In this document: positions 1 to 64,000 of the stretch, one piece after another
How positions within the stretch are numbered: position 1 is the first letter of the stretch
Layout of the letters: each line of letters starts with the position of its first letter
NCBI GenBank assembly: GCA_964406505.1
Contig: CAYORX010000004.1
Coordinates: 17,056 to 81,055 of the forward strand
Source of the DNA: an uncultured Eubacteriales bacterium
Lineage (GTDB): Bacteria; Bacillota; Sulfobacillia; Fermentithermobacillales; Fermentithermobacillaceae
Length of the DNA stretch: 64,000 nt
Reading direction: 5' to 3'
Translations under genes and position numbers: made by a program
Notes under the pieces: model-generated
Databases searched by the model: none
Told to the model about the DNA's origin: nothing
The model's input: only the letters and a program-made list of their open reading frames with translations

Positions 1-284
1 TCTACCGCACCTGCCACATGAACAAAAATTACATCTACATCTAACTTATCGCTTTCATGTGGACTGCCTTGTTCATCTTTGGTCTTTTGGTCAGTTTCAT
101 CATTTAAAACGTCGTTTTCGCCGGGCTCAAAACCGCTTGAGCTTTCGGATAAAACTTGATTCTCAGGCAAAAGAACGAGTTTATCATCTGAAAAAGGAAA
201 CACACCCTGCCACCATAAACTGGCTGCTCCTATAAGTAGCAAAAATGATATCACGTATACAATAATATCTGCGCGTCGAATCAT
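1..284 (-). CDS. ComEA-like competence/DNA-binding protein, N-terminal part (gene runs off the window start)
   Basis: Minus-strand ORF from the ATG at 284 with no stop inside the window. It has an N-terminal hydrophobic anchor, an acidic linker and an 'IFVHVAGAV' SLBB-like motif typical of ComEA. No clear SD, so the start is uncertain. Confidence 0.4.
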   Translation of the reverse strand, partial: MIRRADIIVYVISFLLLIGAASLWWQGVFPFSDDKLVLLPENQVLSESSSGFEPGENDVLNDETDQKTKDEQGSPHESDKLDVDVIFVHVAGAV

Positions 285-337
285 GTCCATATATTACCAT
301 ATTATGCTGCATATTCCAAGTTGTGGTCGAACAGATT

Positions 338-2914
338 TTATCTCTTCGTTACGATATTCACTAGCTTGTCTTTTACCACTATTATTCTAGAAATCTTATC
401 TTTAGATTCAGTCCCTTCGCCCAATATTTCAACGATTCTTTTCGAAATTAGAGCCTTTTTTGTTAATTCTTCATCGCTGCACCCGGCAGATGCAGTTATT
501 CGCGCTCGCACCTTTCCATCTATTTGAATAACTATAGTTATCACTTTTTCCTCAGCTAGCTTAGGATCATATTTAGGCCAACCGGCTTCTTCAACGGTTT
601 GGGTATTACCGAGTTTTGCCCAAAGTTCATGAGCTATATGAGGAGCAAACGGAGCAAGCAATTTTACTAAAACTGTTTTAGCTTCGTTTAGTTTCTCTTG
701 GTCTTGTAGTTCCACAGCAAGATTTTGGTATCTACCTATATAATTTGATAACTCCATAAGCTGTGAAACCGCTGTATTAAGCGCCAAACGTTGAAGATCT
801 TCAGTAACTTTTTTGATACTCTGATGCGTTATTCTTAAAAGCCCTTCGGTTGTAATTTGATTAGGAGAACCATCATTGGCCGAAGTTGTAGCATGTTTTA
901 CCAAGGATTTACCAGTTACTTGCCGCCACACCCTCCTAAGAAACCTTTGCGCACCTTCTACCCCGCGTTCAGACCATTCCAGATCTCTCACGGGAGGTGC
1001 AGCGAACATCAAAAATACGCGAGCCACGTCAGCGCCGAACCTTTTTACGATGTCGTCCGGCGATACTACGTTGCCCTTAGATTTAGACATTTTGGCACCG
1101 TGAAGTACGACCATACCTTGCGTTAGCAGGTTTTCAAACGGTTCTTCCACAGGTACTAATCCTGCATCGTACAGAACCTTCGTAATGAACCTTGAATATA
1201 AAAGATGCATAACTGCATGCTCTACACCGCCGACGTAAAGATCGACTGATTTCCAATAATTAACCCCTGACTGGGTGAAGATAGAATCTACAGTATTAGG
1301 ACTTGCAAACCTAAAAAAGTACCATGACGAACAGATGAAAGTATCAAAGGTGTCTGTTTCTCGTTTGGCAGATGTGCCGCATTGCGGGCATGTGGTATTA
1401 ACGAATTGAGCGTAGTCTGCCAATGGCGAGGCTCCTACCGACGAAACTTTTAACCCTAAAGGCAAACGTACAGGCAAATCTTCTTCAGGAACAGGTACAA
1501 TACCGCATTTGGGGCAATAAATGATGGGAATAGGTGCTCCCCAATACCTTTGCCGCGAGATTAACCAGTCCCTCATCCTATACGTCACTTTATTACGTCC
1601 GGTTCCGGCCTTTTCCAGAAACTCAGCGACCTTAACTTTTCCTTTTGCGCTGGTAAGTCCGGTAAAAACGTCCGACGCAATCATGATACCTGGATCAACA
1701 TACGCTTCATGTACTTCGTTTGACTCCGGGTCTTTATCTACAGGCTCGATCACCATTTTTATGGGCAGTTTGTACTTTTTGGCGAAGTTGAAATCTCTTT
1801 CATCATGACCTGGAACACCCATAACCGCCCCTGTACCGTATTCGTAAATCACATAATTGCCTACCCAAATAGGGACTTCGTCTCCCGAGACTGGGTTTTT
1901 AGCGTATGCACCTGTGAATACCCCTTCTTTTTCAAGGGTTTCATCGGCCCGTTCGATCTCGGGTATGCCGGTAACTTCATCTATGAATTTTTTAACCGAT
2001 GCCTCGTATTTAGTCCCTTGTATCAGTTTTTCAACTAACGGATGTTCAGGCGCCAAAACGATATAGGTAACCCCATAAATCGTGTCATGCCGTGTGGTAA
2101 ACACTGGAATAGGTTGGTTTTCGGGTCCGACGAAATCGATTTCTACGCCTTCGCTTTTTCCTATCCAATTTTCTTGCATGGTTTTAACATGCTCAGGCCA
2201 GCCATCGAGTCTTTTAATATCCTGAAGCAACCTTTCGGTATAGTCGGTTATCTTAAAAAACCATTGCTTCATGCTACGTCTTTCAACTTGCGAATCGCAC
2301 CGCCAACATTTACCTTGCTCTACCTGCTCGTTAGCTAAAACCGTATGGCATTGGGGGCACCAATTGGCTGGAGCCACCTCTCTGTACGCCAGTCCTCGTT
2401 TGTAAAGCAACAAAAACAGCCATTGAGTCCACTTATAATATTCAGGAAAAGCAGTCGCAATTTCTCTTGACCAATCGTAAGCGAATCCCATAGTTTTTAA
2501 TTGATCCCTCATGTGAGAAATATTGGTCCACGTCCATTTATCAGGCGATATACCGTGTTCAATGGCTGCGTTTTCTGCCGGCATACCAAACGCGTCCCAC
2601 CCCATTGGGTGAAGTACGTTATATCCATTAGCCCTTTTATACCTGCAAACCACATCACCGATAGTGTAGTTTCTTACGTGGCCTACATGAAGTTCCCCTG
2701 ACGGATATGGAAACATCTCAAGCAGATAGAATTTTTGCTTAGACGCATCTTCTGTGACGATATACGTTTGTTCATCTCGCCAAATGCTTTGCCACTTCGC
2801 CTCGATTTTTCGGGCGTCATAGTCAACATTCTTAACGAATGGTGTATTATATTCGCCCTTACCATAGCTATCGTGTTTGGCTTGATCGGTACGTTTTTTA
2901 CAACGGTGCGCCAT
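338..2914 (-). CDS. leuS: Leucyl-tRNA synthetase
   Basis: The 863-aa track ORF carries class-I LeuRS motifs (HVGH, KMSKS region) and editing and anticodon-binding domains. The preferred start is the second ATG (2914), preceded by GGAGGT; the track ORF begins at 2929. It has a ~35-aa N-terminal extension relative to typical LeuRS. Confidence 0.93.
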   Translation of the reverse strand: MAHRCKKRTDQAKHDSYGKGEYNTPFVKNVDYDARKIEAKWQSIWRDEQTYIVTEDASKQKFYLLEMFPYPSGELHVGHVRNYTIGDVVCRYKRANGYNVLHPMGWDAFGMPAENAAIEHGISPDKWTWTNISHMRDQLKTMGFAYDWSREIATAFPEYYKWTQWLFLLLYKRGLAYREVAPANWCPQCHTVLANEQVEQGKCWRCDSQVERRSMKQWFFKITDYTERLLQDIKRLDGWPEHVKTMQENWIGKSEGVEIDFVGPENQPIPVFTTRHDTIYGVTYIVLAPEHPLVEKLIQGTKYEASVKKFIDEVTGIPEIERADETLEKEGVFTGAYAKNPVSGDEVPIWVGNYVIYEYGTGAVMGVPGHDERDFNFAKKYKLPIKMVIEPVDKDPESNEVHEAYVDPGIMIASDVFTGLTSAKGKVKVAEFLEKAGTGRNKVTYRMRDWLISRQRYWGAPIPIIYCPKCGIVPVPEEDLPVRLPLGLKVSSVGASPLADYAQFVNTTCPQCGTSAKRETDTFDTFICSSWYFFRFASPNTVDSIFTQSGVNYWKSVDLYVGGVEHAVMHLLYSRFITKVLYDAGLVPVEEPFENLLTQGMVVLHGAKMSKSKGNVVSPDDIVKRFGADVARVFLMFAAPPVRDLEWSERGVEGAQRFLRRVWRQVTGKSLVKHATTSANDGSPNQITTEGLLRITHQSIKKVTEDLQRLALNTAVSQLMELSNYIGRYQNLAVELQDQEKLNEAKTVLVKLLAPFAPHIAHELWAKLGNTQTVEEAGWPKYDPKLAEEKVITIVIQIDGKVRARITASAGCSDEELTKKALISKRIVEILGEGTESKDKISRIIVVKDKLVNIVTKR

Positions 2915-2969
2915 GTAAACTACCTCCATTTCTCAATTTACTAAAGTTTGAGAGAATATTGTTTAATAA

Positions 2970-3310
2970 ATACAAAACCCTCATCCAAGGGACGAGGGCT
3001 TATCTAAGCTTGCGCGGTACCACCCTTGCTCGGTTCGGAATAAAAATACCTTACCGCTCTTTCAGCGCGTAACGCGCGCTACCCGTGCGCTACTACTCAG
3101 CATTGATCGACTTTTGCGATGTAATAAATCAATTTGTGTCTATATACCGTTCGTATCGCATGCTCCAGGGCGAGTTCAGAATCGTATTCGGCGCTAGGCT
3201 TCCACCTTCCCCAGCTCGCTCGGCTTAGACTGATCCCTACTATTCCCCTTCATCGCTTATATTTATGAATATCGTTTTTAGAAACCACAGTGCATATTTT
3301 GCATGAATCG
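2970..3310 (-). promoter_or_regulatory. T-box riboswitch leader upstream of leuS, with terminator/antiterminator
   Basis: The minus strand contains the conserved T-box sequence AGGGTGGTACCGCG (plus-strand coordinates 3012-3026). It is followed by a 9-bp stem-loop (2978-2998) and a UUUUGUAUUU tract. The ~330-nt leader lies between the promoter and the leuS RBS. Confidence 0.75.
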
Positions 3311-3315
3311 CCAGC

Positions 3316-3344
3316 ATTATACGGCACTCATCTTAAGAAGTCAA
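3316..3344 (-). promoter_or_regulatory. Sigma-A-type promoter driving the leuS T-box leader
   Basis: Minus strand reads TTGACT (3339-3344), a 17-nt spacer, then TATAAT (3316-3321). Confidence 0.6.
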
Positions 3345-3395
3345 TAAAACTCAAAACACGCGCTGCAATGGTGTTCCACTGCAAATCAACTTTCC

Positions 3396-4283
3396 TTATT
3401 TCAATTCACACTCGTCATCTTTATAAATGAACTTTAGCAGTTTTTTAAACACCGAAAAATATCTTCGGGTCTTCTCAGAAACCTCAAATTCACCGTGTTC
3501 CGGATATACCGGAAACTCGCTACCGCGTAGATGGTTACCTTGTTTTGCGTAAAGCGCTTTTTCTATGGCATCTAGCTGCGCCTCGCTGGCATGTTGCCAA
3601 CTGTAATAACTTATGCCTTTAAGATCGTTTACGCGGGCTAAATGAGAAAAATGAATTATCTGCTTTGCGGTAACTTCTCCGTAACATTGACCTACGGGGG
3701 CGATCGGCACTTTATATTTGGACAACCCTCTCATACTCATCGCGAATATTTCATCTAAGGGAAAATCCATCAAACCCCAATATATCTGGGGTAAACACAC
3801 CGAACAAAATGACGAAAATTCAGAATAGGGAAATGCATCGTGGTACTGGGGAAGCGCGAATGTCGTATACCCTAAAGTTGTTTTAGTTCCCATGGCACGA
3901 ATAACTTCGATGCCTAGCTTAAGCGCGTTGGTTTTACCTTCCCGATTTTCATATTCATCTTCCGCGTCGATTATTAACCAATCTGCCCCGGCATCAAGGG
4001 CTTTTTTCATAGCTTTCGCTTCAGGAACTGCATTATGACCATAACTATATCCCCACGCTCCTACAGTAAGCCCCGCTTCATGAGCTGGACCAACAATTTT
4101 ATGAAGCTGATCTAAAAATAAACCGGAAGTACCCCCATCCCATGATTTGATCATGATTCCCGAAAGTCCCATATTTACTGCTCTACGAATTACGGAATGA
4201 AGGGGACCCGCCTGAGACAACATCCATATCCAAATATGCTTTCCTTCCCAGGGTTTTGGTGTCATCAAGGTCCCTCCTTCCAT
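3396..4283 (-). CDS. Putative TIM-barrel glycoside-hydrolase-like (GHL-type) protein
   Basis: 295-aa ORF with composition and motifs (DAEDEY, IDxE) resembling polysaccharide hydrolase-like TIM barrels. The family assignment is uncertain. Confidence 0.35.
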   Translation of the reverse strand: MEGGTLMTPKPWEGKHIWIWMLSQAGPLHSVIRRAVNMGLSGIMIKSWDGGTSGLFLDQLHKIVGPAHEAGLTVGAWGYSYGHNAVPEAKAMKKALDAGADWLIIDAEDEYENREGKTNALKLGIEVIRAMGTKTTLGYTTFALPQYHDAFPYSEFSSFCSVCLPQIYWGLMDFPLDEIFAMSMRGLSKYKVPIAPVGQCYGEVTAKQIIHFSHLARVNDLKGISYYSWQHASEAQLDAIEKALYAKQGNHLRGSEFPVYPEHGEFEVSEKTRRYFSVFKKLLKFIYKDDECELK

Positions 4284-4476
4284 TCTTCTACTTTATGCGG
4301 TACATGACCGTTATGTTAACTCAAATAACCATATCAATACGTATCTAACGCTATATTGGGGGGATATTTATGCTGATAGTCATTAAGCATTTTATGCATT
4401 CATGTATAAAAAAGAAGGGAAAACTAAGTCTATAACAGAAAACATGTCCGACACAACTTGAAAGGGAGGCAAACGA

Positions 4477-6117
4477 ATGGATAGTCTTAGACAGACGATT
4501 TACGATCTGATGATAGAATTAATAGCGATCCCCAGCGTTTCTCCTAGCGCTGCAGAAACCGAAGCAGCTGAATTTATATATCACAAGCTCGCTGATTTGC
4601 CCTATTTTAAACAACATGCAGACGATCTTGATTACGTCCCTATCCCGAACGATCCTTTTGATCGTAAAGGGGTATTTGCCATTGTCAAAGCTGAAAAGCA
4701 AACCAACCGTACAATTATTCTCACCGGTCACATTGACGTGGTAGACACAACCGAAGCAGGTATGTTATCTGAAACAGCGTTTCATCCTGAGGAATATACA
4801 AAAAAGATTTCTAAATTGAAACTACCTAAAGAAGCAAAAGAAGATCTGAAATCAGGTAAATTCATTTTCGGTAGGGGCGTCATGGATATGAAAAGCGGGA
4901 TAGCTATACAAATGGCACTGCTTGCTGAATACTCTCGTAATCCTGAAAACTTATCCGCAAATATCGCATTTCTTGCGGTGTGCGACGAAGAAAACAATTC
5001 AGCTGGGATGAGGGCTGCGATCACTTATTTGGCTGATCTACAAGACAAGGGATACGATTTCGTCTCTTGCATAAGCAGCGAAGGCGTAATTCCGAAATTC
5101 CCTGAAGATACGAACCGATATATCGATATCGGAACAATTGGGAAAATCATGCCTATGTTTTACTGTGTAGGACGGGAATCTCATGTAGGTCAGTATTATG
5201 CCGGACTCAACACCAACTTACTGGCATCTATGATTACTTTAGAGTTAGAGGGCAACCCAAAGTGGGCCGAAACCTGGAAAGAAGAAGTTTACCCGCCACC
5301 CGCGTCGCTAAAACAAAAAGACTTAAGAAGCCTTTATTCAGTTACTTTACCTGCAAAATCTGTAGTATATTTCAATCATCTAACTGCAACAGGCACTCTC
5401 GATCAAATACTTAAGCGGATGGAATCTATTGCTCGGATTGCTTTTGAAAAAAGCGTTCAACATATGGTTAGCAGCGCTAAACAATACACTAAAAAATCAG
5501 GAACTCCGGTAGTTATTCCGTGGGAACCCAAAATTATAACGATACATCAACTTCAAACCGAAGTAGCTTCTGATTTTGATGGGGATTTAGATAAACACTT
5601 AAGCAGGTACATACAAAGTCTACCATCTGACATGGATGAACGCGAAATGTCTTTGCTTGTGGTCGCAGAACTCCTCAAGTTTTACCCAGACAAAGATCCT
5701 ATGATCATCATAGGGTTTCTGCCACCCTATTATCCCCATAGAACTAACAAGCGCGAAACAGTCAGAGAAAAAGCTCTTATTCAGGTGGTAAACGAAATTG
5801 TTACCGAAGCGAAATCTGACTATAATGAGACGCTTGTAGTATCAGAACATTTTGCATCGATAAGCGATTTGAGCTACGTTGGTTTTCAAGATGAGCGCCA
5901 AGAATTGATACCGCTTGCCCACAATACTCCAGGCTGGGGCATTATTTACGACATAGACCTGGACAACTTACTAAAACTAGACATCCCAATTGTCAATTTG
6001 GGTCCTTGGGGCAAAGACGCTCACAAATTCTTAGAACGGTTAGAACTAGATTATTCGCTAGAAGTAGTGCCCAATCTGATGAAATCGCTGGTGAAACAAT
6101 TAAGTTGCATGCCCTAG
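4477..6117 (+). CDS. M20 family metallopeptidase, RocB-like
   Basis: 546-aa ORF with the M20 motif LTGHIDVVD and an RBS AAGGGAGG upstream. Its size matches RocB-type amidohydrolases. Confidence 0.7.
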   Translation: MDSLRQTIYDLMIELIAIPSVSPSAAETEAAEFIYHKLADLPYFKQHADDLDYVPIPNDPFDRKGVFAIVKAEKQTNRTIILTGHIDVVDTTEAGMLSETAFHPEEYTKKISKLKLPKEAKEDLKSGKFIFGRGVMDMKSGIAIQMALLAEYSRNPENLSANIAFLAVCDEENNSAGMRAAITYLADLQDKGYDFVSCISSEGVIPKFPEDTNRYIDIGTIGKIMPMFYCVGRESHVGQYYAGLNTNLLASMITLELEGNPKWAETWKEEVYPPPASLKQKDLRSLYSVTLPAKSVVYFNHLTATGTLDQILKRMESIARIAFEKSVQHMVSSAKQYTKKSGTPVVIPWEPKIITIHQLQTEVASDFDGDLDKHLSRYIQSLPSDMDEREMSLLVVAELLKFYPDKDPMIIIGFLPPYYPHRTNKRETVREKALIQVVNEIVTEAKSDYNETLVVSEHFASISDLSYVGFQDERQELIPLAHNTPGWGIIYDIDLDNLLKLDIPIVNLGPWGKDAHKFLERLELDYSLEVVPNLMKSLVKQLSCMP

Positions 6118-6182
6118 CAATCGTTGGTTAATCTGGCAAAGGCCGAAATACGCGGTTAAATGGAATTACCACTTAACATCGA

Positions 6183-6899
6183 TCATTTGATGAGCAATTC
6201 GGTCACATAACAGATCATCGGTGTCACTAATATGGCGGGTAATAAATTGGCAACTCTGATTTTTTTAAGTTCTAAAAGCCCAAGTCCTAAAGCAAACAGC
6301 AGCATACCTCCAGCCGCAGACATTTCAGATATCATTTGAGCAGTTAACAGTTGATCGAAGAATCCGGCTCCTAATGTAATAGACCCTTGGTAAATGAAAA
6401 CAGCTAAACCTGAAAAACCTACACCGGGACCTAGGGAAGACGCAAATGCGATTGCGGTAAAACCGTCGATGGTAGATTTCGCTACTAAAGTACCTGGGTC
6501 TCCTGTAAGACCATCTTGTATTCCACCTATGATGGCCATAGGTCCGATGCAAAACAATAGACTCGCCGTAACAAACCCTTTTGCAAACAAACCTTCAGAT
6601 TCGCGTGCAAACCTTTTTTCTAAAGCATTCCCTAAATTATTGAACCAAAGCTCAATATCAAGCATTTCACCTATGATAGCTCCTAAAGCAATTCCGGCTA
6701 GCGGATATAAAATATTCTCCGATTCAAATGCCATCTTTATACCTATTACGCTTGTTACAAGTCCTAACCCGCTCATTACGGTTTGCTTCATTTTTTCGGG
6801 ATATCTATTGCCTACAAGTAGTCCTATTATGGTGCCTACACTAATTGCGGCAGTATTGATCAAAGTACCTTTCACGACCATCCACCCTTTCATCGCCAA
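6183..6899 (-). CDS. DUF554 (YqgA-like) integral membrane protein
   Basis: 238-aa polytopic membrane ORF with the glycine-rich hydrophobic pattern typical of DUF554. Confidence 0.55.
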   Translation of the reverse strand: MAMKGWMVVKGTLINTAAISVGTIIGLLVGNRYPEKMKQTVMSGLGLVTSVIGIKMAFESENILYPLAGIALGAIIGEMLDIELWFNNLGNALEKRFARESEGLFAKGFVTASLLFCIGPMAIIGGIQDGLTGDPGTLVAKSTIDGFTAIAFASSLGPGVGFSGLAVFIYQGSITLGAGFFDQLLTAQMISEMSAAGGMLLFALGLGLLELKKIRVANLLPAILVTPMICYVTELLIK

Positions 6900-7008
6900 T
6901 ATACATCAATACTTTTCTCATTCTACACCTAAACCTAAAGTTTCTTAAGGATAAAATGATATCACCATGCTATGCTTGGTATAAATCGTTTAAGGAGGAA
7001 TCTTAAAA

Positions 7009-7821
7009 ATGCCTGCCGACTCAAAACCAATAGTATCTATACCGTTTGGCAACCTTGAAGAAGGTGTTTTTGTAGAACGCCCCAACAGATTCCTAGGACT
7101 TATCGATTTAAAGGGGAAAACCGTTAAAGCCCATGTACCTGACCCCGGTAGGCTGACGGAATTACTTTTTCCGGGAAATAAGGTAATGGTAAAGTATGCA
7201 CATTCTAAAGGGCGCAAAACTGCCTATGACTTAGTGCTTGCCGATTTTAGCGGTGTTTGGGTTTGCGTCGACACTAGATATCCTAACAAACTTTTCAAAA
7301 ACGCGATAAAACAAAGAACGCTTGTTGAGTTTGAAAAATATAGTTGTATCTATAGTGAAGTTACGTTGAAACAAACCGCAAAACGTTTAGATGATCACAT
7401 TATCGGTAAAAAACTCAACCAAAACATAGCAAACGCACCTATTGTTAAAAACAAAACTCCTGAAAGCCGATTTGATTTCTTGCTCACATCTAACACCGAA
7501 CGCCCCATGCTCGTTGAAGTGAAATCTGTAAACCTATGTGTGAACGGTACAGGATTGTTCCCTGATGCCCCAACGTTGAGAGGAGCGCGGCACCTTAATG
7601 AACTTAGACACATTTTATCGACGGGACTTCGTACCTGCGCAGTATTTATAGCTCAAAGACAAGATATATTAAGGGTATCTGCCCATAGAAAAATGGATCC
7701 CCGTTTTGCTGAAGCCCTAGATAAAGCCGCGGAAGCGGGAGTTATGGTCGCATCATACCGGTGCACTGCATCACCTGAATGCCTAAAACTTGAAAACCAA
7801 AGCATCCCATATTGTAAATGA
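7009..7821 (+). CDS. sfsA: Sugar fermentation stimulation protein SfsA homolog
   Basis: N-terminal ERPNRFL motif and C-terminal VEVKSV...FPDAPTLRGARHL block match the SfsA family. RBS AAGGAGG. Confidence 0.7.
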   Translation: MPADSKPIVSIPFGNLEEGVFVERPNRFLGLIDLKGKTVKAHVPDPGRLTELLFPGNKVMVKYAHSKGRKTAYDLVLADFSGVWVCVDTRYPNKLFKNAIKQRTLVEFEKYSCIYSEVTLKQTAKRLDDHIIGKKLNQNIANAPIVKNKTPESRFDFLLTSNTERPMLVEVKSVNLCVNGTGLFPDAPTLRGARHLNELRHILSTGLRTCAVFIAQRQDILRVSAHRKMDPRFAEALDKAAEAGVMVASYRCTASPECLKLENQSIPYCK

Positions 7822-7829
7822 GCAAAGGC

Positions 7830-8672
7830 TCAATCGGGCAGCAGTATAATACCGATCAACCCCGGTCCTCCATGAACAGCTAATGAAGCACCTATTTCCG
7901 AAACGATAAGATTTCGAATGTTGAGACGCTTTTTTAGCCTAGCACCTACCTTTATCGCTTCTTTGCAATTGTTCGCATGCATTACCGCAACTCTAGATGG
8001 AATGTCAGATACTGCCTGGGACGCCAATTCTATAATCTTTTCAAGCGCGTTTGGGTAACTCCGCACTCGAGCTACAACTTCAAGAAGACCGTCTTTAACT
8101 TCAATAACTGGTTTTATCGATAATATAGAACCGAATACTGCTTGTCCCTTACTTACTCTACCGCTCTTTTGAAGATATTTGAGAGTCGGTATGGCTACAA
8201 AAGCCCGTATTTTATCTTTAAATGTATCCAAACGTTTTCGAATCTGATCGAGATTAAGCCCTTCAAGCGCAGCTTTGGCAGCTTCAATACTCAAAAATCC
8301 GGTACCCATAGAAACTGTATTTGAATCGTAAACACACACGTCAACATTTTCGGGCAATGATTCCGCCGCTAATTCCGCGGCTTGACAAGTGCCGCTGCCT
8401 CGAGCGGTGACGTGAACTGAAATGATTCCATGTGCTACTTTCGATAACCGACTATAAGTTTCCATAAAATCACCGGGGGAAGGGCTTGAAGTTTTGGGTA
8501 TCTCTTTACCATCTAAACATCCATAAAATTCCTCTGCGGTAATATCTACATTTTCTCTAAATGATTCTTTTCCGATCTGGATCGGTATCGGCACAACGGT
8601 AATTCCATATCGTTCGCGAATCTGTTCCGGAAGACCGGTAGCACTGTCGGTTACTACTTTTATTTTTTTCAT
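7830..8672 (-). CDS. DegV family fatty-acid-binding protein
   Basis: 280-aa ORF with N-terminal 'KIKVVTDSATGLP', typical of DegV/EDD-fold proteins. Confidence 0.85.
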   Translation of the reverse strand: MKKIKVVTDSATGLPEQIRERYGITVVPIPIQIGKESFRENVDITAEEFYGCLDGKEIPKTSSPSPGDFMETYSRLSKVAHGIISVHVTARGSGTCQAAELAAESLPENVDVCVYDSNTVSMGTGFLSIEAAKAALEGLNLDQIRKRLDTFKDKIRAFVAIPTLKYLQKSGRVSKGQAVFGSILSIKPVIEVKDGLLEVVARVRSYPNALEKIIELASQAVSDIPSRVAVMHANNCKEAIKVGARLKKRLNIRNLIVSEIGASLAVHGGPGLIGIILLPD

Positions 8673-8930
8673 CTGCCGTCTCCTTTAAATTTAATATACA
8701 CCGCCCCGCTTAATGCCAGACCGGCGCATCGAGTTCCTTTAATCGATTGAGCAGCATTAAAATGTTTCGTCGTTTCAGCCCTTGATACCTTTTTAAACTA
8801 CTCGCAAAGCTGATTAACAACCCTAAAATATCTATCATATTGTCCCAGCGTCACCGCATATTCTCTAAATAGGCAGGCCCGCAGCTGATGACGATACGTT
8901 CCATTACGAGTAGGGGGACTTTGGGCCTGT

Positions 8931-10124
8931 CTACCTTGATTCAATAATAACCCCACCACCGTACACGAACCGTCCCTTATACAAGACTAGCGACTGCCCC
9001 GGGGTCACTGCAAACTGGGGCTCATCGAATTTTACTAGCATAACGTCGTCACAAGATTTGTTTTTGACACCTTCACCACTACAGTTTTCCCACTGAGGTA
9101 TCAGTACAGCCCCTACCTCTTTACCTCTATAACGAACCATACATGTCGCTTGTACTTGCGAATTTGGATAGTCTGTCATAATAAAATTCATTCCTGCTAC
9201 GTAACATGCTTTGGCGTATGATTCTTCTTTTTTACCTACGATGATTTGATTGGCATCAGCATCGATTTTCACTACATACAAAGGGTAACTGGCCTGTACC
9301 CCCAGCCCTCTCCTTTGTCCAATAGTATAATAAGCGAGTCCTTTGTGATAACCAAGCACTTTTCCCGATGTATCGACTATCGGTCCAGGTCGTATTTTAT
9401 CATCTTGATGAAAAAGCGCAGTATAACCTTTTTTCGGCACAAAACAGATATCTTGACTTTCGGGTTTTTGCGCTACAGACAATCCTTTTTCACGTAGAAT
9501 TTTTCGCACTTTTTGTTTTTCTAAACTACCAAGAGGAAATAAAACACTGCTCAACGCAGTTTGGTCGAGGCCATAAAGCGCATAACTTTGATCTTTACTT
9601 CCATCGACACCTCTCGCGAGCAAAAACCTGGATCCCGCCTGCGTTTTTAAATATTCCACACCTTCGCCATCACTTGAACCGTCAAACTTACCGGATGCAA
9701 GCAAATGAGATTCGACGAATTGTCCTTGAGTACCGACGATCTTTCCAACCTGTACGTAATGCCCTGTTGCTAGATAATCAGCACCTAACTTTTTAGTTTC
9801 ATCTAGTAAATAACCAAACTTGAATTTAACGTTACAGATTAAACACGGGTTAGGGGTTCGTCCCTGATAGTAACTTTCTTTAAACGCCGTTATAACTTCT
9901 GATTCAAATTGTTTTCGCAAGTCGGCGATATAATGTGGAATACCGAGTTCTTGACAAACAAGACGGGCATCTTCTACGGCGGTTAAGTTGCTACAATAAG
10001 ATTCACCGGGCAAAACTTCCATAGTAATTCCGAACACATTAAAACCTTGTTCTATTAAAAGCAAACATGCAGCAGAACTGTCTGCCCCGCCTGACATACC
10101 AACCGCAACCGTCGGCTTCGGCAT
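8931..10124 (-). CDS. mnmA: tRNA-specific 2-thiouridylase MnmA
   Basis: PP-loop SGGADSS, conserved Cys residues, 397 aa. Confidence 0.92.
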   Translation of the reverse strand: MPKPTVAVGMSGGADSSAACLLLIEQGFNVFGITMEVLPGESYCSNLTAVEDARLVCQELGIPHYIADLRKQFESEVITAFKESYYQGRTPNPCLICNVKFKFGYLLDETKKLGADYLATGHYVQVGKIVGTQGQFVESHLLASGKFDGSSDGEGVEYLKTQAGSRFLLARGVDGSKDQSYALYGLDQTALSSVLFPLGSLEKQKVRKILREKGLSVAQKPESQDICFVPKKGYTALFHQDDKIRPGPIVDTSGKVLGYHKGLAYYTIGQRRGLGVQASYPLYVVKIDADANQIIVGKKEESYAKACYVAGMNFIMTDYPNSQVQATCMVRYRGKEVGAVLIPQWENCSGEGVKNKSCDDVMLVKFDEPQFAVTPGQSLVLYKGRFVYGGGVIIESR

Positions 10125-10243
10125 TATGCATCCCGCCCTTCAAGTGGTATTCCAAATAGGATTTCATTTGCACTCACAATCCGTACTGAAAAAGTCTGGC
10201 CTGCCTAAACGATAGTATTAATTAGACAAGCCAGAACAATACA

Positions 10244-10831
10244 CTACTTTATCACTTTCACCCTACTCGGCCTAAGAATTTGCCCTTTATATGTGTAACC
10301 CTTTTGGATTTCCTCGATGATAGTGCCATGCTCCCCTCCACCTTCTTGCGCAAAAAGCGCTTCATGAAGTGCGGGGTCGAAAGTTTTACCTACAGGGTTT
10401 TCTATAGCTTCTACGCCCTCTTTCATCAACAAATCGAGTATCTGACGCTTAATGAGACGAGCCCCATCGAAAAACGCTTGAAATCCGGAATCTTGAGCTG
10501 ATTGCATGTTTTTTTCGCCCGCAGATAAAAACCTATCGAAATTATCCATCACATCTAGCAAAGAAAGTATCAAATCAGATTTTCCTCTGTTTATCCTGTT
10601 ATGAATATCCCTTTCGGTACGTTTCCTGAAATTTTCCATTTCAGATCTTGCTCTGAGATACCGATCCCAATTGTCTTCAGCTTTTGCTTGCCATTCTGAT
10701 CGCTGTGCGGTAAGGTCCACAATTTTTTGCTTTAGTTCATCTATCGAAGATGTAGTATCGTCAGCAGGGATTTCGGCCTCAAGCCGCTCATCGGTATCAG
10801 AGACGGCAGAATGATTGTTTTTATTATCCAT
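10244..10831 (-). CDS. grpE: Nucleotide exchange factor GrpE
   Basis: 195-aa ORF with a coiled-coil N-terminus and a GrpE C-terminal beta domain. Lies immediately downstream of dnaK. Confidence 0.9.
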   Translation of the reverse strand: MDNKNNHSAVSDTDERLEAEIPADDTTSSIDELKQKIVDLTAQRSEWQAKAEDNWDRYLRARSEMENFRKRTERDIHNRINRGKSDLILSLLDVMDNFDRFLSAGEKNMQSAQDSGFQAFFDGARLIKRQILDLLMKEGVEAIENPVGKTFDPALHEALFAQEGGGEHGTIIEEIQKGYTYKGQILRPSRVKVIK

Positions 10832-10836
10832 GTACC

Positions 10837-12762
10837 TTAACGCTCGCCTTCTTTTTTGTTATCCTTTTCTTTGAACTCAGCATCATAAATATCCTTATGT
10901 TCATCATCAGATGGACCTTCGGCAGTACTTCCCCCGGCTGTTTGTTTTTCTTGCGCGGCTTGCTTATAAATTTCTTCAGCAAGCTTGGCAGCTGCATCTC
11001 GCAAATCCTCGGACGCTTTTTTGATATTATCAAGGTTGTCTTCTTTCAGTGCTTCCCGAGCCGCAGACAACGCATCTTCAGCTTTGCTTCTATCGTCGTC
11101 TGAAATTTTATCTCCAACGTCTTTTAAACTTTTTTCTACCGAGTAAACCAATTGGTCGAGTTGATTTCTTGCTTCTATCTTTTTGCGTTTTTCTTCGTCT
11201 TCTTGGGCAAATTTTTCCGCTTCTTCTACCAAACGGTCAACTTCTTCCCTGGGAAGCTGGGTAGATGCCTTGATGGTGATCTTTTGTTCCTGTCCCGTAC
11301 CCTTATCTTGTGCGGTAACGTTTAAAATCCCGTTAGCATCGATATCAAAAGATACCTCTATTTGAGGCACACCCCTAGGTGCCGGAGGAATACCACTCAG
11401 CATAAATCTCCCTAGCGTCCTATTGTCTTGCGCCATTTGACGTTCTCCCTGAAGCACATGAATTTCAACATTTGGCTGCATATCCGCGGCGGTGGTGAAT
11501 ATTTGGCTCTTTCGAACGGGAATCGTCGTATTGCGTTCTATGATAGGTGTCATTACCTGGCCTAAAGTTTCAATACCCAAAGTCAAAGGAGTTACATCTA
11601 ACAGCACAATATCCTTAACGTCTCCGGCTAGTACACCGGCTTGAATAGCAGCACCCATCGCGACTACTTCATCAGGATTAACACCTCTATTTGGTTGTTT
11701 CCCGGTAAGACTTTGAACCATTTCTTGAATTTTCGGCATTCTGGTAGAGCCACCAACCAAGATTACTTCATCTAATTCTTCGCTTTTAATCTTCGCATCT
11801 TCCAACACTCTTTTCACGGGACCGGTACACCTTCGAGTTAGGTCAGAAGTGAGCTCTTCAAATTTTGCCCGTGTTAAACTCACCTCTAAGTGAAGGGGCT
11901 GCCCATCTCTATCTGCGCTGATAAACGGCAAGCTAATAGTAGCTTGAAGCACCTGTGAAAGTTCGATTTTGGCTTTTTCCGAAGCTTCTATAAGCCGCTG
12001 TAGCGCTTGCCTGTCTTTCCGAAGATCGATTCCATAGTCTTTCCTGAACTCTTCAGCCACATGGTTTACTATCCTTTGATCGTAATCATCCCCGCCAAGA
12101 TGGGTATCACCTGCTGTAGCTAGCACTTCGACCACTCCATCTCCTACCTCTAGAAGAGACACGTCAAAAGTGCCGCCGCCTAGGTCAAACACAAGTATTT
12201 TTTCGTTTGCCTTTTTATCTACTCCGTAAGCGAGCGAAGCCGCAGTTGGCTCATTGATTATACGTAGAACCTCAAGCCCTGCAATTCGACCTGCATCTTT
12301 TGTAGCTTGCCTTTGGGCATCATTAAAATAAGCAGGTACGGTGATCACAGCTTTAGAAATCGATGTACCTAAATATTTTTCCGCATCTTCCTTCATCTTT
12401 CTGATAACTTGCGCCGAGAGCTCTTCGGGTGTCAAATCTTTGTTGATAGAAGGAACATGGACTCTCACTTCTGCATGCTTACCGCGTTTTACCGTGTATG
12501 GTATACGTCCTCGTTCAAGTTCAACTTCGTCATAACGTCGCCCGACAAACCGTTTTATGGACGACACTGTATTTTCGGGGTTCAATACAGCTTGACGCCG
12601 GGCAAGCTGCCCTACAAGTCTCTCTTGCTTTTTGCTGTATGCTACAACAGAAGGCGTAGTTCTAGAACCTTCTTCATTAATTATTACGGTCGGCTCCAAG
12701 CCTTCCATTACAGCGATAACTGAATTAGTGGTACCAAGATCAATGCCTACAATCTTGGACAT
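10837..12762 (-). CDS. dnaK: Molecular chaperone DnaK (Hsp70)
   Basis: 641-aa ORF with canonical Hsp70 signatures ([27 protein letters not shown]). RBS GGAGGTG. Confidence 0.97.
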
Positions 12763-12803
12763 AAATACACCTCCATAACGTCACTTGATAGCATATTTTC
12801 CCA

Positions 12804-13151
12804 TTACGTTTTTTTGACTAACCCATGGATATTTTCACAACTGCTGGGTTTACGTCTACGATGTTTAGATGAAATTGCGCTACTGGTTTTAGTGTCAGGA
12901 TCCCCCTCCTCCATGGCAAGAATTACCCGAATTCCCTGCGGATTGATTCCGCAATGACGCCAAAGATATATGATACGGGCAAGTAATTTTAAGTTGTTAT
13001 TGGAATACAGGCGAATGTTAGATTCTGTTCGAGCAGGCAATATTAAGCCTTCATTTTCTATTTGTCGAAGGAACTGCGGAGTTTCTTCAAGAAGGCGCGC
13101 AGCAACGCCTATAGTATAAACCGGATCATCTGGGCCGTGAAAATAAGCCAC
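12804..13151 (-). CDS. hspR: MerR-family heat-shock regulator, HspR-like
   Basis: 115-aa ORF with a MerR HTH (YTIGVAARLLEETPQFLRQIENEGL...RTESNIRLYS) resembling HspR. GTG start preceded by AAGGAG. Ends 41 bp upstream of dnaK. Confidence 0.65.
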   Translation of the reverse strand: MAYFHGPDDPVYTIGVAARLLEETPQFLRQIENEGLILPARTESNIRLYSNNNLKLLARIIYLWRHCGINPQGIRVILAMEEGDPDTKTSSAISSKHRRRKPSSCENIHGLVKKT

Positions 13152-13353
13152 GCACTCATCTCCTTGATAAACAAACCTATCAGTATAATATAACTTTCCT
13201 AATCAATATCAATAACAATTATAGCCTAAACAGTCAACTAATCTTCAAAAAATAGACAATAAATGCTTACTCTTAGATGGATTGCAAATTCAAAGCCGAG
13301 AAAAGCTGCATAAACTCTTCCCGGCCTATATGGTTTGCTACATACTGAGCAAA

Positions 13354-14364
13354 TTATATCATCACGCGTATCAGATATTGTTTGATGAGTTCATCTGCCA
13401 AAGCGGCAGGATAAGTTTCGCCTTTAGACAACTTTTTTAAAGCACGGTCAAGAGTGCCGTCGCTTTTAGAACGAGCAAGAATACGGTCTACTGTTTCCCG
13501 CTTGATACTTTCCTCTAAGGCAGCAACGTAACTTCTGGAAACCCTTTCTTTAAGTAAATCGTTTTGCTCAAGATATTTCAGATGCGCCTTAATATTTGCA
13601 AAAAGATCTTCTACGCCTTTGTTTTCAAATGCAATGGTTTTAACTACCGGGGGCCGCCATTGACGTTCTCGATTGAGTTCCAACATCGTTTCTAACACAG
13701 AAACTGCTTTATCTGCTTCGGGGTGATCAGCTTTATTAACACAAAACACATCACCTATCTCTAAAATGCCAGCCTTAATTGCTTGAATATCGTCACCAAG
13801 CCCAGGCGCAACAACTACCAGCACCGAATGTGCATATCTCATGATATCGACTTCGGACTGGCCGGTACCCACCGTTTCTACCAATACGTAGTCAAAACCA
13901 AACGAATCAAAAAGCGTTATTATATCTCCGGTATGCTTTGATACTCCTCCAAGATAGCCCCGAGAGGCTAAACTGCGAAAAAACACTTTGTCATCGGTTG
14001 TGCGCGTCCTCACTCTTACCCTGTCACCAAGTATTGCACCTCCGGTAAAAGGTGAAGAGGGATCTACAGCGATCACCCCAACCGAGTTCCCTTGGTGCCT
14101 AATTGCATCGATCAGATTGTCAACTAAGGTCGACTTACCGACTCCGGGCGAACCTGTTATCCCTAAAATTTTGCTATGCCCTTTACGCCGAAAAGCTTCC
14201 TCGATGATGCGTGAAGCATGCTCAGAGCCGTTTTCAACAAACGTCACTGCCCTAGCTAAAGCAGTTCTTTTTCCATTGTAAAAATCTTGAATCAAACTTT
14301 CTGCTACGTTGTTTTTGATTAATTCATGCAAATCGAACACCGCCCCACCCAGATTATCAACCAA
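13354..14364 (-). CDS. meaB: Methylmalonyl-CoA mutase-associated GTPase MeaB (ArgK)
   Basis: P-loop GSPGVGKST and MeaB/ArgK family architecture, 336 aa. Confidence 0.88.
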   Translation of the reverse strand: MVDNLGGAVFDLHELIKNNVAESLIQDFYNGKRTALARAVTFVENGSEHASRIIEEAFRRKGHSKILGITGSPGVGKSTLVDNLIDAIRHQGNSVGVIAVDPSSPFTGGAILGDRVRVRTRTTDDKVFFRSLASRGYLGGVSKHTGDIITLFDSFGFDYVLVETVGTGQSEVDIMRYAHSVLVVVAPGLGDDIQAIKAGILEIGDVFCVNKADHPEADKAVSVLETMLELNRERQWRPPVVKTIAFENKGVEDLFANIKAHLKYLEQNDLLKERVSRSYVAALEESIKRETVDRILARSKSDGTLDRALKKLSKGETYPAALADELIKQYLIRVMI

Positions 14365-14370
14365 GCTTTA

Positions 14371-14787
14371 TTATCTTTTCAGATTGGTTTTGGTGTATTT
14401 TACAATATCCTGGGTGCTGGTTCCTGGGCCAAACACTGCATCTACACCGTTTTGTTTCAGAAATTCAACATCTTCTGCCGGAATAATACCGCCTGCTAAT
14501 ATTAAAATATCTAGTTCTTCACTTTCCTTTTCCTTTTCTAAACACTTAACCACTCGCGGAAGCAAAGTACTATGCGCTCCGGAAAGAATGGAACAGGCCA
14601 CTACATCAACGTCTTCTTCTACCGCCATCCTAGCCAATTCTTCAGGAGTACGGTGCAGGCCGCTATATATAACTTCCATACCGGCGTCTCTGTAGGCCCT
14701 AGCTATCACTTTTGCTCCACGATCGTGGCCGTCAAGCCCCGGTTTTCCTACAAGCACTCTAATTTTCCTGTCCATCCTGTTTCCCAC
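14371..14787 (-). CDS. Methylmalonyl-CoA mutase small subunit, B12-binding domain
   Basis: 138-aa ORF with the cobalamin-binding DxHxxG motif ([10 protein letters not shown]) and a Rossmann-like B12-binding fold. Confidence 0.85.
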
Positions 14788-14817
14788 CCCTAAATTTGAT
14801 TAACTGCAATCTTCTTT

Positions 14818-15954
14818 TTATGTAAGTAAAGATATCATTACCCCAGCAGCAACCGCCGTACCTATCACTCCTGCCACATTAGGTCCCATTGCGTGCATCA
14901 ACAAGAAATTTTGAGGGTTTTCTTGCTGACCGACAACCTGGGTTACTCTAGCGGCCATGGGAACAGCTGATACCCCTGCTGAGCCAATAAGCGGATTGAT
15001 TTTGCCGCCGGACAGGCGATACATGAGTTTTGCGAGGAGCAAGCCCCCGGCAGTTCCACCGGCAAATGCAAATATTCCAAGACTGATGATTTTTATGGTA
15101 TCTAAGGTCAAAAATGTTTCAGCGCTCATAGTTGCCCCGACTGATGTAGCTAAAAAGATCACTACGATATTGTTAATCTCGTTTTGGGCAGCGCCGGATA
15201 ACCTGTCAGTAACGCCACATTCTCTAAAAAGATTCCCTAGCATGAGCATTCCTATTAAAGGTGCTATAGATGGAAGAAGCAAACTTACCAATATTGTAAC
15301 TGCGATTGGAAATACTATTTTTTCGGTTTTAGACACTTTCCTAAGTTGAGACATAACTGTAGAGCGCTCTTTCTTTGTGGTCAGGGCTTTCATAATAGGT
15401 GGTTGAATAAACGGAACCAAAGACATATAGGTATATGCCGCCACCGCGATGGGTCCTACCAATTCGGGTGCTAATTTCATCGCCGCGTAAATAGCTGTCG
15501 GGCCGTCAGCCCCACCGATAAGCCCAATAGCACCTGACTGCATAATCGTAAACCCTAAGCCTTTCGCCAAAAGCATCGCTAAAAATACGCCGGCTTGCGC
15601 CGCAGCACCAAGTACAATAGTTGAAGGATTCGCCAAAAGCGGTCCGAAATCAGTCATCGCTCCAACCCCTAGGAAAATAAGCGGGGGAAAAATTTCTTTT
15701 TCCACTCCTAGGTTAAGGTAATAAAGTAATCCACCCGGCATATCACCTTCAGGCGGGTTCATGATGGGAGCAAAGGGTAGATTAGCTAAAATAGTGCCAA
15801 AAGCAATAGGTATCAGTAAAAGAGGCTCAAACTTCTTATATATCGCCAGATACAAAAGCAAAATTCCAATAAACAACATGACCACGTTACCTAAAGTAAG
15901 GCCCGCCAATCCTGTTGTTTGCCATAACCTTTCAACCAGTACGCCTAGGTTCAT
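14818..15954 (-). CDS. mmdB: Na+-translocating methylmalonyl-CoA/oxaloacetate decarboxylase beta subunit
   Basis: 378-aa polytopic membrane protein of the OadB/MmdB/GcdB family. Confidence 0.88.
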
Positions 15955-15991
15955 TCTGTGAGTACACCCTCTTCCGGTTTAAGGTATTTAA

Positions 15992-16412
15992 CTAACTATC
16001 GAAACGAACGAGAATATCGCCAGACTGTACAGTTGCTCCCTGAGCTGTCAAAACCTCGGCTACAACAGCATCGTAAGGTGCAAGCACTTCGTTTTGCATT
16101 TTCATCGCTTCAAGAATTAGCAGTACATCGCCTTTCTTTACGCTGCTTCCTGCTGAAACTTTGACCTCCATTATGACACCAGGGATAGGTGCTATAACTA
16201 CGTTTTCCCCTGATACAGGCGGTTTTGGTTTGGGCGCGGCCGCCGGTGCAGCAGCGCGAACAGGTTTCGGAGCAGGAGTACTGGTTGAAACCTGAGCAGG
16301 CGGCACAGCTTTGGAAATTTGGGACTCCTGCCCTGCCCCTTTAATCTCTTCTACTTCAACTTCAAACACTTCATCATCAATTTTCACTTTAAATCGCCGC
16401 ACAAGAGATCCT
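15992..16412 (-). CDS. mmdC: Biotin carboxyl carrier subunit of methylmalonyl-CoA decarboxylase (gamma)
   Basis: Biotinyl-lysine motif EAMKM and an Ala/Pro-rich linker. The preferred start is the GTG at 16412, preceded by GGGAGG, which removes the overlap with the upstream gene; the track ORF extends to 16489. Confidence 0.8.
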
Positions 16413-16448
16413 CCCTTCTTGTTTACGAACCTTTTCAATGAAATTAAC

Positions 16449-16823
16449 CTATCTGCTCGCACGAATCCTGTAAAACTTACCCCATGCACCGGCGTCAGGA
16501 ATTCTTCTTATGAACACCGGTATTTCATGTGTTTCATCTATATAAGCGCTTACTGCCGCGATAATAATCGCCTTGCAACGTGAATCCAGCGAATCAAAAG
16601 GTATACCCTTTTCGTCAATCATATCCAACTTGTTCTTTGTAGATTCACTAGGAGAAATTGCAATTTCGTTTGTGGTTGCTTCCGTGGGTCGTTTGTTTTC
16701 TGCATTCGATACGGTTTTGTAAATCAAACTGATCATAAAGGCAATTATTAGCAGTACTCCAAAAACGATCGTTAGATTAATCAAACTCAAAATTATACCG
16801 CCTGTAAAAGTATCAGGTATCAT
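16449..16823 (-). CDS. mmdD: OadG-like small membrane subunit of the decarboxylase complex (delta)
   Basis: 124-aa ORF with a single N-terminal TM helix (OadG family) and a C-terminal region typical of MmdD. Confidence 0.65.
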   Translation of the reverse strand: MIPDTFTGGIILSLINLTIVFGVLLIIAFMISLIYKTVSNAENKRPTEATTNEIAISPSESTKNKLDMIDEKGIPFDSLDSRCKAIIIAAVSAYIDETHEIPVFIRRIPDAGAWGKFYRIRASR

Positions 16824-16874
16824 CTTCTATCCCTCCACATGTCGTGGATCCGACACATATTCAAAACCAGTTTC

Positions 16875-18455
16875 TCAAAGCGGTATGTTACCATGTTTTT
16901 TGGGTGTGCTTTCTGCTTTTTTCGTTGACATAAGTTCAAGGGCACCTATGACAGTAGGTCTTATTTCTTGAGGATCAATGATCCCGTCAATATAACCCCT
17001 ACTTGCCGCCACATATGGGTTAGCAAATAAATCCCGGAATTCCTGAATTTTTTCTTTGCGCTTTGCAACAGGATCTTCAGCGTCACCTATTTCTTTTCGA
17101 AAAACGATATTTGCAGCACCCTCCGGTCCCATAACCGCAATTTCGGCGTGAGGAAATGCAAATACCATGTCAGCCCCTAAATGTCTTGAACACATTGCTA
17201 TGTAAGCTCCACCGTAAGCCTTCCTCGTGATTACGGTCACCTTGGGAACAGTCGCTTCCGAAAAAGCATACAACAATTTCGCACCATGTCTGATTATGCC
17301 ACCGTATTCTTGATCGGTTCCGGGTAGATAGCCTGGTACGTCTACCAAAGTTACAAGAGGTACGTTAAATGCATCGCAAAGCCGCACAAATCTCGCAGCT
17401 TTATCAGACGCATTGATATCAAGGCATCCAGCCTTTGACATAGGCTGAGATGCAGTAATCCCTACTACCCTACCGCCGAACCTGGCAAAACCGGTAATGA
17501 TGTTTGTTGCAAAATGTTTTGACACTTCGAAAAAAGTTCCGTTATCTACCATAGGATGTATCACGTCGTACATGTCATATCCTTTGTTCGGATCGACGGG
17601 TACTACTTCGCGCAAAATAGGTTCACATCTTCCAGGTTCATCATCTGAATCCAAATATAAAGGATCTTCTTGGTTGTTTGCAGGGAGATAAGATAAAAGT
17701 GTTCGTACCATTTCTAGGCAAGAAATTTCGTTAGGTGCCATAAACTGAGCTACACCGCTCACCTGATTGTGGACGAGCGCACCACCTAATTGTTCAACTG
17801 TTACTTCTTCACCGGTGACCGCTTTGATCACCTGTGGACCTGTTATAAACATATTGGATGTACCTTCTACCATGAACACAAAATCGGTAAGCGCCGGAGA
17901 ATATACAGCACCGCCTGCACAAGGTCCGAGAATAACCGATATTTGAGGAATTACACCTGAATATTTTACGTTACGGTAAAAGATATTCCCATAGCCTTTG
18001 AGAGAATCTACCCCTTCTTGAATTCTTGCACCGCCAGAGTCATTTAAAGATACGAACGGAATTCCGACCTTAGCAGCAAGATCCATGCATTTACAAATTT
18101 TTTCTGCATGCATTTCACCTAATGAACCACCGATTACCGTAAAGTCTTGAGATGCAACACACACGGCCCTGCCGTTTACTAAACCATATCCTGTGACAAC
18201 ACCCTCGCCTGGTGCCTCTACTTTTTCCATGCCAAATGCAGTTGCCCGATGTGTAACAAAAGCATCGATTTCAACAAACGTGCCTGAATCAAAAAAGGCG
18301 GCTACGCGTTCCCTCGCAGTCATTTTACCGCGTTTATGCTGCCTTTCAATTCTGGCGCTTCCGCCACCTTGCTTAATTTTGTCCCGGCGAGTTTTTAATT
18401 CCTTGAGTTTTTCTTCCAGTTGCAACAAGGAATCTGACAACCAATTCACCTCCAA
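16875..18455 (-). CDS. mmdA: Methylmalonyl-CoA carboxyltransferase (alpha subunit)
   Basis: 526-aa carboxyltransferase domain (acyl-CoA carboxylase beta family). First gene of the mmd operon. Confidence 0.9.
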   Translation of the reverse strand: MEVNWLSDSLLQLEEKLKELKTRRDKIKQGGGSARIERQHKRGKMTARERVAAFFDSGTFVEIDAFVTHRATAFGMEKVEAPGEGVVTGYGLVNGRAVCVASQDFTVIGGSLGEMHAEKICKCMDLAAKVGIPFVSLNDSGGARIQEGVDSLKGYGNIFYRNVKYSGVIPQISVILGPCAGGAVYSPALTDFVFMVEGTSNMFITGPQVIKAVTGEEVTVEQLGGALVHNQVSGVAQFMAPNEISCLEMVRTLLSYLPANNQEDPLYLDSDDEPGRCEPILREVVPVDPNKGYDMYDVIHPMVDNGTFFEVSKHFATNIITGFARFGGRVVGITASQPMSKAGCLDINASDKAARFVRLCDAFNVPLVTLVDVPGYLPGTDQEYGGIIRHGAKLLYAFSEATVPKVTVITRKAYGGAYIAMCSRHLGADMVFAFPHAEIAVMGPEGAANIVFRKEIGDAEDPVAKRKEKIQEFRDLFANPYVAASRGYIDGIIDPQEIRPTVIGALELMSTKKAESTPKKHGNIPL

Positions 18456-18672
18456 AAGAAAAATAAAAGGTCACCGACTTGGACCAGCCAATCTTTCACC
18501 AAAGTCCACAAGAAGCCATGCATAGCATAACATAAAGCATACAAACGTTGAAGACCATTTACGCACCGCCTCAATTTTAACCCTTTTCTGAGTTTGGCCT
18601 TGCCGGACAGTCCAATATTCATCAATCCCAAAACAGTTTTTTGTAAGGACGCTCAAATCATATCGGCAGCAT

Positions 18673-19305
18673 TTACAAATAAAAGCCTAATTCTTGAAGA
18701 TCAGATGTCACATCGCTATTTTGAATTCTTACACCCGAAGGAGCCTTAATTCTTACGGGAGCAAAATTCAAAATTCCCTTAATACCGCTAGAAATCGCCT
18801 GGCCCACCACGCTTTGAGCTACAGACGCCGGAACTGCGATGACACCAATTCGTATCTGCTTGCCAAATACCACTTGGTCTACATCATCAATATGGCTGAC
18901 TAAAACTCCTCCAATTTTTTTACCCACTTTATCTTCGTTCACATCAAATAAAGCTTTCACGACAAATCTGTAATTGGGGGTAATTTCCTTGCGAGAACTC
19001 AAATACCTAGCAAGAGCTGTTCCAAGTTCACCAACACCGAAAACAGCAATATTCATTTGTCGATCCGCTCCGAGAATTTTGATGACTTCATCTCTCAGCC
19101 CTAAAACCGGGTAACCAACGCCTTGTTTGCCAAACTGCCCGAATAAAACTAAGTCTTTTCTTACCTGTGCACTATTTACAGCTGCAAGTTCTCCAATTTT
19201 TGCTGATGAAATATAGTCTTCTGGGCTCGCATCTATTTCGGTCAAAATTCTTAAATATGTAACAAGCCTTCGAATTACAACATCTGGTATCTTATTTCTC
19301 AGCAA
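18673..19305 (-). CDS. rex: Redox-sensing transcriptional repressor Rex
   Basis: 210-aa ORF with an N-terminal winged helix and a Rossmann NADH-binding motif (GVGELGTAL). Confidence 0.9.
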   Translation of the reverse strand: MLRNKIPDVVIRRLVTYLRILTEIDASPEDYISSAKIGELAAVNSAQVRKDLVLFGQFGKQGVGYPVLGLRDEVIKILGADRQMNIAVFGVGELGTALARYLSSRKEITPNYRFVVKALFDVNEDKVGKKIGGVLVSHIDDVDQVVFGKQIRIGVIAVPASVAQSVVGQAISSGIKGILNFAPVRIKAPSGVRIQNSDVTSDLQELGFYL

Positions 19306-19427
19306 ATTCGCACCTCCTTATGTTGTTAGTTCCAATTTGTCTGTTCAATATTTAAACACTTCGATCTTCGAAACTTTGACTGGAATCAAACATGAACCCA
19401 CCTTTATATGATTTCACACTTCGGTTT

Positions 19428-19955
19428 TTAATGCCGGTTAAGAATATTTTCTGTATATGCAATAATTCTTCCTGCTGCAAGCCCCGTGAAAATTCCCGTC
19501 GGTATTGCAAATGCAAGTAAATATGGCAAATAAAACATAACGCCGATTTGTCTTAAAATTAAAGAAGCAACCAGCAGCTGCCCAATATTATGGGTAACCG
19601 AACCGATTGTGCTTATTCCTACAGCAGATAATTTCTTATCAAATATTGTTTTTATTACATACATTGCCCCAGTCGACAAAAGCGCTCCGGAAACGCTCAG
19701 ATAATAAGCCACGTTCAAGAACGTACCGGAAAATAAACTTCCCAAAAGCGTTCTCAAAAAACTTATGGTAAGCGATTCGCCAGGTCCCATTGTCATTACA
19801 GCATACAATGCCACAATATTTGCAAGCCCGAGTTTTGCCCCAGGAACAACATAGGGAACAGGGATCAATGCTTCGACGATATGCAAAACGGTAGCGAGCG
19901 CGACTAATATAGCGATCCGTGTAAGAGTTTTAACTTCGCTTGATTTCAATTCCAA
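19428..19955 (-). CDS. Gx transporter family membrane protein (heptaprenyl diphosphate synthase component I-like)
   Basis: 175-aa 5-TM ORF with KLGLANIV and R.LLGSLFSGT motifs resembling PF07456. Confidence 0.5.
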   Translation of the reverse strand: MELKSSEVKTLTRIAILVALATVLHIVEALIPVPYVVPGAKLGLANIVALYAVMTMGPGESLTISFLRTLLGSLFSGTFLNVAYYLSVSGALLSTGAMYVIKTIFDKKLSAVGISTIGSVTHNIGQLLVASLILRQIGVMFYLPYLLAFAIPTGIFTGLAAGRIIAYTENILNRH

Positions 19956-19967
19956 TTATTCCACCGT

Positions 19968-20723
19968 TCAATCAAAATTTTCAACAGTGCGTTTTCTCCT
20001 TTTCCGATTGCCATAAACATAAATGACCAAACTGGTTCCGAGCAGTGCGATAGACACCCATTGGGCTTGACTTAATCCAAACATAAAAGCCCCGCTTTCC
20101 CTGAAAAACTCAAGAAAAAACCTTATGACCGCGTAACCCGAAATATAAATAAGGAAAAGGCCTCCTTCAAAAGCGATACTATCGAACAGTTTCAACAATA
20201 TCGCAAATAAAATGAAGTTTGCTATGCTTTCGTATATCGGATACGGATGTCTTAAACCCGGGGCGAACCTTGTAAGTACTCCCCATTGCCCATTAGTTAA
20301 TATCCCATAGCAGCAACCGCTTAACAAACATCCTATTCTACCAATTGATTGCCCCAATGCAACCCCAGGTGCCATTATGTCAAACAACAATCCAAATCGC
20401 AGTTTTTTAAACCGACAATAAGATCCTAAAGCGATCATTCCGCTGATTAAAACGCCGTGAATAGAAAAACCACCATCTCTTACATCAAAAACTGACTGCC
20501 AGGTATGATAATCTCGTGTATTCAATGCAACATAGAGTAACCTGCCACCAGCAACTCCTGCTAAAAGCAACATGATAAAAAGTTCGAACAGCGAATCTGG
20601 ATCGACTCCCTTTTTTCGAGCCATGTTGCTAGCTACTGTCACACCCAAAACATATCCAATGCCCACCATAAGCCCATAAGAATAAAATTCTATTCCGCCA
20701 ATGGTGAAAAGAACTGGCTTCAT
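19968..20723 (-). CDS. lgt: Prolipoprotein diacylglyceryl transferase
   Basis: Lgt family membrane protein (MKPVLFTIGGIEFYSYGLM...). The preferred start is the ATG at 20723 with a GAGGTG RBS; the track ORF starts at 20744. Confidence 0.88.
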   Translation of the reverse strand: MKPVLFTIGGIEFYSYGLMVGIGYVLGVTVASNMARKKGVDPDSLFELFIMLLLAGVAGGRLLYVALNTRDYHTWQSVFDVRDGGFSIHGVLISGMIALGSYCRFKKLRFGLLFDIMAPGVALGQSIGRIGCLLSGCCYGILTNGQWGVLTRFAPGLRHPYPIYESIANFILFAILLKLFDSIAFEGGLFLIYISGYAVIRFFLEFFRESGAFMFGLSQAQWVSIALLGTSLVIYVYGNRKRRKRTVENFD

Positions 20724-20817
20724 ACGATCACCTCTCTCAATCATACCATTTCAGAATAAATACATACCATTAAATACATGCTATCAGCATAGAACACGAA
20801 ACACCGGGAGGGCAACT

Positions 20818-21237
20818 ATGACATCGCAAGGACAACGATTCGGATATGTTTTTATCGGGTTTTTGATAGGTATGTGTCTGTCAGTAGGTGCATGGCTAGG
20901 TTTAGCTAATTATGCGCCTAGCTACCTGCTTGGTTGGCAGAAGACACTAACAAAAACCGAATTAGAGCAACAACATGGATTAAATGCACAAATTGTTCCG
21001 GAATCAAATATGATTAAATCAATAATTCAAGATATTCTTACTTCTGAACAAGGTAAGGCCATAGTCAACGAACTTATACAAACTCAAGGACCTGAAATAT
21101 TGAAGCAAATGCTCGAAGAGTCGATAAACTCGCCAGAGTTTCGAGCGACTCTTGGAAAAGCGATAAACACTTTTTTAAAAACGCCTGAAGGAAAACAACT
21201 AATAAAACAAATAGCAAATGAAATTCTTACGCCGTAA
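20818..21237 (+). CDS. Hypothetical membrane-anchored protein
   Basis: The ATG at 20818 is preceded by GGGAGGG. It has an N-terminal TM helix and a helical C-terminal domain. The upstream part of the track ORF overlaps lgt and was discarded. Confidence 0.45.
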   Translation: MTSQGQRFGYVFIGFLIGMCLSVGAWLGLANYAPSYLLGWQKTLTKTELEQQHGLNAQIVPESNMIKSIIQDILTSEQGKAIVNELIQTQGPEILKQMLEESINSPEFRATLGKAINTFLKTPEGKQLIKQIANEILTP

Positions 21238-21250
21238 GACGTTTGGACCT

Positions 21251-21985
21251 TTAGGCTGAAACATCGGGCTTAGGCATGCTCGCCAAAATTTGCTTGGCAT
21301 CTAGCCTTTCTTCAACCATATCATCAGATAAAATTTTGCCGTCACGCAGCGTAACCACTCTTTCGGAATGCCTAGCAATATCGGGATCATGGGTCACTAA
21401 TACAATGGTTATTCCTTGTTCATGAAGTTTTTGAAAAATCAACATGATTTCTTCGCCTGAACGAGAATCAAGGTTACCGGTAGGTTCATCAGCTAAAATT
21501 AGTTTTGGGCCTCCTACTATAGCCCTCGCTACAGCTACCCTTTGCTGTTCACCACCTGATAATTCATTAGGCCTATGTCGAGTCCTTTTGGATAAACCCA
21601 CCATTTCTAACGCTTTTATTGATTTCTCCCGTCGCTTGGCTGCGTTCATCCCTCTGTATATCAAAGGTAGTTCTACATTCGATGTTGCATCGATCCGTGA
21701 TAACAGATTATAAGACTGAAAAATAAATCCTAGACTTCTATTTCGGATATCAGCCAATTGATTATCAGATTTTTTGCTGATATCGTCACCGTCAAAATAA
21801 TAATCGCCGGAAGTTGGACGATCAAGACATCCTAAAATATTCATTAAAGTCGACTTACCTGAACCGGATGGTCCCATTATCGCGACAAATTGTCCTTTGG
21901 GAATTTCAAGATCAATTTCTCTCAGTGCAGGAACTTTTACCTTACCCATCTTATATTGCTTAATTATTTTATTGATCTTTATCAT
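21251..21985 (-). CDS. ABC transporter ATP-binding protein, MacB/LolD/FtsE-like, with no adjacent permease
   Basis: Walker A GPSGSGKST, ABC signature LSGGEQQR, Walker B ILADEPTGNLD. Preferred start is MIKINK (21985) with a GGAG RBS. Confidence 0.88.
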   Translation of the reverse strand: MIKINKIIKQYKMGKVKVPALREIDLEIPKGQFVAIMGPSGSGKSTLMNILGCLDRPTSGDYYFDGDDISKKSDNQLADIRNRSLGFIFQSYNLLSRIDATSNVELPLIYRGMNAAKRREKSIKALEMVGLSKRTRHRPNELSGGEQQRVAVARAIVGGPKLILADEPTGNLDSRSGEEIMLIFQKLHEQGITIVLVTHDPDIARHSERVVTLRDGKILSDDMVEERLDAKQILASMPKPDVSA

Positions 21986-22183
21986 ATTACACACTCCACA
22001 TTCAAATTCGCTATAAATAAAACTGCACGACTTTTTATCACCCGACCTAACCGGAAAAGGATACATGATAGTTCACATTAAACTTTCAACTTACCTCACC
22101 GGAGGCCGGGCGTCTCATTTACGATCACTTCATTCATTGACGTAGCATATACCAAAGAGTTCCATCTTGTTTTGTTCTAGCAT

Positions 22184-24811
22184 CTATTGAACAATTCCCG
22201 AAGCTAACACGTCGACATTCTGTGATGTAATGTATGTATTTGTAATTCTAACCACTTTATTCTCCAACTCATAGGCAATAGTCAATCTAACCGCCCAAAA
22301 CACTGTAAATTCGCCTGAACGCTCCCAAATCACATAAAATTTGTCGCCTGGATCGCATTCAATATTCGTAACTTGCGCATCGTCAGGTAGATTCCAGGTT
22401 ACTTTACCCGAAAACAGCCCCTGTTTACCTACAACCCATTTCTTGGGGCCTGAAAGATCCAATTTCACTTCCGGAGGTATTACGCTTTTACACTCGAATT
22501 CATAAACCTCAGGTTCTTCACCATCTATTGTCACATCCCAATTCTTTTCAATCAACGGGTCACCGTGGTTATCTACTGATATTGCCCGAACAGAATACGT
22601 GCCTTTGGCTAAAAACTTGTGTGATACTTTCAAATGGGGCTGCCCTTGAATTATCAATGTCTCACCGTCTCCGAAATCAAGTTCCCAATATAAATGGTAG
22701 GTTTCATCGGGTTTCCACAAAGTTGTATGTTTTGATCTGTAAACCACCCTTACTTGTGGTATGTCTTCATCATCTATTCCGCCAAACCCCGGGGCAAATT
22801 CTTCATCATCTCCAATTTCCAGATCAGGTCCAGGTTCCCAGGGAATATCGCCCGTCCCTATACCGGGACCTTCATCTTGCCAACCTCCCGAGTTCCCGGA
22901 ACCCGGCGCGAGCGCTTCTACTCCGGCCCAAGCATCGCAATGTATCTCTTGTTCAAAAACAGATTCAACTTTGCCCCCCGGAGTATATGGATTTAAATTT
23001 CCCTGCCTGATTAACCGTAAACCGAGCCTGTAAGATTTAGTTTTTAACATGATATCTGTTTTAGAGCCACCTCGAATCACTTCGCTCATGCCCTGAATGG
23101 GGGTCCATCGAGTACCATCATACCCTTCAACCCAGATTGCACATCTCCAGCCTTCCGGTAGCGACGAAGTTCGAATAGAAATGTCAAAAACCTGATCAGG
23201 CGACACATCCCAAGGAACTGCAACATAAAGTGGATGCCAACTGGAAACTTGTAATTGTTCTGTTTGACGGTCTTTAATCAAAATCTCCTGATCTTTCATA
23301 GAATCTGATAAGAAGGATAATATGCTGTTGTAGACGCGTTCATCTTTTAAGATATTTAAATGTGAAGGCGATAAAAACCCCGAAAACACTCGAATTATAT
23401 CTCTGGGTCCCTGGGGTGAAATAGATGAATCAACTTCGCAAAAAAAGTTGTTAGGACCCACTTGTGGCCATACTACACTCAGCAAATTGGTTACCCGACC
23501 TGTAATATTTATGAAACGGGTTTTCCGGCAAGCAGCGGCTGAGTAGGAGTGGTCATTCATAGATTGAAGATAACAGTTAGCAGGTACCCTTTGGAATCGT
23601 TGACCAACAGATGTCCCCAGGTTGATCAGCACATCTTCTTTGGAAAGCCTCCTTAAGATAACATTTTCTACATTATCCAAATACCCGATCGAACCGATAA
23701 TGCTATCTGTAATGATTTTCTGCAATTCAGCTTTTACAGTCACCAGTGCTTTTTTAGTGAAATGAATAAGCGTTTTAAGACCATAATGAATGGCTGCATC
23801 TTTAATGTCTGTGGGTATATAATCAGATGCAAATAAACTTTGAGCTAGACTGCCCGCGGACGCTGTTCTGATCACGTATTGATTTTTGCCTACAGCCATG
23901 GCTAATATTTCGTAATACGCAGTTGAAAAATCTCGGCCTTTATCAGGTAAATTGTTAAAGTCAATCATAGGCACACAACCAAGGGGGGGATCCTTAGCAT
24001 GTTCGATACAATTTCGCCATAGTAGCGGCCGGTTTTGCTGTATCCATCCTGCAAAAGTTTGCTTAGGCGAATCTACCGGTACATAGGGTAACATCAAGAA
24101 TCGTTCTTGTACGTATTGGCTATACAATGGTTCATAAATTTCCCTAGCTCTTTTAGATACCCACCAAGTTTCGCTTTCCCAATCAAACTTATCGGTGCCG
24201 ATGAACAAAGGTAAATCGCCCGCACTATTTACAGATTGCACCTCTAAAACTCCACTTACTTCACCAAACGGAGAAAAACGCGCCGATCTCGTTTCTTTTT
24301 CAAACATATGTTCATGTTTTACAACGTTATATGCTTGAAACATGAAATCTGCCAGAAACGAACCTCTTTGAGGCGTACTGAGCATAATCGCATTGTCTAT
24401 CAAACCATCTTGAATAATGCCAAGCTCAATGCCAAATCTCAATACAAGCCCAGAAACTCCATATGTAATTACGTTTAGCAAAGTAGATTTTGTAGTAACA
24501 GCAACTTGCTGCAAATACTTATGTAATACATAGACTCCTGAATCAAGATCGTAATAGGGTTCATCGGGAGTGAACACAAACAAGTTCGTTTCAAGTTCAT
24601 ACCCTGAATTTTGAAGTCGAGAAATCAACCCGCTTTTACCCCACAAACTTAGTTTAACTTCATCAACGCCGCCTTTCACAGGTTCCGAAATTAACACCAA
24701 AGGGGCCCTAACCCCATGGCTTTGGGCAGTCTCCCCGAACGAAGGCACCCCAAAATTTAACAAAACACAAACACATACCACAATTCCGATGGTATCTTGC
24801 ACGCGGTTCAT
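22184..24811 (-). CDS. Large secreted protein with a C-terminal PKD domain and an N-terminal hydrolase-like region of unknown function
   Basis: Preferred start is MNRVQDT at 24811 with RBS AAGGAAAAGG, followed by a signal peptide (IVVCVCVLLNFGVPSFG). The track ORF starts at 24853. PKD motif WELDFGDGE...YSVRAISVDNHGDP, Gly/Asp/Pro-rich linkers, and a central region with no recognisable family. Confidence 0.6.
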   Translation of the reverse strand: MNRVQDTIGIVVCVCVLLNFGVPSFGETAQSHGVRAPLVLISEPVKGGVDEVKLSLWGKSGLISRLQNSGYELETNLFVFTPDEPYYDLDSGVYVLHKYLQQVAVTTKSTLLNVITYGVSGLVLRFGIELGIIQDGLIDNAIMLSTPQRGSFLADFMFQAYNVVKHEHMFEKETRSARFSPFGEVSGVLEVQSVNSAGDLPLFIGTDKFDWESETWWVSKRAREIYEPLYSQYVQERFLMLPYVPVDSPKQTFAGWIQQNRPLLWRNCIEHAKDPPLGCVPMIDFNNLPDKGRDFSTAYYEILAMAVGKNQYVIRTASAGSLAQSLFASDYIPTDIKDAAIHYGLKTLIHFTKKALVTVKAELQKIITDSIIGSIGYLDNVENVILRRLSKEDVLINLGTSVGQRFQRVPANCYLQSMNDHSYSAAACRKTRFINITGRVTNLLSVVWPQVGPNNFFCEVDSSISPQGPRDIIRVFSGFLSPSHLNILKDERVYNSILSFLSDSMKDQEILIKDRQTEQLQVSSWHPLYVAVPWDVSPDQVFDISIRTSSLPEGWRCAIWVEGYDGTRWTPIQGMSEVIRGGSKTDIMLKTKSYRLGLRLIRQGNLNPYTPGGKVESVFEQEIHCDAWAGVEALAPGSGNSGGWQDEGPGIGTGDIPWEPGPDLEIGDDEEFAPGFGGIDDEDIPQVRVVYRSKHTTLWKPDETYHLYWELDFGDGETLIIQGQPHLKVSHKFLAKGTYSVRAISVDNHGDPLIEKNWDVTIDGEEPEVYEFECKSVIPPEVKLDLSGPKKWVVGKQGLFSGKVTWNLPDDAQVTNIECDPGDKFYVIWERSGEFTVFWAVRLTIAYELENKVVRITNTYITSQNVDVLASGIVQ

Positions 24812-24849
24812 AACCTTTTCTTTAGGCAATACATGCCCAGGGCTCTTTG

Positions 24850-25527
24850 TCATTGATAAATCTCCGCCTTTACCCCCGATTTAGGCCACAACCCTCTATT
24901 TGCGATAGCTAAACGAGTTGCCGGATAATTTAAATCAAAACATCTTTGCAATTCTTCTTGCCATTTCTCAGCCGTAATTCGTCTCGGTCCGGTTGGTTCA
25001 AGCACCAACAGTTCTGCCCAAGATTCGCCTGGCGCAAGCTTAATCTTTTCAGAACCGTAGTTTATATGTACCGTTCCATCTCGCCTAGCTCTTTGGACGG
25101 TTAATTTTCCCCGAACAACCCTCGCCTGGTTGTTCACAAGTTCTATTATATTTCCATCAATATCAGGTGCGGTTGAAGACACCGGCGCAGGGAGATTTAA
25201 CGTTGTTCTGCCCATCCGCGAAAAGGTTAAAGATTCGTCAAACTCCACACCTTGGGACAAGGCGCTGTAATGAATCCCCAAACATACACCAAACAGGTTG
25301 ACCTTTTTAGGTACGAAAAGCATTTTTTCGTCAGCGTCGATGAAAATTTGCGAATTCTCAGGTGTGATAAGAGGCCAACCGGTAAGCGCGTTTAATGAAG
25401 ATTCTTGAATAGTTAAAAAAACGAACTGGTCAGATGACCAATTCAACCTTGACAACACGAAAACTAACATTATACATACGACAACAGATAAAACTACTTT
25501 AAGGATAAGGTTAATACGGTTTTTCAC
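24850..25527 (-). CDS. Hypothetical membrane-anchored protein, first gene of the operon with the PKD protein
   Basis: GTG start preceded by GGGGGAG. N-terminal TM helix and an extracytoplasmic domain. Stop overlaps the downstream track ORF. Confidence 0.5.
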   Translation of the reverse strand: MKNRINLILKVVLSVVVCIMLVFVLSRLNWSSDQFVFLTIQESSLNALTGWPLITPENSQIFIDADEKMLFVPKKVNLFGVCLGIHYSALSQGVEFDESLTFSRMGRTTLNLPAPVSSTAPDIDGNIIELVNNQARVVRGKLTVQRARRDGTVHINYGSEKIKLAPGESWAELLVLEPTGPRRITAEKWQEELQRCFDLNYPATRLAIANRGLWPKSGVKAEIYQ

Positions 25528-25707
25528 TCAAACTCCCCCACTAATACGATTTATTTTAAGTGAGGGCCTGTATGTACAAATGATAAATGCAACAACAAAG
25601 TTACGACATACATACAAACGGCCCGAGTCTAATAACACGCATTGCATCGTGCTTTAATACCACCGGGCCCTTCGCAATATACATTATATCACATTAAAAC
25701 CGTTTAA

Positions 25708-27267
25708 TTACAAATTTTTGCGGTATAAATGGAAAGATTTTTTGATAATCGGTTTAATATTTGCATACACTTTACCTTTTTCTGCATCTTGCTCGTCAAC
25801 CCACATTACCTCGGTAGTTTCACCCGGTTGCAATTTGGTTTCGCCATCGATTTGTTTCATAACATAATAATAGACGGTTTTTTCTACTGGAACATTGCGT
25901 TCATCAAGAAAATGATATACGGTTCGACCTGCTAAAGCGACTAACCTACATATTATCCCAGTTTCTTCTTTAACTTCTCTGATAGCTGCTTGTTCAATAT
26001 TTTCTCTTTGTTCTACATGCCCCTTTGGTAAAGTTATAAATCCGAACCTATCTCTTATCATAAGTATCTGCAATTTACCGCCATGATCTCGAATCACAGC
26101 CCCGCCAGCACACATCTGATAGCTATCTGGCCGCTTAAGCAGCATAACGCGCATCAAACCAGCAACTTGCCTAGCAGCAAACGGCAATGTAAATTGGGTG
26201 TTTTCAATGGTTTCTTCGACCGTACCTGGACCTAAAGTGCTGTCAAAAATAGAACAAAACTCTTCAGGGTGTTGGCCGACAACATCTTTTCCAACGCTAC
26301 CACCTAACACTATGGTAGGTACCCCGTGAGCACGTCCCACTACAGCTACAGCATGGGGTACTTTTCCTTTTTGGGTTTGGGAATCAACTTTACCTTCTCC
26401 GGTTATGATGAAATCGGCTTTTGCGATCTGTTTTGCACAACCGGTTTCCTCGATAATAAATTCCGCTCCAGAAACCACCGCCGCATTAAAAAACGCCCAA
26501 AGTGACGCCGCTAAACCTCCACCGGCACCTGCACCAGGTAGCGAACGCGGATCACGGCCTAGATTTTTCGATAATATAGCGCCGTATCGATCCATGTATT
26601 TATCAACTTGGGCGATTTTATCGGCAGGTATTCCTTTTTGAGGACCATAAGTGCTGGTAGCTCCTTCTTCACCGATCAAAACATTTTTTACGTCACAAAG
26701 GGCTACCACTTCAACATCGCTAAATTTTTTGGGAATGTCGTGAGGCTCGACGCTAACGACATTTTTCAGTCCTAAAATACCGAATTCAACCTGATTCCCT
26801 TTATCGTCAAGTATTTTGCCACCTGCGGCTTGAGCCATTCCTATACCACCATCATTTATTGCTGTACCGCCTACTCCGATAATTATACGTCGGGCACCTT
26901 GATTTACTGCCCAAACCATGAGTTCACCGACCCCGTAACTCGTGGCAGAAAACACATCGCGCTTGTGAGGCGATGTTAGCGCAAGTCCCGAACAATTCGC
27001 ACTTTCTATCACCGCATCACCGTTGGAAAGTATCCCAACCTTTGCAGTTATCATCTCACCGTAAGGTCCTACCACTTCGATATTCTGAACTTTACCACCT
27101 TTGGCTGCTATCAAAACATCAATGGTACCATCGCCACCGTCAGCAAGAGGTGTTTTCACAAGGTTGGCTTCTGGGAACCCTAGCTCAAATCCTTGTTTAA
27201 CCAATGAGCATGCTTCAGATGCAGTCAGGCAGCCTTTAAATGCGTTCATTGCAATTACCGCATCCAT
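25708..27267 (-). CDS. Glycerate kinase (GlxK family) fused to a C-terminal NUDIX hydrolase domain
   Basis: Residues ~1-375 match glycerate kinase (ADGGDGT, GAGAAGG motifs). Residues ~380-519 carry a perfect Nudix box GHVEQRENIEQAAIREVKEETGI. A single uninterrupted reading frame. Confidence 0.8.
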   Translation of the reverse strand: MDAVIAMNAFKGCLTASEACSLVKQGFELGFPEANLVKTPLADGGDGTIDVLIAAKGGKVQNIEVVGPYGEMITAKVGILSNGDAVIESANCSGLALTSPHKRDVFSATSYGVGELMVWAVNQGARRIIIGVGGTAINDGGIGMAQAAGGKILDDKGNQVEFGILGLKNVVSVEPHDIPKKFSDVEVVALCDVKNVLIGEEGATSTYGPQKGIPADKIAQVDKYMDRYGAILSKNLGRDPRSLPGAGAGGGLAASLWAFFNAAVVSGAEFIIEETGCAKQIAKADFIITGEGKVDSQTQKGKVPHAVAVVGRAHGVPTIVLGGSVGKDVVGQHPEEFCSIFDSTLGPGTVEETIENTQFTLPFAARQVAGLMRVMLLKRPDSYQMCAGGAVIRDHGGKLQILMIRDRFGFITLPKGHVEQRENIEQAAIREVKEETGIICRLVALAGRTVYHFLDERNVPVEKTVYYYVMKQIDGETKLQPGETTEVMWVDEQDAEKGKVYANIKPIIKKSFHLYRKNL

Positions 27268-27328
27268 TACTGCTGATCTCCTTTCGTAGTTTCACAAGCA
27301 TTAAATGTATCGATATCACGCTTAACAC

Positions 27329-28366
27329 TTATCCAACTACCGCTCTTAAGATGCGCATCCAGTTTCGTCCTAAAATCCCTGCGATTTGTTCTCCTGAAAT
27401 GCCTCTTTTTAGCAATTCAAAAGTAAGATAAGGCAGTTTACCTATGTGCGACACCGGTTCTGGCCCGGCCTCCCCGAAACTATCAAAATCAGTGCCTAGC
27501 CCGACACAATCCTCACCGGCCAATTCCATGGCATGGATGATATGTTCCGCAACTGTCGCAATATCGGCCTTTTCATCGGTTCCTGTCAAGTATTCATGGT
27601 TAAATGAGATTCCTACAAGACCACCCGCTTCACCGATAGCTTTTAGCTGAGCATCTGACAAATTTCTTGGGTGGGAAAGCAAACTGTAGCAATTCGAATG
27701 GCTGGCAACGAAAGGACTTTGCGCCAGATCTACCATGTCCCAAAATCCCGCTTCAGATAAATGCGCGACATCTACAATCACACCAAGCCTAGAAGCCTCG
27801 TTAACAACTTTTATACCAAAAGGAGTAAGCCCGCCTCGAGAAACTGAAACAGCGGCACCGTCGGCAAGCAAGTTGCGATCATTCCAAGTCAAAGTAAGCA
27901 TTCTCAATCCTAGTTTGTAATACATTCTAAATGTCTCGAGGCTTCCTTCTAGCATCGCCCCATCACCAAAACTGAGCATAACCCCCACTTCATCGGTATC
28001 GCGAACAGATTCAATATCGGAAATTTGCAACACACGCCTAATTCCGATTGCCTCGCTTAAATCGTTAAATACATCTATGTATTCTAAAGCCTGTTTAACT
28101 CCACGCATAGATGGCACCCTATCATAGGGAAACGCGCTAAGAAACACACAATCTACTTTGGATTGTCTTAACTTTGGCAAATCTGAATGCCCAAATGCAG
28201 ATTCCTCTTGAAAGTTCCGAACCCCATTGAGAACATCCCAAAGCGATCCCTGATGTCCATCGATAATTAAAGATTCAGAATGTAATTCTTCTGCTCGTTC
28301 CATTCGAATTTCTTCCATAGTTGGATCATCTTTCGGTTTCTTTTTTAAAACAGAAGCTATATCCAT
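27329..28366 (-). CDS. Membrane dipeptidase (peptidase family M19)
   Basis: 345-aa ORF with IIDGHQ, VDVAHLSE and GLGTDFD motifs of renal-dipeptidase-like enzymes. Confidence 0.85.
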   Translation of the reverse strand: MDIASVLKKKPKDDPTMEEIRMERAEELHSESLIIDGHQGSLWDVLNGVRNFQEESAFGHSDLPKLRQSKVDCVFLSAFPYDRVPSMRGVKQALEYIDVFNDLSEAIGIRRVLQISDIESVRDTDEVGVMLSFGDGAMLEGSLETFRMYYKLGLRMLTLTWNDRNLLADGAAVSVSRGGLTPFGIKVVNEASRLGVIVDVAHLSEAGFWDMVDLAQSPFVASHSNCYSLLSHPRNLSDAQLKAIGEAGGLVGISFNHEYLTGTDEKADIATVAEHIIHAMELAGEDCVGLGTDFDSFGEAGPEPVSHIGKLPYLTFELLKRGISGEQIAGILGRNWMRILRAVVG

Positions 28367-28542
28367 AAATTAACGCCCTCCTATCGCAGCTGCCTTTAGC
28401 TTTCTTTAGTGTTCTAGTCTTATCTATAGTTTACCTTTTTTGCGAAATTTTGCAGTATACATCGTTCTTGATAAATCTCAGTTCCCCGTCTTACCGAATA
28501 CGCATAATATGCAAAAACCGGCGTTGTTGGAGGGTTCAAAAA

Positions 28543-28893
28543 ATGCACAATTTAACTGGATTACTTATGCAAATGGAACAAATGGAACTAAAAATTGGCG
28601 CAAAGTTGTTAAGTTTGCAAGATCAGGTGATTTTCGGATGTTCTGAAGATGGATTAATTAATGTCTCAGGTGATATTTGGTTTAACATCAAAGCTATTAC
28701 TATTGACAGGAAAAAATTATCTGCAAAACTCTTTGATTTAGAAACTTTGGAAAAACTAATAGTTCAAGCAATCAATAAGACTAGAGATAATACACGGAAT
28801 TTGCTGAGAACGGAAATAGGCAAAATCCTCAATGAAAACATACCTTCTGAACTTGGTAAATTTTTTGGCGAAAACGAAACAAATTACGAATAA
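28543..28893 (+). CDS. YbaB/EbfC-like nucleoid-associated protein
   Basis: The ATG at 28543 is preceded by GGAGGG. ~116 aa, with an N-terminal Met/Gln-rich helix and a YbaB-like core. The track ORF starts upstream at 28450. Confidence 0.5.
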   Translation: MHNLTGLLMQMEQMELKIGAKLLSLQDQVIFGCSEDGLINVSGDIWFNIKAITIDRKKLSAKLFDLETLEKLIVQAINKTRDNTRNLLRTEIGKILNENIPSELGKFFGENETNYE

Positions 28894-29007
28894 AACAAAA
28901 GTTCCGAGTCTTCATGTAATATATCATTCTAACGCGAACTACAATTCTATAAGACCCAAGATCGGGGTCCTTCCCTTAACTTTGACTTACAGGAGGGGAA
29001 ACCTTTT

Positions 29008-29799
29008 ATGTTCCCTAAAAAAAAGGTCGCAATCATTTTATTAGCCGCATTGCTTTGCACAGCGGGTGCGCTGTACGGGTTACGCCAACCACCTGTTAAA
29101 CCTGTGTTTGAGATGTATGACACGAGATTGGCTGTAGGTACTGAAATGCCCATTTTTTATGTTGAAACCGACAAAAAGGCGGTAGGGCTTACCTTCGACA
29201 TCTCTTGGGGCGATAAAACGCCAGATAAAGTGTTAGACGTTTTATCACAGCATGACCAAGAAGCAACATTTTTTATTTCGGGACCTTGGGCAAACCACTA
29301 CAAAAGTATAGTCTCACGTATTGTCAATGACGGACACGAAATAGCTAGCCACGGGCAGGAACATATAAACTTAAGCCGAGAGAACAAGGAAACCATTATA
29401 AAGAACATTCAAACAAGTCATAATATATTGGTGAATCTTACTGATAGAACTCCAAAATATTTTAGACCCCCAAACGGCGACTACGATGATCTTGTAGTAT
29501 TAACTGCTAGGGAAATGGGGTATGAAACCATAATATGGGCAGTGGACAGTCTCGACTGGAAAAACCCAGGCTCAACATATATCGTGGAAAGAGTGTCGAA
29601 ACTCGTTTTCCCCGGCGCCGTATTGCTCTTCCATGCGTCTGACTCTGCAAAACAAACACATGAAGCGCTACCAATGGTGCTGGAAAACCTTAAGTCAGCA
29701 GGTTACGAAATTTTACCTTTGGATCAACTTATGTCCCTAGGCAAACCGGTGAGGGACGATCCTAGAGGTAGGCCTTTAAGCGAACTACCAGGAAATTAA
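29008..29799 (+). CDS. Polysaccharide deacetylase (NodB homology domain; peptidoglycan deacetylase-like)
   Basis: Signal peptide, then NodB motifs (TFDISWGD, HEIASHGQEH). RBS GGAGGGG. Confidence 0.85.
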   Translation: MFPKKKVAIILLAALLCTAGALYGLRQPPVKPVFEMYDTRLAVGTEMPIFYVETDKKAVGLTFDISWGDKTPDKVLDVLSQHDQEATFFISGPWANHYKSIVSRIVNDGHEIASHGQEHINLSRENKETIIKNIQTSHNILVNLTDRTPKYFRPPNGDYDDLVVLTAREMGYETIIWAVDSLDWKNPGSTYIVERVSKLVFPGAVLLFHASDSAKQTHEALPMVLENLKSAGYEILPLDQLMSLGKPVRDDPRGRPLSELPGN

Positions 29800-29837
29800 T
29801 TAGACGGTGCAGCCTTGGTTTATCTAACCGAAGAAGA

Positions 29838-30536
29838 TTATTTACGGTTAAGTACGATAAGGGCAAATCCTGATTTAAGCGACACATTTGCTTGAGTGTT
29901 AACCATTTGGTTAGATACTGAAAGAGTACTACCTCTATAAAGAGAAGCATCGCTGAGAGGAAATTTAAGGTTAGATGTTGAAACGCCTTGAATCTTGGCG
30001 GTTATAGGTAAAATTGTAACCCAGTCACCTGGTTTACCGGTAAATGAACGTTTTTCGCCATGAGGTATTCCGAATATCACAGTCTTTTGTGAATAGATTA
30101 TTAGATCCAACCCTTTTTCCGCAAAATGCTCGATTAAAAACACATTAGCTAACTCATGATCTAACCGTTCGCCACCCATACACCCAATAGCGATTACCGT
30201 TTCGATCCCACGACCCAAAATTAAGTCTACCGCGGCTTCGGTATCCGTTTGGTCTTTATCTTTAACAAGAGAAACCACAGGAACGTCCAGATTCTTAAAA
30301 TGAATAATCGTATGGGGATTAGATGAATCAAAATCGCCTATAATCAGATCTGGTTTAATATCATGCTGCTTTAAAAAGTCGGCCCCCGAATCTGCCGCTA
30401 CTATCATCGAAGCATGTTCCGCCAATTTCTTATCGTCTGCATCTATACTTCCACCCGCAACGACAAGGGCATATTCTGGGTTATGTCCTACACCTACGAT
30501 AGATGCAACTGGCCTTTTTCGTAGTTTACATGTCAT
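29838..30536 (-). CDS. thiN: Thiamine pyrophosphokinase
   Basis: TPK family, GDFDS motif, 232 aa. Confidence 0.8.
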   Translation of the reverse strand: MTCKLRKRPVASIVGVGHNPEYALVVAGGSIDADDKKLAEHASMIVAADSGADFLKQHDIKPDLIIGDFDSSNPHTIIHFKNLDVPVVSLVKDKDQTDTEAAVDLILGRGIETVIAIGCMGGERLDHELANVFLIEHFAEKGLDLIIYSQKTVIFGIPHGEKRSFTGKPGDWVTILPITAKIQGVSTSNLKFPLSDASLYRGSTLSVSNQMVNTQANVSLKSGFALIVLNRK

Positions 30537-30641
30537 ATGATTTTCCTAAAGGATACCCTCCGAAAATATGAACTTACAACTAAATCATCTCGCTGTAATT
30601 TTACATCTTTTGCCTAAATGTTGAAAGCTTCTTGCCACAAC

Positions 30642-30672
30642 AAGAAAAGAGCCTTGCAAAAGGCCCTTTTCT
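30642..30672 (-). terminator. Intrinsic-terminator-like hairpin in the thiN-gdhA intergenic region
   Basis: On the minus strand, AGAAAAGGGCCTT-TTGC-AAGGCTCTTTTCT forms a 13-bp stem with one mismatch, followed by a U-rich tract. Confidence 0.45.
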
Positions 30673-30970
30673 TCTCTGGTTGCGGTGCTGCTACGTTTGT
30701 TCTGCTTTTAGTACTGCCACTGCTTGTGCGTTTAAACTTTAAGTTTTGCTGTGGTTGTTACTTCGTTCACTAGTTCGATCATGACCATGTCTTTGGTGTA
30801 CGATTTATGCTTGTCCCCAACTAAGTTAATTAATTCATCATAGGCGCAAGCGCAGCATTCAATACGGTGCAGTTTGATTTTTAGCATATATGTTCTATGA
30901 TTTGTGCTATATCTGTTGTGTGTGCTCTACTTCGTTTATGCCTCATCCATTGCAACTTACTTCAACCTCT

Positions 30971-30978
30971 ATTATACA
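30971..30978 (-). promoter_or_regulatory. Extended -10 promoter element (TGTATAAT) inside the thiN-gdhA intergenic region
   Basis: Minus strand reads gatagTGTATAATagagg. No strong -35, but the TGn extension is present. It would start a ~320-nt transcript ending at the 30642-30672 hairpin. Confidence 0.35.
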
Positions 30979-31070
30979 CTATCGTCCCTTGATATTGCTA
31001 CTGTTAGCATATATTTTGACGCCGCAACCTACCTGCCGGGTCTATGCTAGCGCAAAAACCCAGCAGAAAC

Positions 31071-32333
31071 TTATAAAAATATCCCTCTAATCTTCTGAAC
31101 AGCGGCTAAACGTTCAAGAGCGACAATGTAAGCCGCCATTCTTAGGGGGATTTTCTTTTCATCTGCTACTTCATAAACTTCGTTAAACGCTTTGACCATA
31201 ATTCTTTCAAGCGTAGAATTCACTGTTTCAATATCCCATGCTAAGTGCTGCAAGTTCTGTACCCATTCAAAGTATGAACAGGTGACTCCCCCTGCATTAG
31301 TTAAGATATCCGGACAGGTAACGATTCCTCTTTGTTCTAAAACTTGGTCCCCGCCGAATGTTGTAGGTCCATTGGCACCTTCAATAATTATTTTCGCCTG
31401 CGTTTCCTTAGCTACTTCTTCAGTGATTTGGTTTTCCAAAGCTGCCAGGACCAGGAAATCAACTTTCCCGGTGAGAATTCCGTGATTGTCTGTAACCTCT
31501 AGTCCTTCTTGCTGATATCCTTCGATCAGTTTCTTAGGATGCCCGGCCACATAGTTTAATAAAGCCGGTATGTCTAACCCATCTTTACAATAAAGCCCGC
31601 CTGATACATCGCTCACCGCTATTACTTTGGATCCTGCTTCATAAAGATACTTAGCGGCATTGCTTCCGACATTACCAAATCCCTGAACCGCTACCGTAGA
31701 TTTTGCAAGATCTACACCAAGTTTATTCGCAAGTTCTCTAGTAACGAGGAACACTCCTAAGCCTGTAGCTTCTTGGCGTCCGACAGAGCCGCCGGCTTCG
31801 ACCGGTTTGCTGGTTACCACGCCAGGTGAATATACACCTTTTAAGGTGCTGTAAGTATCCATGATCCAGCCCATCATCTGTTGGGTGGTGTTTACATCTG
31901 TGGCGGGGATATCTTGTTCTGGTCCTATAAAATCTGCAATTCTTGCTGTATAACTTCTGGTGATTTTCTCGATTTCTCTTTGAGACAATCCTGTGGGATC
32001 AACAGTAACTCCGCCTTTAGCCCCACCGTAAGGGATATCTACAACTGCACATTTAAAGGTCATCCAAGCAGCTAAGGCTCTAACTTCGTCCATATCTACA
32101 TCCGGATGAAATCGAATGCCGCCCTTGGCCGGTCCCCTAGCGGTGTTATGTTGAACTCTGTAACCGGTAAATATACGAATAGTGCCATCGTCCATATCCA
32201 CGGGAAAATTTACAGTCAATTCTTTTTCAGTATGACGAAGCGTTATGTAGTCATTTTTGTCTAATCCTGCGATTTTGGCTGCAGCATCTAACTGTTCAAG
32301 CATATTGACAAATGGATTAGTCTTTTGAGGCAT
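31071..32333 (-). CDS. gdhA: NAD(P)-specific glutamate dehydrogenase
   Basis: Glu/Leu/Phe/Val dehydrogenase signatures (KGGIRFHP, GFGNVG). Preferred start is MPQK with RBS AAGGGTGA; the track ORF starts at 32357. Confidence 0.92.
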   Translation of the reverse strand: MPQKTNPFVNMLEQLDAAAKIAGLDKNDYITLRHTEKELTVNFPVDMDDGTIRIFTGYRVQHNTARGPAKGGIRFHPDVDMDEVRALAAWMTFKCAVVDIPYGGAKGGVTVDPTGLSQREIEKITRSYTARIADFIGPEQDIPATDVNTTQQMMGWIMDTYSTLKGVYSPGVVTSKPVEAGGSVGRQEATGLGVFLVTRELANKLGVDLAKSTVAVQGFGNVGSNAAKYLYEAGSKVIAVSDVSGGLYCKDGLDIPALLNYVAGHPKKLIEGYQQEGLEVTDNHGILTGKVDFLVLAALENQITEEVAKETQAKIIIEGANGPTTFGGDQVLEQRGIVTCPDILTNAGGVTCSYFEWVQNLQHLAWDIETVNSTLERIMVKAFNEVYEVADEKKIPLRMAAYIVALERLAAVQKIRGIFL

Positions 32334-32673
32334 ATAATCACCCTTTTGCTTAATCAATAATCCTTAATCCTTTTGCACACAACTGAAACCATAGCAGTAA
32401 AAAACCCTTGTCCTACCTGTTACTAATAACCCACCAAACTACACTATACATTTGAGTAGTCAAAGAATCAACCCTTATTTCTATTATTCGTAAATTGTAA
32501 GGCGAGCCGATGTTTTTGATAAAGATGAACAAAGTCTCAAAGTTTAATAGGTCGAATTATGCTAGTTCGTTCAACGTTTTAGTAAATTGCCACATTTATC
32601 TAACGGCTTATTGGGCATATTAAGAATACGTTTTAACGTTTTTTCGCATCCTTAATTAGAGGTGATATTAATA

Positions 32674-33198
32674 ATGACTCATCAGCTGACCCAAAAAGAA
32701 CAGTCATTGCTTCAAGATCAAATGAAGCACGAAGAAATCTGCATTAGGAAGTATACAGAATATGCAAATCTCACTCAATCCCCAGAATTACGCAATTTGT
32801 TTTATGAACTCGCTCAAGAAGAACAAGAGCATGTGGACATTTTAAACAGATATCTTGGTGGCCAAAGTAGCGCACACCAGTCCAAGCAACATCACCACCG
32901 GCAGCATCAAAAGCACCAAGCCCAACAACAACACCCTCCAATGTTTGGGGTAGATTTCGAAACAGCTAGTTTAGATTCTAGCTATCACGGACAAACGGGA
33001 GCCGTCGATGATGCCGCTATTTGCCAAGATATGCTCATGACAGAAAAATATCTATCTAACACCTACGATACTACAGTGTTTGAATCTGTAAATCCACAAC
33101 TTAGGCAGGATCTTCAGAAAATCCAAAACGATGAGCAAAACCACGGTAAGAAAATTTTTGACTACATGCATAAACATGGCTACTACAACCCTCAATAA
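32674..33198 (+). CDS. Spore coat protein F (CotF)-like
   Basis: Two Coat_F-type helical repeats (LTQKEQSLLQDQMKHEE...NPELRNLFYELAQEEQEHVDIL and DAAICQDMLMTEKYL...NPQLRQDLQKIQNDEQNHG) joined by a His/Gln-rich linker. ATG at 32674 after AGAGGTGA. Confidence 0.7.
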   Translation: MTHQLTQKEQSLLQDQMKHEEICIRKYTEYANLTQSPELRNLFYELAQEEQEHVDILNRYLGGQSSAHQSKQHHHRQHQKHQAQQQHPPMFGVDFETASLDSSYHGQTGAVDDAAICQDMLMTEKYLSNTYDTTVFESVNPQLRQDLQKIQNDEQNHGKKIFDYMHKHGYYNPQ

Positions 33199-33240
33199 TG
33201 CCAGCCAACCGTCGCAGCAGGTAACAGTTAAGTAGCAAAC

Positions 33241-33277
33241 AGCACCGAGAAGGTAGAAACCTAACCCTCTCGGTGCT
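33241..33277. terminator. Bidirectional intrinsic terminator between the convergent CotF-like and glutaredoxin-like genes
   Basis: AGCACCGAGA-(17 nt)-TCTCGGTGCT, a 10-bp stem. Confidence 0.5.
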
Positions 33278-33323
33278 GCACTATAATACCAACCGCTTTT
33301 ATAACTCGATAACCGAACGAATT

Positions 33324-33566
33324 TTACAGTTCCAAAAGCTGATCTATCTTGGGTTTATCAAAACCTATTATAACGTTTCCATCTATTGTTACTACCGGCA
33401 CACCCATTTGGCCTGAGATCTTTACCATTTCCCGAGCTGCTTCAATATCAACTGAAACATCTTTTTCTTCGTACTCAACCCCAACACTTTTTAAGTACGA
33501 TGTAGCTCTTGTACACCAAGGACAGCTTGGGGTTGAATATACCGTAACTTCGTGCTGAACAGCCAT
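33324..33566 (-). CDS. Glutaredoxin-like protein (NrdH/YruB family)
   Basis: 80-aa ORF with a CPWC active site and thioredoxin fold. Confidence 0.8.
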   Translation of the reverse strand: MAVQHEVTVYSTPSCPWCTRATSYLKSVGVEYEEKDVSVDIEAAREMVKISGQMGVPVVTIDGNVIIGFDKPKIDQLLEL

Positions 33567-33763
33567 GCAAACACCTCCGTAATATAATCGAACTTTTCAC
33601 GATCTTATGGTCACCACAAAATTGATTTGTTCCACATAAAAGCTATCTCAGTATATATTGTCCAACTTCACGCATTATTTCAACACTTTGTACTCAATTT
33701 ACACAACTGAACATCGGTATGCTATCAAACTAGAGTTGTGGGCATAATGAAGATAATTGCGAG

Positions 33764-33967
33764 GTGAGTGTCATACACAAAACTTCACTTTCTACCAAAG
33801 GTCAAATAGTTATTCCGGCAAAGATCAGAAAAAAACTCGAGCTTAAGCCAGGTACAAAATTTATCATCTACGATTTACAAGGTAAGCTGGTACTTGTACC
33901 TGAAATTAGCAACCCTATAAATTATGGACTTGGGTTTTTGACAAGGAAGTCAAATCTTGAAGAATAA
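33764..33967 (+). CDS. AbrB/SpoVT-domain antitoxin (MazE/VapB-like)
   Basis: 67-aa ORF with the swapped-hairpin motif KGQIVIPAKIRKKLELKPGTKF. Overlaps the downstream gene by 11 nt. Confidence 0.7.
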   Translation: MSVIHKTSLSTKGQIVIPAKIRKKLELKPGTKFIIYDLQGKLVLVPEISNPINYGLGFLTRKSNLEE

Positions 33968-34397
33968 TTCTAACCGTACATACCAGTCTTGCATCATAGA
34001 TGCTTTGTGTTTGATTGCATATTTAAAAGGTGAGCCACAGGGCAAGGTGATTCAAGAAATCATGGATCAAACGCAGAAATGTGGAGATGTTTTAAATATT
34101 ACCGCCTTAGATATGCTACGGGTTTATCTACAGGGAACGACCAATCACTTAGGAGAATTATCTGAGTTTCTAGCATTGTTAGATCAACTGCCTATAGAAG
34201 TATTATCTATAACCAAAAAAGATATTTTAGAAACCGCAAAATTTATGTTAGGCCATGAAAACCTCAACGTAAAAACAGCTATTTCGTGCTATTTTGCAAA
34301 AACTAACAGTGCTGCATTTATCACGGCCGATCCGTATATGTTGGATCAAAAATTGCTTCCAGTTTCCCAAGTTGTATATATAAGCGAAAAAGGATAA
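33957..34397 (+). CDS. Putative PIN-like toxin (VapC-like; degenerate)
   Basis: 146-aa ORF with an N-terminal IID motif and a C-terminal ITAD motif consistent with PIN acidic residues. The third acidic position is not obvious. Confidence 0.4.
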   Translation: MKNNSNRTYQSCIIDALCLIAYLKGEPQGKVIQEIMDQTQKCGDVLNITALDMLRVYLQGTTNHLGELSEFLALLDQLPIEVLSITKKDILETAKFMLGHENLNVKTAISCYFAKTNSAAFITADPYMLDQKLLPVSQVVYISEKG

Positions 34398-34454
34398 TTT
34401 GAATATACCATAGAATGCTTTAAACGCTCGAATAATGTACGGGAGAGGATAACA

Positions 34455-34943
34455 ATGTCTATAGATTTAGAACTTGTAAAGATCGATAAACCGGAAAATC
34501 TAAATATGATCCTTGGACAATCGCACTTTATTAAATCGATTGAAGATCTTTATGAAGCCATGGTAAACGTAGGTGGGGGCATAAAATTTGGCATTGCATT
34601 TCTGGAAGCAAGCGGTGCGTGTCTTGTGCGTAGTGCAGGCAACGACGATAATTTGATCAAGCTTGCAGAAAACAACGCTATGAATCTTGGTACAGGTCAC
34701 GCTTTCGTTATTTTTATGGAAAACGGGTTTCCGATAAACGTGATTAATAACATTAAAGCTGTTCCGGAAGTAGTTAATATTTTCTGTGCCACCGCTAACG
34801 AAGTACAAGTGATCGTCGCAAAGAGCAGCCAAGGACGCGGGATTTTGGGTGTGATTGACGGAAATCCACCTAAAGGGGTGGAAGACGAAAAAGATGTTCA
34901 AGCACGCAAGTCGTTTTTGCGTAAAATAGGATACAAACTTTAA
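34455..34943 (+). CDS. Adenosine-specific kinase family protein (PF04008-like)
   Basis: 162-aa ORF with strong resemblance to the archaeal/bacterial adenosine-specific kinase family (ENLNMILGQSHFIKSIEDLYEA...FPINVINNIKAVPEVVNIFCATAN). RBS GGGAGAGG. Confidence 0.55.
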   Translation: MSIDLELVKIDKPENLNMILGQSHFIKSIEDLYEAMVNVGGGIKFGIAFLEASGACLVRSAGNDDNLIKLAENNAMNLGTGHAFVIFMENGFPINVINNIKAVPEVVNIFCATANEVQVIVAKSSQGRGILGVIDGNPPKGVEDEKDVQARKSFLRKIGYKL

Positions 34944-35003
34944 ACTCAGCAAAACAATAGGCCGCAGTCTAAGCCTTATGAACAGACAGCGGCCTACATA
35001 AGA

Positions 35004-35846
35004 TCAATATTTAAAAAATCCTCGTCGGGTTTTTCGCCCAAGGTGTCCTTTGTTCATCATCTGTTTAAGCAAGGGACACGGCTTATACTTTTCACCACCA
35101 AACTCTTTATCCAAAGTATCCATAATAGCGTAAAGCACATCTATACCGATTAAATCTGCCAGAGACAAAGGTCCTAAAGGATGATTGGCTCCCAGTTTCA
35201 TTGCGGTATCAATATCTTCTGCTGAAGCGACTCCTTCCATTAAAAGATAGACCGCTTCGTTAAGCATAGGGCATAGTAGACGGTTCACAACAAATCCCGG
35301 TGACTCTTTCACTATCACAGGGGTTTTACTTAACTGTTCGCATATTTCCCGGGCTTTTATAACAGTTTCATCACTAGTTTTCTCACCTTTAATTATCTCT
35401 ACGAGTTTCATAGCAGGTACAGGGTTGAAAAAATGTATTCCGAGAAAACGACTCGGATTATCAACAGACTCGGACATCTTAGTAATGGATAGGGAAGATG
35501 TGTTAGAACCTATTAACGCATTACTTCTGACAGAACTTGATATTTTTTTCAATACATCTTTTTTAACATCAAGATCTTCGTATACCGCTTCGATAGTTAC
35601 CGAAACATTTTTAAGCATATTAAAATTATCAGAACAGCTAAGCCTCGCAAGCATAGATTTTTTTTCATCAGCAGTTATTCTTCTTCTTTCAACGCTTCCA
35701 GATAAGCTTCGTTTAAGACCTTCGTATCCTTTGTTTGCGAGTTCAACTGTCGAATCGAGCAAAATGACTTCATGACCAGCAGTTAAAAACGATTCTGCAA
35801 TCCCCCTTCCCATAATACCGGCACCAACTACACCAATTTTTTCCAT
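35004..35846 (-). CDS. hbd: 3-hydroxybutyryl-CoA / 3-hydroxyacyl-CoA dehydrogenase
   Basis: NAD-binding GVVGAGIMG and the 3HCDH family C-terminal domain. Preferred start is MEKIGV (35846) after GGGAAGGGGG; the track ORF starts at 35912. Confidence 0.88.
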   Translation of the reverse strand: MEKIGVVGAGIMGRGIAESFLTAGHEVILLDSTVELANKGYEGLKRSLSGSVERRRITADEKKSMLARLSCSDNFNMLKNVSVTIEAVYEDLDVKKDVLKKISSSVRSNALIGSNTSSLSITKMSESVDNPSRFLGIHFFNPVPAMKLVEIIKGEKTSDETVIKAREICEQLSKTPVIVKESPGFVVNRLLCPMLNEAVYLLMEGVASAEDIDTAMKLGANHPLGPLSLADLIGIDVLYAIMDTLDKEFGGEKYKPCPLLKQMMNKGHLGRKTRRGFFKY

Positions 35847-35983
35847 GGCGTAAAAGCCCCCTTCCCATAACAAATTTTCTACGGCAAACCAATATCTTCC
35901 TGCTTTGGGCAATTCTTAACTGAACAGTTAACCGATACAACATACAAAACAACGCGTGTAAAACCAAATGCACCTAACGATGT

Positions 35984-37045
35984 TTATGAAGATGCTGTTA
36001 AATCGTCTAAACAAATCGAGACGAACTTAAGCAATACACGAAAGATACCTGCGAGAGGAACAGCAAGAAAAACCCCCCAACGACCGAAAATTTGACTTCC
36101 CGCTAAAACCGCAAATATTACCCACAAGGGATGTAATCCCACCCGCTCACCTGTTACTCGGGGAACCATCACGCTAGAGTCAAACCACTGTATAAATGCA
36201 ATCAATCCTAAGGCCCAAAATCCTGTTGTAGGTGATTTCAAAAAGGCCACACAAATAAGTGGAATATTACCTATAGCGGGGCCCAAATACGGAATAAATT
36301 CGCCAAGCCCGCTCAACACGCCCAAAACCGCACCGTATTTTAATTTGAGCGCTATGGTGACGAGCCAAACCATTATAGCTACAAATAACGCGATCAATGA
36401 TTGCCCACGTATAAAACCTGCAAATACTCTATCAATATCTTTTATTACGTTCATATAATGCAAAGGATACTCGGCCATTTTGATCGTAATCTTGTGTCTC
36501 CACATATTTATATCTCTAAGTATGTAATATGTGATCATAGGCGTTAATAAAAGATACCAAATCACCTCAGCGGATAAAAAAACCATTTCAACGCTTTTTT
36601 CTCCATAAATAATAAACTGATTTTCAAGGTTAGAAATCGCGCTTGCAATACCATCTAAGAAGCTAGTGGGGATCTTAAATTGGCTTCCTATACCATATAT
36701 GTTAGTCATAAAACGTTGAAAAATTTCTAGATGTCCTGGCATCGTTTCAGCAATATCTTGAAGATCTTTGACGAAGCCCGGTACAAAATACAAACTCGTC
36801 AACACGATGAAAATAAAAAGTGCGAAATAAACTAGATATATGGCGACACTTCTTGACATGTTTCGTTTATGAAAAAAAGTTACAAAAGGTTCAAGCACAT
36901 AGCTAAAAAACGCCGCGAGTACAAATGGTACAAATGCACCGCGAGCTAAAAACCCGATTACAAATATGAAAACTAAAACGAGTCCGTAAAATATTATACC
37001 CTGTCGTCTAATTTTTTCAGCCCGAGAACCTTCCTGCCATGTGTC
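35984..37045 (-). CDS. AI-2E family transporter (UPF0118/PerM-like) with an unresolved start codon
   Basis: The track ORF (35984..36898) begins at a GTG. The same frame stays open upstream to a stop at 37046-37048 and encodes the conserved N-terminal TM1/PF-motif segment (RRQGIIFYGLVLVFIFVIGFLARGAFVPFVLAAFFSY). No ATG, GTG or TTG lies in that upstream part, which overlaps the YtxH-like gene. Confidence 0.55.
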   Translation of the reverse strand, partial: DTWQEGSRAEKIRRQGIIFYGLVLVFIFVIGFLARGAFVPFVLAAFFSYVLEPFVTFFHKRNMSRSVAIYLVYFALFIFIVLTSLYFVPGFVKDLQDIAETMPGHLEIFQRFMTNIYGIGSQFKIPTSFLDGIASAISNLENQFIIYGEKSVEMVFLSAEVIWYLLLTPMITYYILRDINMWRHKITIKMAEYPLHYMNVIKDIDRVFAGFIRGQSLIALFVAIMVWLVTIALKLKYGAVLGVLSGLGEFIPYLGPAIGNIPLICVAFLKSPTTGFWALGLIAFIQWFDSSVMVPRVTGERVGLHPLWVIFAVLAGSQIFGRWGVFLAVPLAGIFRVLLKFVSICLDDLTASS

Positions 37046-37211
37046 CTATACCGGAATGTACTTTTTTCATTGCCTCATTTGCAACTCTGCCGATCGCGAT
37101 TTTAGCTTCTTCCATAGGCGTTAGAGGTTTTCTTAACATAATAACCAATCCTAAAACTATCCCCACCAGGGCTCCTATCACAAGCCCACCGCAAAATGTT
37201 CGGTTTTTCAT
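37017..37211 (-). CDS. YtxH-like (DUF948) small membrane protein
   Basis: Preferred start is MKNRTF (37211) after AAAGGAG. It has a single TM (GGLVIGALVGIVLGLVI) and a helical tail. The track ORF begins at 37298. Confidence 0.5.
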   Translation of the reverse strand: MKNRTFCGGLVIGALVGIVLGLVIMLRKPLTPMEEAKIAIGRVANEAMKKVHSGIGHMAGRFSG

Positions 37212-37304
37212 TTCGAGGTACAACTCCTTTCTTCCGGCCACTATCCCAAAGGCGAAAGCACATTTAATTACCTTAATGCATAGACGTTTATAGACCATTT
37301 AAGA

Positions 37305-37577
37305 TCACATTTCCTGCACTGGCAACCGTGGGGTTTCACCGTCAATTTGCAAGACATCTTGTAATCTAATACCGGACAGGGTCTCATTCAAATCACTGGC
37401 AAAACGGTGCTCCGATGTGTTCTCTAAACATTCAAGAACGGCTGTTCCATCTATTTCCAGCCTATACACCCGTACACCATTTTCGTCAGATGAAAACTCG
37501 ATACTGCAATTCCAACAATAGTACTGATGGTGTCCGATTTTGCCTATAGATCTGCTTTTGCATTTCGGGCAAATCAT
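37305..37577 (-). CDS. Zinc-ribbon domain protein (CPKC...CWNC)
   Basis: 90-aa ORF with two CxxC pairs at the N-terminus. Confidence 0.4.
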   Translation of the reverse strand: MICPKCKSRSIGKIGHHQYYCWNCSIEFSSDENGVRVYRLEIDGTAVLECLENTSEHRFASDLNETLSGIRLQDVLQIDGETPRLPVQEM

Positions 37578-37650
37578 ACATATGCCTCCTCAACCGCTTA
37601 TGATTGATTACAATTGCAAAAATTCATCATAAGGATTTTCCCCGAGCACG

Positions 37651-38697
37651 TTAATGATTATCCGCCAATGCAGTTTTAATTCGTCCGATTGCTTCATGGA
37701 TATCATCAAAACACACGTCATTATGGGTAACCATTCTCACAATGTTTGGCAAAGATGCATTGAATAAAACACCGTGCGCCTTCATAAAACCAGCGAATTC
37801 AAATTCATCCATCCCTATGCCTTGGGTGTTAACCATAACCATATTAGTCTGCACAGTACTCATATCAATGCCTAGTCCTGGTATTTCGGCAAGACCGTTA
37901 GCGAGTACCTGCGCTTTTTCATGGTCTTCAGACAGACGTTGGGTCATTTTCTCCAATCCTATTATGCCGGCCGCAGCTAAAATGCCCGCTTGCCGCATTC
38001 CCCCACCTAATATCTTTCGGGATTTGCGAGCACGATCAATAAATGCTTTAGAACCCACCACTAAAGAACCCGCTGGAGCGCACAATCCTTTAGATAAGCA
38101 AAATTGAATTGAATCTGCATATTGGGCGATTTGCTTTACATCGACACCTAAGGCAGTCGCCGCATTAAAAATTCTAGCCCCATCGAGATGAACAGAAATA
38201 TCCCGGGCCTTAGCGATCTCATATACGGATTGCATATTGTCTAACGGAATTACGCATCCTCCTGATCTGTTGTGAGTATTTTCTAGACAAATCAATGTCG
38301 TATTTGGAAAATGAATATTAACATTTCTTATAGCTGCTTCGACTTCATCAGGGTCCATGACGCCGTTTTTGCCGGAAATAGGTTTTATTTGGACTTGAGA
38401 AAGGATAGCGGGACCTGCAGCTTCGTACATGTAAATATGGGCGTCAGATTCTAATATGATTTCATCGCCCCGGCTTGTCCACGCCATTATCGCTACCTGG
38501 TTTCCCATGGTTCCGGTAGGCACGAATAGCGCAGCCTCTTTACCTAACAAATCTGCACCCAAAGCTTCTAAACGGTTTATAGTCGGATCTTCCCCATAAA
38601 CATCATCGCCAACCTTAGCTTTTGCCATCGCCTGACGCATTTCGTCTGTCGGTAAAGTTACAGTGTCAGAACGTAAATCTATAATTTTTTCCTCCAA
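37651..38697 (-). CDS. ltaE: Low-specificity L-threonine aldolase
   Basis: 348-aa PLP-dependent beta-eliminating lyase family member ([15 protein letters not shown]). Confidence 0.85.
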
Positions 38698-38748
38698 TTA
38701 GACCCCTCCACCCATTTCAAAAAATTATCTAATTCAAACATAGCGTTT

Positions 38749-39099
38749 CTATACAAGTTTATGTACCCACTGGATAAATTCATCTTTGGTTCGGCCGTTA
38801 AATTTGTCCATAGGTTTTGCACCTTTGAACCCAATCACCGTGGGCAAACTCAACACCCCAAACCTTTGCGCTAATGTGCTTTCTTCATCTACATTTACCT
38901 TAAAAAACCCAATTTTATTTCCATATGCATTTGATATATCAGGTAGTGCTTGATCAATCATCGCCGAAAGACGCTTGCACGGCATGCACCATGGTGCCCA
39001 AAAATTCACAACGCAAGCATCGAAATTGAATAGTTGTTCGTGAAAAGCACCTGTTGTTATGTAATTCACCTTAATTCGGTTTGTTGATATTTGATCCAT
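38749..39099 (-). CDS. Thioredoxin-family protein with an atypical WCMPC active site
   Basis: 116-aa ORF with a thioredoxin fold. The active site reads WAPWCMPCK rather than WCGPC. Confidence 0.75.
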   Translation of the reverse strand: MDQISTNRIKVNYITTGAFHEQLFNFDACVVNFWAPWCMPCKRLSAMIDQALPDISNAYGNKIGFFKVNVDEESTLAQRFGVLSLPTVIGFKGAKPMDKFNGRTKDEFIQWVHKLV

Positions 39100-39154
39100 G
39101 AAATATTCCCCCTGACAAAAGGATGAAACACGGTTTCATCCTTCAAACAATAGC

Positions 39155-39823
39155 TTAGAATTCATAGGTTCTAGAACGGCACTCCAATTTCCTGTTTAAG
39201 TCATACCACAATTTGAACACAATTTGCTGAGTCAATTCTTTGTTGCCTGTATTATCTATGACTTCATCAGCTAAAGCGATCTTTTGCATTAAATCCATTT
39301 GAGATTTAATTCGACGCATAGCTTCTTGGTCGGTGTAACCATCTCGACGCTTAAGCCTTTCGATTTGAAGTTCCAAATTTATCTTAACGACCCACACTTC
39401 ATCACAAATTTTATCTAATCTTGTTTCAAATAAAAGTGGCACATCTAACACCACGGATTTAAACAGGTTGTCGGAAATCAATTTTTGGTTTAATTCGTCA
39501 AGCGCGATGTGGATTCTCGCTGTCACAAGTGGATGTACAATAGAATTAATGGCATTTAAAGATTGTTTATCGTTAAAAACGATTTGACCTAACTTATTAC
39601 GATCTAAACTTCCATCAAAAAGCACTATCTGGCTTCCGAATATTTCCACCAACTTCGAAAAGCCTATAGTCCCAGGTAAGGTAACTTCATGCGCTACTTT
39701 ATCTGCATCTATAATATGAGCCCCAAGTCTGGCTAGAAAATCGGAAACAGTACTTTTTCCCGTAGCTATGCCTCCCGTAAGCCCTACTATATAAAGGTTG
39801 GACCACAAATTACCGTCACACAT
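39155..39823 (-). CDS. coaE: Dephospho-CoA kinase
   Basis: P-loop GLTGGIATGKST and CoaE family architecture. The start overlaps the polA 3' end. Confidence 0.9.
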   Translation of the reverse strand: MCDGNLWSNLYIVGLTGGIATGKSTVSDFLARLGAHIIDADKVAHEVTLPGTIGFSKLVEIFGSQIVLFDGSLDRNKLGQIVFNDKQSLNAINSIVHPLVTARIHIALDELNQKLISDNLFKSVVLDVPLLFETRLDKICDEVWVVKINLELQIERLKRRDGYTDQEAMRRIKSQMDLMQKIALADEVIDNTGNKELTQQIVFKLWYDLNRKLECRSRTYEF

Positions 39824-42524
39824 CGGCCCAATTATCTCCTACCTTAATATCGACTTTCAAAGGCACTTTAAGTTTCATTACGCCTTCCATTTCCTGTTTT
39901 ATAATCTGTTTCATGTAGTCTTTTTCCTCAGGAGATATTTCAAATATAAGTTCATCGTGAACTTGCAATATCATTCTTGAACTTAGATTTTCGTCGGTAA
40001 TTCTTTTGTAAATTCGTACCATAGCAAGTTTGATAAGATCAGCGGCACTGCCTTGAATAGGAGTGTTAATAGCTGTTCTTTCAGCAAATCCTCGTCTCAC
40101 GCTATGTCGTGCATTTATATCAGGTATAAACCTTCTTCTACCCAAAATGGTAGTAACATAGCTGGTCTTTCTTGCTTGAGCGATCATTTTGTCCATATAT
40201 TGCTTGACTAGCGGATATTTGAGAAAATATGATTCCATAAACTGTCGCGCCTCATCTATTTGAACACCCGTGTTTCTAGCTAGCCCAAATTCAGATATAC
40301 CATAGATGACTCCAAAATTTACTGCTTTAGCTTGGCTTCTTAAATCAGGTGTAACCTCCTGAGGTGAAACTCCAAATATTTCTGAAGCAGTTGTTTTGTG
40401 AATATCCTGATTGTGCTTAAACGCGTCAATCATGGTGTTATCACCTGACATATGTGCCATGACTCGAAGTTCAATTTGAGAATAGTCACAAGCCATAAAC
40501 AGATAAGCGGAACGTGGTATAAATATACCTCTTATCGCTCTTCCCGATTCGGTTCTGACAGGTATGTTTTGCAAATTAGGTTCAGCACTTGAAAGTCTAC
40601 CTGTAGCAGTAACTGTCTGGTGAAACGTGGAATGAATTCGCCCTGTAACAGGGTTAACCACCTTCTCTAACGGATCCAGATAAGTAGACTTGAGTTTAGA
40701 ATAATGCCGATACTCTAAAATCTTATTTGGAAGCGGGTGAACCTCGCTTAGAATTTCCAAAACCTCTGCAGCGGTTGAATATCCGGTTTTAGTTTTCCTA
40801 ATTGGCGTAAGTTCAAGTTTTTCAAACAAAATATAGCTGAGCTGCTTAGGCGAGCTAAGATTGAACTTCTCACCCGCAATTTCGTAAGCTTCCTCTTCTA
40901 TTTTTGCTAACTTTAACTCAAATTGCTGCCTAAGCGCAGTTCCCTTCTGAAGATCTACCCCAATTCCCAACGTTTCCATGGATGCTAACACTTTTACCAA
41001 AGGAAATTCTACACGCTCGGCTAAATCCCATAGGTCATTATCTTTCAATTCCTGTTTAAGTACATCTGCCAACTCAAATGAAAAATGAGCCCCTTCGGCC
41101 AAATGGGACAATAATGCCTTTTTACCCGCACCATTTATTTTGTGGATCTGAGAGATGTCCATATCTGCTAATGATATGGGCTTGTTTAACATATCGCTCA
41201 TCAAATCATCAAGTTTGTAGTTTGATCTAGTGGGATCTAGCAAATATGCTGCTACTAAAATATCAAACTCGAAACCTAAAAAATTAGTGTCTTTATGAAA
41301 ACACAAATTGAAAAGCCACTTAAGATCGAAACCCAGTTTTTTAATATCGCCATTTTCTAAAATCGGACCTAAGTGATTCCACATCACGTCTTGATAAAAA
41401 TCATCGGTCACAGTTGATTCGTCGTCAAAATGAATTACGCAGGGCCGTTTTCCTGTAGAGATACCGATATATTTTGGCCAATGCAAATTACTGGAAGCAT
41501 AATGAACGATTTCGTCAGAATTTGCGTATATCGATACTTGCTTTTCGTCAGCAATACGTCGGGCGAGGGTCTCCAATTTTTCTTCTGTATTTATGATCTC
41601 ATAGTCTTTCACTGAACTCGTTGTTATCAACATTTCATCTTGCGTGCTAGTATTTTCGTACTTATCCAGTCTTTTTATGAGACTGTGAAATTCAAGTCGA
41701 TTGAACCAGCGCTTTGCCTTTTCTATGTCGAGTCCTTCCCATCTTGCGTCAGCTACGCTGACGTGACACGGTGCATTACAAACGATAGTCGCAAGCCGTT
41801 TAGAAAAGAAAGCAGTTTCTTTTTGGTCTCTTAAAAGTTTTTGCGTCCGCGGCGGGGAAACTTCATCTATGTTTGAATAGATTTGCTCAATATCGTCGTA
41901 TTGGTTAAGTAATTTCGCCGCCGTTTTAGCTCCAACACCTTTTACACCTGGGATATTGTCAGATGGATCGCCTACAAGAGCTTTGTAGTCGGGGATCTGT
42001 TTTGGCCAAACATCCATATCTTGCTTTACGGTTTCAGGGTCATATTGCTTCGTTTTTGAAATACCTTTTATGAAAAGAACTACCTTGCGACCGTCACCAA
42101 CCAATTGTAGGCAATCGCGATCACCTGATAACACGCTTACATCGAAACCTTTGGCGCTGTATTCACACGCCAAAGTACCTATAAGATCATCCGCTTCAAA
42201 ACCGGGTAATTCTACAAATGCCAATCCAAGTTCTGCTAACGTTTGTTTAAGCAGCGGCATTTGTTCTTTGAGATCTTCGGGAGTAGGCTTTCGAGTGCCC
42301 TTGTAATCTTTAAACTCAATGTGACGAAACGTAGGCGATGGATGATCAAAAGCACAAATTATATGTTCAGGTTGAGTTTCCTCAACCAATTTAAGAAGCA
42401 TGGTAAGAAATCCATAAACCGCTCCTGTAGGACTACCTTCACTCGTAGTAAGCGGCGGAAGCGCGTAAAAAGCCCTATAGGCTAAAGAATTAGCGTCAAC
42501 CAGCAAAAGCTGTTTGCCGTCCAT
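39816..42524 (-). CDS. polA: DNA polymerase I
   Basis: 902-aa ORF with a 5'-3' exonuclease N-terminus, a 3'-5' exonuclease-like middle region and family-A polymerase motifs (DYSQIELR, QVHDEL). Confidence 0.96.
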   Translation of the reverse strand: MDGKQLLLVDANSLAYRAFYALPPLTTSEGSPTGAVYGFLTMLLKLVEETQPEHIICAFDHPSPTFRHIEFKDYKGTRKPTPEDLKEQMPLLKQTLAELGLAFVELPGFEADDLIGTLACEYSAKGFDVSVLSGDRDCLQLVGDGRKVVLFIKGISKTKQYDPETVKQDMDVWPKQIPDYKALVGDPSDNIPGVKGVGAKTAAKLLNQYDDIEQIYSNIDEVSPPRTQKLLRDQKETAFFSKRLATIVCNAPCHVSVADARWEGLDIEKAKRWFNRLEFHSLIKRLDKYENTSTQDEMLITTSSVKDYEIINTEEKLETLARRIADEKQVSIYANSDEIVHYASSNLHWPKYIGISTGKRPCVIHFDDESTVTDDFYQDVMWNHLGPILENGDIKKLGFDLKWLFNLCFHKDTNFLGFEFDILVAAYLLDPTRSNYKLDDLMSDMLNKPISLADMDISQIHKINGAGKKALLSHLAEGAHFSFELADVLKQELKDNDLWDLAERVEFPLVKVLASMETLGIGVDLQKGTALRQQFELKLAKIEEEAYEIAGEKFNLSSPKQLSYILFEKLELTPIRKTKTGYSTAAEVLEILSEVHPLPNKILEYRHYSKLKSTYLDPLEKVVNPVTGRIHSTFHQTVTATGRLSSAEPNLQNIPVRTESGRAIRGIFIPRSAYLFMACDYSQIELRVMAHMSGDNTMIDAFKHNQDIHKTTASEIFGVSPQEVTPDLRSQAKAVNFGVIYGISEFGLARNTGVQIDEARQFMESYFLKYPLVKQYMDKMIAQARKTSYVTTILGRRRFIPDINARHSVRRGFAERTAINTPIQGSAADLIKLAMVRIYKRITDENLSSRMILQVHDELIFEISPEEKDYMKQIIKQEMEGVMKLKVPLKVDIKVGDNWADV

Positions 42525-42573
42525 ATCGCTGTCACCCCTAGATAGTATTTACGTTTTTAAATCATTTTTATGG

Positions 42574-43815
42574 TCAGGTCCGTTTTTGAAGCACACTTCT
42601 AATCCCAAAATACCCAAGTGCTAAAACCAAAACCATAGGAGCTATCTTGGCGGTGAACATAAACATATCCTGCCATGCTTTAAGAAAAGTTTTCCATATA
42701 TTGGCCCAAGGTGATGGAATGGGTTGGCTAGCACCTTCTTCTATTATCGTCAAAGATAAAAATGACATGGCAGAAGATTTTTCTAACAAAGCTCGCCTTC
42801 CCTCCATACTTTCAATATCAGCTCTTACTCGAGACAGTTCCCCTTCTACCTGGAGCAATTCACCTACTGTTGACGCGTTCCCAAGGATTTGTAACAATCG
42901 TTGTTCTTGTTGAATTTTGTTTTGTGTCCTTGCGTTAAGATCTACATATTGTTCCGTAACATCTTCTACAGAACTGTCTGATCGGGTAACCTCACCGAAA
43001 GATGATATGTCTTCGATTGCCTTATCTAAATTTTCTGATGGTACTCTCGCTGTCATATAAAAAACGGTTGATTTACGTTTGTCTTGAGACAATGACATAG
43101 AAGACGATTCAATATACCCCTGATTTGAGCGGACAACGTGTGTAGTTTGTTCTGAAACCGGACCTACTTCACCTCGTGAAACTTCAAGAGATAAGTTTGC
43201 ACGTTTAATGAGTTTACGATCTACATCCATAACGTTCGCCATAATAAAATCGTTCATATCAGAAGACAAATTCAAGTCTGGTTGAATCAAGTGTTTTTGA
43301 GCTATATCGTAAGATTCATCTGGCGACTCAAACGACTCAGAGGCTGAAGGTGCCTGGATATTATCACCCATGGGGCCGAAATTCCTCATGCCTTCTGAAA
43401 TACCTTGTGTAGTTTTGGGAAAACCATAACGGTTCACGAAAAATAACGTGCCCCCGGAAGAAATTATCATGATGACGAGACATGCCGCTATAACAAAACT
43501 TGCAGTTCTCAACTTCCCCCGCATTATGGATGGCATTTTAAAACCAGACCAAATGCGTTTAGACGAACCTATGTTTTTAAACTGCTTTTGATCATGAGTT
43601 TGGGTCACAGCACTCATAATTTGGGCATGTAATCGGCTTGGAAATTCAAGTTCGGGGAGAGACCTTAGAGCTGTTTTGACATGCTGGACACCTTCTAACT
43701 CGCGTCGGCAACGTTCACAACGTTCTAAATGTTCCTTGACTAAATTATGGGTATCAGAATTTAGTTCCCCGTCTAAATACGATGACAAAAGTTCGGTAAC
43801 ATCACAGCAAGTCAT
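42574..43815 (-). CDS. Anti-sigma factor: N-terminal zinc-finger (ZAS, HxxxCxxC) domain fused to a TM segment and an extracytoplasmic DUF4349 domain
   Basis: N-terminal motif EHLERCERCRRELEG, one TM helix (FVIAACLVIMIIS), a C-terminal coiled-coil DUF4349-like region and a terminal TM. Overlaps the upstream sigma factor gene by 4 nt. Confidence 0.65.
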   Translation of the reverse strand: MTCCDVTELLSSYLDGELNSDTHNLVKEHLERCERCRRELEGVQHVKTALRSLPELEFPSRLHAQIMSAVTQTHDQKQFKNIGSSKRIWSGFKMPSIMRGKLRTASFVIAACLVIMIISSGGTLFFVNRYGFPKTTQGISEGMRNFGPMGDNIQAPSASESFESPDESYDIAQKHLIQPDLNLSSDMNDFIMANVMDVDRKLIKRANLSLEVSRGEVGPVSEQTTHVVRSNQGYIESSSMSLSQDKRKSTVFYMTARVPSENLDKAIEDISSFGEVTRSDSSVEDVTEQYVDLNARTQNKIQQEQRLLQILGNASTVGELLQVEGELSRVRADIESMEGRRALLEKSSAMSFLSLTIIEEGASQPIPSPWANIWKTFLKAWQDMFMFTAKIAPMVLVLALGYFGIRSVLQKRT

Positions 43816-44429
43816 TTGCCATCCCCCCTTTCGTCTTGTTTGACGTTAGGCGGGAAGATTTGTTCCTCATCTATTAATTTTCTCACAATATTCCTTGCTC
43901 TATGAATTCTCGACTTTACGGTGCCCAAAGATATGTTCAATATTTCAGAAATTTCTTGATATGAATAACCTTGAACATCACATAAAATTAAAACTACGCG
44001 GTAATGAAAATCTAGATCATTTAGAATGTCTAACACTTTTTCACCGAGTAATCTAGTTTCGACAACTTTTTCGGTGTTTTTTTCTAAATCTTCTACCTGT
44101 CGTTGAACTTCTGAGTCAGACAAAATTATAGGCGCATCTAAAGAATAAATCTGAACTTTTTTACGTTTGCGCAAATGGTCCAGAGAGGTATTGACGCAAA
44201 TTCTGTATATCCAGGTTGAAAACTTGCTGTCTCCCCGAAATCTAGGCAAAGCTTTATATACTTTAACGAATACATCCTGTACTATATCCATAGCGTCTTC
44301 GCTATTAGATACCATGCGGACGGCTGTATTATACATTCTAGTTTCATAAGTTTCTACAAGAACTTCAAAAGCTGACATATCGCCTTCTGATGCTCTTTTG
44401 ACAATAGCTTGTTCATTCGGCAAAGACAT
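43812..44429 (-). CDS. ECF-type RNA polymerase sigma-70 factor
   Basis: Sigma-70 regions 2 and 4 (FEVLVETYETRMYNTAVRMV...; C-terminal HTH), 205 aa. Confidence 0.88.
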   Translation of the reverse strand: MSLPNEQAIVKRASEGDMSAFEVLVETYETRMYNTAVRMVSNSEDAMDIVQDVFVKVYKALPRFRGDSKFSTWIYRICVNTSLDHLRKRKKVQIYSLDAPIILSDSEVQRQVEDLEKNTEKVVETRLLGEKVLDILNDLDFHYRVVLILCDVQGYSYQEISEILNISLGTVKSRIHRARNIVRKLIDEEQIFPPNVKQDERGDGK

Positions 44430-44514
44430 TGGTTACCCCCTTGCTTCTCCGATTCAAGCTTTCATTAAGCTTTCTATGATTTAAACCATCTTTAGATATG
44501 GTGCAAAGGTCTTT

Positions 44515-46362
44515 TTATTCTGTTGATTTGTAGCACAGACCTAACTCACCGAGTTGGTTTTTTGATATTTGAGACGGCGCTCCAGTTAATAAACATGTTG
44601 CTCTAGCAGTCTTCGGAAATGCTATTACATCTCTAATGGTATTAGCCCCTACCATAAGCATTACAACCCTATCCATGCCAAATGCTATTCCGCAATGCGG
44701 AGGTGAACCATATTCGAATGCTTCTAACAGAAAGCCAAATTTTTCACGTGCTTCTGAGTCAGTAAGGCCCAAAATATTGAAAACCTTCTCTTGAACTTCC
44801 CTTCTATGAATACGCACGGAACCTGAAGCTAATTCTACTCCATTTAACACTAAATCGTAAGCCCGTGCTCGAATTTGAGATTTTACCGCATCATCATTTG
44901 TATCTAACATAGACACATGTTCTGCGACAGGACTAGTAAATGGATGGTGAGCAGCTTGCCAAGATCCGTCTTCTTCATTTTTCTCTAAAAAGGGAAAATC
45001 GGTAACCCACAGAAACCGGTATTCATCTTGGGGGATTAATTTCAACCTTTCTCCCAGTTCCAATCTCAACCTACCCAAAGCCGATACTGCAACCTGAAAA
45101 GGACCTGCAACAATTAAAACCAAGTCTCCTTCTTGGGCTCCCATAACTTTTGCAATCGCAGAAATTTCATGTGAAGTAAGGTGCCTTTTTATGGGGGATT
45201 TCACTTCTCCCCCAGGTAAATATGCAATAGGTATCAATCCACTTGCCCCAAACTGTTTTGCAAGATCTGTAAGTAAGTCGAGATCTTTTCTAGACCAATC
45301 TGCACAATGTTTTACACAGATCGCTTTGACTACGCCTTCACTTTTTAATGTGTTTTTAAAAACCATGAATTGTGATCGTCTCAGTGAATCTGATATATCA
45401 TGTAACTTCATGTCAAAACGAATATCAGGTTTGTCAGATCCATACATATTCATGGCTTCGTCCCAGGTTATTTTAGGAAATGGTACATGAAGTTCTGTAC
45501 TTAAAACATCTTTCCATAAATATTTGATCATTCCTTCAACCAGCGAAAATACCTGTTCTTCTTTTGCAAAAGACATTTCTATATCGATTTGAGTAAACTC
45601 TGGCTGCCTATCAGCTCTTAAATCTTCATCTCTGTAACAACGGGCTATCTGAAAATATTTATCCACCCCGGATACCATTAAAAGTTGTTTGAAAATTTGA
45701 GGCGATTGAGCTAATGCATAAAAACTGCCGGGTTCTAGCCTAGAAGGCACAAGATAATCCCTAGCCCCTTCGGGAGTGGTCTTAGTCATTGACGGAGTAT
45801 CGACCTCCCAAAATCCATTATCAGATAGGTAATTCCTAACTGAAAGTGTGGCTTTATGCCTGACTTCTAGGTTTCTTAACATTGGCAATCTACGAAGATC
45901 AATAAAGCGATACCGCATTCTAATACTCTCGTCAGGTTCAGCTTGATCGCGAATTACAAAAGGAGGAGTTTTAGATTGGTTGAAAACTAGAATTTGGTCT
46001 GCGATAACTTCTATAGTGCCCGTGGCAAACTCAGGATTCTCTTTCCCCGGCAATCGTCTTACAACCACGCCTGAAACGCAAATAACATATTCTGATCTAA
46101 GTCTTTTTGCGATATCAAAACTATCAGGTGTTTTTGCGTGATCTACAACTACTTGAACCATACCGGTACGATCTCTTAAATCAATAAACACCAGTTCACC
46201 GAAATCCCTTTGTCGGTTTACCCACCCCATCAAAGTTACTCTACTATCTATATCTTTTTCAGAAAGTTTTCCGCAGTAACAAGTGCGTTTTTGTCCTTCA
46301 TAGTCAGATACTACAAGCGGTGCTACCGCGGTTTGAATCTTTTCCTCATCACTTGCTGCCAC
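44515..46362 (-). CDS. aspS: Aspartyl-tRNA synthetase
   Basis: Class-II aaRS with an N-terminal OB fold, a GAD insertion and motifs 1-3. 615 aa. Confidence 0.96.
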   Translation of the reverse strand: MAASDEEKIQTAVAPLVVSDYEGQKRTCYCGKLSEKDIDSRVTLMGWVNRQRDFGELVFIDLRDRTGMVQVVVDHAKTPDSFDIAKRLRSEYVICVSGVVVRRLPGKENPEFATGTIEVIADQILVFNQSKTPPFVIRDQAEPDESIRMRYRFIDLRRLPMLRNLEVRHKATLSVRNYLSDNGFWEVDTPSMTKTTPEGARDYLVPSRLEPGSFYALAQSPQIFKQLLMVSGVDKYFQIARCYRDEDLRADRQPEFTQIDIEMSFAKEEQVFSLVEGMIKYLWKDVLSTELHVPFPKITWDEAMNMYGSDKPDIRFDMKLHDISDSLRRSQFMVFKNTLKSEGVVKAICVKHCADWSRKDLDLLTDLAKQFGASGLIPIAYLPGGEVKSPIKRHLTSHEISAIAKVMGAQEGDLVLIVAGPFQVAVSALGRLRLELGERLKLIPQDEYRFLWVTDFPFLEKNEEDGSWQAAHHPFTSPVAEHVSMLDTNDDAVKSQIRARAYDLVLNGVELASGSVRIHRREVQEKVFNILGLTDSEAREKFGFLLEAFEYGSPPHCGIAFGMDRVVMLMVGANTIRDVIAFPKTARATCLLTGAPSQISKNQLGELGLCYKSTE

Positions 46363-47641
46363 CTAAGATTTCCTCCTTAATAAAATCTGACGCATTATCT
46401 GCACAAATCTGCTTTTGCCACCCATGCTCCATAGATCTTACTGTCACTACATTTTGTTCGATCTCTTTTTCACCAATTATCGCAACAAATTTTGCGTTAA
46501 ACCTATTAGCGTGTTTCATTTGGGCCCTTATGCTGCGGCGTAGCGGATCAAAATCACAGGTGAGTCCTTTATGGCGAAGATTACTCAACAATTTAAACCC
46601 AGAATCCGAAATTTCCTCAGTAGTTTGTTCGTTCGCGCCCTTCAAGATAATCACAAAACACTCTATGAAGTTTTGCGGTTCAATAGGTTTCTCACCTTTT
46701 TCAGAAGCGATAAGTAACCTTTCAACGCCCAATGCAAATCCTACTCCGGGGCACGGTTTACCACCTAATTCTTCAACTAGTCCGTCATAGCGACCTCCGC
46801 CGATGATCGTATCTTGAGCACCTAAAGGTGGCCATTTTAGTTCAAACACTGTTCTTGTATAATAATCCAAACCCCTCACTAAAGTGGGATCAACAGTATA
46901 TTCAAGGCCACTCGATGTCAAAATGTTTTTAAGTGAATTCCAATGAACCGCGCAATCGTAACATAAATAGTTTTGTATCGAAGGAGCATTTTTCACTATC
47001 TTCTGACACTTTTTATGTTTACAATCCAAAACCCTTAAAGGGTTTGTGTCGAGCCTAGTTACACAATCCGGGCAAAGTTCTTCTGATTTTCCGGAAATAT
47101 ACTTGATAAGATCTTTTTTGTGATCCTTGCGGCAAACCGGGCACCCAATGGTGTTTATGAAAAGCGTAGTCCCAAGCAATCCCAATTCTTCCGCTATTCT
47201 AATCGCAAACAAAATCACTTCCGCATCGGAATATGGTGAAAAAGAACCTAATGTTTCGATACCGAACTGCACAAATTCCCTGTATCGTCCGGCTTGGGGC
47301 TTTTCATACCGAAACATCGGACCTAAATAGAACAATTTTCTTGGCAAAACGCCACCATCCAGCCCTCTTTCTAAAAACGCACGGACGACAGGAGCGGTAC
47401 CTTCGGGGCGCAAGGTAAGATCTCTTCCTCCCTTATCTTGAAATGTATACATCTCTTTTTGTACGATATCGGTAGTTTCTCCTACGGTTCTAAAAAATAG
47501 CTCTGTATGCTCGAACATAGGAGTCCTTACTTCTTCAAAATTGTAAATTTCAGAAAGATTTCTAAGAAGTGTTTCAAGATAAATCCACCTGTGCGATTCA
47601 GGAGGCAATATATCATTAGTTCCCCGTGGCGCCCTTATCAT
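46349..47641 (-). CDS. hisS: Histidyl-tRNA synthetase
   Basis: Class-II HisRS motifs and an anticodon-binding domain. 430 aa. Confidence 0.96.
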   Translation of the reverse strand: MIRAPRGTNDILPPESHRWIYLETLLRNLSEIYNFEEVRTPMFEHTELFFRTVGETTDIVQKEMYTFQDKGGRDLTLRPEGTAPVVRAFLERGLDGGVLPRKLFYLGPMFRYEKPQAGRYREFVQFGIETLGSFSPYSDAEVILFAIRIAEELGLLGTTLFINTIGCPVCRKDHKKDLIKYISGKSEELCPDCVTRLDTNPLRVLDCKHKKCQKIVKNAPSIQNYLCYDCAVHWNSLKNILTSSGLEYTVDPTLVRGLDYYTRTVFELKWPPLGAQDTIIGGGRYDGLVEELGGKPCPGVGFALGVERLLIASEKGEKPIEPQNFIECFVIILKGANEQTTEEISDSGFKLLSNLRHKGLTCDFDPLRRSIRAQMKHANRFNAKFVAIIGEKEIEQNVVTVRSMEHGWQKQICADNASDFIKEEILGGSK

Positions 47642-47693
47642 AACTAATCCTCCTATGAAAGTTGCAAAGTACTGCCGCTAAATCTGTATGGGT

Positions 47694-48368
47694 TTAAGTA
47701 AGAAAAGGATTTTCTTTGCGCTCCTTATCTACAGTAGTACGAATACCGTGACCCGGATATATGACTGTATCGCCTGGCAAAGTCATTATTTTGTTCTGAA
47801 TTGTAGCGATAAGCAGGTCAGGATCGCTACCAGGAAAATCGGCCCTACCTATGCTGAGACGAAAAATTACATCTCCTGAAAAAAGTGCTCCGGGATTATC
47901 CTTCAAATCTTTATCACCCTTTTTTCCGTCCCAATATAAAGATATACTGCCTGCACTGTGTCCGGGCGTTTGGATCACACGAAGGTTGGATTCCCCAAAA
48001 CTTACAATGTCACCTTCTTTGATGAAAACACGATCCTTCACTACAGACATACCACTTGTATCCATGATATTTCTCATCCAACCAGGATCATCTAAAAAAC
48101 TACTATCGGTTTCAGACACCATCACAGGTGCCGAAGTTTTGGATTGGATAAATCCGGCGTCCATAATGTGATCTAGGTGCCCATGCGTAAGTACAACATA
48201 TCGAACATTAAGCTTTAAATCACTGACAAAATCAAGCAGTTTTTGCCCATCACCACCGGGGTCAATGATTATAGCTTCTTTAGACGATCTATCTTCTACA
48301 ATATAACAATTAGTATCGAGAGGGCCTACTACACGTCGGTGTACCTTCAACGATAACCCGCCTTTCAA
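47694..48368 (-). CDS. MBL-fold metallo-hydrolase (glyoxalase II-like)
   Basis: HxHxDH motif (LTHGHLDHI), 224 aa. Confidence 0.85.
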   Translation of the reverse strand: MKGGLSLKVHRRVVGPLDTNCYIVEDRSSKEAIIIDPGGDGQKLLDFVSDLKLNVRYVVLTHGHLDHIMDAGFIQSKTSAPVMVSETDSSFLDDPGWMRNIMDTSGMSVVKDRVFIKEGDIVSFGESNLRVIQTPGHSAGSISLYWDGKKGDKDLKDNPGALFSGDVIFRLSIGRADFPGSDPDLLIATIQNKIMTLPGDTVIYPGHGIRTTVDKERKENPFLT

Positions 48369-48403
48369 TTTCCAATGCTAAGCAAATCGATAAAAGAAAC
48401 CAA

Positions 48404-48853
48404 TTAAAATTCTTTAGTGCTCGAAATCAGTATAGTAACAGGCCCATCATTTATAAGTCTAACCTGCATATCCGCACCAAAGACACCTTTTTTAACCGAT
48501 AATCCCAGACCTTTCAATTGGTCTAATAACTTCAAATACAATTCTTCCCCATCAGATGGAGATGCAGCTGCGCTAAAGCTTGGACGCTTACCTTTCTTAA
48601 CATCACCGTATAAAGTAAATTGGGGTACTACTAGAATTTCGCCTGAAATATCAGTAAGTGATAAGTTCATTTTACCTTCATCATCAGAAAACACTCTAAG
48701 ACCCGCAAGCTTATCTGCTATGTACGATACATCTTTTTTAGTATCGCCTTTTCCCACCCCTAAAAGTACCAACGCCCCACGGCCGATAGATGAAACTACC
48801 TTTTGTTCTACGATTACACTCGCTTCTATCACTCGTTGGAATACTGCTCTCAC
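48404..48853 (-). CDS. dtd: D-aminoacyl-tRNA deacylase
   Basis: 149-aa Dtd family member (MRAVFQRV..., SQFTLYGD-like motif). Confidence 0.9.
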   Translation of the reverse strand: MRAVFQRVIEASVIVEQKVVSSIGRGALVLLGVGKGDTKKDVSYIADKLAGLRVFSDDEGKMNLSLTDISGEILVVPQFTLYGDVKKGKRPSFSAAASPSDGEELYLKLLDQLKGLGLSVKKGVFGADMQVRLINDGPVTILISSTKEF

Positions 48854-48856
48854 AAC

Positions 48857-51019
48857 TTACCTCCTCTTGCCGAAAGCGCGGTTTACTTTCGTGATACCTT
48901 CTATTTTTTTGATATCTGAAATCACTTTTTTGAGTTCATTAAGATCGTGAATCTCGAATTGAACAGTGATTCTTGCGTTTCCATCATCTTGTCCTTTTGC
49001 CGTTGCATTGATTATATTTGAATCTAAATCAGCTATTACCGATGTAATAGCTGCAAATAAACCTGGTCTGTCTTTGCCTTCTACCAATATTTTCACCGGA
49101 TAAAATGCTCGTATTTCTGACTCCCACGTAGTCTCAATAAACCGCTCAGTATCGGTAAGGTTTGCAAGCATAGGACAGTCTAACCTATGAACGGTAACGC
49201 CACGGCCCCGGGTAATGTAACCTATAATCGGATCTCCCGGTACTGGTGAACAACATTGAGCTAAACGTACTAAAATGCCCGACATCCCTTTAACAATAAC
49301 CGCCTCTTCTGGTCCTAGGGGCTTTCGAGGAACCATTCGACGGGTTTCTTCCCTTTTGGGCAAAAGATCTGGTGCTGTTCTAGAAGCCACATCTCGCAAT
49401 CTCGTAGTAACGTGGATTGGGCTTATTCCACCGTATGAAATTGCCGCAAATAAGCTTTTCATATCGGGGTAATTAAGTTTTCTAAGTACTTTTTCTACGA
49501 CGCCGGCCTCTTCCAATGCGGATAATTTAACGCCCATCTTTTGTACTTCGTTTTCTAGAGCAGACTTCCCCCTTGCAACATCTTCTTCCCGCAGCTGTTT
49601 TCTAAAAAAAGCCCTTATTTTTGACCGGGCTTGCGATGTTTTTACGATGTCAAGCCAATCCCTACTAGGTCCCGTGGGTTGACGAGACGTAAGTACTTCG
49701 ACTATATCTCCTGTTTTTAGTTCGTACGATAATTGGACCAACTTACCATTTACCTTGGCCCCCGTACAATGATGACCCACATCCGTATGAATTCTGTAGG
49801 CAAAATCAAGGGGCGTAGATCCTACCGGCAGATCGATCACATCACCTTTTGGTGTAAACACAAACACTTCATCAGTAAACACATCAACCCTAAGCGCTTC
49901 CATGAACTCACCGGCATCGGTCATCTCCCTTTGCCAATCAAGTAGCTGCCTCAGCCATGACATTTTTTGATCAAATAGTTTGTCAGCTTTTCGCTCTTTA
50001 TATTTCCAGTGAGCAGCACTGCCGTATTCAGCAGTTCTATCCATTTCCCCGGTGCGAATCTGAATTTCAAAAGGTTCACCTAGCGGACCTAACACAGTCG
50101 TATGTAAAGATTGATAACCGTTAGGTTTGGGCATGGCAACATAATCTTTAAACCTGCCGGGCATAGGTTTCCACAAATTATGGACGAAACCTAGGGCTTC
50201 ATAACAATCGCTCACAGTATTAACTATCACCCGCACAGCTAATAGATCATATATTTCTGAAAGTCCCGTACCCAAACGCTTCATTTTCTTGTATGTGCTG
50301 TACAAATTTTTAGCTCGTCCCTGGACATCAGCTTCTATTTCATGTTTTTCAAACAAATCTTTTAGCCTGCTGATTACCAAAGCTGCCTCAGCTTCTCGTT
50401 CGCTGCGTTTGGCTGAAATTTCTTTGGCAAGTGCCCGATATTCTTTAGGGTACAAATACCTAAATCCCAGGTCTTCTAGTTCCCACTTAAACCGCCATAT
50501 TCCCAAACGGTGGGCTAAAGGTGCATATATATCTAAAGTTTCTTCAGCAGTTCTCTTTTGCTTTTCCACAGGCAGTGCATCGAGCGTACGAAGATTATGC
50601 AATCTGTCTGCAAGACGTATGATTACAACACGCCAGTCTTCTGCCATAGCTAAAAACATTTTACGCAGATTTGAAACTTGTTCTTCCACGCGCGAGTGAA
50701 ATTCTATCCGAATCAGTTTAGTGACCCCATCAACTAACCTAGCGATATCAGCCCCGAACTCTTTTTCTAGTTGTTCCAGGGTGATATCCGTATCTTCTAC
50801 CACATCATGTAAAAGTGCAGCGGCGAGCGTTTGGGCATCGCCTTCAAGTTCGGTCAGAATACGCGCTACAGCTATAGGATGTTCAATATATTCTTCTCCA
50901 GACAGCCTAAATTGACCCCTATGGGCTTCCTCGGCGAAAACATAAGCACTTAAAACCAGCTGCTTGTCCTGGCCTGTAAGGTATTCACCTATATCATGTT
51001 GCAGTTTATCAACTGCCAA
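48857..51019 (-). CDS. relA: Bifunctional (p)ppGpp synthetase/hydrolase Rel/SpoT
   Basis: HD hydrolase, synthetase, TGS and ACT domains. 720 aa. Confidence 0.96.
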   Translation of the reverse strand: MAVDKLQHDIGEYLTGQDKQLVLSAYVFAEEAHRGQFRLSGEEYIEHPIAVARILTELEGDAQTLAAALLHDVVEDTDITLEQLEKEFGADIARLVDGVTKLIRIEFHSRVEEQVSNLRKMFLAMAEDWRVVIIRLADRLHNLRTLDALPVEKQKRTAEETLDIYAPLAHRLGIWRFKWELEDLGFRYLYPKEYRALAKEISAKRSEREAEAALVISRLKDLFEKHEIEADVQGRAKNLYSTYKKMKRLGTGLSEIYDLLAVRVIVNTVSDCYEALGFVHNLWKPMPGRFKDYVAMPKPNGYQSLHTTVLGPLGEPFEIQIRTGEMDRTAEYGSAAHWKYKERKADKLFDQKMSWLRQLLDWQREMTDAGEFMEALRVDVFTDEVFVFTPKGDVIDLPVGSTPLDFAYRIHTDVGHHCTGAKVNGKLVQLSYELKTGDIVEVLTSRQPTGPSRDWLDIVKTSQARSKIRAFFRKQLREEDVARGKSALENEVQKMGVKLSALEEAGVVEKVLRKLNYPDMKSLFAAISYGGISPIHVTTRLRDVASRTAPDLLPKREETRRMVPRKPLGPEEAVIVKGMSGILVRLAQCCSPVPGDPIIGYITRGRGVTVHRLDCPMLANLTDTERFIETTWESEIRAFYPVKILVEGKDRPGLFAAITSVIADLDSNIINATAKGQDDGNARITVQFEIHDLNELKKVISDIKKIEGITKVNRAFGKRR

Positions 51020-51049
51020 GATTCATGATCGCTCCTTAATTTAGTTTCA

Positions 51050-51095
51050 AAAAGCGACATGGCCGGATTTGCTTTTCGCCCGAATGTCGCTTTTA
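51050..51095 (-). terminator. Intrinsic terminator or attenuator between apt and relA
   Basis: On the minus strand, AAAAGCGACAT-(24 nt)-ATGTCGCTTTTTG forms a 10-11-bp stem followed by a U-tract. Confidence 0.5.
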
Positions 51096-51167
51096 AAACA
51101 TATTTTCATCATATGTTGATCGTGCTTATATTTTCGATTCGCTATTCAAAGCAACCCTGCAAAAATT

Positions 51168-51710
51168 TTAGTTTTCAAGTTTAACCACAGAATCAACTTT
51201 ATAACCCATTTTAGATAGGTTAGCCCTACCTGGCATGTAAGTCAACTCTATTAGAAACACCAGTTCAGCAATTTTAGCCCCTAATTTTTCCACCATATCA
51301 ATAGTGGCTGCTATGGTACCTCCGGTAGCAAGCAAATCGTCCAATATCAGCACTTTTTGCCCCGGTTTTACGGCATCCTTATGAATTTCAAGAATATCAA
51401 TGCCATATTCAAGTTCATACTCTCCCTTAAGAGTATGCCAAGGTAACTTACCTTCTTTTCTGACCGGCACAAATGCTTTATGCATTGCGTAAGCAAGGGC
51501 GCTCCCGATGATAAAGCCTCTAGCTTCAGGTGCTACGATGACATCAAATTCAATACGTTCGCAGATATCCTTCAAAGCATCGATGCATTTTTGAAACAAT
51601 TTTGGATCTTTCAATAGCGGGGTTATATCTTTAAAGCTAACTCCTTTTTGGGGAAAATCCGGGATCACTCTGATGTTTGCTATTATCTGTTTTTCAGCGC
51701 TTTCCCCCAT
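51168..51710 (-). CDS. apt: Adenine phosphoribosyltransferase
   Basis: PRTase motif VLILDDLLATGGT. 180 aa. Confidence 0.93.
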   Translation of the reverse strand: MGESAEKQIIANIRVIPDFPQKGVSFKDITPLLKDPKLFQKCIDALKDICERIEFDVIVAPEARGFIIGSALAYAMHKAFVPVRKEGKLPWHTLKGEYELEYGIDILEIHKDAVKPGQKVLILDDLLATGGTIAATIDMVEKLGAKIAELVFLIELTYMPGRANLSKMGYKVDSVVKLEN

Positions 51711-54282
51711 GCTTTATCCCTCCCTTAAATCTTTCCATCAAATCCTCAGCTATCTCTAAGTTGCGACGCCCTTTTATATACAAAACCGATCTTGACAAAC
51801 TTACTTGACCGACAGGTTTATGTAGCTTTAGCCAAGGAATACGATTAAAAACCTCATATGATATCATACCTAGTTCCATCAAAATAGAAATACACGACTC
51901 TAAAAGTACCAACAAGTGTTCATAATTTACACCCGGGAATTGACTAAAACCTTTTAAATACAAGGGACCTGCCTGCCAAACGGGTACTCTGTCGTTAATT
52001 GCCCTTGTAACAAAAGACTTCCACACTTGTTCTATGTTTTCCTTTGAAGGAAAACTGGCAAACAGCCATGTTTTGGAATCGTTTAAAAAGGTGCCCGGTA
52101 AAATTTGCCTCATGCCACAAAGTGCCGAAAACTTAAGTAGTTCTTCCCACGATGAGGAACAAATTGGTGGATGAACCACCAAAAGATCAACTTCTCGCTT
52201 TAACCCCTGGCTAAAAAGGTCCCATGGCGAGGTTGATACAATAGTTCCTCTATTTTGATTTATCGCAAGTTTAGCATTGTGAGCGAGCGCTCCTTTTTGT
52301 CCCTTAAGGTGTAAACTTGCGTTAACGCCCTGCCGCAGCAAGCTGACATAAATGCTGTATGCCGCGTCGCTGCTCCATGTATAGAGGATCGAAAGTTTAT
52401 CATCAGAAACATACTGCACAAGTTTTCGGTAATTACGGCCTATCAAATTGCGCGGAAGCCGTGCATCTTCAACAAATAAAGAAATTTGCTCTTTGTCCAT
52501 ATACATATTTTGATTAGGAGTAAATGCTAGATCACATTTACCAGGTAAACAAATCTGCCCAACCTTTTCGCCTGCCCTAAACCATATCAGCCTAACGGGT
52601 CTGTGCGCACCTTGAACCGTCAACTCAAGATGATCTTGAGATTTACCTAATAGCCGAACTCCTGTGATTCGACACCCTAAAATAGATACCACAGGCCTAG
52701 GGTTTCCTTTTCCAAAAGGTTCTAGCAAGATATACGGCTCAAATAATTTCTGATGACACTTTTTAGAATCGAATGATTCGTCTATCTGTATAGACGACTC
52801 CATAGGCGTATTTTTCATAAGATTTTCTGTGACAGATTCAAACTCTTGAATAAACGCCGGCAGGTTTTCAACTTTCACAGAAAACCCTCCTGCTGCCGCA
52901 TGTCCGCCGAATGTTTCTAGCAAGTGTTTACATTTAGATAAAGCTCGATGAATATCCAAACCAGGAATACTTCTTACCGAACCTTTTAGCACCGGACCTT
53001 CACCTGCAACCATTGCACAAGGCCGCCATAACAAGTCTCTTATCCTAGATGCTGTGATACCCACAACACCTTCGTGCCATGCAGGATCGTATAGGCAGAC
53101 AGAATATCGCTCGAATTTATTATCTGAATGCATTTGGGCAAAACTTTCAAGTTTTTCGTAACATTCTTCGAGCATCGTCTGTTCAATTCTGCGCCTTTTG
53201 CGATTTAAATCATCCAAGTGGTGCGCACCCGCGAACGCTTTTTGTAAATTGGTTTCGCAAAGAAGTTGAAAAGCTTCATAAGCATGGCTTAACCTGCCGG
53301 CAGCATTAATTCGCGGAACCAAACCATACGCTATATCTTTTTCATAATTAAGGGGTTGTCTGTGAAAATCATCGCTAGATTCTTGGTGATTGCTTTTCAA
53401 TTTGAATACATCGAGCACACAAAGCATAGCTAAAATACCAGGACGGCGAGATTTATACATTGCCTGCAAACCTTGCTTTACCCACGCACGGTTGATTCCG
53501 CCAACTGGCATAGAGTCGCCTGCAATGGATAATGTAAGCATGTCTAAAGCCCAGTCGGAAGGTATATCATCTAATAGGCCCTTTTTTTCTAACAAAGCTA
53601 TAGCAAGCAAATAAGCGACGCCTGCTCCGCTTAGATTTTGAAGAGCAAATCGCCTCCATGAAGTCAAATGTGGATTGATGACTGATAATGCTTGGGGCAA
53701 ATGAGAGCCTGCTTTATGGTGGTCTGTTATAATTACATCTATTCCAAGAGATTTTGCTTTGTTACATGCATCTAGGTCTGCGATACCACAATCTGCTGTA
53801 ACTATTAAATCAATGCCTTGTTCATGAAAATTATGTATCAAGTTGGAATGAAATCCATATCCATCTTTGAACCGGCAAGGAAGAAAAACACTTACCTTGT
53901 GGGTTTTGGCAAATTCCAAGGCTTCTTTAAGAATAACTGCAGAAGTCACACCATCGGCATCAAAATCAGAGTATATCAGCACGTGTTCTCTTGATTTTAT
54001 AGCTGCGATGAGTCTTTTTACCGCCGAATTAATGCCGGGAAGTTCAAATACTTCTGGAAGATCATACTGCCCTGACCACAAATCCACAGCTGAAGCTATA
54101 CAGCCGTTAGTACGCCTTATAAGCAGTGATGACAGTTGTTCAGAAACATTCAAAATGCGAGACAAATTTAATATTTGTTCATGATCTACCGCTGTTGGTT
54201 TGTACCAGCGAGCGTAGTTTCCTTTTATATTTGCCATGATAGATTGATTAAATACATTGTTTCCCATACTATAACCAGTCAA
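51694..54282 (-). CDS. recJ: Single-stranded-DNA-specific exonuclease RecJ
   Basis: DHH (DFDADGVTS) and DHHA1 domains with an extended C-terminal region. 862 aa. Confidence 0.9.
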   Translation of the reverse strand: MTGYSMGNNVFNQSIMANIKGNYARWYKPTAVDHEQILNLSRILNVSEQLSSLLIRRTNGCIASAVDLWSGQYDLPEVFELPGINSAVKRLIAAIKSREHVLIYSDFDADGVTSAVILKEALEFAKTHKVSVFLPCRFKDGYGFHSNLIHNFHEQGIDLIVTADCGIADLDACNKAKSLGIDVIITDHHKAGSHLPQALSVINPHLTSWRRFALQNLSGAGVAYLLAIALLEKKGLLDDIPSDWALDMLTLSIAGDSMPVGGINRAWVKQGLQAMYKSRRPGILAMLCVLDVFKLKSNHQESSDDFHRQPLNYEKDIAYGLVPRINAAGRLSHAYEAFQLLCETNLQKAFAGAHHLDDLNRKRRRIEQTMLEECYEKLESFAQMHSDNKFERYSVCLYDPAWHEGVVGITASRIRDLLWRPCAMVAGEGPVLKGSVRSIPGLDIHRALSKCKHLLETFGGHAAAGGFSVKVENLPAFIQEFESVTENLMKNTPMESSIQIDESFDSKKCHQKLFEPYILLEPFGKGNPRPVVSILGCRITGVRLLGKSQDHLELTVQGAHRPVRLIWFRAGEKVGQICLPGKCDLAFTPNQNMYMDKEQISLFVEDARLPRNLIGRNYRKLVQYVSDDKLSILYTWSSDAAYSIYVSLLRQGVNASLHLKGQKGALAHNAKLAINQNRGTIVSTSPWDLFSQGLKREVDLLVVHPPICSSSWEELLKFSALCGMRQILPGTFLNDSKTWLFASFPSKENIEQVWKSFVTRAINDRVPVWQAGPLYLKGFSQFPGVNYEHLLVLLESCISILMELGMISYEVFNRIPWLKLHKPVGQVSLSRSVLYIKGRRNLEIAEDLMERFKGGIKHGGKR

Positions 54283-54608
54283 CTCCCCAACCCATCTTCA
54301 CTTATAGTAGATAGACTGTTTGTTTTCTCAATTTGTTCTTTAAGTGATTTTTCAAGTTGCTTGACTTGCCTCGTAGAAGCCTCTAAAGATTTGCTAAGGT
54401 CCCGCACCTGCCCTCTTACTTTAGCACCTTTAAACCATGACCATGCCGCCCCGATTACAACGCCGATAGAAAAACAGCCCAGTACTACAATGGCCATGTT
54501 AATTGTTAAACTCCATCCTAAAAAATTTATAGACACTAATTGCGCATTTTGAACAGCAAATATCACCACCGGAATAAGCAAAATCACTATCATTATGAGC
54601 ATGATCAC
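54279..54608 (-). CDS. LapA-domain (DUF1049, YrvD-like) small membrane protein
   Basis: 109-aa ORF with two TM helices and a coiled-coil tail. Lies in the conserved position upstream of recJ. Confidence 0.6.
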   Translation of the reverse strand: MIMLIMIVILLIPVVIFAVQNAQLVSINFLGWSLTINMAIVVLGCFSIGVVIGAAWSWFKGAKVRGQVRDLSKSLEASTRQVKQLEKSLKEQIEKTNSLSTISEDGLGS

Positions 54609-54671
54609 ACCTCCCTGAAATTTCGGGCCACAACTGCTTACGGCAAAACCAGAATTTTATCATTTTTCGGT

Positions 54672-55325
54672 TTATCCATGCCGATCTTTATCCGGCACAT
54701 TATCCCAATCATAATCCTCTAAAAGCTTAGCAAAATCTTCAGCTTCTTGACCAAAATAATCTTCCATACTCTCTCTTGGCTCTCGAGATAACTGAGATTT
54801 GTTCTCTCGATAATCATCCGTGGTAAAACGCGCCATTTGCCTTTTACGGTTTTGTTCGGAAAGGCCTGCTTTTCTTGCTTGAACTCTAAGTTTACGTTGA
54901 ACTTCTTTAACCTGCTTTTTAAAACGAAAGTTCTCAAAACCGGGCTGAGCAAAACTTTTAGGACCCCTTTTAGATACGCTTATTATTTTGCCTATCCATT
55001 GCTTAAGTCCCGCTTCATACGAGATTTCAGAAGTTGGAATACGTAACACCGAATAACCGCAGTTTTCGAGTATTGACTGACGCCTTCGATCTTCCTTTTT
55101 GCGAGAAGATGTAAGGTGGCTCCACCCGTCAACTTCAATTACAAGCCAATCATCAATGAGAAAATCGACTTTAAATTGTTTTATCGGCACTTCTCTTTCA
55201 AAACAAACACCGGCCTTTCGCAAATTTTTGGCGATTTTAAGTTCACTCGGTGTATCCCGATGATAACCCCAAATTTCTCTTGAAGAATATTTTCTGCCTT
55301 TTTTATTTCCCAAGATTCTTGCCAT
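54672..55325 (-). CDS. DUF559 endonuclease-domain protein (PD-(D/E)xK, Vsr-like fold) with a long charged C-terminal tail
   Basis: N-terminal ~115 aa match DUF559 (FKVDFLIDDWLVIEVDGWSH...RRRQSILENCGYSVLRI). The C-terminal ~100 aa are a basic-then-acidic low-complexity region. Confidence 0.6.
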   Translation of the reverse strand: MARILGNKKGRKYSSREIWGYHRDTPSELKIAKNLRKAGVCFEREVPIKQFKVDFLIDDWLVIEVDGWSHLTSSRKKEDRRRQSILENCGYSVLRIPTSEISYEAGLKQWIGKIISVSKRGPKSFAQPGFENFRFKKQVKEVQRKLRVQARKAGLSEQNRKRQMARFTTDDYRENKSQLSREPRESMEDYFGQEAEDFAKLLEDYDWDNVPDKDRHG

Positions 55326-57426
55326 CCTTTGCTACTAGCATACAAGGTAATTCAACAGCCGTCTTCACAGGTTCTCCGATGGATAGCGAGTAATTATTTC
55401 CGGGACCTATGTATCTATCAAACCAAGCAGTTATGTACTCAAGCCTTTCTACCCGATGTATGGGTTTACCAGAACGTGACAGGTTGTGATTTTCTCCGGC
55501 GAATCTTATCATAATTACTGGCTTCTTCAATTTTTTAAGCGCGACAAACATCTCATCGGCTTGACTTATGGGACACCTTAGATCTTCTTCGCTGTGAATT
55601 AACAATAAAGGAGTTTCAACGTTTCCCACATACATAATGGGGGATCTATCCAAATAAGCATGGGGGTTGTCCCATGGATCTCCATCAAATTCAAAATCTC
55701 CATTCATATACGCAACATCACTTGTGCCAAACTGGCTAAAACGATTACAAGTGCTTCTTTGTGAAACTGCAGCTTTAAATCTATTTGTATGCCCGATAAT
55801 CCAGTTCGTCATATAACCTCCGTAACTGCCCCCGGTAACTCCCATCTTATCTTGATCTACCCAAGGAAGTTTAGCTGCGTAATCTGTGATCGCCATGAGA
55901 TCCCTATAATCTTCGCCTCCCCAATCGTGGCGTGTAGCCGCAACAAATTCTTGTCCATACCCGGTACTTCCTCTTGGGTTTCCGAAAATCACTCCATAAC
56001 CCCTAGAAGACAGCATCTGAAACTCGTGGAAAAACGCATATCCGTAAGCACTATGGGGTCCTCCGTGAATTTCAAGAATAACAGGGTATTTGTTGCCATC
56101 TATCAGCCCCATGGGTTTCATAACCCATGCCTGCAATTTCTTGCCATCCTGGGCTTCTACTTCTATTTCTTCGGGAATAGTTAGGCGAACTGAATCAAGC
56201 AATTCTTGATTTAAATTAGTTAAACGCTTAATTTCACCTTTACTGCCTACAATTTGTAAAACTGAATCTTCCACAGCGCCACCGCTAGAATTAAAATTAA
56301 TAGACCAAATATCGCAAATAGTATCATAAGATGTGATCGCAGCGGCAAATTTGTCTGAATTGGCGGATTTACTCCATCCATAGATCGTACAGTTTCCCGA
56401 AGTAAGCTTGTCCGTCACTTGCGTTTGGGTATCGATAGAATAAAGATGGGTTTTACCTTTATTTAGTGCCGTAAAGTAGATTGTCTTTCCATCAACTGAC
56501 CACACCGGTTTTGATGGCGATGACGGCACAACATCTGACGAAGCACTCTGCCCTACACTGATTTGCTGGGAACTGGTCAAAAACTCTATGGACTGTCCGC
56601 TTAGATCTAAAAGACATACACCAGGAACTGTAGCACCTTTATACTCATCATCGTGTCCGTAACAAGCGATACTTTTACCATCAGGTGACCACGAGGGTGA
56701 ATAAAGCACGCTATCGCTAGAAGTAAGTTGTCTCATTTCTTCATCTGTTACTGAAATCATCCAAATATCTCGGACACGTGAAAGTTCATGATCTTGAAAT
56801 CGTGAAGAAACGAACGCTAAATGTTTGCTATCCGGCGACCATGCAGGCTGACGACAATCGTATGGGCCCGAAGTAATCTGTTTTACTTTACCCGAGTCAA
56901 TCTCTAATACGAAAATCTGATAATTGCCTTTTGGAAGAAAACCTCGCTCATTCAATTTATGGCGAATTGTGGTGATAACGCGCACATCTGAACTATATTG
57001 ACCACCATTCCCGTTCAATTGTTTATCACGATCAAACGCGCAAAAAGCGATAGATTTTCCATCGGGCGACCAAACCGGATCATGTATTCCCCCTTTGACA
57101 GACGTAAGTTTAATCGCTTCGCCACCTTCTAACGGCAACACATACAATTGTTTTCCGTCTTGCTCACGCTCCGACAAAAACGATACCTTAGATGCGCTAG
57201 GGGACCATCTTGGATAAGTATCGTTCCCTATACCAGTCGTAAATGGTCTTACACTGCCTTGATGAGCTAGATAGATTTGCGTTTTATATGATTTCCAACC
57301 ACCTTTTTCTGTAGGGGATTTGACCTCAAATAAAACTTTCGCGCCATCAGGAGAAATCTGCGGCTCTCTAGCCCATTTCATAAGATATAAATCGTTTGAC
57401 TTTACCGGCCTCATAACAAGGTACAC
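55303..57426 (-). CDS. S9 family serine peptidase with an N-terminal TolB-like beta-propeller
   Basis: WD40/TolB-like repeats (W/YSPDGK), then an alpha/beta hydrolase domain with GGSYGGYM (GxSxG). 707 aa. Confidence 0.85.
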   Translation of the reverse strand: MYLVMRPVKSNDLYLMKWAREPQISPDGAKVLFEVKSPTEKGGWKSYKTQIYLAHQGSVRPFTTGIGNDTYPRWSPSASKVSFLSEREQDGKQLYVLPLEGGEAIKLTSVKGGIHDPVWSPDGKSIAFCAFDRDKQLNGNGGQYSSDVRVITTIRHKLNERGFLPKGNYQIFVLEIDSGKVKQITSGPYDCRQPAWSPDSKHLAFVSSRFQDHELSRVRDIWMISVTDEEMRQLTSSDSVLYSPSWSPDGKSIACYGHDDEYKGATVPGVCLLDLSGQSIEFLTSSQQISVGQSASSDVVPSSPSKPVWSVDGKTIYFTALNKGKTHLYSIDTQTQVTDKLTSGNCTIYGWSKSANSDKFAAAITSYDTICDIWSINFNSSGGAVEDSVLQIVGSKGEIKRLTNLNQELLDSVRLTIPEEIEVEAQDGKKLQAWVMKPMGLIDGNKYPVILEIHGGPHSAYGYAFFHEFQMLSSRGYGVIFGNPRGSTGYGQEFVAATRHDWGGEDYRDLMAITDYAAKLPWVDQDKMGVTGGSYGGYMTNWIIGHTNRFKAAVSQRSTCNRFSQFGTSDVAYMNGDFEFDGDPWDNPHAYLDRSPIMYVGNVETPLLLIHSEEDLRCPISQADEMFVALKKLKKPVIMIRFAGENHNLSRSGKPIHRVERLEYITAWFDRYIGPGNNYSLSIGEPVKTAVELPCMLVAKDGKNLGK

Positions 57427-57501
57427 CTCTCATAAGAGAAAATAAAAATGACTTATCACCATTTGTCTGCGTTAAGAATACAGTATACAGCAAAAATGTG
57501 T

Positions 57502-59049
57502 CTAAAGGCCGATTTTGCGTTTTACAAGGTTAGTAAGTAGAATAATTTCTTCACATTTCAATACAAATGCTCCAACCAAGTATATGATAGTTGAACCGCT
57601 TACTGCCGCAATCATTAAAAACACATCCGTTTTTGTGCTGCCTGTACCAAATAGCAAACCTGACCATGACCCAAAGGCCCACGTAAACACACCCATAATT
57701 AAAGATGATATTAATATTTTTATACCAGACTGGGCCAACTGCTTAAACTTGATTTCGGCGACATATTTCGTAAATAATTTTAAACCAACAGTAGCACCTA
57801 CCCACGATGCTATTACATTAGCTAAAGCCAGCCCTGTATGCCCTAAAGGCGATACAAATACAAAATCAAATACGATATTTACGCAAGCGATCCCAAGAGA
57901 CAGTATTACTGGATACCAAGTGTTCTGCGATGAAAAAAACCCAACATCTACGATCTTAATAAGAGCCATGGCTACAATTCCTACTGCGTAAACCGAAAGC
58001 GCCGAGGAAGTAAGTAATGTAGCAGCCTCTGTAAATGCACCCCTTTGAAAAACAATTCTAACCATGGGGTTTGCTAAAATTAGAAGCCCAACCGCCGACG
58101 GCACACATACAAACAAAGCGAAACGAGCACCCGTAATGAGGGTTTCACCTACACCTGATTTATCTTTACGCGCCCACATTTCCGATAACGATGGATAAAT
58201 AACAGTGACTACAGCTGAAACAAAAAGATCCATTGGAAGTGAACGTATCCTATTCGCAAAATTCAGAGCGGATATCGAACCCGATGCAAGTCTTGACGCC
58301 AAGTTTTTATCGACAAAGTTATATAATTGAGTGGCAAACCCGCCGACAGAAAGCGGAATAGCTAGTTTTAATACTTTTTTAGTGCCGTGGTTAATTTCAG
58401 GTGAAAGTTTGATGCCTAGTTCGATCTTTTTCACCCACGGTGCTTGGATCAATACATTAGCAAGATAACCTACGACAGTAGCTATTGCTAAAGCGCGCAA
58501 ATCCAACGACGAACCTAATGTAATGACTAAAGCAACGATGCACAAATTTTGAACAAATGGAGCAATTCCCGGGGCAGCGAATTGTTTGTAGGTGTTTAAT
58601 ATGCTTTTTAAAAAGGCCCCTAACAAAGGTAATACGAAGGCCGGAAAAAATAATCTAGTAAGCGATACTGCATTGTCGAAAATATGTCCGGTAAAACCCG
58701 GCGCGTAAAGTTCAACTAATTTGGGTGCAAACGGTATAGATACAAGGGCCACTACGAGAAATAGACTTATCGACAAAGTTATTACCGAAGACGCTACAGC
58801 CTTTGCTCCTTTTTTATCATTCAGAGCTACGTATGAAGCGAAAACAGGTAAAAACGCGGTTGAAACGGGGGTAGAAATCAACCCGGTTAAAACGGTCGGT
58901 ATGGCAAGGGCTACTACATATGCATCTGTTAACCCAGATGCCCCAAAAAGCCAAGCGATAAGCTGTTCACGCACGAAACCCATTACTTTAGAAAGTACGC
59001 TTAAAACTGCTACGATGACAGTGGCCTGGGCCATGTTTTTCTTCGACAC
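57502..59049 (-). CDS. murJ: Lipid II flippase MurJ (MviN)
   Basis: 515-aa 14-TM MOP-superfamily protein with a MurJ N-terminal signature. Confidence 0.9.
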   Translation of the reverse strand: MSKKNMAQATVIVAVLSVLSKVMGFVREQLIAWLFGASGLTDAYVVALAIPTVLTGLISTPVSTAFLPVFASYVALNDKKGAKAVASSVITLSISLFLVVALVSIPFAPKLVELYAPGFTGHIFDNAVSLTRLFFPAFVLPLLGAFLKSILNTYKQFAAPGIAPFVQNLCIVALVITLGSSLDLRALAIATVVGYLANVLIQAPWVKKIELGIKLSPEINHGTKKVLKLAIPLSVGGFATQLYNFVDKNLASRLASGSISALNFANRIRSLPMDLFVSAVVTVIYPSLSEMWARKDKSGVGETLITGARFALFVCVPSAVGLLILANPMVRIVFQRGAFTEAATLLTSSALSVYAVGIVAMALIKIVDVGFFSSQNTWYPVILSLGIACVNIVFDFVFVSPLGHTGLALANVIASWVGATVGLKLFTKYVAEIKFKQLAQSGIKILISSLIMGVFTWAFGSWSGLLFGTGSTKTDVFLMIAAVSGSTIIYLVGAFVLKCEEIILLTNLVKRKIGL

Positions 59050-59369
59050 TGTTAGATCCTCTTCATATAATATTTAACGTTTATTTATCAGAAACGTAAA
59101 CTAATAATATCTCATCTTTTGCAATGCTGCGAATGGTTTTCCTTGACATACGTCGAAATATGCTGACAATAAGTGCTAGACAAGCATTTCTAAATGATGT
59201 GTCAACATGGGTTGAGCAAAAGAAGGATTCTTTCACTTATTGTAGAATTCACGTTTGATAGGGAGCTATATCTAGTAAAATCCGCACTGGAACGAAGTAG
59301 TATATTCTACTTTGCCTAACCAAAAAACGCAGCCGTGCTTCCTGTAAAACTGCAAGGAGGTCAAGTACC

Positions 59370-60545
59370 ATGCAATTTCAGGATATCGTGTTTGGTGTTC
59401 CAAAAGAAATTATGCAAGGCGAACGTCGAGTAGCTGCCATTCCGGAAACAACAAAAAAACTGGTCTCCGGGGGAGCCAAAGTACTAGTAGAAAAAGGGGC
59501 GGGCGTTGGATCGTTTTTTTCAGATGAAGAATACACAAAATCCGGCGCGGTTGTAGTCGAAGATGTTGAAGAATTGTATAACAAGTCGAACTTTGTTCTC
59601 AAGGTAAAGGAACCTCTTTTCAACCAAGTTAAAAACAAACATGAAATAGATATGATGCATGACGGCCAAGTACTAATCACTTTTTTGCACCCCGCAGCAC
59701 CTGCAAATCATGGGATGGTAAAAAAACTATCTGCAAAAGGCGTGATAGCGCTCACTTTGGACGGTATTCCTAGGATATCTAGGGCTCAAACCATGGATGC
59801 TTTAACTTCTATGAGCACCGTAGCAGGCTATAAAGCCGTGCTTATGGCTGCTAACCGCTTACCTAAGTTTATGCCTATGATCGCCTCGGCAGTCGGAATG
59901 ATAAGGCCATCAATCGTAACTGTTCTTGGCACTGGAGTCGCCGGGCTTCAAGCAGTAGCAACTGCAAAAAGATTAGGTGCGGAAGTCCACGCGGTAGACA
60001 TCAGGCCCGATGCAGCCGAACATGCCAAAAGTCTGGGGTCTAGGGTAGTTGAAACAGGGGTGCCTGTAGAAATTGCTGTGGGTGAAGGCGGTTATGCCAA
60101 GCATTTGCCTAAGGAATGGCTTATTAAAGAAAGGGAAGCTATTAAAGACATCGTAATTAAATCTGATATTGTAATTGCAACTGCTCTTGTTCCCGGCAGA
60201 CTTGCCCCAGTGTTGGTAACTGAAGAAATGGTAAAAGCAATGAAACCTGGTTCAGCAATTGTAGATGTTTCTATCGACCAAGGCGGCAATTGCGAACTCA
60301 CTTCAGGCGGGGAAATCATCGAAAAGTACGGCGTGAGCATTGACGGAACCAAAAATATCCCCGGTAAGGTCCCTGCTAGCTCCACAACGATGTTTGCCAA
60401 AAATGTTTACAACTTTGCGTCTCACTTCGTTAAAGATGGCAAAATCATTATTGACCTTAAAGATGAAATAACTGCCTCTGCATTGGTCTGCAAAGACGGA
60501 AAAATAGTTCATGAAGGTACTAAAGAAGCTATGGGACTTAAGTAA
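59370..60545 (+). CDS. pntAA: NAD(P) transhydrogenase alpha subunit, part 1 (dI, NAD(H)-binding)
   Basis: AlaDH/PNT N- and C-domains. RBS AAGGAGG. 391 aa. Confidence 0.9.
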   Translation: MQFQDIVFGVPKEIMQGERRVAAIPETTKKLVSGGAKVLVEKGAGVGSFFSDEEYTKSGAVVVEDVEELYNKSNFVLKVKEPLFNQVKNKHEIDMMHDGQVLITFLHPAAPANHGMVKKLSAKGVIALTLDGIPRISRAQTMDALTSMSTVAGYKAVLMAANRLPKFMPMIASAVGMIRPSIVTVLGTGVAGLQAVATAKRLGAEVHAVDIRPDAAEHAKSLGSRVVETGVPVEIAVGEGGYAKHLPKEWLIKEREAIKDIVIKSDIVIATALVPGRLAPVLVTEEMVKAMKPGSAIVDVSIDQGGNCELTSGGEIIEKYGVSIDGTKNIPGKVPASSTTMFAKNVYNFASHFVKDGKIIIDLKDEITASALVCKDGKIVHEGTKEAMGLK

Positions 60546-60566
60546 TATTCAAGGAGGGGCGTACAT

Positions 60567-60839
60567 ATGAACGCTCTTTTTTTGGTAGCAATTTTTATCG
60601 TTGCAACGTGGCTAGGATATAAAGTAATAAGCGAAGTACCCTCGCTATTACATACGCCGCTCATGTCAGGAGCTAATGCAATTTCAGGCGTAACGATTTT
60701 GGGTTCTCTTGTTTCTACAGCATTGTCTGTAGGTTTGGGAAGCAAAGCATTTGGTTTTATAGCCATAGTCCTAGCATGTATTAACCTTGTCGGTGGATTT
60801 GTAGTCACAGATCGTATGTTAAAGATGTTTAAGAATTAG
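60567..60839 (+). CDS. pntAB: NAD(P) transhydrogenase alpha subunit, part 2 (membrane)
   Basis: 90-aa ORF with three TM helices, immediately after pntAA. RBS AAGGAGGGG. Confidence 0.8.
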   Translation: MNALFLVAIFIVATWLGYKVISEVPSLLHTPLMSGANAISGVTILGSLVSTALSVGLGSKAFGFIAIVLACINLVGGFVVTDRMLKMFKN

Positions 60840-60855
60840 ATAACGAGGTGTCGAG

Positions 60856-62808
60856 ATGGATCAAGTATACATCGTAATTTCAATCGTTCTCGCAGGGTTG
60901 GTCCTCCTTGGCATCAAGTGGATGAGTTCTCCTCGAACCGCTGTAGGCGGAAACAGACTAAGTGCTCTTAGCATGTTGATAGCCATTTTACTGGTTCTAT
61001 GGAAAAACCACATCTTAAGTGTGCCACAACTTTGGATAGCTATCGTAATAGGAGGCGGACTAGGCTATTTAATGGCAGTAAGAGCTACCATGATACAAAT
61101 GCCACAAATGGTAGCTTTGCTTAACGGACTGGGAGGCGGTGCTTCCGCATTGGTAGCTATCGCCGAAATCATGGACAAATACGATCATATGTTGACGTTT
61201 AATCAATTAAGCAGCCAGCTTGCTTTGATGGTTGGCGGCTTGACCCTCAGTGGCAGTTTAATAGCAGCAGCTAAACTTGATAGACGAATGACTCAAATGC
61301 CTGTCGTTTTGCCTAACCACAATTTGATCTCGAACTTCAGCATCACTGCAATGTTGATCTTAGGTGGTTGCACATTGGTATTTGATGCCGCAGTGATTCC
61401 ACTATCCGGTTTAGTTTTATTCATATCTCTAGGTTACGGCGTGTTGTTCGCCATTAGGGTCGGAGGCGCGGACATGCCTATCACAATATCTTTACTTAAT
61501 TCGTTTTCAGGCTTGGCGGGTTCGATCGTAGGGTTTACAATTTCGGAACCGTTATTGGTAGCTGTAGGGGCCATCGTTGGAGCATCTGGTCTTATTTTGA
61601 CCCAAATAATGTGCAAAGCGATGAACCGATCTTTAGCTAATGTTCTGAGCGGTGCTATAGCTCAACCATCGAAATCAAAAGTTAAAGACCCCAAAACTGA
61701 GGCCTTGCCTTCTGTTAAACACATAGAAAAAGAAGTTAGTGCCGAAGCTCGTGCAGCACAACTATTGAAAACTGCAAAACGAGTGATAATAGTACCGGGC
61801 TACGGCATGGCCATAGCTCAAGCGCAGGGACATGTGAAGAACTTAGCCGATGCATTAGAGTCTAAAGGCGCTAAAGTTAAGTTCGCCATACACCCGGTTG
61901 CCGGTAGAATGCCCGGACATATGAATGTGCTTTTAGCTGAAGTAGATGTGCCATATGACGATCTTTGTGAAATGGATGACATTAATCCTGAATTCCCTGA
62001 TACAGATCTCGCCATCATCGTAGGGGCTTGCGACGTGGTCAACCCTGCTGCTAACACGGCAGAAGGTACCCCGATTTACGGCATGCCGATACTTGATGTT
62101 GACAAAGCGAAAAACGTGATCGTATGCAACTTAGACACCAAACCGGGTTATTCGGGAGTAGACAACCCACTTTATGAAATGGAGCACGTTAAACTCCTTT
62201 TGGGCGATGCAAAACAATCGCTTGATAAACTTCTAAGCGAAGTACTAAAACCTGCGGATACAGATGAACTTCAGGTTTTAGAAGAAGCACCTGCTGAAGA
62301 AGAATCTTTAGGACAGATTTTAAGCGACGCATCTAAAGTGATAATAGTACCGGGCTACGGCATGGCCATAGCTCAAGCGCAGGGACATGTGAAGAACTTA
62401 GCCGATGCATTAGAGTCTAAAGGCGCTAAAGTTAAGTTCGCCATACACCCGGTTGCCGGTAGAATGCCCGGACATATGAATGTGCTTTTAGCTGAAGTAG
62501 ATGTGCCATATGACGATCTTTGTGAAATGGATGACATTAATCCTGAATTCCCTGATACAGATCTCGCCATCATCGTAGGGGCTTGCGACGTGGTCAACCC
62601 TGCTGCTAACACGGCAGAAGGTACCCCGATTTACGGCATGCCGATACTTGATGTTGACAAAGCGAAAAACGTGATCGTATGCAACTTAGACACCAAACCG
62701 GGTTATTCGGGAGTAGACAACCCACTTTATGAAATGGAGCACGTTAAACTCCTTTTGGGCGATGCAAAACAATCGCTTGATAAACTTCTAAGCGAAGTGC
62801 GATCGTAG
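60856..62808 (+). CDS. pntB: NAD(P) transhydrogenase beta subunit with a tandemly duplicated NADP(H)-binding domain III
   Basis: 650 aa. The dII membrane domain (~aa 1-300) is followed by a complete dIII (VIIVPGYGMAIAQAQG...LLSEV), a 31-aa acidic linker, and a second dIII identical to the first. Confidence 0.85.
   Translation: MDQVYIVISIVLAGLVLLGIKWMSSPRTAVGGNRLSALSMLIAILLVLWKNHILSVPQLWIAIVIGGGLGYLMAVRATMIQMPQMVALLNGLGGGASALVAIAEIMDKYDHMLTFNQLSSQLALMVGGLTLSGSLIAAAKLDRRMTQMPVVLPNHNLISNFSITAMLILGGCTLVFDAAVIPLSGLVLFISLGYGVLFAIRVGGADMPITISLLNSFSGLAGSIVGFTISEPLLVAVGAIVGASGLILTQIMCKAMNRSLANVLSGAIAQPSKSKVKDPKTEALPSVKHIEKEVSAEARAAQLLKTAKRVIIVPGYGMAIAQAQGHVKNLADALESKGAKVKFAIHPVAGRMPGHMNVLLAEVDVPYDDLCEMDDINPEFPDTDLAIIVGACDVVNPAANTAEGTPIYGMPILDVDKAKNVIVCNLDTKPGYSGVDNPLYEMEHVKLLLGDAKQSLDKLLSEVLKPADTDELQVLEEAPAEEESLGQILSDASKVIIVPGYGMAIAQAQGHVKNLADALESKGAKVKFAIHPVAGRMPGHMNVLLAEVDVPYDDLCEMDDINPEFPDTDLAIIVGACDVVNPAANTAEGTPIYGMPILDVDKAKNVIVCNLDTKPGYSGVDNPLYEMEHVKLLLGDAKQSLDKLLSEVRS
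61782..62244 (+). repeat. Direct repeat copy A (463 bp) encoding PntB domain III
   Basis: 100% identical by inspection to 62337..62799, offset 555 bp. The identical 79-aa antisense track ORFs 61818..62057 and 62373..62612 corroborate this. Confidence 0.9.
62337..62799 (+). repeat. Direct repeat copy B (463 bp) encoding the second PntB domain III
   Basis: Identical to 61782..62244 and separated from it by a unique 92-bp in-frame linker. Confidence 0.9.
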
Positions 62809-62822
62809 TTTTTTAACTGCAA

Positions 62823-62866
62823 AAGACCTTTAGGTACTGATAATAATCTGCCAACCTAAAGGTCTT
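62823..62866. terminator. Bidirectional intrinsic terminator between pntB and the convergent glycosyltransferase gene
   Basis: AGACCTTTAGGT-(18 nt)-ACCTAAAGGTCT, a 12-bp stem flanked by T-rich sequence on both strands. Confidence 0.55.
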
Positions 62867-62885
62867 AGTTATTATGAATATAATT

Positions 62886-63995
62886 TCAACGGTTTAAGAG
62901 TTTTTCGTAAACCGCTACTGTCTTACGTGCCATAGTTTTAGCGTCAAATAGTTGTTCGACCCGTTGGCGGCCTGTAGCACCCATTTGCATAGCTAGCTTT
63001 GGATCGATCACCAACCGCACGATCGTCTGGGCAAGAAGTTGGGCATTTCCCGGCTCTACCAAGAAACCTGTTTTCTCATCTTGCACAATTTCAGGAAGCC
63101 CGCCTACCTTGGTAGCTACAACCGGAAGGGACTGAGCCATAGCTTCTAAAACAGATAAACCCAACCCCTCAGAAAATGATGGCAAAACAAATATGTTCAA
63201 TCTGGACAAAAACTGTGGGACGTTTTCAATGAATCCTAACATTTTAATGTAATTTTCTAACCTATGCGTTTCAATTTTTGCCTTTAAAGTTCGCTCCATG
63301 GGCCCTGCGCCGCCTATAAGGAATCTTGCTTGAGGATATGATGATATTACCATTTTGGCGGCATCTATTAACACATCTAACCCTTTTACAGGATGAAGCC
63401 GGGCAAGCGCGCCTATCCAAACTGTTTCACTTTTATTTTCAATTTTGTCTTTCAACGAATCCCGCGCTTGAAACTGTGTCAGATCTAATCCATGATAAAC
63501 ACAAGTTATTCGGGATGGATGAACCCCAGATTGAACTAGATCCTCAAACACGCTTTTTGAAATTGCAATCACACCATCGCTCAGCAGTCTAGAACTTAAA
63601 CGGTTGATCGCCTTTTTAAAACCACCTTGGGGCAATGAAATTTGCTCAGACATGGACGACATTTTTTCCAAACCATGTTTAGTGTATACAACGCGAACAC
63701 CTAACAGTTTTGCCGCGATCCTCCCCGACAAACTGGCATGGGTATGTACTATGTCAGGTTTTACTTGCCTTATAACCTTCAATAATTCCAAAGTCAGCGA
63801 ACCTGAAAAAGATATGTCTTTTTTTGATATACTAATTCGTTTTAATCCTGCTGCATCAATGCGCTCAGCGAGATAACCATTCGGACAAGCAATTTTCACA
63901 TCATAAAGTTTAGGATCAAACTGAGGCAATAAATTCAATACATAAATCCCTGCACCTCCGATGTTACTGTCCGTGATGATATGCAATATTTTCAT
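62886..63995 (-). CDS. Glycosyltransferase family 4 (GT-B fold)
   Basis: 369-aa ORF with an N-terminal KILHIITDSNIGGAG motif and a C-terminal EGLGLSVLEAMA motif (E-x7-E region). Confidence 0.85.
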   Translation of the reverse strand: MKILHIITDSNIGGAGIYVLNLLPQFDPKLYDVKIACPNGYLAERIDAAGLKRISISKKDISFSGSLTLELLKVIRQVKPDIVHTHASLSGRIAAKLLGVRVVYTKHGLEKMSSMSEQISLPQGGFKKAINRLSSRLLSDGVIAISKSVFEDLVQSGVHPSRITCVYHGLDLTQFQARDSLKDKIENKSETVWIGALARLHPVKGLDVLIDAAKMVISSYPQARFLIGGAGPMERTLKAKIETHRLENYIKMLGFIENVPQFLSRLNIFVLPSFSEGLGLSVLEAMAQSLPVVATKVGGLPEIVQDEKTGFLVEPGNAQLLAQTIVRLVIDPKLAMQMGATGRQRVEQLFDAKTMARKTVAVYEKLLNR

Positions 63996-64000
63996 GAAGC

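Follow-up and report, generated by a model that had tools for sequence, protein, structure and literature searches.

A conserved gene pair of the Fermentithermobacillaceae predicted to encode a non-catalytic lipase-type protein and a membrane-anchored partner

The locus analysed here, on the minus strand of a 64,000-nucleotide stretch of DNA (the window), raises the question of what a large, probably secreted protein with a PKD domain does in the company of a small, probably membrane-bound one. An earlier note had read the pair as accessory cell-surface machinery, such as an adhesin or a polymer-degrading enzyme with an anchoring partner. The large gene (889 aa) occupies positions 22184-24853 and the small partner gene (225 aa, GTG start) positions 24850-25527, both on the minus strand and both read directly as open reading frames. 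The lengths, strand and order given in the note, with the small gene just upstream of the large one, all stand, and a 4-base ATGA overlap joins the end of the small gene to the start of the large gene; the two genes likewise overlap by 4 bases in the orthologues for which gene calls are listed. Homologues of the large protein form 23 clusters (36-63% identity, 47% mean column identity) and those of the small protein 28 clusters (52% mean column identity), and both reading frames are real genes. The pair is single-copy and strongly conserved, and the evidence supports a translationally coupled two-gene operon with its own promoter.

The two genes are conserved together in relatives, distant ones included. 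The small gene lies directly upstream of the large gene in 28/28 Fermentithermobacillaceae loci in which the upstream flank is covered. It also adjoins the large gene in five of seven distant loci, both where the large protein keeps the catalytic serine discussed below and where it does not. Among the distant loci, L032 has a relative of the large protein without the partner, and in L038 an unrelated 480-aa gene lies upstream of the large-protein relative. Within the family the pair belongs to a 12-kb block with the same gene order in every Fermentithermobacillaceae genome sampled, the synteny extending across 26 GTDB species genomes, and the G+C content of the block equals that of its surroundings. 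The pair is a lineage-core feature of the Fermentithermobacillaceae and not an accessory island, contrary to the earlier reading. Searches of the literature on Fermentithermobacillus and on PGAP1-like and PKD proteins yielded nothing on the family of the pair.

The domain layout of the large protein draws on an AlphaFold model of moderate quality (pLDDT 72.9, from an alignment of 23 sequences). By inspection, the protein begins with a putative Sec-type signal peptide (aa 1-44; 24722..24853, minus strand, as for all of its domains), with a basic n-region, a hydrophobic core (aa 22-36) and an ETA/AxA-type site. This signal peptide, already proposed in the note, is supported indirectly, by a predicted helix at aa 12-34 in the model and by the n/h/c layout with small residues at -3/-1 (ETA, AEA, ASA, ATA and others), which inspection of the alignment finds conserved across 22 orthologues; the N-terminus contains no lipobox. 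Next come the two halves of a predicted alpha/beta-hydrolase core. The N-terminal half (aa 48-165; 24359..24712) includes S56-E57-P58 at the oxyanion position, G132 at the nucleophile position and a TPQRGSF motif, and the C-terminal half (aa 405-520; 23294..23641) has N469 at the Asp position and H500 at the His position, according to column statistics of close and distant relatives. Between beta6 and beta7, the secondary structure of the model places a helical insertion, or cap, of ~240 aa (aa 166-404; 23642..24358), which in the alignment is rich in invariant Trp, Tyr, Glu and Arg residues (W225, E228, W231, R235, E241-P242-L243 and Y313-Y314-E315, among others). A beta-sandwich domain follows (aa 523-648; 22910..23287; AlphaFold strands 523-648, pLDDT about 77-90), and then a disordered linker of variable length (aa 650-696; 22766..22906; pLDDT <50, gap-rich and unconserved columns), which corresponds to the Gly/Asp/Pro-rich linker described in the note. 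The PKD domain recognised there is borne out: PF00801 matches aa 712-757 with 27.4 bits against a gathering cut-off of 23.5, the region gives profile matches to the PKD domains of ColH and PKD1, and the model places strands across aa 700-776 (22526..22756; pLDDT about 90). A C-terminal beta-sandwich domain (aa 782-883; 22205..22510; AlphaFold, pLDDT 85-93) completes the protein, and no LPXTG, SLH or other wall-anchor motif can be read in the sequence of its C-terminus.

The ~600-aa region in which the note saw no recognisable family is, judged from family alignments and the model, a lipase-type (PGAP1/LCAT/Lipase_2-like) alpha/beta-hydrolase domain, and the predicted structure has the alpha/beta-hydrolase core fold. 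None of the Pfam and NCBIfam hydrolase models matches the window protein itself; only the family profile, and distant relatives that score above the PF07819, PF02450 and PF01674 cut-offs, reveal its homology. The profile recovers at least 94 representative proteins or clusters at E<1e-10, including proteins of 700-1000 aa with the same architecture that score above the Pfam cut-offs for PGAP1/LCAT/Lipase_2 and for PKD. The named members among the 94 clusters are all uncultured Bacillota, and the cluster names of ten distant relatives read only "hypothetical protein". The closest hydrolases are the PGAP1-like, LCAT and class 2 lipases (PF07819, PF02450, PF01674) and the bacterial family I lipases (Burkholderia, Pseudomonas, Bacillus LipA). 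Relative to these, the window protein has Gly for Ser, Asn for Asp and S-E-P for the oxyanion HG, and it adds the 240-aa helical insertion and three C-terminal beta domains.

The YGVSGL segment that the note had singled out as lacking a strict GxSxG is present at aa 131-136 and marks the nucleophile position. The Ser of A-H-S-M-G-G aligns in register with the invariant G132 of A-Y-G-V-S-G; this column holds Gly in 32/32 close relatives (Ser in 0/32) as opposed to Ser in 23 distant ones, and in the model G132 sits at a strand-helix turn (strand 126-131, helix from 133). All Ser-keeping relatives (23/23) and all other distant ones (21/21) have Asp in the catalytic column after beta7, which is occupied by N469 in the window protein and is divided between Asp (16/32) and Asn (15/32) in close relatives. 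After beta8, the catalytic His is kept in the window protein (H500) and in 23/23 Ser-keeping relatives, but in the close family it survives in just 7/32, the others having Tyr (13), Gly (8) or Arg (4). The oxyanion motif after beta3 is HG in 18/23 Ser-keeping relatives and S56-E57-P58 in the window protein, and the close family shares E57 (30/31) and P58 (29/31). A non-canonical active site is conceivable, given H500, the invariant E473 and D475, and the near-invariant S134. D475 was rejected as the catalytic acid, since its column is unconserved in Ser-keeping relatives and the N469 column is the one with Asp in 23/23.

With Ser, Asp and oxyanion HG all replaced, the hydrolase domain is, on this alignment evidence, probably catalytically dead, and the polymer-degrading enzyme suggested in the note is not supported. 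The note had named assignment to a well-characterised enzyme family as a finding that would speak against it; such an assignment holds for fold and homology, which are those of lipases, but not for the catalytic apparatus, which is gone. About half of the wider family lacks the catalytic Ser, yet keeps the architecture and the membrane partner, and the losses may have arisen either independently or ancestrally. The many invariant cap residues argue for a retained function.

For the small protein, Pfam, NCBIfam and PADLOC gave no matches, nor did Pfam on all 28 relatives, and a protein search with a widened alignment added no new relatives, fusions or annotations; the PADLOC models of anti-phage defence gave zero matches to the large protein as well. 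The AlphaFold model is confident and comprises an N-terminal helix (aa 2-31) and a predicted extracytoplasmic domain that is all-beta apart from one helix; a C-terminal motif, YPATRLAIANRGLWPKSGVK, is conserved. A fold search with this model returned no known fold and no structural relative in the PDB. The predicted helix at aa ~2-31 lends indirect support to the transmembrane helix that the note assigned to this protein.

Upstream of the small gene, an extended -10 promoter element, TGATATAAT, can be read directly at 25683..25691 (minus strand). The note had proposed such a promoter at about 25650; the element exists and is conserved in orthologous loci, and its position is corrected to 25691-25683. 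The glycerate kinase/NUDIX gene upstream has its stop codon 14 nt before the element, and TGATATAAT or variants keeping TG-n-TA---T occur at the equivalent position in almost all of 28 orthologous loci (one has no match), a positional conservation that, by sequence comparison, far exceeds chance. We looked for a -35 match and found none. In one locus (L018) two genes are inserted upstream, and the TGATATAAT-type motif remains with the small gene.

The transcript would open with a structured leader. A conserved motif, GCGAAGGGCCCGGTG (25675-25661, minus strand), opens a promoter-proximal, G+C-rich hairpin followed by a U-rich tract (25616..25672, minus strand), terminator-like in form and defined by folding energy and covariation. 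The leader has a minimum free energy of -49.3 kcal/mol (z = -2.96), the basal stem GCCCGG/CCGGGC is invariant, and the pairs flanking it covary. Because the hairpin in L018 stays beside the small gene despite the insertion, we rejected the idea that it is the terminator of the upstream glycerate kinase gene. Rfam has no family for the leader (window and four orthologous loci searched). The motif is unique within the window and, in orthologous loci, is confined to the leader except for two extra 10-mer copies in L014, so that a regulon signature is unsupported. In the remaining leader (25528..25615, minus strand), a possible anti-SD, CCCUCAC (25566-25560), is predicted to pair with the SD, GGGGGAG (25539-25533), and the same pairing is predicted in 7/8 close orthologues. 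The SD is unpaired at 0.26 versus 0.36 in shuffled controls, so that pairing is just slightly above controls and the case for the anti-SD is weak; masking of the SD by a second hairpin in the leader does not significantly exceed that in the shuffled controls.

On the other side of the pair lies an ABC ATPase gene (21251-21985), and between it and the large gene, outside the pair, is an ECF-sigma-type promoter motif, GGAAC-N16-CGTC (22139..22163, minus strand, read directly). The pattern GGAAC-N(15-21)-CGTC is conserved in most of 19 orthologous large gene-ATPase intergenic regions; no terminator was recognised between the two genes. The best matches of the ATPase are to MacB, DarD, LolD and FtsE, all under their cut-offs. 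It differs from the Type VII ABC systems (MacB/LolCDE/FtsEX) in that no FtsX/MacB-type permease was found in the family-locus gene calls, in marker searches or among the Pfam-scanned window ORFs. The co-occurrence of pair and ATPase, which the note had proposed to check, does not extend beyond the Fermentithermobacillaceae: five distant loci (L031, L034, L036, L037 and L039) have the pair without such an ATPase, and an obligate partnership is unsupported there.

On balance, and with confidence only a little better than even, we read the pair as a complex outside the cytoplasm that binds or scaffolds without catalysis, is tethered to the membrane through the small protein and serves as a housekeeping component of the envelope. 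Transcription would run from the conserved sigma-A-type extended -10 promoter through the structured leader. The small protein would be a type II (N-in, C-out) single-pass membrane protein with an all-beta ectodomain, and the large protein, secreted by the Sec route, would consist in order of the capped hydrolase domain, a beta-sandwich, the linker, the PKD domain and the second beta-sandwich. Because the large protein has no wall or membrane anchor of its own, we infer that the small protein holds it at the outer face of the membrane or helps it to fold. As a non-hydrolytic binding or scaffold module, the large protein would use its retained pocket and enlarged, conserved cap to capture either a protein partner or a ligand that is lipid-like or belongs to the envelope, and the beta-sandwich/PKD stalk would extend it into the wall or across it.

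Several known systems resemble the pair in part. Neuroligins and other cholinesterase-like adhesion molecules (PMC5943944; ESTHER, PMC3531081) also have an extracellular alpha/beta-hydrolase domain that has lost its triad, is still conserved and is presumed to bind; the large protein, whose binding role is likewise presumed, differs in being bacterial, in belonging to another branch (lipase/PGAP1-like, not cholinesterase-like) and in being paired with a dedicated membrane protein. It shares with PKD surface and secreted proteins (the PKD domains of collagenase ColH, archaeal S-layer PKD repeats) a single canonical PKD domain (WxxDFGDG...) in a stalk or binding region, but here the PKD domain is a minor part and is joined to a probably dead hydrolase, not to an active protease or glycosidase. 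In the two-gene LipA-LipH/Lif operons of Proteobacteria (PMC7046727, PMC13381987), too, the gene of a lipase-fold protein lies beside a gene of the same orientation whose product is tethered by an N-terminal TM helix to the outer face of the cytoplasmic membrane. In our pair, however, the partner is encoded upstream, not downstream, the client is not an active lipase, and the small protein is all-beta, not helical, with no sequence or fold similarity to Lif.

Family I lipases, the closest structural relatives, need a membrane-anchored foldase from the same operon (PMC7046727, PMC13381987), and the partner is kept in Ser-retaining and Ser-lacking relatives alike, as would suit a small protein that acts not as an anchor but as a steric chaperone dedicated to the large protein, functionally analogous to Lif, and that lets the large protein go once it is folded. 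We regard this as distinctly improbable: the all-beta partner is unrelated to helical Lif, without the partner the large protein would lack any means of retention, and it is hard to see what a non-enzyme would do once released. It is unlikely that the large protein is still an enzyme, with a re-wired site (e.g., S134 with H500 and E473/D475, or cap residues) that hydrolyses, or transfers acyl groups on, a lipid or polymer of the envelope. A Ser or Thr occupies the S134 column, two residues past the old nucleophile position, in 30/32 close relatives; the E473 and D475 columns are (near-)invariant; the window protein retains H500; and the many invariant polar and aromatic cap residues point to a specific site. 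However, the alignment to canonical hydrolases is pinned down to either side of the elbow (VD-IV-A ... GL-V-R), so that S134 falls at the Nu+2 "small residue" position; 25/32 close relatives have Tyr, Gly or Arg in place of the His, and no oxyanion HG remains.

The view of the earlier note, an accessory adhesin or polymer-degrading surface enzyme inserted with an anchoring partner among housekeeping genes, is rather unlikely. PKD and Ig-like beta-sandwich domains, together with a flexible stalk, are characteristic features of surface binding proteins, and a membrane partner does exist, but gene order within the block does not vary across all the family genomes sampled and its G+C is native, the catalytic residues are lost, and the pair is strongly conserved in single copy. 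In the reading we prefer, the pair is neither an acquired adhesin nor a degradative enzyme; an adhesin or binding role with the small protein as anchor is possible. Finally, gene order within the Fermentithermobacillaceae never departs from pair - ATPase - GerD-like - Lgt, GerD-like and NUDIX homologues adjoin the pair in distant locus L037, and the large and ATPase genes have no recognised terminator between them. All this could point to one envelope, lipoprotein or germination machine, made up of the pair, the orphan MacB/LolD/FtsE-type ATPase, the GerD-like lipoprotein and Lgt, with the pseudo-lipase as its lipid- or lipoprotein-binding part. We consider this very unlikely, given the five distant loci that lack the ATPase, its missing FtsX-type permease and its own conserved ECF-type promoter motif; the GerD match of the neighbouring lipoprotein falls below the Pfam cut-off, and neighbourhood within the family is hardly informative when all of the 12-kb region is syntenic. 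A broader proposal to which we give equally little credence is that the pair is an unrecognised envelope module of spore-forming-type Bacillota, in which a non-catalytic lipase-fold receptor and a membrane partner of novel fold would bind or hand over an acylated envelope component jointly with the GerD-like lipoprotein, Lgt and the ECF-controlled orphan ATPase. In that proposal, a new leader RNA close to the promoter, resembling an attenuator and made up of the conserved motif GCGAAGGGCCCGG and the hairpin, would control expression of the module.

The practical impact of these findings is modest because the organisms are uncultured, and current understanding is not overturned. The labels "PKD domain-containing protein" and "lipase" are both misleading for the large protein, and this annotation risk is now corrected. 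The small partner is a domain modelled with confidence that lacks a structural relative in the PDB, and the conserved element in the operon leader matches no Rfam family. With the lipase-type assignment, a previously unannotated family gains a fold and an evolutionary origin, and the reading we prefer, an extracytoplasmic and non-catalytic complex, would make its large protein a clear-cut example, in bacteria, of a pseudo-enzyme outside the cytoplasm that can be compared with the cholinesterase-like adhesion proteins of animals.

Both open reading frames of the pair are as the earlier note described them: a gene for an 889-aa protein (22184-24853, minus strand) and, directly upstream, a GTG-started gene for a 225-aa protein (24850-25527, minus), which overlap by four bases, ATGA. 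We refer to these as the large and small genes. Homologues of the large protein form 23 clusters (36-63% identity) and those of the small protein 28; all come from metagenome-assembled Bacillota, and their source names assign them to Candidatus Fermentithermobacillaceae. Both are genuine, conserved genes. All 28 loci of this family for which the upstream flank was included share one arrangement: M19 peptidase, glycerate kinase/NUDIX, small, large, ABC ATPase and then, on the opposite strand, a small ORF and Lgt. Since the whole block is syntenic, this shared order alone proves little, and the decisive support for the pair as a putative unit comes from distant relatives, where the genes sit in different surroundings. 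The large gene is directly preceded by a homologue of the small gene in the distant loci L031, L034/L035, L036, L037 and L039 (HMM E-values 2e-29 to 6e-18; hhalign probability 99.4% for L031), so the two genes are indeed conserved together. No small-protein homologue is present at the distant locus L032, and an unrelated 480-aa gene takes its place in L038. The small partner accompanies large proteins that keep the catalytic Ser (L031, L034, L039) as well as those that lack it (L036, L037), and its role is thus independent of catalysis. L031 also encodes a further, very weakly matching paralogue (2354-2962; E 2e-5) of the small protein in the gene that immediately precedes the true partner. 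At the orthologous locus L030 (6144-10275), each of the small, large and ATPase genes is split into several fragments, owing either to pseudogenisation or to frameshifts introduced by assembly error.

The extended -10 promoter reported in the earlier note is borne out by comparison. The element, TGATATAAT (25691-25683, minus), lies 14 nt beyond the stop codon of the glycerate kinase gene, and was missed by a simple promoter scan because it has no -35 hexamer match. It is exact and in the same position in 12 orthologous loci, and most other loci differ only at less critical positions (e.g., TGGTATAAT, TGGTAGAAT, TGATATGAT and TGGTAAATT), the substitution pattern that a functional extended -10 element would show. 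The leader (25528-25682, minus) carries, directly after the promoter, a motif, GCGAAGGGCCCGGTG, and a terminator-like hairpin, and these are conserved even where the encoded proteins share 36-40% identity. The hairpin (25672-25616, minus), which a U-rich tract follows, starts approximately 5 nt after the expected transcription start; its GCCCGG/CCGGGC base never changes, covariation is seen in the flanking pairs, and the interior is free to vary. In the orthologous locus L018, two genes are inserted between the glycerate kinase and small genes, and the -10 element and hairpin remain with the small gene. The hairpin is therefore part of the operon leader, and its assignment as the terminator of the upstream gene is ruled out. 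Three orthologous loci (L010, L011 and L013) have a short leader of 62-64 nt, in which the motif is present and the 3′ half of the hairpin is missing. A second hairpin, which would mask the ribosome-binding site, is predicted in seven of eight close orthologues, at a level not clearly above shuffled controls. The leader matches no Rfam family, and neither an Rfam family nor a tRNA reaches threshold anywhere within the 64-kb window. The leader element may serve as an attenuator, as a 5′ stabiliser or, at the DNA level, as an operator. Separately, the orthologous locus L001 has a TPP riboswitch (RF00059; 310-418) upstream of the thiamine transporter gene YuaJ, which at 53 bits is just under the gathering score of 54.3.

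Pfam finds no domain in the small protein and a single one in the large protein, the PKD domain recognised in the earlier note (PF00801, aa 712-757; 27.4 bits, cut-off 23.5); neither protein has an NCBIfam match. The AlphaFold model of the large protein, built on the 23-sequence alignment (mean pLDDT 72.9), consists of an N-terminal helix (aa 12-34), an alpha/beta core in two halves (aa 48-165 and 405-520) split by a helical insertion, or cap, of ~240 aa, a beta-sandwich (aa 523-648), a disordered Gly/Asp/Pro linker (aa 650-696), the PKD domain (aa 700-776) and a C-terminal beta-sandwich (aa 782-883). An AxA-type site is kept across the alignment, and the sequence lacks an anchor of any kind (lipobox, LPXTG, SLH or other).

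A profile of aa 48-525, compared with 1.84 billion representative proteins, matches 497 at E<0.001 and 94 at E<1e-10. The stronger matches are 700-1000-aa proteins aligned over the entire hydrolase domain, and the weaker ones are canonical hydrolases with VDIVAHSMGGLVARxYI...GTPNxGS. Four distant full-length relatives (P0083, P0093, P0101 and P0112) exceed the Pfam cut-offs for PGAP1, LCAT or Lipase_2, and three of them also that for PKD, which indicates an architecture in common with the large protein. At the nucleophile elbow, the profile alignment is gap-free (A-H-S-M-G-G-L-V-A-R versus A-Y-G-V-S-G-L-V-L-R in the large protein), so that the catalytic Ser position corresponds to the invariant G132, and S134 to the “small residue” position at +2; the AlphaFold model (strand 126-131, helix starting at 133) agrees with this register. 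We compared the catalytic columns in 23 distant Ser-keeping relatives with those in close-family representatives (n=32; n=31 for the oxyanion motif). The nucleophile is Ser in all 23 of the former and Gly in all 32 of the latter. The catalytic Asp (N469) and His (H500) are likewise present in 23/23 distant relatives; in the close family the former is Asp in 16 and Asn in 15 of 32, and the latter is His in only seven (Tyr 13, Gly 8, Arg 4). The oxyanion H-G after beta3 (18/23 distant relatives) aligns with S56-E57-P58, where E57 is found in 30 and P58 in 29 of 31 close-family sequences. This motif has not simply decayed: a newly conserved (S/G)-E-P stands in its place. Ser has also been lost in 21 of 44 distant representatives, approximately half of the wider family.

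With G132, N469 and H500, the large protein of the window has lost three of the four catalytic elements, and many cap residues are invariant (W225, E228, W231, R235, EPL241-243, YYE313-315 and others); together these are the hallmark of a pseudo-enzyme with a retained, non-hydrolytic role. A re-wired active site might draw on S134, H500 and E473/D475, which remain, but is disfavoured because the alignment register is fixed and His is lost in most orthologues. The earlier note had proposed an accessory adhesin or polymer-degrading enzyme, an interpretation that is borne out in part. The conserved pair with a membrane partner stands; “accessory” fails because the pair belongs to the core of the family, in the same block in every genome sampled, with a G+C content (0.41-0.42) equal to that of the remaining window, and “enzyme” fails on the replacement of Ser, Asp and H-G.

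A less likely reading is that, within Fermentithermobacillaceae, the pair acts as a functional unit with the ATPase, a GerD-like protein and Lgt. The GerD-like protein is encoded by the small ORF beside lgt on the opposite strand (20701-21237, plus; likely start 20818); its match to PF17898 is weak and under the cut-off (E 5e-4), and its orthologues bear a lipobox-like L-x-x-I-G-A-C. The glycerate kinase (25708-27267, minus) has a C-terminal NUDIX hydrolase domain, a fusion conserved across the family. In the distant L037, a homologue of the GerD-like protein (E 4.7e-6) is encoded two genes before the pair and a stand-alone NUDIX homologue (E 1.9e-19) just upstream of it, which gives such a unit weak outside support. 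The co-occurrence with the ABC ATPase raised by the earlier note does not extend to the distant loci with the pair (L031, L034/L035, L036, L037 and L039), from which a MacB/LolD/FtsE-type ATPase is absent. In the window, this ATPase (21251-21985, minus) has no adjoining permease gene, as in the other family loci examined; the true start of the listed 271-aa ORF (to 22066) is probably an internal ATG at 21985. There is no recognisable terminator between the large and ATPase genes. The interval contains GGAAC-N16-CGTC (22163-22139, minus), which has the form of an ECF-sigma promoter and is retained in most of the 19 orthologous intergenic regions compared, so the ATPase is probably a separate, differently regulated unit. 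Between this motif and the ATPase start codon, TTTAATGTGAACTATCATGTAT (22061-22082, minus) is similar to the promoter region of the operon, TTTTAATGTGATATAATGTAT. The window also encodes an ECF sigma/anti-sigma pair (Sigma70_r2/r4; zf-HC2 + DUF4349; 42574-44429), with a second copy of the ECF-type motif (43842-43866) within the sigma gene, just before the anti-sigma start. In three distant loci (L031 6194-7496; L034 9345-9923; L036 4583-5941), a DsbD_TM (CcdA-like) gene follows the pair immediately or within one gene, followed by a thioredoxin/AhpC-TSA-like gene in L031 and L036; FeoB genes lie further downstream in L031 and L034. This proximity could reflect common descent, or could point to thiol-redox chemistry outside the cytoplasm.

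Our overall reading, which we hold with moderate confidence, is that the large protein is a membrane-held (or partner-folded) pseudo-enzyme with a binding or scaffold role. It would be exported by Sec and, having no anchor of its own, would be held, or folded, by the membrane-anchored small partner, serving as a non-hydrolytic binding or scaffold module on the membrane's outer face, where the beta-sandwich/linker/PKD region would form a stalk. Its nearest functional parallels are adhesion proteins with a non-catalytic alpha/beta-hydrolase fold (PMC5943944, PMC3531081) and the operons of lipases and membrane-anchored foldases in Proteobacteria (PMC7046727, PMC13381987), although the Lif foldase and the small partner are not homologous. 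The descriptive part of this reading (fold, ancestry, catalytic loss, conservation of a new motif set and of the partner, and lineage-core status) is far more secure than the functional part. As a gene pair in the core of an uncultured family, the locus joins a known enzyme fold, in a new form that is catalytically dead, to a partner whose fold matches none known.

Follow-up and report, generated by a model that had tools for sequence, protein, structure and literature searches.

Gene organization

The gene under study occupies nucleotides 25708..27267, on the minus strand, of the 64,000-nucleotide stretch of DNA that was analysed (hereafter the window). It is a complete open reading frame specifying 519 amino acids, with an ATG start, a stop codon at 25708-25710 and, in the open reading frame listing, no internal stops; the preliminary description had recognised this single frame, leaving its strand unstated. 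A Shine-Dalgarno-like AAAGGAG (27278..27284, minus strand) lies 10 nt 5' of the ATG, and the homologous fusion proteins start at the same alignment position as the 519-residue protein. The product consists of a class-I (GlxK/GarK family) glycerate kinase domain (residues 1-377; 26137..27267, minus strand), a junction with the sequence KRPDSYQMCA (residues 378-387; 26107..26136, minus strand) and a Nudix hydrolase domain, apparently of the ApnA-hydrolase type (residues 388-519; 25711..26106, minus strand). The limits first proposed for the two domains, approximately residues 1-375 and 380-519, were accurate, the Pfam matches covering residues 4-372 and 389-508. The GlxK-Nudix fusion is an undescribed combination of two known enzyme families. 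On balance, and with modest confidence, its product is read here as a genuine bifunctional cytoplasmic protein with a single origin and vertical inheritance.

Recurrence and origin of the fusion

The same architecture, with the same junction, was found in at least 54 protein clusters (90% identity) from independent NCBI, JGI, ENA and Logan assemblies. These comprise 51 clusters (P0001, whose protein is identical to that of the window and is present in NCBI and Logan, and 50 further ones) together with P0193, P0340 and P0343. One carrier is the closed genome (CP062796) of Ca. Fermentithermobacillus carboniphilus, which has been assigned to class DTU015 (PMC10215811). The fusion is therefore real. 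The idea that a frameshift or a missing stop codon had merged adjacent genes during assembly, sequencing or gene calling has nothing in its favour beyond the general rarity of the architecture, and it is refuted by the recurrence of the same in-frame junction across several assembly sources, the closed genome included; a frameshift or stop at the junction, against which the preliminary description had cautioned, is thereby ruled out. The sole broken copy, an apparently split kinase and Nudix pair (P0121), proved to be a fusion interrupted by a frameshift, which lies within the kinase and not at the junction, on a contig of 1.15x coverage.

All carriers belong to class DTU015 (Ca. Fermentithermobacillus and relatives, Bacillota_E), an uncultivated group of thermophiles that ferment peptides and amino acids, or to one deeper lineage, represented by P0193. 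The clusters that share the architecture show 39-64% identity. When the genomes of GTDB were scanned for the pattern PKGHxEPGE, this proved common in other phyla, and among the matches listed there was only one further fusion locus (L012). Full-length fusions account for three representatives among approximately 5,170 glycerate kinase clusters at 50% identity, counted as family clusters with E<=1e-30 from 1.84 billion representatives.

A tree of the kinase domain alone places 52/52 fusion kinases in one clade, and the first matches to the Nudix half of P0193 are the Nudix halves of other fusions. The genes downstream are homologous even in the P0193 lineage. The fusion would thus have arisen once and since then have been inherited vertically in DTU015 and its one deeper relative. 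Adjacent glxK and nudix genes, the expected state before fusion, were not found at the 79 nearest Nudix loci listed or at the nearest stand-alone GlxK locus with readable context (n=1), and a homology search with the Nudix half alone returned only stand-alone proteins, with identities of at most 39%. The combination is rare, ancient in its lineage, structurally integrated and unstudied.

GlxK domains are also sporadically fused to unrelated domains, namely GNAT, VOC, TPR, Maf, Clp_N and HTH. A GlxK-Maf protein (P0213) raised the idea of a general theme of GlxK joined to a nucleotide pyrophosphatase; this was set aside because P0213, like GlxK-VOC, is a singleton from a 5-kb contig.

The kinase domain

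Searched separately, both halves scored above curated cut-offs (Pfam, NCBIfam), in agreement with the families originally named for them. The kinase half matches Gly_kinase (PF02595) over residues 4-372 and profile positions 2-371/372 (E 1.2e-115; 386.8 bits against a cut-off of 23.3) and TIGR00045, glycerate kinase (352 bits against 168.45). It falls below both NCBIfam equivalog cut-offs, scoring 274 against 686 bits for glycerate 2-kinase and 263 against 625 for glycerate 3-kinase. Among solved sequences it matched 3cwc (E 1.5e-78; 36% identity) and 1to6; the fold of the AF2 model (pLDDT 93) agrees with both (3cwc, E 8e-44, TM 0.82; 1to6, TM 0.87). The domain contains PLADGGxGT, GGxAxNDGG, DVxNxLxGxxGAxxxxGPQKG and ITGEGxxDxQTxxGK motifs, and the fusion keeps 38 of the 46 positions that are at least 95% conserved in 129 stand-alone members.

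The kinases of DTU015 carry clade-specific changes within the signature motifs (S135T, T137M/I and A249G), as well as D8N and E46D, both of which also occur in approximately 10% of stand-alone members. At the motif level GGSATNDGG has become GGTA[M/I]NDGG, GAAGG has become GAGGG and PDSFK has become MNAFK. These substitutions could mean that the kinase substrate has shifted. The kinase of the P0193 fusion is fully canonical and is partnered with the same type of Nudix domain. Judging from the family match, the substrate is most likely D-glycerate, which the kinase half would convert with ATP to phosphoglycerate (2-PG or 3-PG) and ADP, supplying lower glycolysis.

The Nudix domain

The C-terminal half matches NUDIX (PF00293) over residues 389-508 (E 3.7e-20; 72.7 bits against a cut-off of 21.1). 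The Nudix box, GHVEQRENIEQAAIREVKEETGI (residues 416-438; 25954..26022, minus strand), was confirmed as the perfect Gx5Ex7REVxEExGI reported at the outset: G416 is followed by HVEQR and E422 by NIEQAAI, and R430 opens the segment REVKEETGI, which ends at I438. A canonical box is present in 51/51 aligned fusion proteins.

The nearest solved Nudix sequences are the Ap6A hydrolase Ndx1 (E 3.5e-13) and the Aquifex Ap4A hydrolase (E 4e-11), the top PDB sequence matches being 1vc8, 3i7u, 4ilq and 1kt9 (E 3.5e-13 to 8e-7). In Foldseek the leading Nudix folds were 3i7u (TM 0.94, rmsd 1.1 A), 1vc8 (TM 0.88), 4mpo, MutT1 (9cxx) and 1ktg. The closest solved relatives are thus Ndx1 (Ap6A), the Aquifex Ap4A hydrolase, CT771, the C. 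elegans Ap4A hydrolase and Rv2985/MutT1. By sequence and modelled fold the Nudix half is of the ApnA (Ap4A/Ap6A) hydrolase type; its substrate chain-length preference is not readable from the sequence.

Ap4A hydrolases of this type reportedly possess a phosphate-binding lysine and histidine, a catalytic glutamate outside the box and an adenine-stacking tyrosine. In the C. elegans enzyme these phosphate-binding, catalytic and adenine-stacking sites are K36 and H38 together with K83, E103 and Y121. Its residues K36, H38, E52, E55, E56, K83, E103 and Y121 correspond to K415, H417, E431, E434, E435, K463, E483 and Y501 of the fusion, all of which are invariant across the 51 fusion sequences in the alignment. 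A second stacking tyrosine (C. elegans Y76) falls in a gapped loop, with Y451 and F453 nearby, their equivalence being uncertain. Invariance of the catalytic and binding residues suggests that hydrolysis of a small molecule has been retained. The 132 C-terminal residues are accordingly predicted to form a catalytically competent domain, with diadenosine or nucleoside polyphosphates as the predicted substrates; Ap4A-Ap6A-type nucleotides would be cleaved asymmetrically to ATP and AMP or ADP. The products of Nudix Ap4A hydrolases are AMP and ATP (reviewed in PMC7705103).

The substrates suggested in the preliminary description, ADP-ribose, ADP-glycerate and NADH-derived species, are not supported, since the nearest relatives are ApnA hydrolases and the motifs for ADP-ribose, NADH and CoA are absent. 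ADP-ribose pyrophosphatases reportedly carry a conserved proline 15-16 residues past the Nudix box; here these positions hold F453 and L454, and no proline follows the box before P460. The hallmark of NADH pyrophosphatases (NudC) is a SQPWPFPxS array downstream of the Nudix box; no such motif occurs in the sequence after the box, ICRLVALAGRTVYHFLDERNVPVEK, and the NCBIfam model for NAD(+) diphosphatase reached only 16 bits, its cut-off being 158. The NuCoA motif is absent from the Nudix half. A non-catalytic regulator of the NrtR kind was also considered and rejected, the box being intact and invariant and the fold match to NrtR weak (TM 0.68, 16% identity).

The junction between the domains

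In the alignment the last kinase helix (residues 350-377) passes directly into the first strand of the Nudix domain (382-395), and no flexible linker intervenes. The spacing from R373 to G388 is 14 residues in 41/51 homologues. The AF2 model (pLDDT 93, pTM 0.84) is equally confident across the boundary, residues 361-390 having pLDDT values of 93-96, and the junction is accordingly modelled as rigid. Two positions distinguish the fusions from stand-alone kinases. Position 363 is F or W in 51/52 fusions versus 0/129 stand-alone kinases, and position 182 is F or W in 48/52 fusions, no stand-alone member examined having an aromatic residue there. The fusion-specific aromatics of the last kinase helix are common to both fusion clades.

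The Nudix domain, joined without a linker to this helix, probably docks on the fusion-specific aromatic patch formed by F363 and F182, in which case the two domains would form one rigid body. Taken together, the linkerless junction of conserved length, the rigid model and the fusion-specific aromatics suggest structural co-adaptation of the domains.

Genomic neighbourhood

A gene for an M19 dipeptidase (27329..28366, minus strand; PF01244, E 9e-91) lies upstream of the fusion gene, from which it is separated by 61 nt in the window and by 3-23 nt in relatives, on the same strand. The two genes adjoin in L002, L004, L006, L008 and L012. No M19 gene was present upstream of the fusion in L009-L011, which represent the P0193 lineage, and the adjacency is conserved within DTU015 only. 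The M19 gene is probably the first gene of the operon; co-transcription of the pair, as originally supposed, is plausible from the spacing and orientation, with the proviso that the link is specific to DTU015. As a functional partner the dipeptidase was downgraded, because the P0193 lineage lacks the adjacency and no metabolic rationale for the pairing emerged. In Ca. Fermentithermobacillus a gene for an NTP_transf_3 nucleotidyltransferase lies between the M19 and fusion genes; it is missing in the window and in most relatives.

The 180-nt spacer past the fusion stop codon contains a long hairpin (25614..25675, minus strand; RNA fold z = -2.69), which might possibly mark the end of the operon. 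The terminator scan made no call at this hairpin and the flanking spacers gave no Rfam match. The two downstream neighbours, of 225 and 889 amino acids, are conserved in both fusion clades. Pfam revealed a PKD domain alone in these proteins, and there were no NCBIfam matches and no PDB sequence matches to either.

In other phyla, no GlxK gene lay within 6 kb of the nearest Nudix loci (0/79 loci listed, from GTDB species genomes). The nearest stand-alone GlxK gene with readable context (n=1) has no Nudix neighbour and follows a GH65 phosphorylase gene. As GlxK genes and Nudix genes of the ApnA type were not found associated at these other loci, the fusion itself is the sole evidence of coupling, and all of the genomes that carry it are related.

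Comparison with known enzymes

To the class-I glycerate kinases of Salmonella (3CWC) and Neisseria (1TO6) the N-terminal half is similar over the whole domain, with the same fold and the family motifs. These enzymes are stand-alone proteins of approximately 380 amino acids, whereas the fusion adds approximately 140 C-terminal residues, and they differ from the DTU015 fusions at the signature motifs and at aromatic positions 363 and 182. The best sequence and fold matches of the other half are to the Nudix ApnA hydrolases, namely Thermus thermophilus Ndx1 (1VC8), Aquifex aeolicus Aq_158 (3I7U), Chlamydia CT771, and the C. elegans enzyme and human NUDT2, with which it has in common the PKGH..GE context of the box, a KTVxYY strand, the downstream catalytic glutamate and a C-terminal tyrosine. 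These hydrolases are free-standing (approximately 125-155 amino acids), while the Nudix domain of the fusion is attached covalently and, in the model, rigidly to a kinase; identity is just 25-29% over the fold alignments.

Among two-domain enzymes one parallel is mycobacterial MutT1 (Rv2985), a related ApnA/8-oxo-GTP-type Nudix domain fused to a second phosphoryl-transfer domain, which was the top NCBIfam Nudix match of the fusion and was also matched by Foldseek (5ggc, 6m72, 9cxx). It shows that a Nudix domain of this type can function as part of a two-domain enzyme, and that a kinase can be among its targets (NDK-Pi; PMC11784022). Unlike the fusion it is actinomycetotal, its Nudix domain is N-terminal and its partner is a histidine-phosphatase domain; moreover its domains process a single nucleotide one after the other, a relay of which the GlxK-Nudix protein gives no sign. 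The NadM-Nudix proteins (2QJO, 2QJT and 2R5W; NMN adenylyltransferase/ADP-ribose pyrophosphatase) likewise combine an ATP-using enzyme and a C-terminal Nudix domain in one polypeptide. They gave weaker fold and NCBIfam matches, and their Nudix domain is an ADP-ribose pyrophosphatase of NAD turnover, from another subfamily and with another partner enzyme.

Possible coupling of the two activities

No new chemistry is implied, each half being a member of a familiar enzyme family. Some nucleoside kinases are inhibited by ApnN compounds, which act on them as bisubstrate analogues. Since ApnA is normally present at micromolar levels, ATP supply is quantitatively implausible as the main benefit. Were the activities coupled at the nucleotide level, the Nudix half would clear ApnA-type nucleotides and return ATP beside the ATP-dependent kinase; this is the form of coupling that we favour, although it is speculative and we consider it unlikely, albeit consistent with the inhibition of some kinases by ApnN compounds (reviewed in PMC7705103). 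A bolder version, which strikes us as improbable, is that the Nudix domain is a built-in alarmone handle, rigidly docked, and that by binding and cleaving stress nucleotides of the Ap4A type it gates or protects the phosphorylation of glycerate.

A serious rival, if still on the doubtful side, is that two independently useful housekeeping enzymes, a glycerate kinase and the Nudix enzyme with which the lineage cleans up ApnA or other nucleotides, were fused once through loss of a stop codon and have remained uncoupled, each half working alone. Such a fusion would persist because re-splitting it requires a new start site and promoter. The fusion is restricted to one set of related genomes in which synteny is broadly conserved, so that it amounts to one evolutionary event; this accords with an accident, as do the lack of a GlxK-Nudix neighbourhood link among the 79 Nudix loci listed and at the one stand-alone GlxK gene, and the sporadic joining of GlxK to other domains (GNAT to HTH, above). 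An accident accounts less readily for a junction that is linkerless, conserved in length and modelled as rigid with high confidence, for the aromatics specific to fusions on the last kinase helix in both clades, or for the integrity of both halves over divergence to 39% identity. It is distinctly improbable that the Nudix domain instead serves as a regulator of the kinase, either as a nucleotide sensor that gates it or as a phosphatase acting on a phosphorylated form. Rigid docking would suit allosteric communication, and by NCBIfam and Foldseek the Nudix domain of MutT1/Rv2985 is one of the nearest relatives; yet all of the catalytic and substrate-binding residues of a working Ap4A hydrolase are invariant, and we know of no phospho-enzyme intermediate in GlxK-family kinases. 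The MutT1 Nudix domain itself has been reported to dephosphorylate NDK-Pi and sensor kinases (PMC11784022; PMC12407098).

A further reading returns to the originally suggested substrates, with the Nudix domain hydrolysing ADP-ribose, ADP- or GDP-glycerate, or NADH-derived species in one pathway with a kinase whose own substrate may have shifted. Cleavage of an NDP-glycerate by a Nudix enzyme would yield phosphoglycerate, the kinase product; the substitutions at family signature positions in the DTU015 kinases and the NTP_transf_3 gene of Ca. Fermentithermobacillus also speak in its favour. We nevertheless regard it as very improbable, the Nudix half being nearest to ApnA hydrolases and not to ADP-ribose or NADH pyrophosphatases, with the post-box proline (replaced by F453 and L454), SQPWPFPxS and NuCoA motifs all lacking. 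In addition, P0193 combines a fully canonical kinase with the same Nudix type, and the nucleotidyltransferase gene is missing from the window and most relatives.

Which targets Ap4A-type nucleotides have in bacterial physiology is a matter of continuing debate. The fusion, as a conserved physical connection of an ApnA-type hydrolase with a specific metabolic kinase, offers a concrete and cheaply testable hypothesis, namely that ApnA affects glycerate kinase and that the fused hydrolase relieves the effect. Should the alarmone handle be true, the entry of glycerate carbon into lower glycolysis would be tied to the dinucleoside-polyphosphate state, and the protein would be the first metabolic kinase to be regulated by a covalently attached ApnA hydrolase. 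It would then serve as a natural 'Rosetta stone', pointing to a metabolic target on which ApnA acts directly. If the halves are uncoupled, it would still be useful as a documented lineage-specific fusion maintained without functional coupling.

Literature and annotation

The fusion is rare (3 of approximately 5,170 clusters) and, as first suspected, new to the literature as searched: no paper describing it was found, and of the 12 papers that mention both glycerate kinase and Nudix none has a title concerned with it. One article (PMC12623156) treats glycerate kinase and Nudix separately, and glycerate is absent from a Nudix-clan review and from the DTU015 genome paper (PMC10215811). As a sequence, on the other hand, it has been deposited many times, the copies being annotated simply 'glycerate kinase'. 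The metabolism of DTU015 is known from genomes alone, and in this uncultivated class that name by itself hides the second predicted activity.

Domain composition of the fusion protein

The glycerate kinase-Nudix gene proved, as the preliminary description had it, to be a single ORF of 519 aa (25708–27267); it is uninterrupted and lies on the minus strand, with an AAAGGAG ribosome-binding site 10 nt 5' of its ATG. Separate Pfam matches were obtained for the two halves, Gly_kinase (PF02595; residues 4–372, nearly the entire profile; E=1.2e-115) and NUDIX (PF00293; residues 389–508; E=3.7e-20), and as profile matches both lie far beyond chance. The protein passes NCBIfam TIGR00045 "glycerate kinase" (352 bits, cut-off 168) and falls below both equivalog models, those for glycerate 2-kinase and glycerate 3-kinase. 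The placement of the N-terminal part in the GlxK family is thereby upheld, and the perfect C-terminal Nudix box is present to the letter (G416-x5-E422-x7-R430-E-V-x-E-E-x-G-I438).

Evidence for a genuine fusion

A search of 5.8 billion proteins, clustered at 90% identity, returned an identical protein (P0001) present in NCBI and Logan, and 50 more fusion clusters (41–64% identical, 439–571 aa), all with both Pfam domains, below which there was a sharp fall to stand-alone kinases of ~380 aa at no more than 42% identity. Three additional fusion clusters (P0193, P0340 and P0343) came from other searches. These fusions come from independent sources (NCBI MAGs, JGI, ENA and Logan), among them a closed genome, that of Ca. 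Fermentithermobacillus carboniphilus Bu02 (CP062796; 2.3 Mb). The junction is gap-free in the alignment, the last kinase helix (...FAAEQIGRLxRVFALSxP) being followed by 4–5 residues and the first Nudix strand (SAGGVVxR), and R373 and G388 are spaced by 14 residues in 41 of 51 fusion sequences. The fusion is real: the same architecture in independent assemblies, including the closed one, rules out a sequencing or assembly artefact at the junction, such as the frameshift or stop considered earlier.

The sole apparent split form, P0121 (174 aa), lies on an ENA contig of 1.15x coverage (ERZ2647912; locus L008, 2650–4216). Its ORF starts within the last kinase helix and the neighbouring kinase ORF is cut to 322 aa; it was rejected as a true stand-alone Nudix protein, being the product of a frameshift inside the kinase of a fusion, and illustrates how such a low-coverage break can imitate a split gene pair.

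Kinase half

Over its whole length the kinase half aligned with Salmonella "glycerate kinase 2" (3CWC; E=1.5e-78) and with a Neisseria glycerate kinase (1TO6), and the AF2 model is superposable on both (TM 0.82–0.87). Conservation across 129 stand-alone members reaches at least 95% at 46 positions, and the kinase half retains 38 of these. The exceptions are clade-specific and fall within signature motifs: in the kinases of DTU015, the uncultivated class holding all fusions except the P0193 lineage, GGSATNDGG has become GGTA(M/I)NDGG, GAAGG has become GAGGG, PDSFK has become MNAFK and ADGGEGT has become ADGGDGT. D8N and E46D are also seen in ~10% of stand-alone enzymes, and S135T, T137M and A249G in 2% or fewer; P0193, the deepest fusion lineage, has the canonical residue at every one of these positions. 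On these residues we take the kinase half to be active, with glycerate most probably still its substrate, and the specificity of the DTU015 enzymes may have shifted.

Further rare GlxK fusions were GlxK-Maf, GlxK-GNAT, GlxK-VOC/glyoxalase, GlxK-TPR, Clp_N-GlxK and HTH-GlxK (P0213, P0308, P0327, P0206/P0277, P0210 and P0271). Maf is another nucleotide pyrophosphatase. GlxK-GNAT was found on three contigs; GlxK-Maf and GlxK-VOC may be artefacts, since each is a single instance on a short contig.

Nudix half

The nearest solved sequence is Thermus Ndx1, an Ap6A hydrolase (E=3.5e-13), then the Aquifex Ap4A hydrolase (4e-11), with Chlamydia CT771 and the C. elegans Ap4A hydrolase also close. The best fold match is the Aquifex enzyme (TM 0.94, rmsd 1.1 Å, 136 columns); others are Ndx1 (TM 0.88), CT771, MutT1/Rv2985 ("Nudix diadenosine polyphosphatase") and the C. 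elegans and human Ap4A hydrolases. The functional residues K36, H38, E52, E55, E56, K83, E103 and Y121 of the C. elegans enzyme align to K415, H417, E431, E434, E435, K463, E483 and Y501, and none of the eight varies among the 51 aligned sequences. The Nudix half lacks the accessory motifs that mark pyrophosphatases of ADP-ribose, NADH and CoA; with these absent and diadenosine polyphosphate (ApnA) hydrolases as nearest relatives, the ADP-ribose, ADP-glycerate or NADH-type substrate suggested previously is not borne out. Cleavage by Nudix Ap4A hydrolases is asymmetric, giving AMP and ATP, and the usual enzyme of Gram-positive bacteria is the HD-domain YqeK (both PMC7705103).

Domain junction

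AF2 modelling from the 51 aligned sequences gave a mean pLDDT of 93.1 and a pTM of 0.84, with no segment below 50. An unbroken helix (350–377) runs into a strand (382–395), with pLDDT 93–96 at the junction; as modelled, the connection is rigid and there is no flexible linker. In the last kinase helix, 51 of 52 fusions, P0193 included, have Phe or Trp at position 363; the residue there is aromatic in none of the 129 stand-alone kinases, which have Asp, Arg, Asn, Ala, Glu or Lys. The same pattern recurs at position 182. Together the two positions are predicted to form a hydrophobic patch peculiar to the fusions, where the Nudix domain would dock.

Distribution and origin

Named carriers are "Bacillota/Firmicutes bacterium" MAGs and Ca. 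Fermentithermobacillus/Fermentithermobacillaceae. Bu02 has been assigned to DTU015 (Firmicutes_E), whose members are thermophilic anaerobes of digesters and hot springs fermenting peptides and amino acids; that genome paper makes no mention of glycerate (PMC10215811). When 1.84 billion representatives of clusters at 50% identity were searched exhaustively with phmmer (E<=1e-30), full-length fusions made up only 3 of 5,170 family members (P0019, P0049 and the divergent P0193). Deposited copies are labelled only "glycerate kinase", and no account of the architecture was found in the searchable literature, in line with the preliminary description. Both families are known and their combination is undescribed, which makes it a new variant rather than a novel type of system.

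In a neighbour-joining tree of kinase domains only, without support values, all 52 fusions formed one clade with the 129 nearest stand-alone kinases outside. The P0193 kinase half is 47–58% identical to ordinary GlxKs versus 39% to the DTU015 fusions. The first matches of its Nudix half are the Nudix halves of other fusions, it has the fusion-specific aromatic residues, and its lineage encodes an ABC ATPase 55% identical to the window counterpart and a homologue of the window's 889-aa protein (850 residues aligned, 23% identity, E=1e-41). Because downstream genes, Nudix matches and aromatics are shared, a common origin with the DTU015 fusions is favoured, the most economical reading of these comparisons being one ancient fusion event, after which the kinase evolved faster in DTU015.

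Possible function

Mean pairwise identity among the fusions is 58% in the kinase half and 48% in the Nudix half, with all catalytic residues kept; judged from this alignment, one polypeptide with two intact catalytic domains has been conserved long-term. The kinase half would convert glycerate and ATP to phosphoglycerate and ADP, and the Nudix half would cleave ApnA (or p4A, or Np4-capped RNA) to ATP and AMP or ADP. The main rival to any coupling, a frozen accident that joined two functionally uncoupled halves, is a real possibility. Our preferred idea, offered tentatively and with considerable doubt, is coupling at the nucleotide level: the docked hydrolase would clear ApnA locally and give back ATP. 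ApnN compounds are bisubstrate-analogue inhibitors of some nucleoside kinases (PMC7705103). A regulatory role of the Nudix domain would have a parallel in MutT1, whose related Nudix domain is reported to dephosphorylate NDK (PMC11784022), but is less likely because the hydrolase site is fully intact. The fusion gives a specific case in which a possible tie of ApnA metabolism to a kinase of central carbon metabolism can be tested.

Genomic context

An M19 dipeptidase gene (27329–28366, minus strand) lies directly upstream, 61 nt away. The window follows the DTU015 order: TPK, polysaccharide deacetylase, YbaB, M19 dipeptidase, fusion gene, ~225-aa protein, ~890-aa PKD-containing protein, MacB/LolD-type ABC ATPase and Lgt. 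As the M19-to-fusion gap is 3–61 nt across DTU015 loci, the co-transcription proposed earlier is likely there; in the P0193 lineage the adjacency is missing, the upstream genes being different and divergent (MoxR, DUF58, transglutaminase), and the M19 link is therefore lineage-specific. In Ca. Fermentithermobacillus only, a MobA-like nucleotidyltransferase gene (PF12804, NTP_transf_3) stands between the two (Ca. F. carboniphilus loci L002, 7241–7942, and L003, 2844–3380); it is missing from the window and from loci L004 and L006.

The sole neighbours kept in both fusion clades are the following downstream genes. Directly downstream is a gene for a protein of 225 aa that carries a membrane anchor at its N-terminus (24850–25527, minus); the stop of this gene is overlapped by 4 nt by the start of the 889-aa PKD-containing protein gene (22184–24853, minus); the ABC ATPase gene follows (21251–22066). 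The corresponding region of the two former genes is 9635–12708 in the P0193 lineage (L009) and 9710–13140 in L002. Neither protein has a relative in Pfam (PKD excepted), NCBIfam or PDB sequences. The 180-nt spacer 3' of the fusion stop holds a long GC-clamped hairpin (GGGCCCGG...CUCGGGCC) followed by UUUGUAUGUAUGU (~25614–25675, minus; fold z-score -2.69); it was not called by the terminator scan and has no Rfam match, and may mark an operon end. In one relative (L006, 9598–10566; GCA_050260675), two genes separate the fusion gene from its usual downstream neighbours, one for a restriction endonuclease of the NotI family (PF12183) and the other unannotated (304 aa).

No glycerate-forming enzyme is encoded near the fusion gene among the window genes, and outside the lineage GlxK and this Nudix type were not seen as neighbours (79 Nudix loci among the matches listed, one stand-alone GlxK). 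The remaining window is housekeeping (LeuRS, DnaK/GrpE, PolA, CoaE, AspRS, HisRS, RelA, RecJ, glutamate dehydrogenase). A small DUF559/REase_MTES_1575 endonuclease-like gene (54672–55325, minus) has recJ on one side and an S9 prolyl-oligopeptidase-family gene on the other, in surroundings otherwise of the secDF-recJ-apt-relA-dtd-hisS-aspS type. The PntB transhydrogenase ORF (60856–62808, plus) is 650 aa long, and its PNTB match (profile length 456) stops at residue 461. Split as it is into two stretches, the match points to an additional fused segment, which may be the PntA membrane part.

What the first reader, a model, noticed from the sequence alone, without database searches (positions are those of the whole stretch)
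61782..62799. PntB with an in-frame, 100%-identical tandem duplication of its NADP(H)-binding domain III (dII–dIII–linker–dIII)
The pntB ORF is 650 aa, where ~460 aa is normal. A 463-bp segment encoding the whole dIII is repeated 555 bp downstream with no mismatches visible. The two copies are joined by a unique 92-bp in-frame segment encoding an acidic, flexible-looking linker (LKPADTDELQVLEEAPAEEESLGQILSDAS). Known proton-translocating transhydrogenases carry one dIII per beta subunit and function as dimers, so a beta chain with two dIII domains is a new architecture that would change dI:dIII stoichiometry. Perfect nucleotide identity suggests a very recent duplication, ongoing gene conversion, or an assembly artefact. 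The unique in-frame linker argues against simple repeat collapse or mis-join.
Basis: seen in the sequence. Interest (0 to 1): 0.7.

Follow-up and report, generated by a model that had tools for sequence, protein, structure and literature searches.

The report
Transhydrogenase beta subunit with tandem NADP(H) domains
The repeat is real and encodes a membrane transhydrogenase subunit carrying two copies of its NADP(H)-binding domain; this is not a one-off, because hundreds of anaerobic bacteria have versions with two to four copies, a layout the open-access papers I could search do not describe.

Summary
An exact 462-bp direct repeat (61782-62243 and 62337-62798, period 555) flanks a 93-bp unique spacer. 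It lies in frame in a 650-aa pntB that follows pntAA and pntAB.

- The gene is not a unique new architecture. All 119 other best homologues carry 3 or 4 tandem dIII domains. They come from Bacillota, Desulfovibrio, Porphyromonas, Bacteroidales and Anaerolineae, including cultured isolates.
- In relatives the copies have diverged at synonymous sites (dS 0.26 to above 2) with dN/dS of 0.02-0.19. The layout is therefore old, real and under selection.
- The duplication is not recent. The window's linker carries the same ESLGxxL..A.K signature as the inter-dIII linkers of its closest relatives.
- The perfect identity of the cores points to gene conversion, to assembler homogenisation, or to both.
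- Copy number here is at least 2 and may be 3. In one related species the 3-copy gene also appears as two different 2-copy forms.

All multi-dIII proteins fall in a subfamily whose NADP(H)-site KRS motif is replaced by N-x-D. I found no published description of tandem dIII. The favoured mechanism, several mobile NADP(H)-carrier domains on flexible tethers, is inferred and untested.

The parts
59370..60545 (+). pntAA: soluble NAD(H)-binding domain I (alpha1), 391 aa
   Evidence: Pfam AlaDh_PNT_N (1.7e-43) and AlaDh_PNT_C (2.1e-61). Same gene order in the syntenic relative L001.
60567..60839 (+). pntAB: alpha2, small membrane subunit of domain II, 90 aa
   Evidence: Pfam PNTB_4TM 1.5e-31. Aligns to T. 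thermophilus alpha2 chains 9hjx_A and 4o93_A at about 5e-19.
60856..62808 (+). pntB ORF, 650 aa: dII, linker, dIII-1, linker, dIII-2
   Evidence: ORF list. Pfam PNTB 823.8 bits in 2 stretches. Foldseek matches to E. coli and T. thermophilus PntB.
60856..61659 (+). Domain II membrane part of PntB (aa 1-268)
   Evidence: Helices H3-H265 in the AF2 model. Foldseek TM-score 0.91, rmsd 2.2 A to T. thermophilus dII 4o9t_B. phmmer 1.4e-37 to 4o9p_D.
61660..61737 (+). Disordered dII to dIII-1 tether (aa 269-294)
   Evidence: pLDDT below 50 for residues 269-294. At 26 aa it is longer than the 14-19 aa quoted for known enzymes (PMC5742237).
61782..62243 (+). Exact repeat copy 1, the core of dIII-1
   Evidence: 462-nt exact run at period 555. 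phmmer 5.9e-59 to T. thermophilus dIII 4j16_C.
62244..62336 (+). Unique 93-bp spacer encoding LKPADTDELQVLEEAPAEEESLGQILSDASK: a flexible acidic linker plus the diverged N-terminal helix of dIII-2
   Evidence: No exact counterpart elsewhere. Residues 467-480 have pLDDT below 50, followed by helix 485-491. The ESLGxxL..A.K signature is shared with the inter-dIII linkers of P0019-P0021.
62337..62798 (+). Exact repeat copy 2, the core of dIII-2
   Evidence: 100% identical to 61782-62243.
62128..62136 (+). N425-L426-D427 in loop E of dIII-1, at the position of the E. coli KRS motif (K424-R425-S426)
   Evidence: Alignments to E. coli, R. rubrum and T. thermophilus dIII. N425 and D427 are invariant in alignment A1. 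The KRS motif is described as part of the NADP(H) site in PMC9529548.
62683..62691 (+). The same N-L-D motif in dIII-2 (N610-L611-D612)
62823..62866 (.). 13-bp inverted repeat (AAGACCTTTAGGT / ACCTAAAGGTCTT, 18-nt loop) between convergent pntB and a glycosyltransferase gene; a possible terminator
   Evidence: Read directly from the sequence. The consensus terminator scan did not report it, so support is weak.

Best explanation
The locus is a pntAA-pntAB-pntB operon for a three-subunit membrane transhydrogenase. Its beta subunit belongs to a widespread and apparently undescribed subfamily found in anaerobes. In this subfamily 2-4 complete NADP(H)-binding dIII domains follow the membrane domain in tandem, joined by linkers of about 10-35 residues rich in Ala, Glu, Ser and Pro.

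Shown:
- The tandem layout is ancient and each copy is kept by purifying selection.
- The window's inter-domain linker is orthologous to relatives' linkers.
- Copies are partly homogenised within genomes.

Inferred:
- The 462-bp perfect identity comes from a recent gene-conversion or unequal-recombination event between neighbouring copies. Short-read assembly may have sharpened it.
- The real copy number is at least 2.

Inferred mechanism (untested): in known enzymes dIII is a mobile carrier. It swivels between dII, where NADP(H) exchange is coupled to the proton channel, and the dI dimer, where hydride transfer occurs. Tandem dIII domains on flexible tethers would act as several carriers per protomer, as tandem lipoyl or ACP domains do. 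One copy could exchange nucleotide at dII while another reacts with, and holds at the membrane, the soluble (dI)2 dimer, which is not covalently attached in this three-subunit form.
For: Anatomy.

Spread of the layout:
- 78 three-copy and 41 four-copy proteins among the 120 best hits.
- The 50%-identity representative library shows at most 4 matched stretches per protein and 22 multi-copy entries among the 150 listed.
- 25 of the 80 loci kept from the species-representative genomes have 2-4 copies.

The layout is real and selected:
- Nucleotide identity between copies ranges from 71% to 99.8%, with dS 0.26 to above 2 and dN/dS 0.02-0.19. This includes the isolates P. cangingivalis and D. formicoaceticum.
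- The identical 1003-aa protein is carried by three P. cangingivalis contigs; the two shown come from different assemblies.

The duplication is old and the copies evolve in concert:
- Copies group by position in P0007, P0008 and P0009 but by genome in P0017, P0018 and P0024.
- The syntenic relative L001 has a 397-nt exact tract inside copies 1 and 2 that are otherwise divergent, and a third copy at 85%.
- The linker signature ESLGxxL..A.K is shared with P0019-P0021.

Linkers: enriched in A, E, S and P and predicted disordered.

Carrier role of dIII, the steric limit of one tightly bound dIII per (dI)2, and the free dI dimer in three-subunit enzymes come from the literature: PMC5742237 and PMC13635403. 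All 23 multi-dIII loci that could be scored have a separate alpha2 gene.
Against: - No reads are available, so neither the copy number nor the perfect identity in this genome can be verified.
- No independent assembly of the same species exists in the collections searched; the best relative is 76-78% identical, depending on the tool.
- The tandem-carrier mechanism rests on analogy only. Nothing here shows that distal copies can dock on dII, and coupling may need the first copy's direct tether to the membrane domain.
- Single-dIII relatives in the same N-x-D subfamily (L026-L040) evidently work without extra copies.
- Exact runs above 180 nt were seen only in loci other than the two isolate species (P. 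cangingivalis, D. formicoaceticum) and the MAG L002, whose isolate name contains 'LR' (possibly long-read; inferred from the name only). In those three the longest run is 86 nt or less. Part of the homogenisation may therefore be an assembly effect, but three comparison points are few and assembly methods were not checked.
Confidence: 0.72

Rival explanations
1. Assembly collapse. The real gene has three (or four) dIII copies, like all its closest relatives. A short-read assembler passed once through a repeat loop, dropped one unit and its linker, and merged small differences between copies into one consensus.
For: - The window protein is the only 2-copy entry among the 120 best hits, and its four nearest relatives (74-76% identical) all have 3 copies.
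- In the species-level cluster of P0020 the 865-aa 3-copy form coexists with two different 671/672-aa forms. One lacks a unit between copies 1 and 2 (P0134, P0136) and the other between copies 2 and 3 (P0132).
- Many relatives' contigs end inside the repeats: L020-L025 (L041 ends right after dII, before any dIII) and L086, L087, L090-L092.
- A 462-nt exact repeat is longer than typical short-read k-mers (general knowledge).
Against: - Two-copy genes with clearly diverged copies exist, so two is a legitimate state: L003 86.7%, L013 85%, L017 81%, L019 87%.
- The contig continues cleanly into unique sequence on both sides, and no other long repeat occurs in the window.
- The collapsed-looking forms in the P0020 cluster could instead be real deletion variants produced by the same recombination.
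Confidence: 0.35
2. A very recent de novo tandem duplication of dIII in this lineage.
For: The 100% nucleotide identity over 462 nt.
Against: - A fresh tandem duplication gives a junction made of sequence that also flanks the unit. Here the 93-nt spacer has no exact counterpart. The sequence upstream of copy 1 is only about 45% identical to it.
- The spacer carries the linker signature of relatives that diverged long ago.
- Multi-dIII is ancestral to the whole clade.
Confidence: 0.04
3. Artefactual duplication. The genome has one dIII, and the second copy plus linker is a mis-assembly or chimera with another strain.
For: Perfect identity of the copies; origin in a draft contig of about 108 kb (NCBI source), apparently a MAG like all its relatives, though the record's title was not available.
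Against: - The linker is in frame. It begins exactly at the end of the domain and rebuilds a complete, diverged N-terminal helix for the second dIII.
- Every closely related pntB with a complete ORF has at least 2 copies, except L088.
Confidence: 0.03
4. The extra dIII copies are real but are not catalytic carriers. They would serve as tightly binding NADP(H) buffers or sensors, or only as docking sites that hold soluble dI dimers at the membrane.
For: - Isolated dIII binds NADP(H) very tightly and needs dII to release it (established biochemistry, from my own knowledge).
- (dI)2 binds one dIII with Kd below 60 nM (PMC5742237).
- Some lineages show position-specific sequence differences between the first, inner and last copies, which suggests specialisation.
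Against: - Every copy keeps the whole catalytic and nucleotide-site motif set (GYG, HPVAGRMPGH, the D393 equivalent, NPAA, loop E), as shown by the invariant columns.
- dN/dS is as low for distal copies as for the first. That fits full function better than a scaffold role.
Confidence: 0.2

Closest known systems
Three-subunit proton-translocating transhydrogenase of Thermus thermophilus and Rhodospirillum rubrum (PntAA, PntAB, PntB; PDB 4O9U, 4J16, 1PNO)
   Same: - The same three genes in the same order.
- dII matches T. thermophilus dII (TM-score 0.91).
- Each dIII is 51-57% identical to the solved dIII domains listed, with all core motifs present.
- dI is a separate soluble protein.
   Different: - Two (elsewhere 3-4) dIII domains per beta chain instead of one.
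- A longer disordered dII-dIII tether: 26 aa against 14-19.
- The loop E KRS motif is replaced by N-L-D.
E. coli PntAB (two-subunit form; PDB 9L76)
   Same: Homologous dII and dIII (Foldseek E 8.7e-27). The GGADMP and MNRS motifs at the membrane edge are conserved.
   Different: - In E. coli alpha is fused (dI plus 4 TM helices).
- E. coli has one dIII.
- E. coli has beta-His91 where the window has Asn.
- E. coli has the KRS motif.
Tandem swinging-arm carrier domains: three lipoyl domains of E. coli pyruvate dehydrogenase E2, tandem ACPs of PUFA synthases (analogy only; from my own knowledge)
   Same: Near-identical carrier domains repeated in tandem and joined by flexible linkers rich in Ala, Pro and charged residues. 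The carrier moves between separate active sites. Copy number varies between species.
   Different: The fold and chemistry are unrelated. dIII carries a non-covalently bound nucleotide. No experiment links dIII copy number to throughput.
Database entries annotated only as 'NAD(P)(+) transhydrogenase (Re/Si-specific) subunit beta' of 820-1070 aa (for example P. cangingivalis 1003 aa, D. formicoaceticum 832 aa, Desulfovibrio intestinalis 1013 aa)
   Same: The same subfamily: tandem dIII, N-x-D loop E and a separate alpha2 gene. Identity to the window protein is 53-76%.
   Different: They have 3 or 4 copies, usually diverged (83-94% nt identity in isolates). The window gene shows 2 identical copies.

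Membership tests
PntB, beta subunit of proton-translocating NAD(P) transhydrogenase (Pfam PF02233) | Full-length match to the PNTB profile above the curated cut-off | tested here: met
   823.8 bits against a cut-off of 31.7. Residues 8-461 cover profile positions 4-455 of 456, and a second partial stretch covers dIII-2.
PntB, beta subunit of proton-translocating NAD(P) transhydrogenase (Pfam PF02233) | Encoded next to the dI (AlaDh_PNT) and alpha-subunit membrane-helix genes | tested here: met
   pntAA 59370-60545 and pntAB 60567-60839 lie immediately upstream on the same strand.
PntB, beta subunit of proton-translocating NAD(P) transhydrogenase (Pfam PF02233) | dII and dIII folds like the solved structures | tested here: met
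   AF2 model with mean pLDDT 79.8. Foldseek: dII TM-score 0.91 to 4o9t_B, dIII TM-score 0.81-0.85 to 4j16_C and 1pno.
PntB, beta subunit of proton-translocating NAD(P) transhydrogenase (Pfam PF02233) | Core dIII motifs (PGYG, HPVAGRMPGH, the Asp equivalent to E. coli D392, NPAA) | tested here: met
   Present in both copies and invariant across 40 homologues.
PntB, beta subunit of proton-translocating NAD(P) transhydrogenase (Pfam PF02233) | KRS motif (E. coli K424-R425-S426) of the NADP(H) site in loop E | tested here: not met
   N-L-D in both copies. In the genome-contig loci (L001-L081), N-x-D is found in every multi-dIII protein and in a set of single-dIII proteins from anaerobes, whereas the classical homologues have KR[SG]. 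The motif is defined in PMC9529548.
PntB, beta subunit of proton-translocating NAD(P) transhydrogenase (Pfam PF02233) | One dIII per beta chain (the 'universally conserved three-domain architecture') | tested here: not met
   Two dIII domains here and 3-4 in relatives. The review statement is in PMC5742237.
PntB, beta subunit of proton-translocating NAD(P) transhydrogenase (Pfam PF02233) | Channel histidine (E. coli beta-H91 or T. thermophilus alpha2-H42) | tested here: inconclusive
   Asn at the beta-H91 position and Ser at the alpha2-H42 position. The same pair occurs in 77 classical KRS-type homologues in the sample, so it does not set this protein apart.
PntB, beta subunit of proton-translocating NAD(P) transhydrogenase (Pfam PF02233) | [quoted passage not shown] | not testable with these tools
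   Needs enzyme assays.
Tandem-dIII PntB subfamily of anaerobes (seen in databases; no published description found) | Two or more complete dIII domains in one ORF with a period of 175-199 aa, joined by low-complexity linkers rich in A, E, S and P | tested here: met
   The period here is 185 aa and the linker has 9 acidic residues of 31.
Tandem-dIII PntB subfamily of anaerobes (seen in databases; no published description found) | Inter-dIII linker orthologous to that of the nearest relatives | tested here: met
   EEESLGQILSDASK compared with GESLGEALTQAKK, EESLGGILGTAKK and KESLGEALAKAKK in P0019-P0021.
Tandem-dIII PntB subfamily of anaerobes (seen in databases; no published description found) | N-x-D loop E and a separate alpha2 gene | tested here: met
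   23 of the 23 multi-dIII loci that could be scored.
Tandem-dIII PntB subfamily of anaerobes (seen in databases; no published description found) | Copy number and sequence of the copies confirmed by reads that span the repeat | not testable with these tools
   No reads are available, and there is no second assembly of this species.

The most novel reading that the evidence does not exclude
Tandem-dIII, N-x-D PntB enzymes would be an unrecognised mechanistic class of membrane transhydrogenase in anaerobes. Several tethered NADP(H)-carrier domains per protomer take turns at dII and at free dI dimers. Loss of the KRS contact changes nucleotide affinity, or even specificity. Together these would tune the enzyme for fast turnover, possibly in reverse (NADPH to NAD+, building proton-motive force). 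The strict two-dIII anti-phase model would then not be general.
Probability: 0.3. Interest if true: 0.8.

Novelty: new variant of a known kind. Interest (0 to 1): 0.58.

Why it matters
Current models of transhydrogenase coupling rest on exactly two dIII domains per dimer working in anti-phase: one faces dI and the other faces dII. A natural family with 4-8 dIII domains per dimer, each under strong purifying selection, is a ready-made test of that model. It asks whether distal copies dock on dII, whether rate or dI retention scales with copy number, and why the layout is confined to anaerobes with a separate dI.

The linked replacement of the KRS motif raises a second question about the nucleotide affinity and specificity of the whole anaerobe subfamily.

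There is also a practical point. These genes are annotated as ordinary PntB, and short-read metagenome assemblies routinely break or collapse them, so copy numbers in MAGs should not be trusted.

Tried and rejected
- Exact look-up of the 650-aa protein on contigs: not on record.
- Exact search for the 62-nt linker DNA in JGI metagenomes: no hit.
- Relatives of the full protein in species-representative genomes, and of the dII part in metagenomes: nothing closer than 76%. Independent confirmation of copy number was therefore impossible.
- Rfam scan of the window: no RNA family.
- Whole-window repeat scan for other signs of mis-assembly: none.
- Seven literature searches for tandem, multiple or duplicated dIII or domain III. 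They found only papers on the two dIII copies of the dimer. Subscription-only papers were not searchable.
- A simple fresh tandem duplication was considered and rejected on junction logic.
- The idea that absence of the channel histidine marks this subfamily was considered and dropped, because classical homologues show the same Asn/Ser pair.
- A separate alpha2 gene as a discriminator was also dropped. The single-dIII KRS homologues in the sample have a separate alpha2 gene too.
- The Pfam TPP_enzyme_M hit and the benzoylformate decarboxylase fold hits are the kind of weak matches a shared Rossmann-like fold would give (my reading, not tested). They were ignored.
Full report
**Observation.** The sequence contains an exact direct repeat of 462 nt, at 61782-62243 and 62337-62798, with a period of 555 nt.
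- Both copies start at the third position of a codon, so the frame is kept. The ORF 60856-62808 encodes 650 aa.
- No other repeat of 40 nt or more occurs in the 64-kb window.
- Pfam PNTB matches the protein at 823.8 bits in two stretches.
- The two genes upstream are pntAA (dI; AlaDh_PNT_N and AlaDh_PNT_C) and pntAB (the PNTB_4TM membrane subunit). This is a three-subunit transhydrogenase operon of the Thermus and Rhodospirillum type.

**The junctions are not those of a fresh duplication.** A new tandem duplication yields a junction built from sequence that also flanks the unit.
- Here the spacer has no exact counterpart. The 60 nt upstream of the two copies are 48% identical, and the 60 nt downstream are 22% identical.
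- At the protein level the C-terminal part of the spacer (…EEESLGQILSDASK) is a diverged version of the helix that precedes the first dIII (…AEARAAQLLKTAKR).
- It also carries the ESLGxxL..A.K signature of the copy 1-to-2 and copy 2-to-3 linkers of the nearest relatives: GESLGEALTQAKK, EESLGGILGTAKK, KESLGEALAKAKK.
- The second domain and its linker are therefore inherited. They are neither newly made nor a chimeric join.

**The architecture is common in databases.**
- A search of 5.8 billion protein clusters returned 8000 PntB homologues. Of the best 120, 78 have three dIII domains, 41 have four, and the window protein (P0016) is the only one with two.
- Sources include Bacillota MAGs, Desulfovibrio, Porphyromonas, Bacteroidales, Anaerolineaceae and Dehalobacterium formicoaceticum.
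- In a library of 1.84 billion cluster representatives, no listed protein has more than four matched stretches. Of the 150 listed, 22 have more than one.
- Among the 80 loci kept from the scan of species-representative genomes, 25 carry 2-4 copies.
- The identical 1003-aa, four-copy protein is carried by three Porphyromonas cangingivalis contigs; the two shown come from different assemblies.

**The copies are old and individually selected.**
- Within genes of relatives, the nucleotide identity of dIII cores ranges from 71% to 99.8%.
- Where copies have diverged, dS is 0.26 to above 2 and dN/dS is 0.02-0.19. This includes P. cangingivalis (83-94% nt) and D. formicoaceticum (87-94%).
- All catalytic and nucleotide-site motifs are invariant in every copy.
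- In a neighbour-joining tree, copies group by position across P0007, P0008 and P0009. They group by genome in P0017, P0018 and P0024. The third copies of P0019, P0020 and P0021 group together.
- This is the pattern of an old duplication followed by partial concerted evolution and occasional gain or loss of units.

**Source of the perfect identity.**
- The syntenic relative L001 has S9 peptidase, MurJ, pntAA, pntAB and pntB in the same order. It has three copies. Copies 1 and 2 share a 397-nt exact central tract with differences only near the edges, and copy 3 is 85% identical.
- Similar long exact tracts occur in L011 (458 nt; 456 nt over the in-frame core), L012 (432), L015 (415) and L097 (417).
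- Identity at synonymous sites cannot come from selection on the protein. Homogenisation by gene conversion or unequal crossing-over is the natural cause.
- Tracts above 180 nt were seen only in loci other than the two isolate species and L002. L002 is a MAG whose isolate name contains 'LR', which may mean long-read; that is inferred from the name only. In those three the longest exact run is 86 nt or less. Assembly methods of the other loci were not checked.
- Assemblers merge small differences inside repeats (general knowledge). '100%' may therefore overstate a true value in the high nineties.

**Copy number is not secure.**
- In the species-level cluster of P0020, the 865-aa three-copy form is found on more than 20 contigs.
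- Two different two-copy forms also occur. P0134 and P0136 lack the unit between copies 1 and 2, and P0132 lacks the unit between copies 2 and 3.
- Many relatives' contigs stop inside the repeats.
- A repeat-spacer-repeat structure is exactly what a single pass through a collapsed repeat loop would give. The window gene could truly have three copies.
- Genuine two-copy genes with diverged copies do exist (L003, L013, L017, L019), so two is also plausible.
- No second assembly of this species was found; the best relative is 76-78% identical, depending on the tool.

**Structure.**
- AlphaFold2 with a 40-sequence alignment gives mean pLDDT 79.8.
- The model has a helical dII, a disordered tether (residues 269-294), dIII-1, a disordered acidic segment (467-480), a short helix (485-491) and dIII-2.
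- Foldseek matches E. coli, T. thermophilus and ovine transhydrogenase. dII has a TM-score of 0.91 to 4o9t_B, and dIII scores 0.81-0.85 to 4j16_C and 1pno.
- Across the 120 homologues, the inter-dIII linkers (N-terminal helix excluded) are 10-34 residues long and enriched in Ala (23%), Glu (13%), Ser (10%) and Pro (8.5%).

**A linked peculiarity.**
- At the position of the E. coli KRS motif (K424-R425-S426) both copies have N-L-D. [quoted passage not shown]
- In the genome-contig loci (L001-L081), all multi-dIII proteins and a set of single-dIII proteins from anaerobes have N-[LYFK]-D. Shewanella, Gemmatimonadota and cyanobacterial homologues have KR[SG].
- Over the 120 best hits, the motif counts per dIII copy are NYD 240, NFD 92 and NLD 61.
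- The tandem forms are therefore nested in a distinct 'N-x-D' subfamily. As far as I recall, the KRS residues contact the 2'-phosphate. If so, nucleotide affinity or specificity may differ, but this was not tested.

**Mechanism (inferred).**
- In known enzymes dIII is a mobile carrier that swivels between dII and the dI dimer.
- (dI)2 binds one dIII tightly (Kd below 60 nM), and a second face-up dIII would clash with the first (PMC5742237).
- In three-subunit enzymes the dI dimer has no covalent link to the rest of the complex (PMC13635403).
- Tandem, flexibly tethered dIII domains would give each protomer several carriers. One could exchange nucleotide at dII while another reacts with, and retains, a free dI dimer. 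This resembles tandem lipoyl or ACP domains (analogy from my own knowledge).
- A metatranscriptomic study of an anaerobic-digester Limnochordia proposes that Pnt runs from NADPH to NAD+ to build a proton gradient (PMC11844248). This gives a possible physiological setting. I did not check whether that organism's PntB has tandem dIII.

**Novelty and verdict.**
- Seven full-text searches found no description of tandem dIII. Reviews describe the three-domain architecture as universal.
- The database entries are annotated as ordinary PntB.
- The window gene is one member, with uncertain copy number, of a widespread variant of a known enzyme that appears to be undescribed.

Noticed in passing
window 62128-62136 and 62683-62691; loci L001-L053: The loop E KRS motif of the NADP(H) site is N-L-D in both dIII copies. 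All multi-dIII PntBs and a set of single-dIII PntBs from anaerobes share N-x-D, while homologues from Shewanella, Gemmatimonadota and cyanobacteria keep KR[SG]. This suggests altered nucleotide affinity or specificity across a whole subfamily.
   Followed up: partly
proteins P0020, P0124, P0125 versus P0132, P0134, P0136 (cluster of L001): Within one species-level cluster, the 3-dIII gene (865 aa) coexists with two different 2-dIII forms (671/672 aa). Each lacks exactly one repeat unit, at a different junction. This is either assembly collapse or real copy-number polymorphism.
   Followed up: partly
L020-L025, L041, L086, L087, L090-L092: Contigs of many relatives end inside or just before the dIII repeats, so this gene family routinely breaks short-read assemblies. 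L088, a close relative (72% identity in dII), shows a complete single-dIII ORF. That may be a full collapse or a real loss.
   Followed up: no
proteins P0001, P0007, P0008, P0010, P0014, P0027; loci L002, L004, L006: Some lineages have position-specific dIII variants. The last copy has CNLD(K/R/C)(N/S)PGY where inner copies have CNLDT(K/N)PGY, and in P0007, P0008, P0010 and P0014 (not P0001 or P0027) the first copy has PYELM where the others have PYD(K/Q)L. This hints at sub-functionalisation by position.
   Followed up: no
window 61123-61125 (PntB N90) and pntAB 60567-60839 (motif PLMSGANAISG): The window has Asn at the position of E. coli beta-His91 and Ser at the position of T. thermophilus alpha2-His42. 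The canonical channel histidine is therefore absent at both aligned sites. The same pair occurs in 77 classical KRS-type homologues sampled, so the feature is general and not specific to this finding.
   Followed up: partly
window 62809-62885 versus L001 7599-11602: The syntenic relative L001 has two ABC-transporter genes (598 and 595 aa) between pntB and the convergent glycosyltransferase gene. The window has only a 77-nt spacer with a 13-bp inverted repeat (62823-62866).
   Followed up: no
L012, L013, L016, L018: In these Lachnospiraceae, Clostridia, Bacteroides and Bacteroidaceae loci the open frame holding pntB is about 90-190 aa longer than the dIII count predicts. No separate alpha2 ORF was detected. 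The alpha2 and beta genes may be fused.
   Followed up: no
window 1-64000: No Rfam family reached its gathering score anywhere in the window. GC content is 41.6%. Most large ORFs upstream of the pnt operon are on the minus strand.
   Followed up: no
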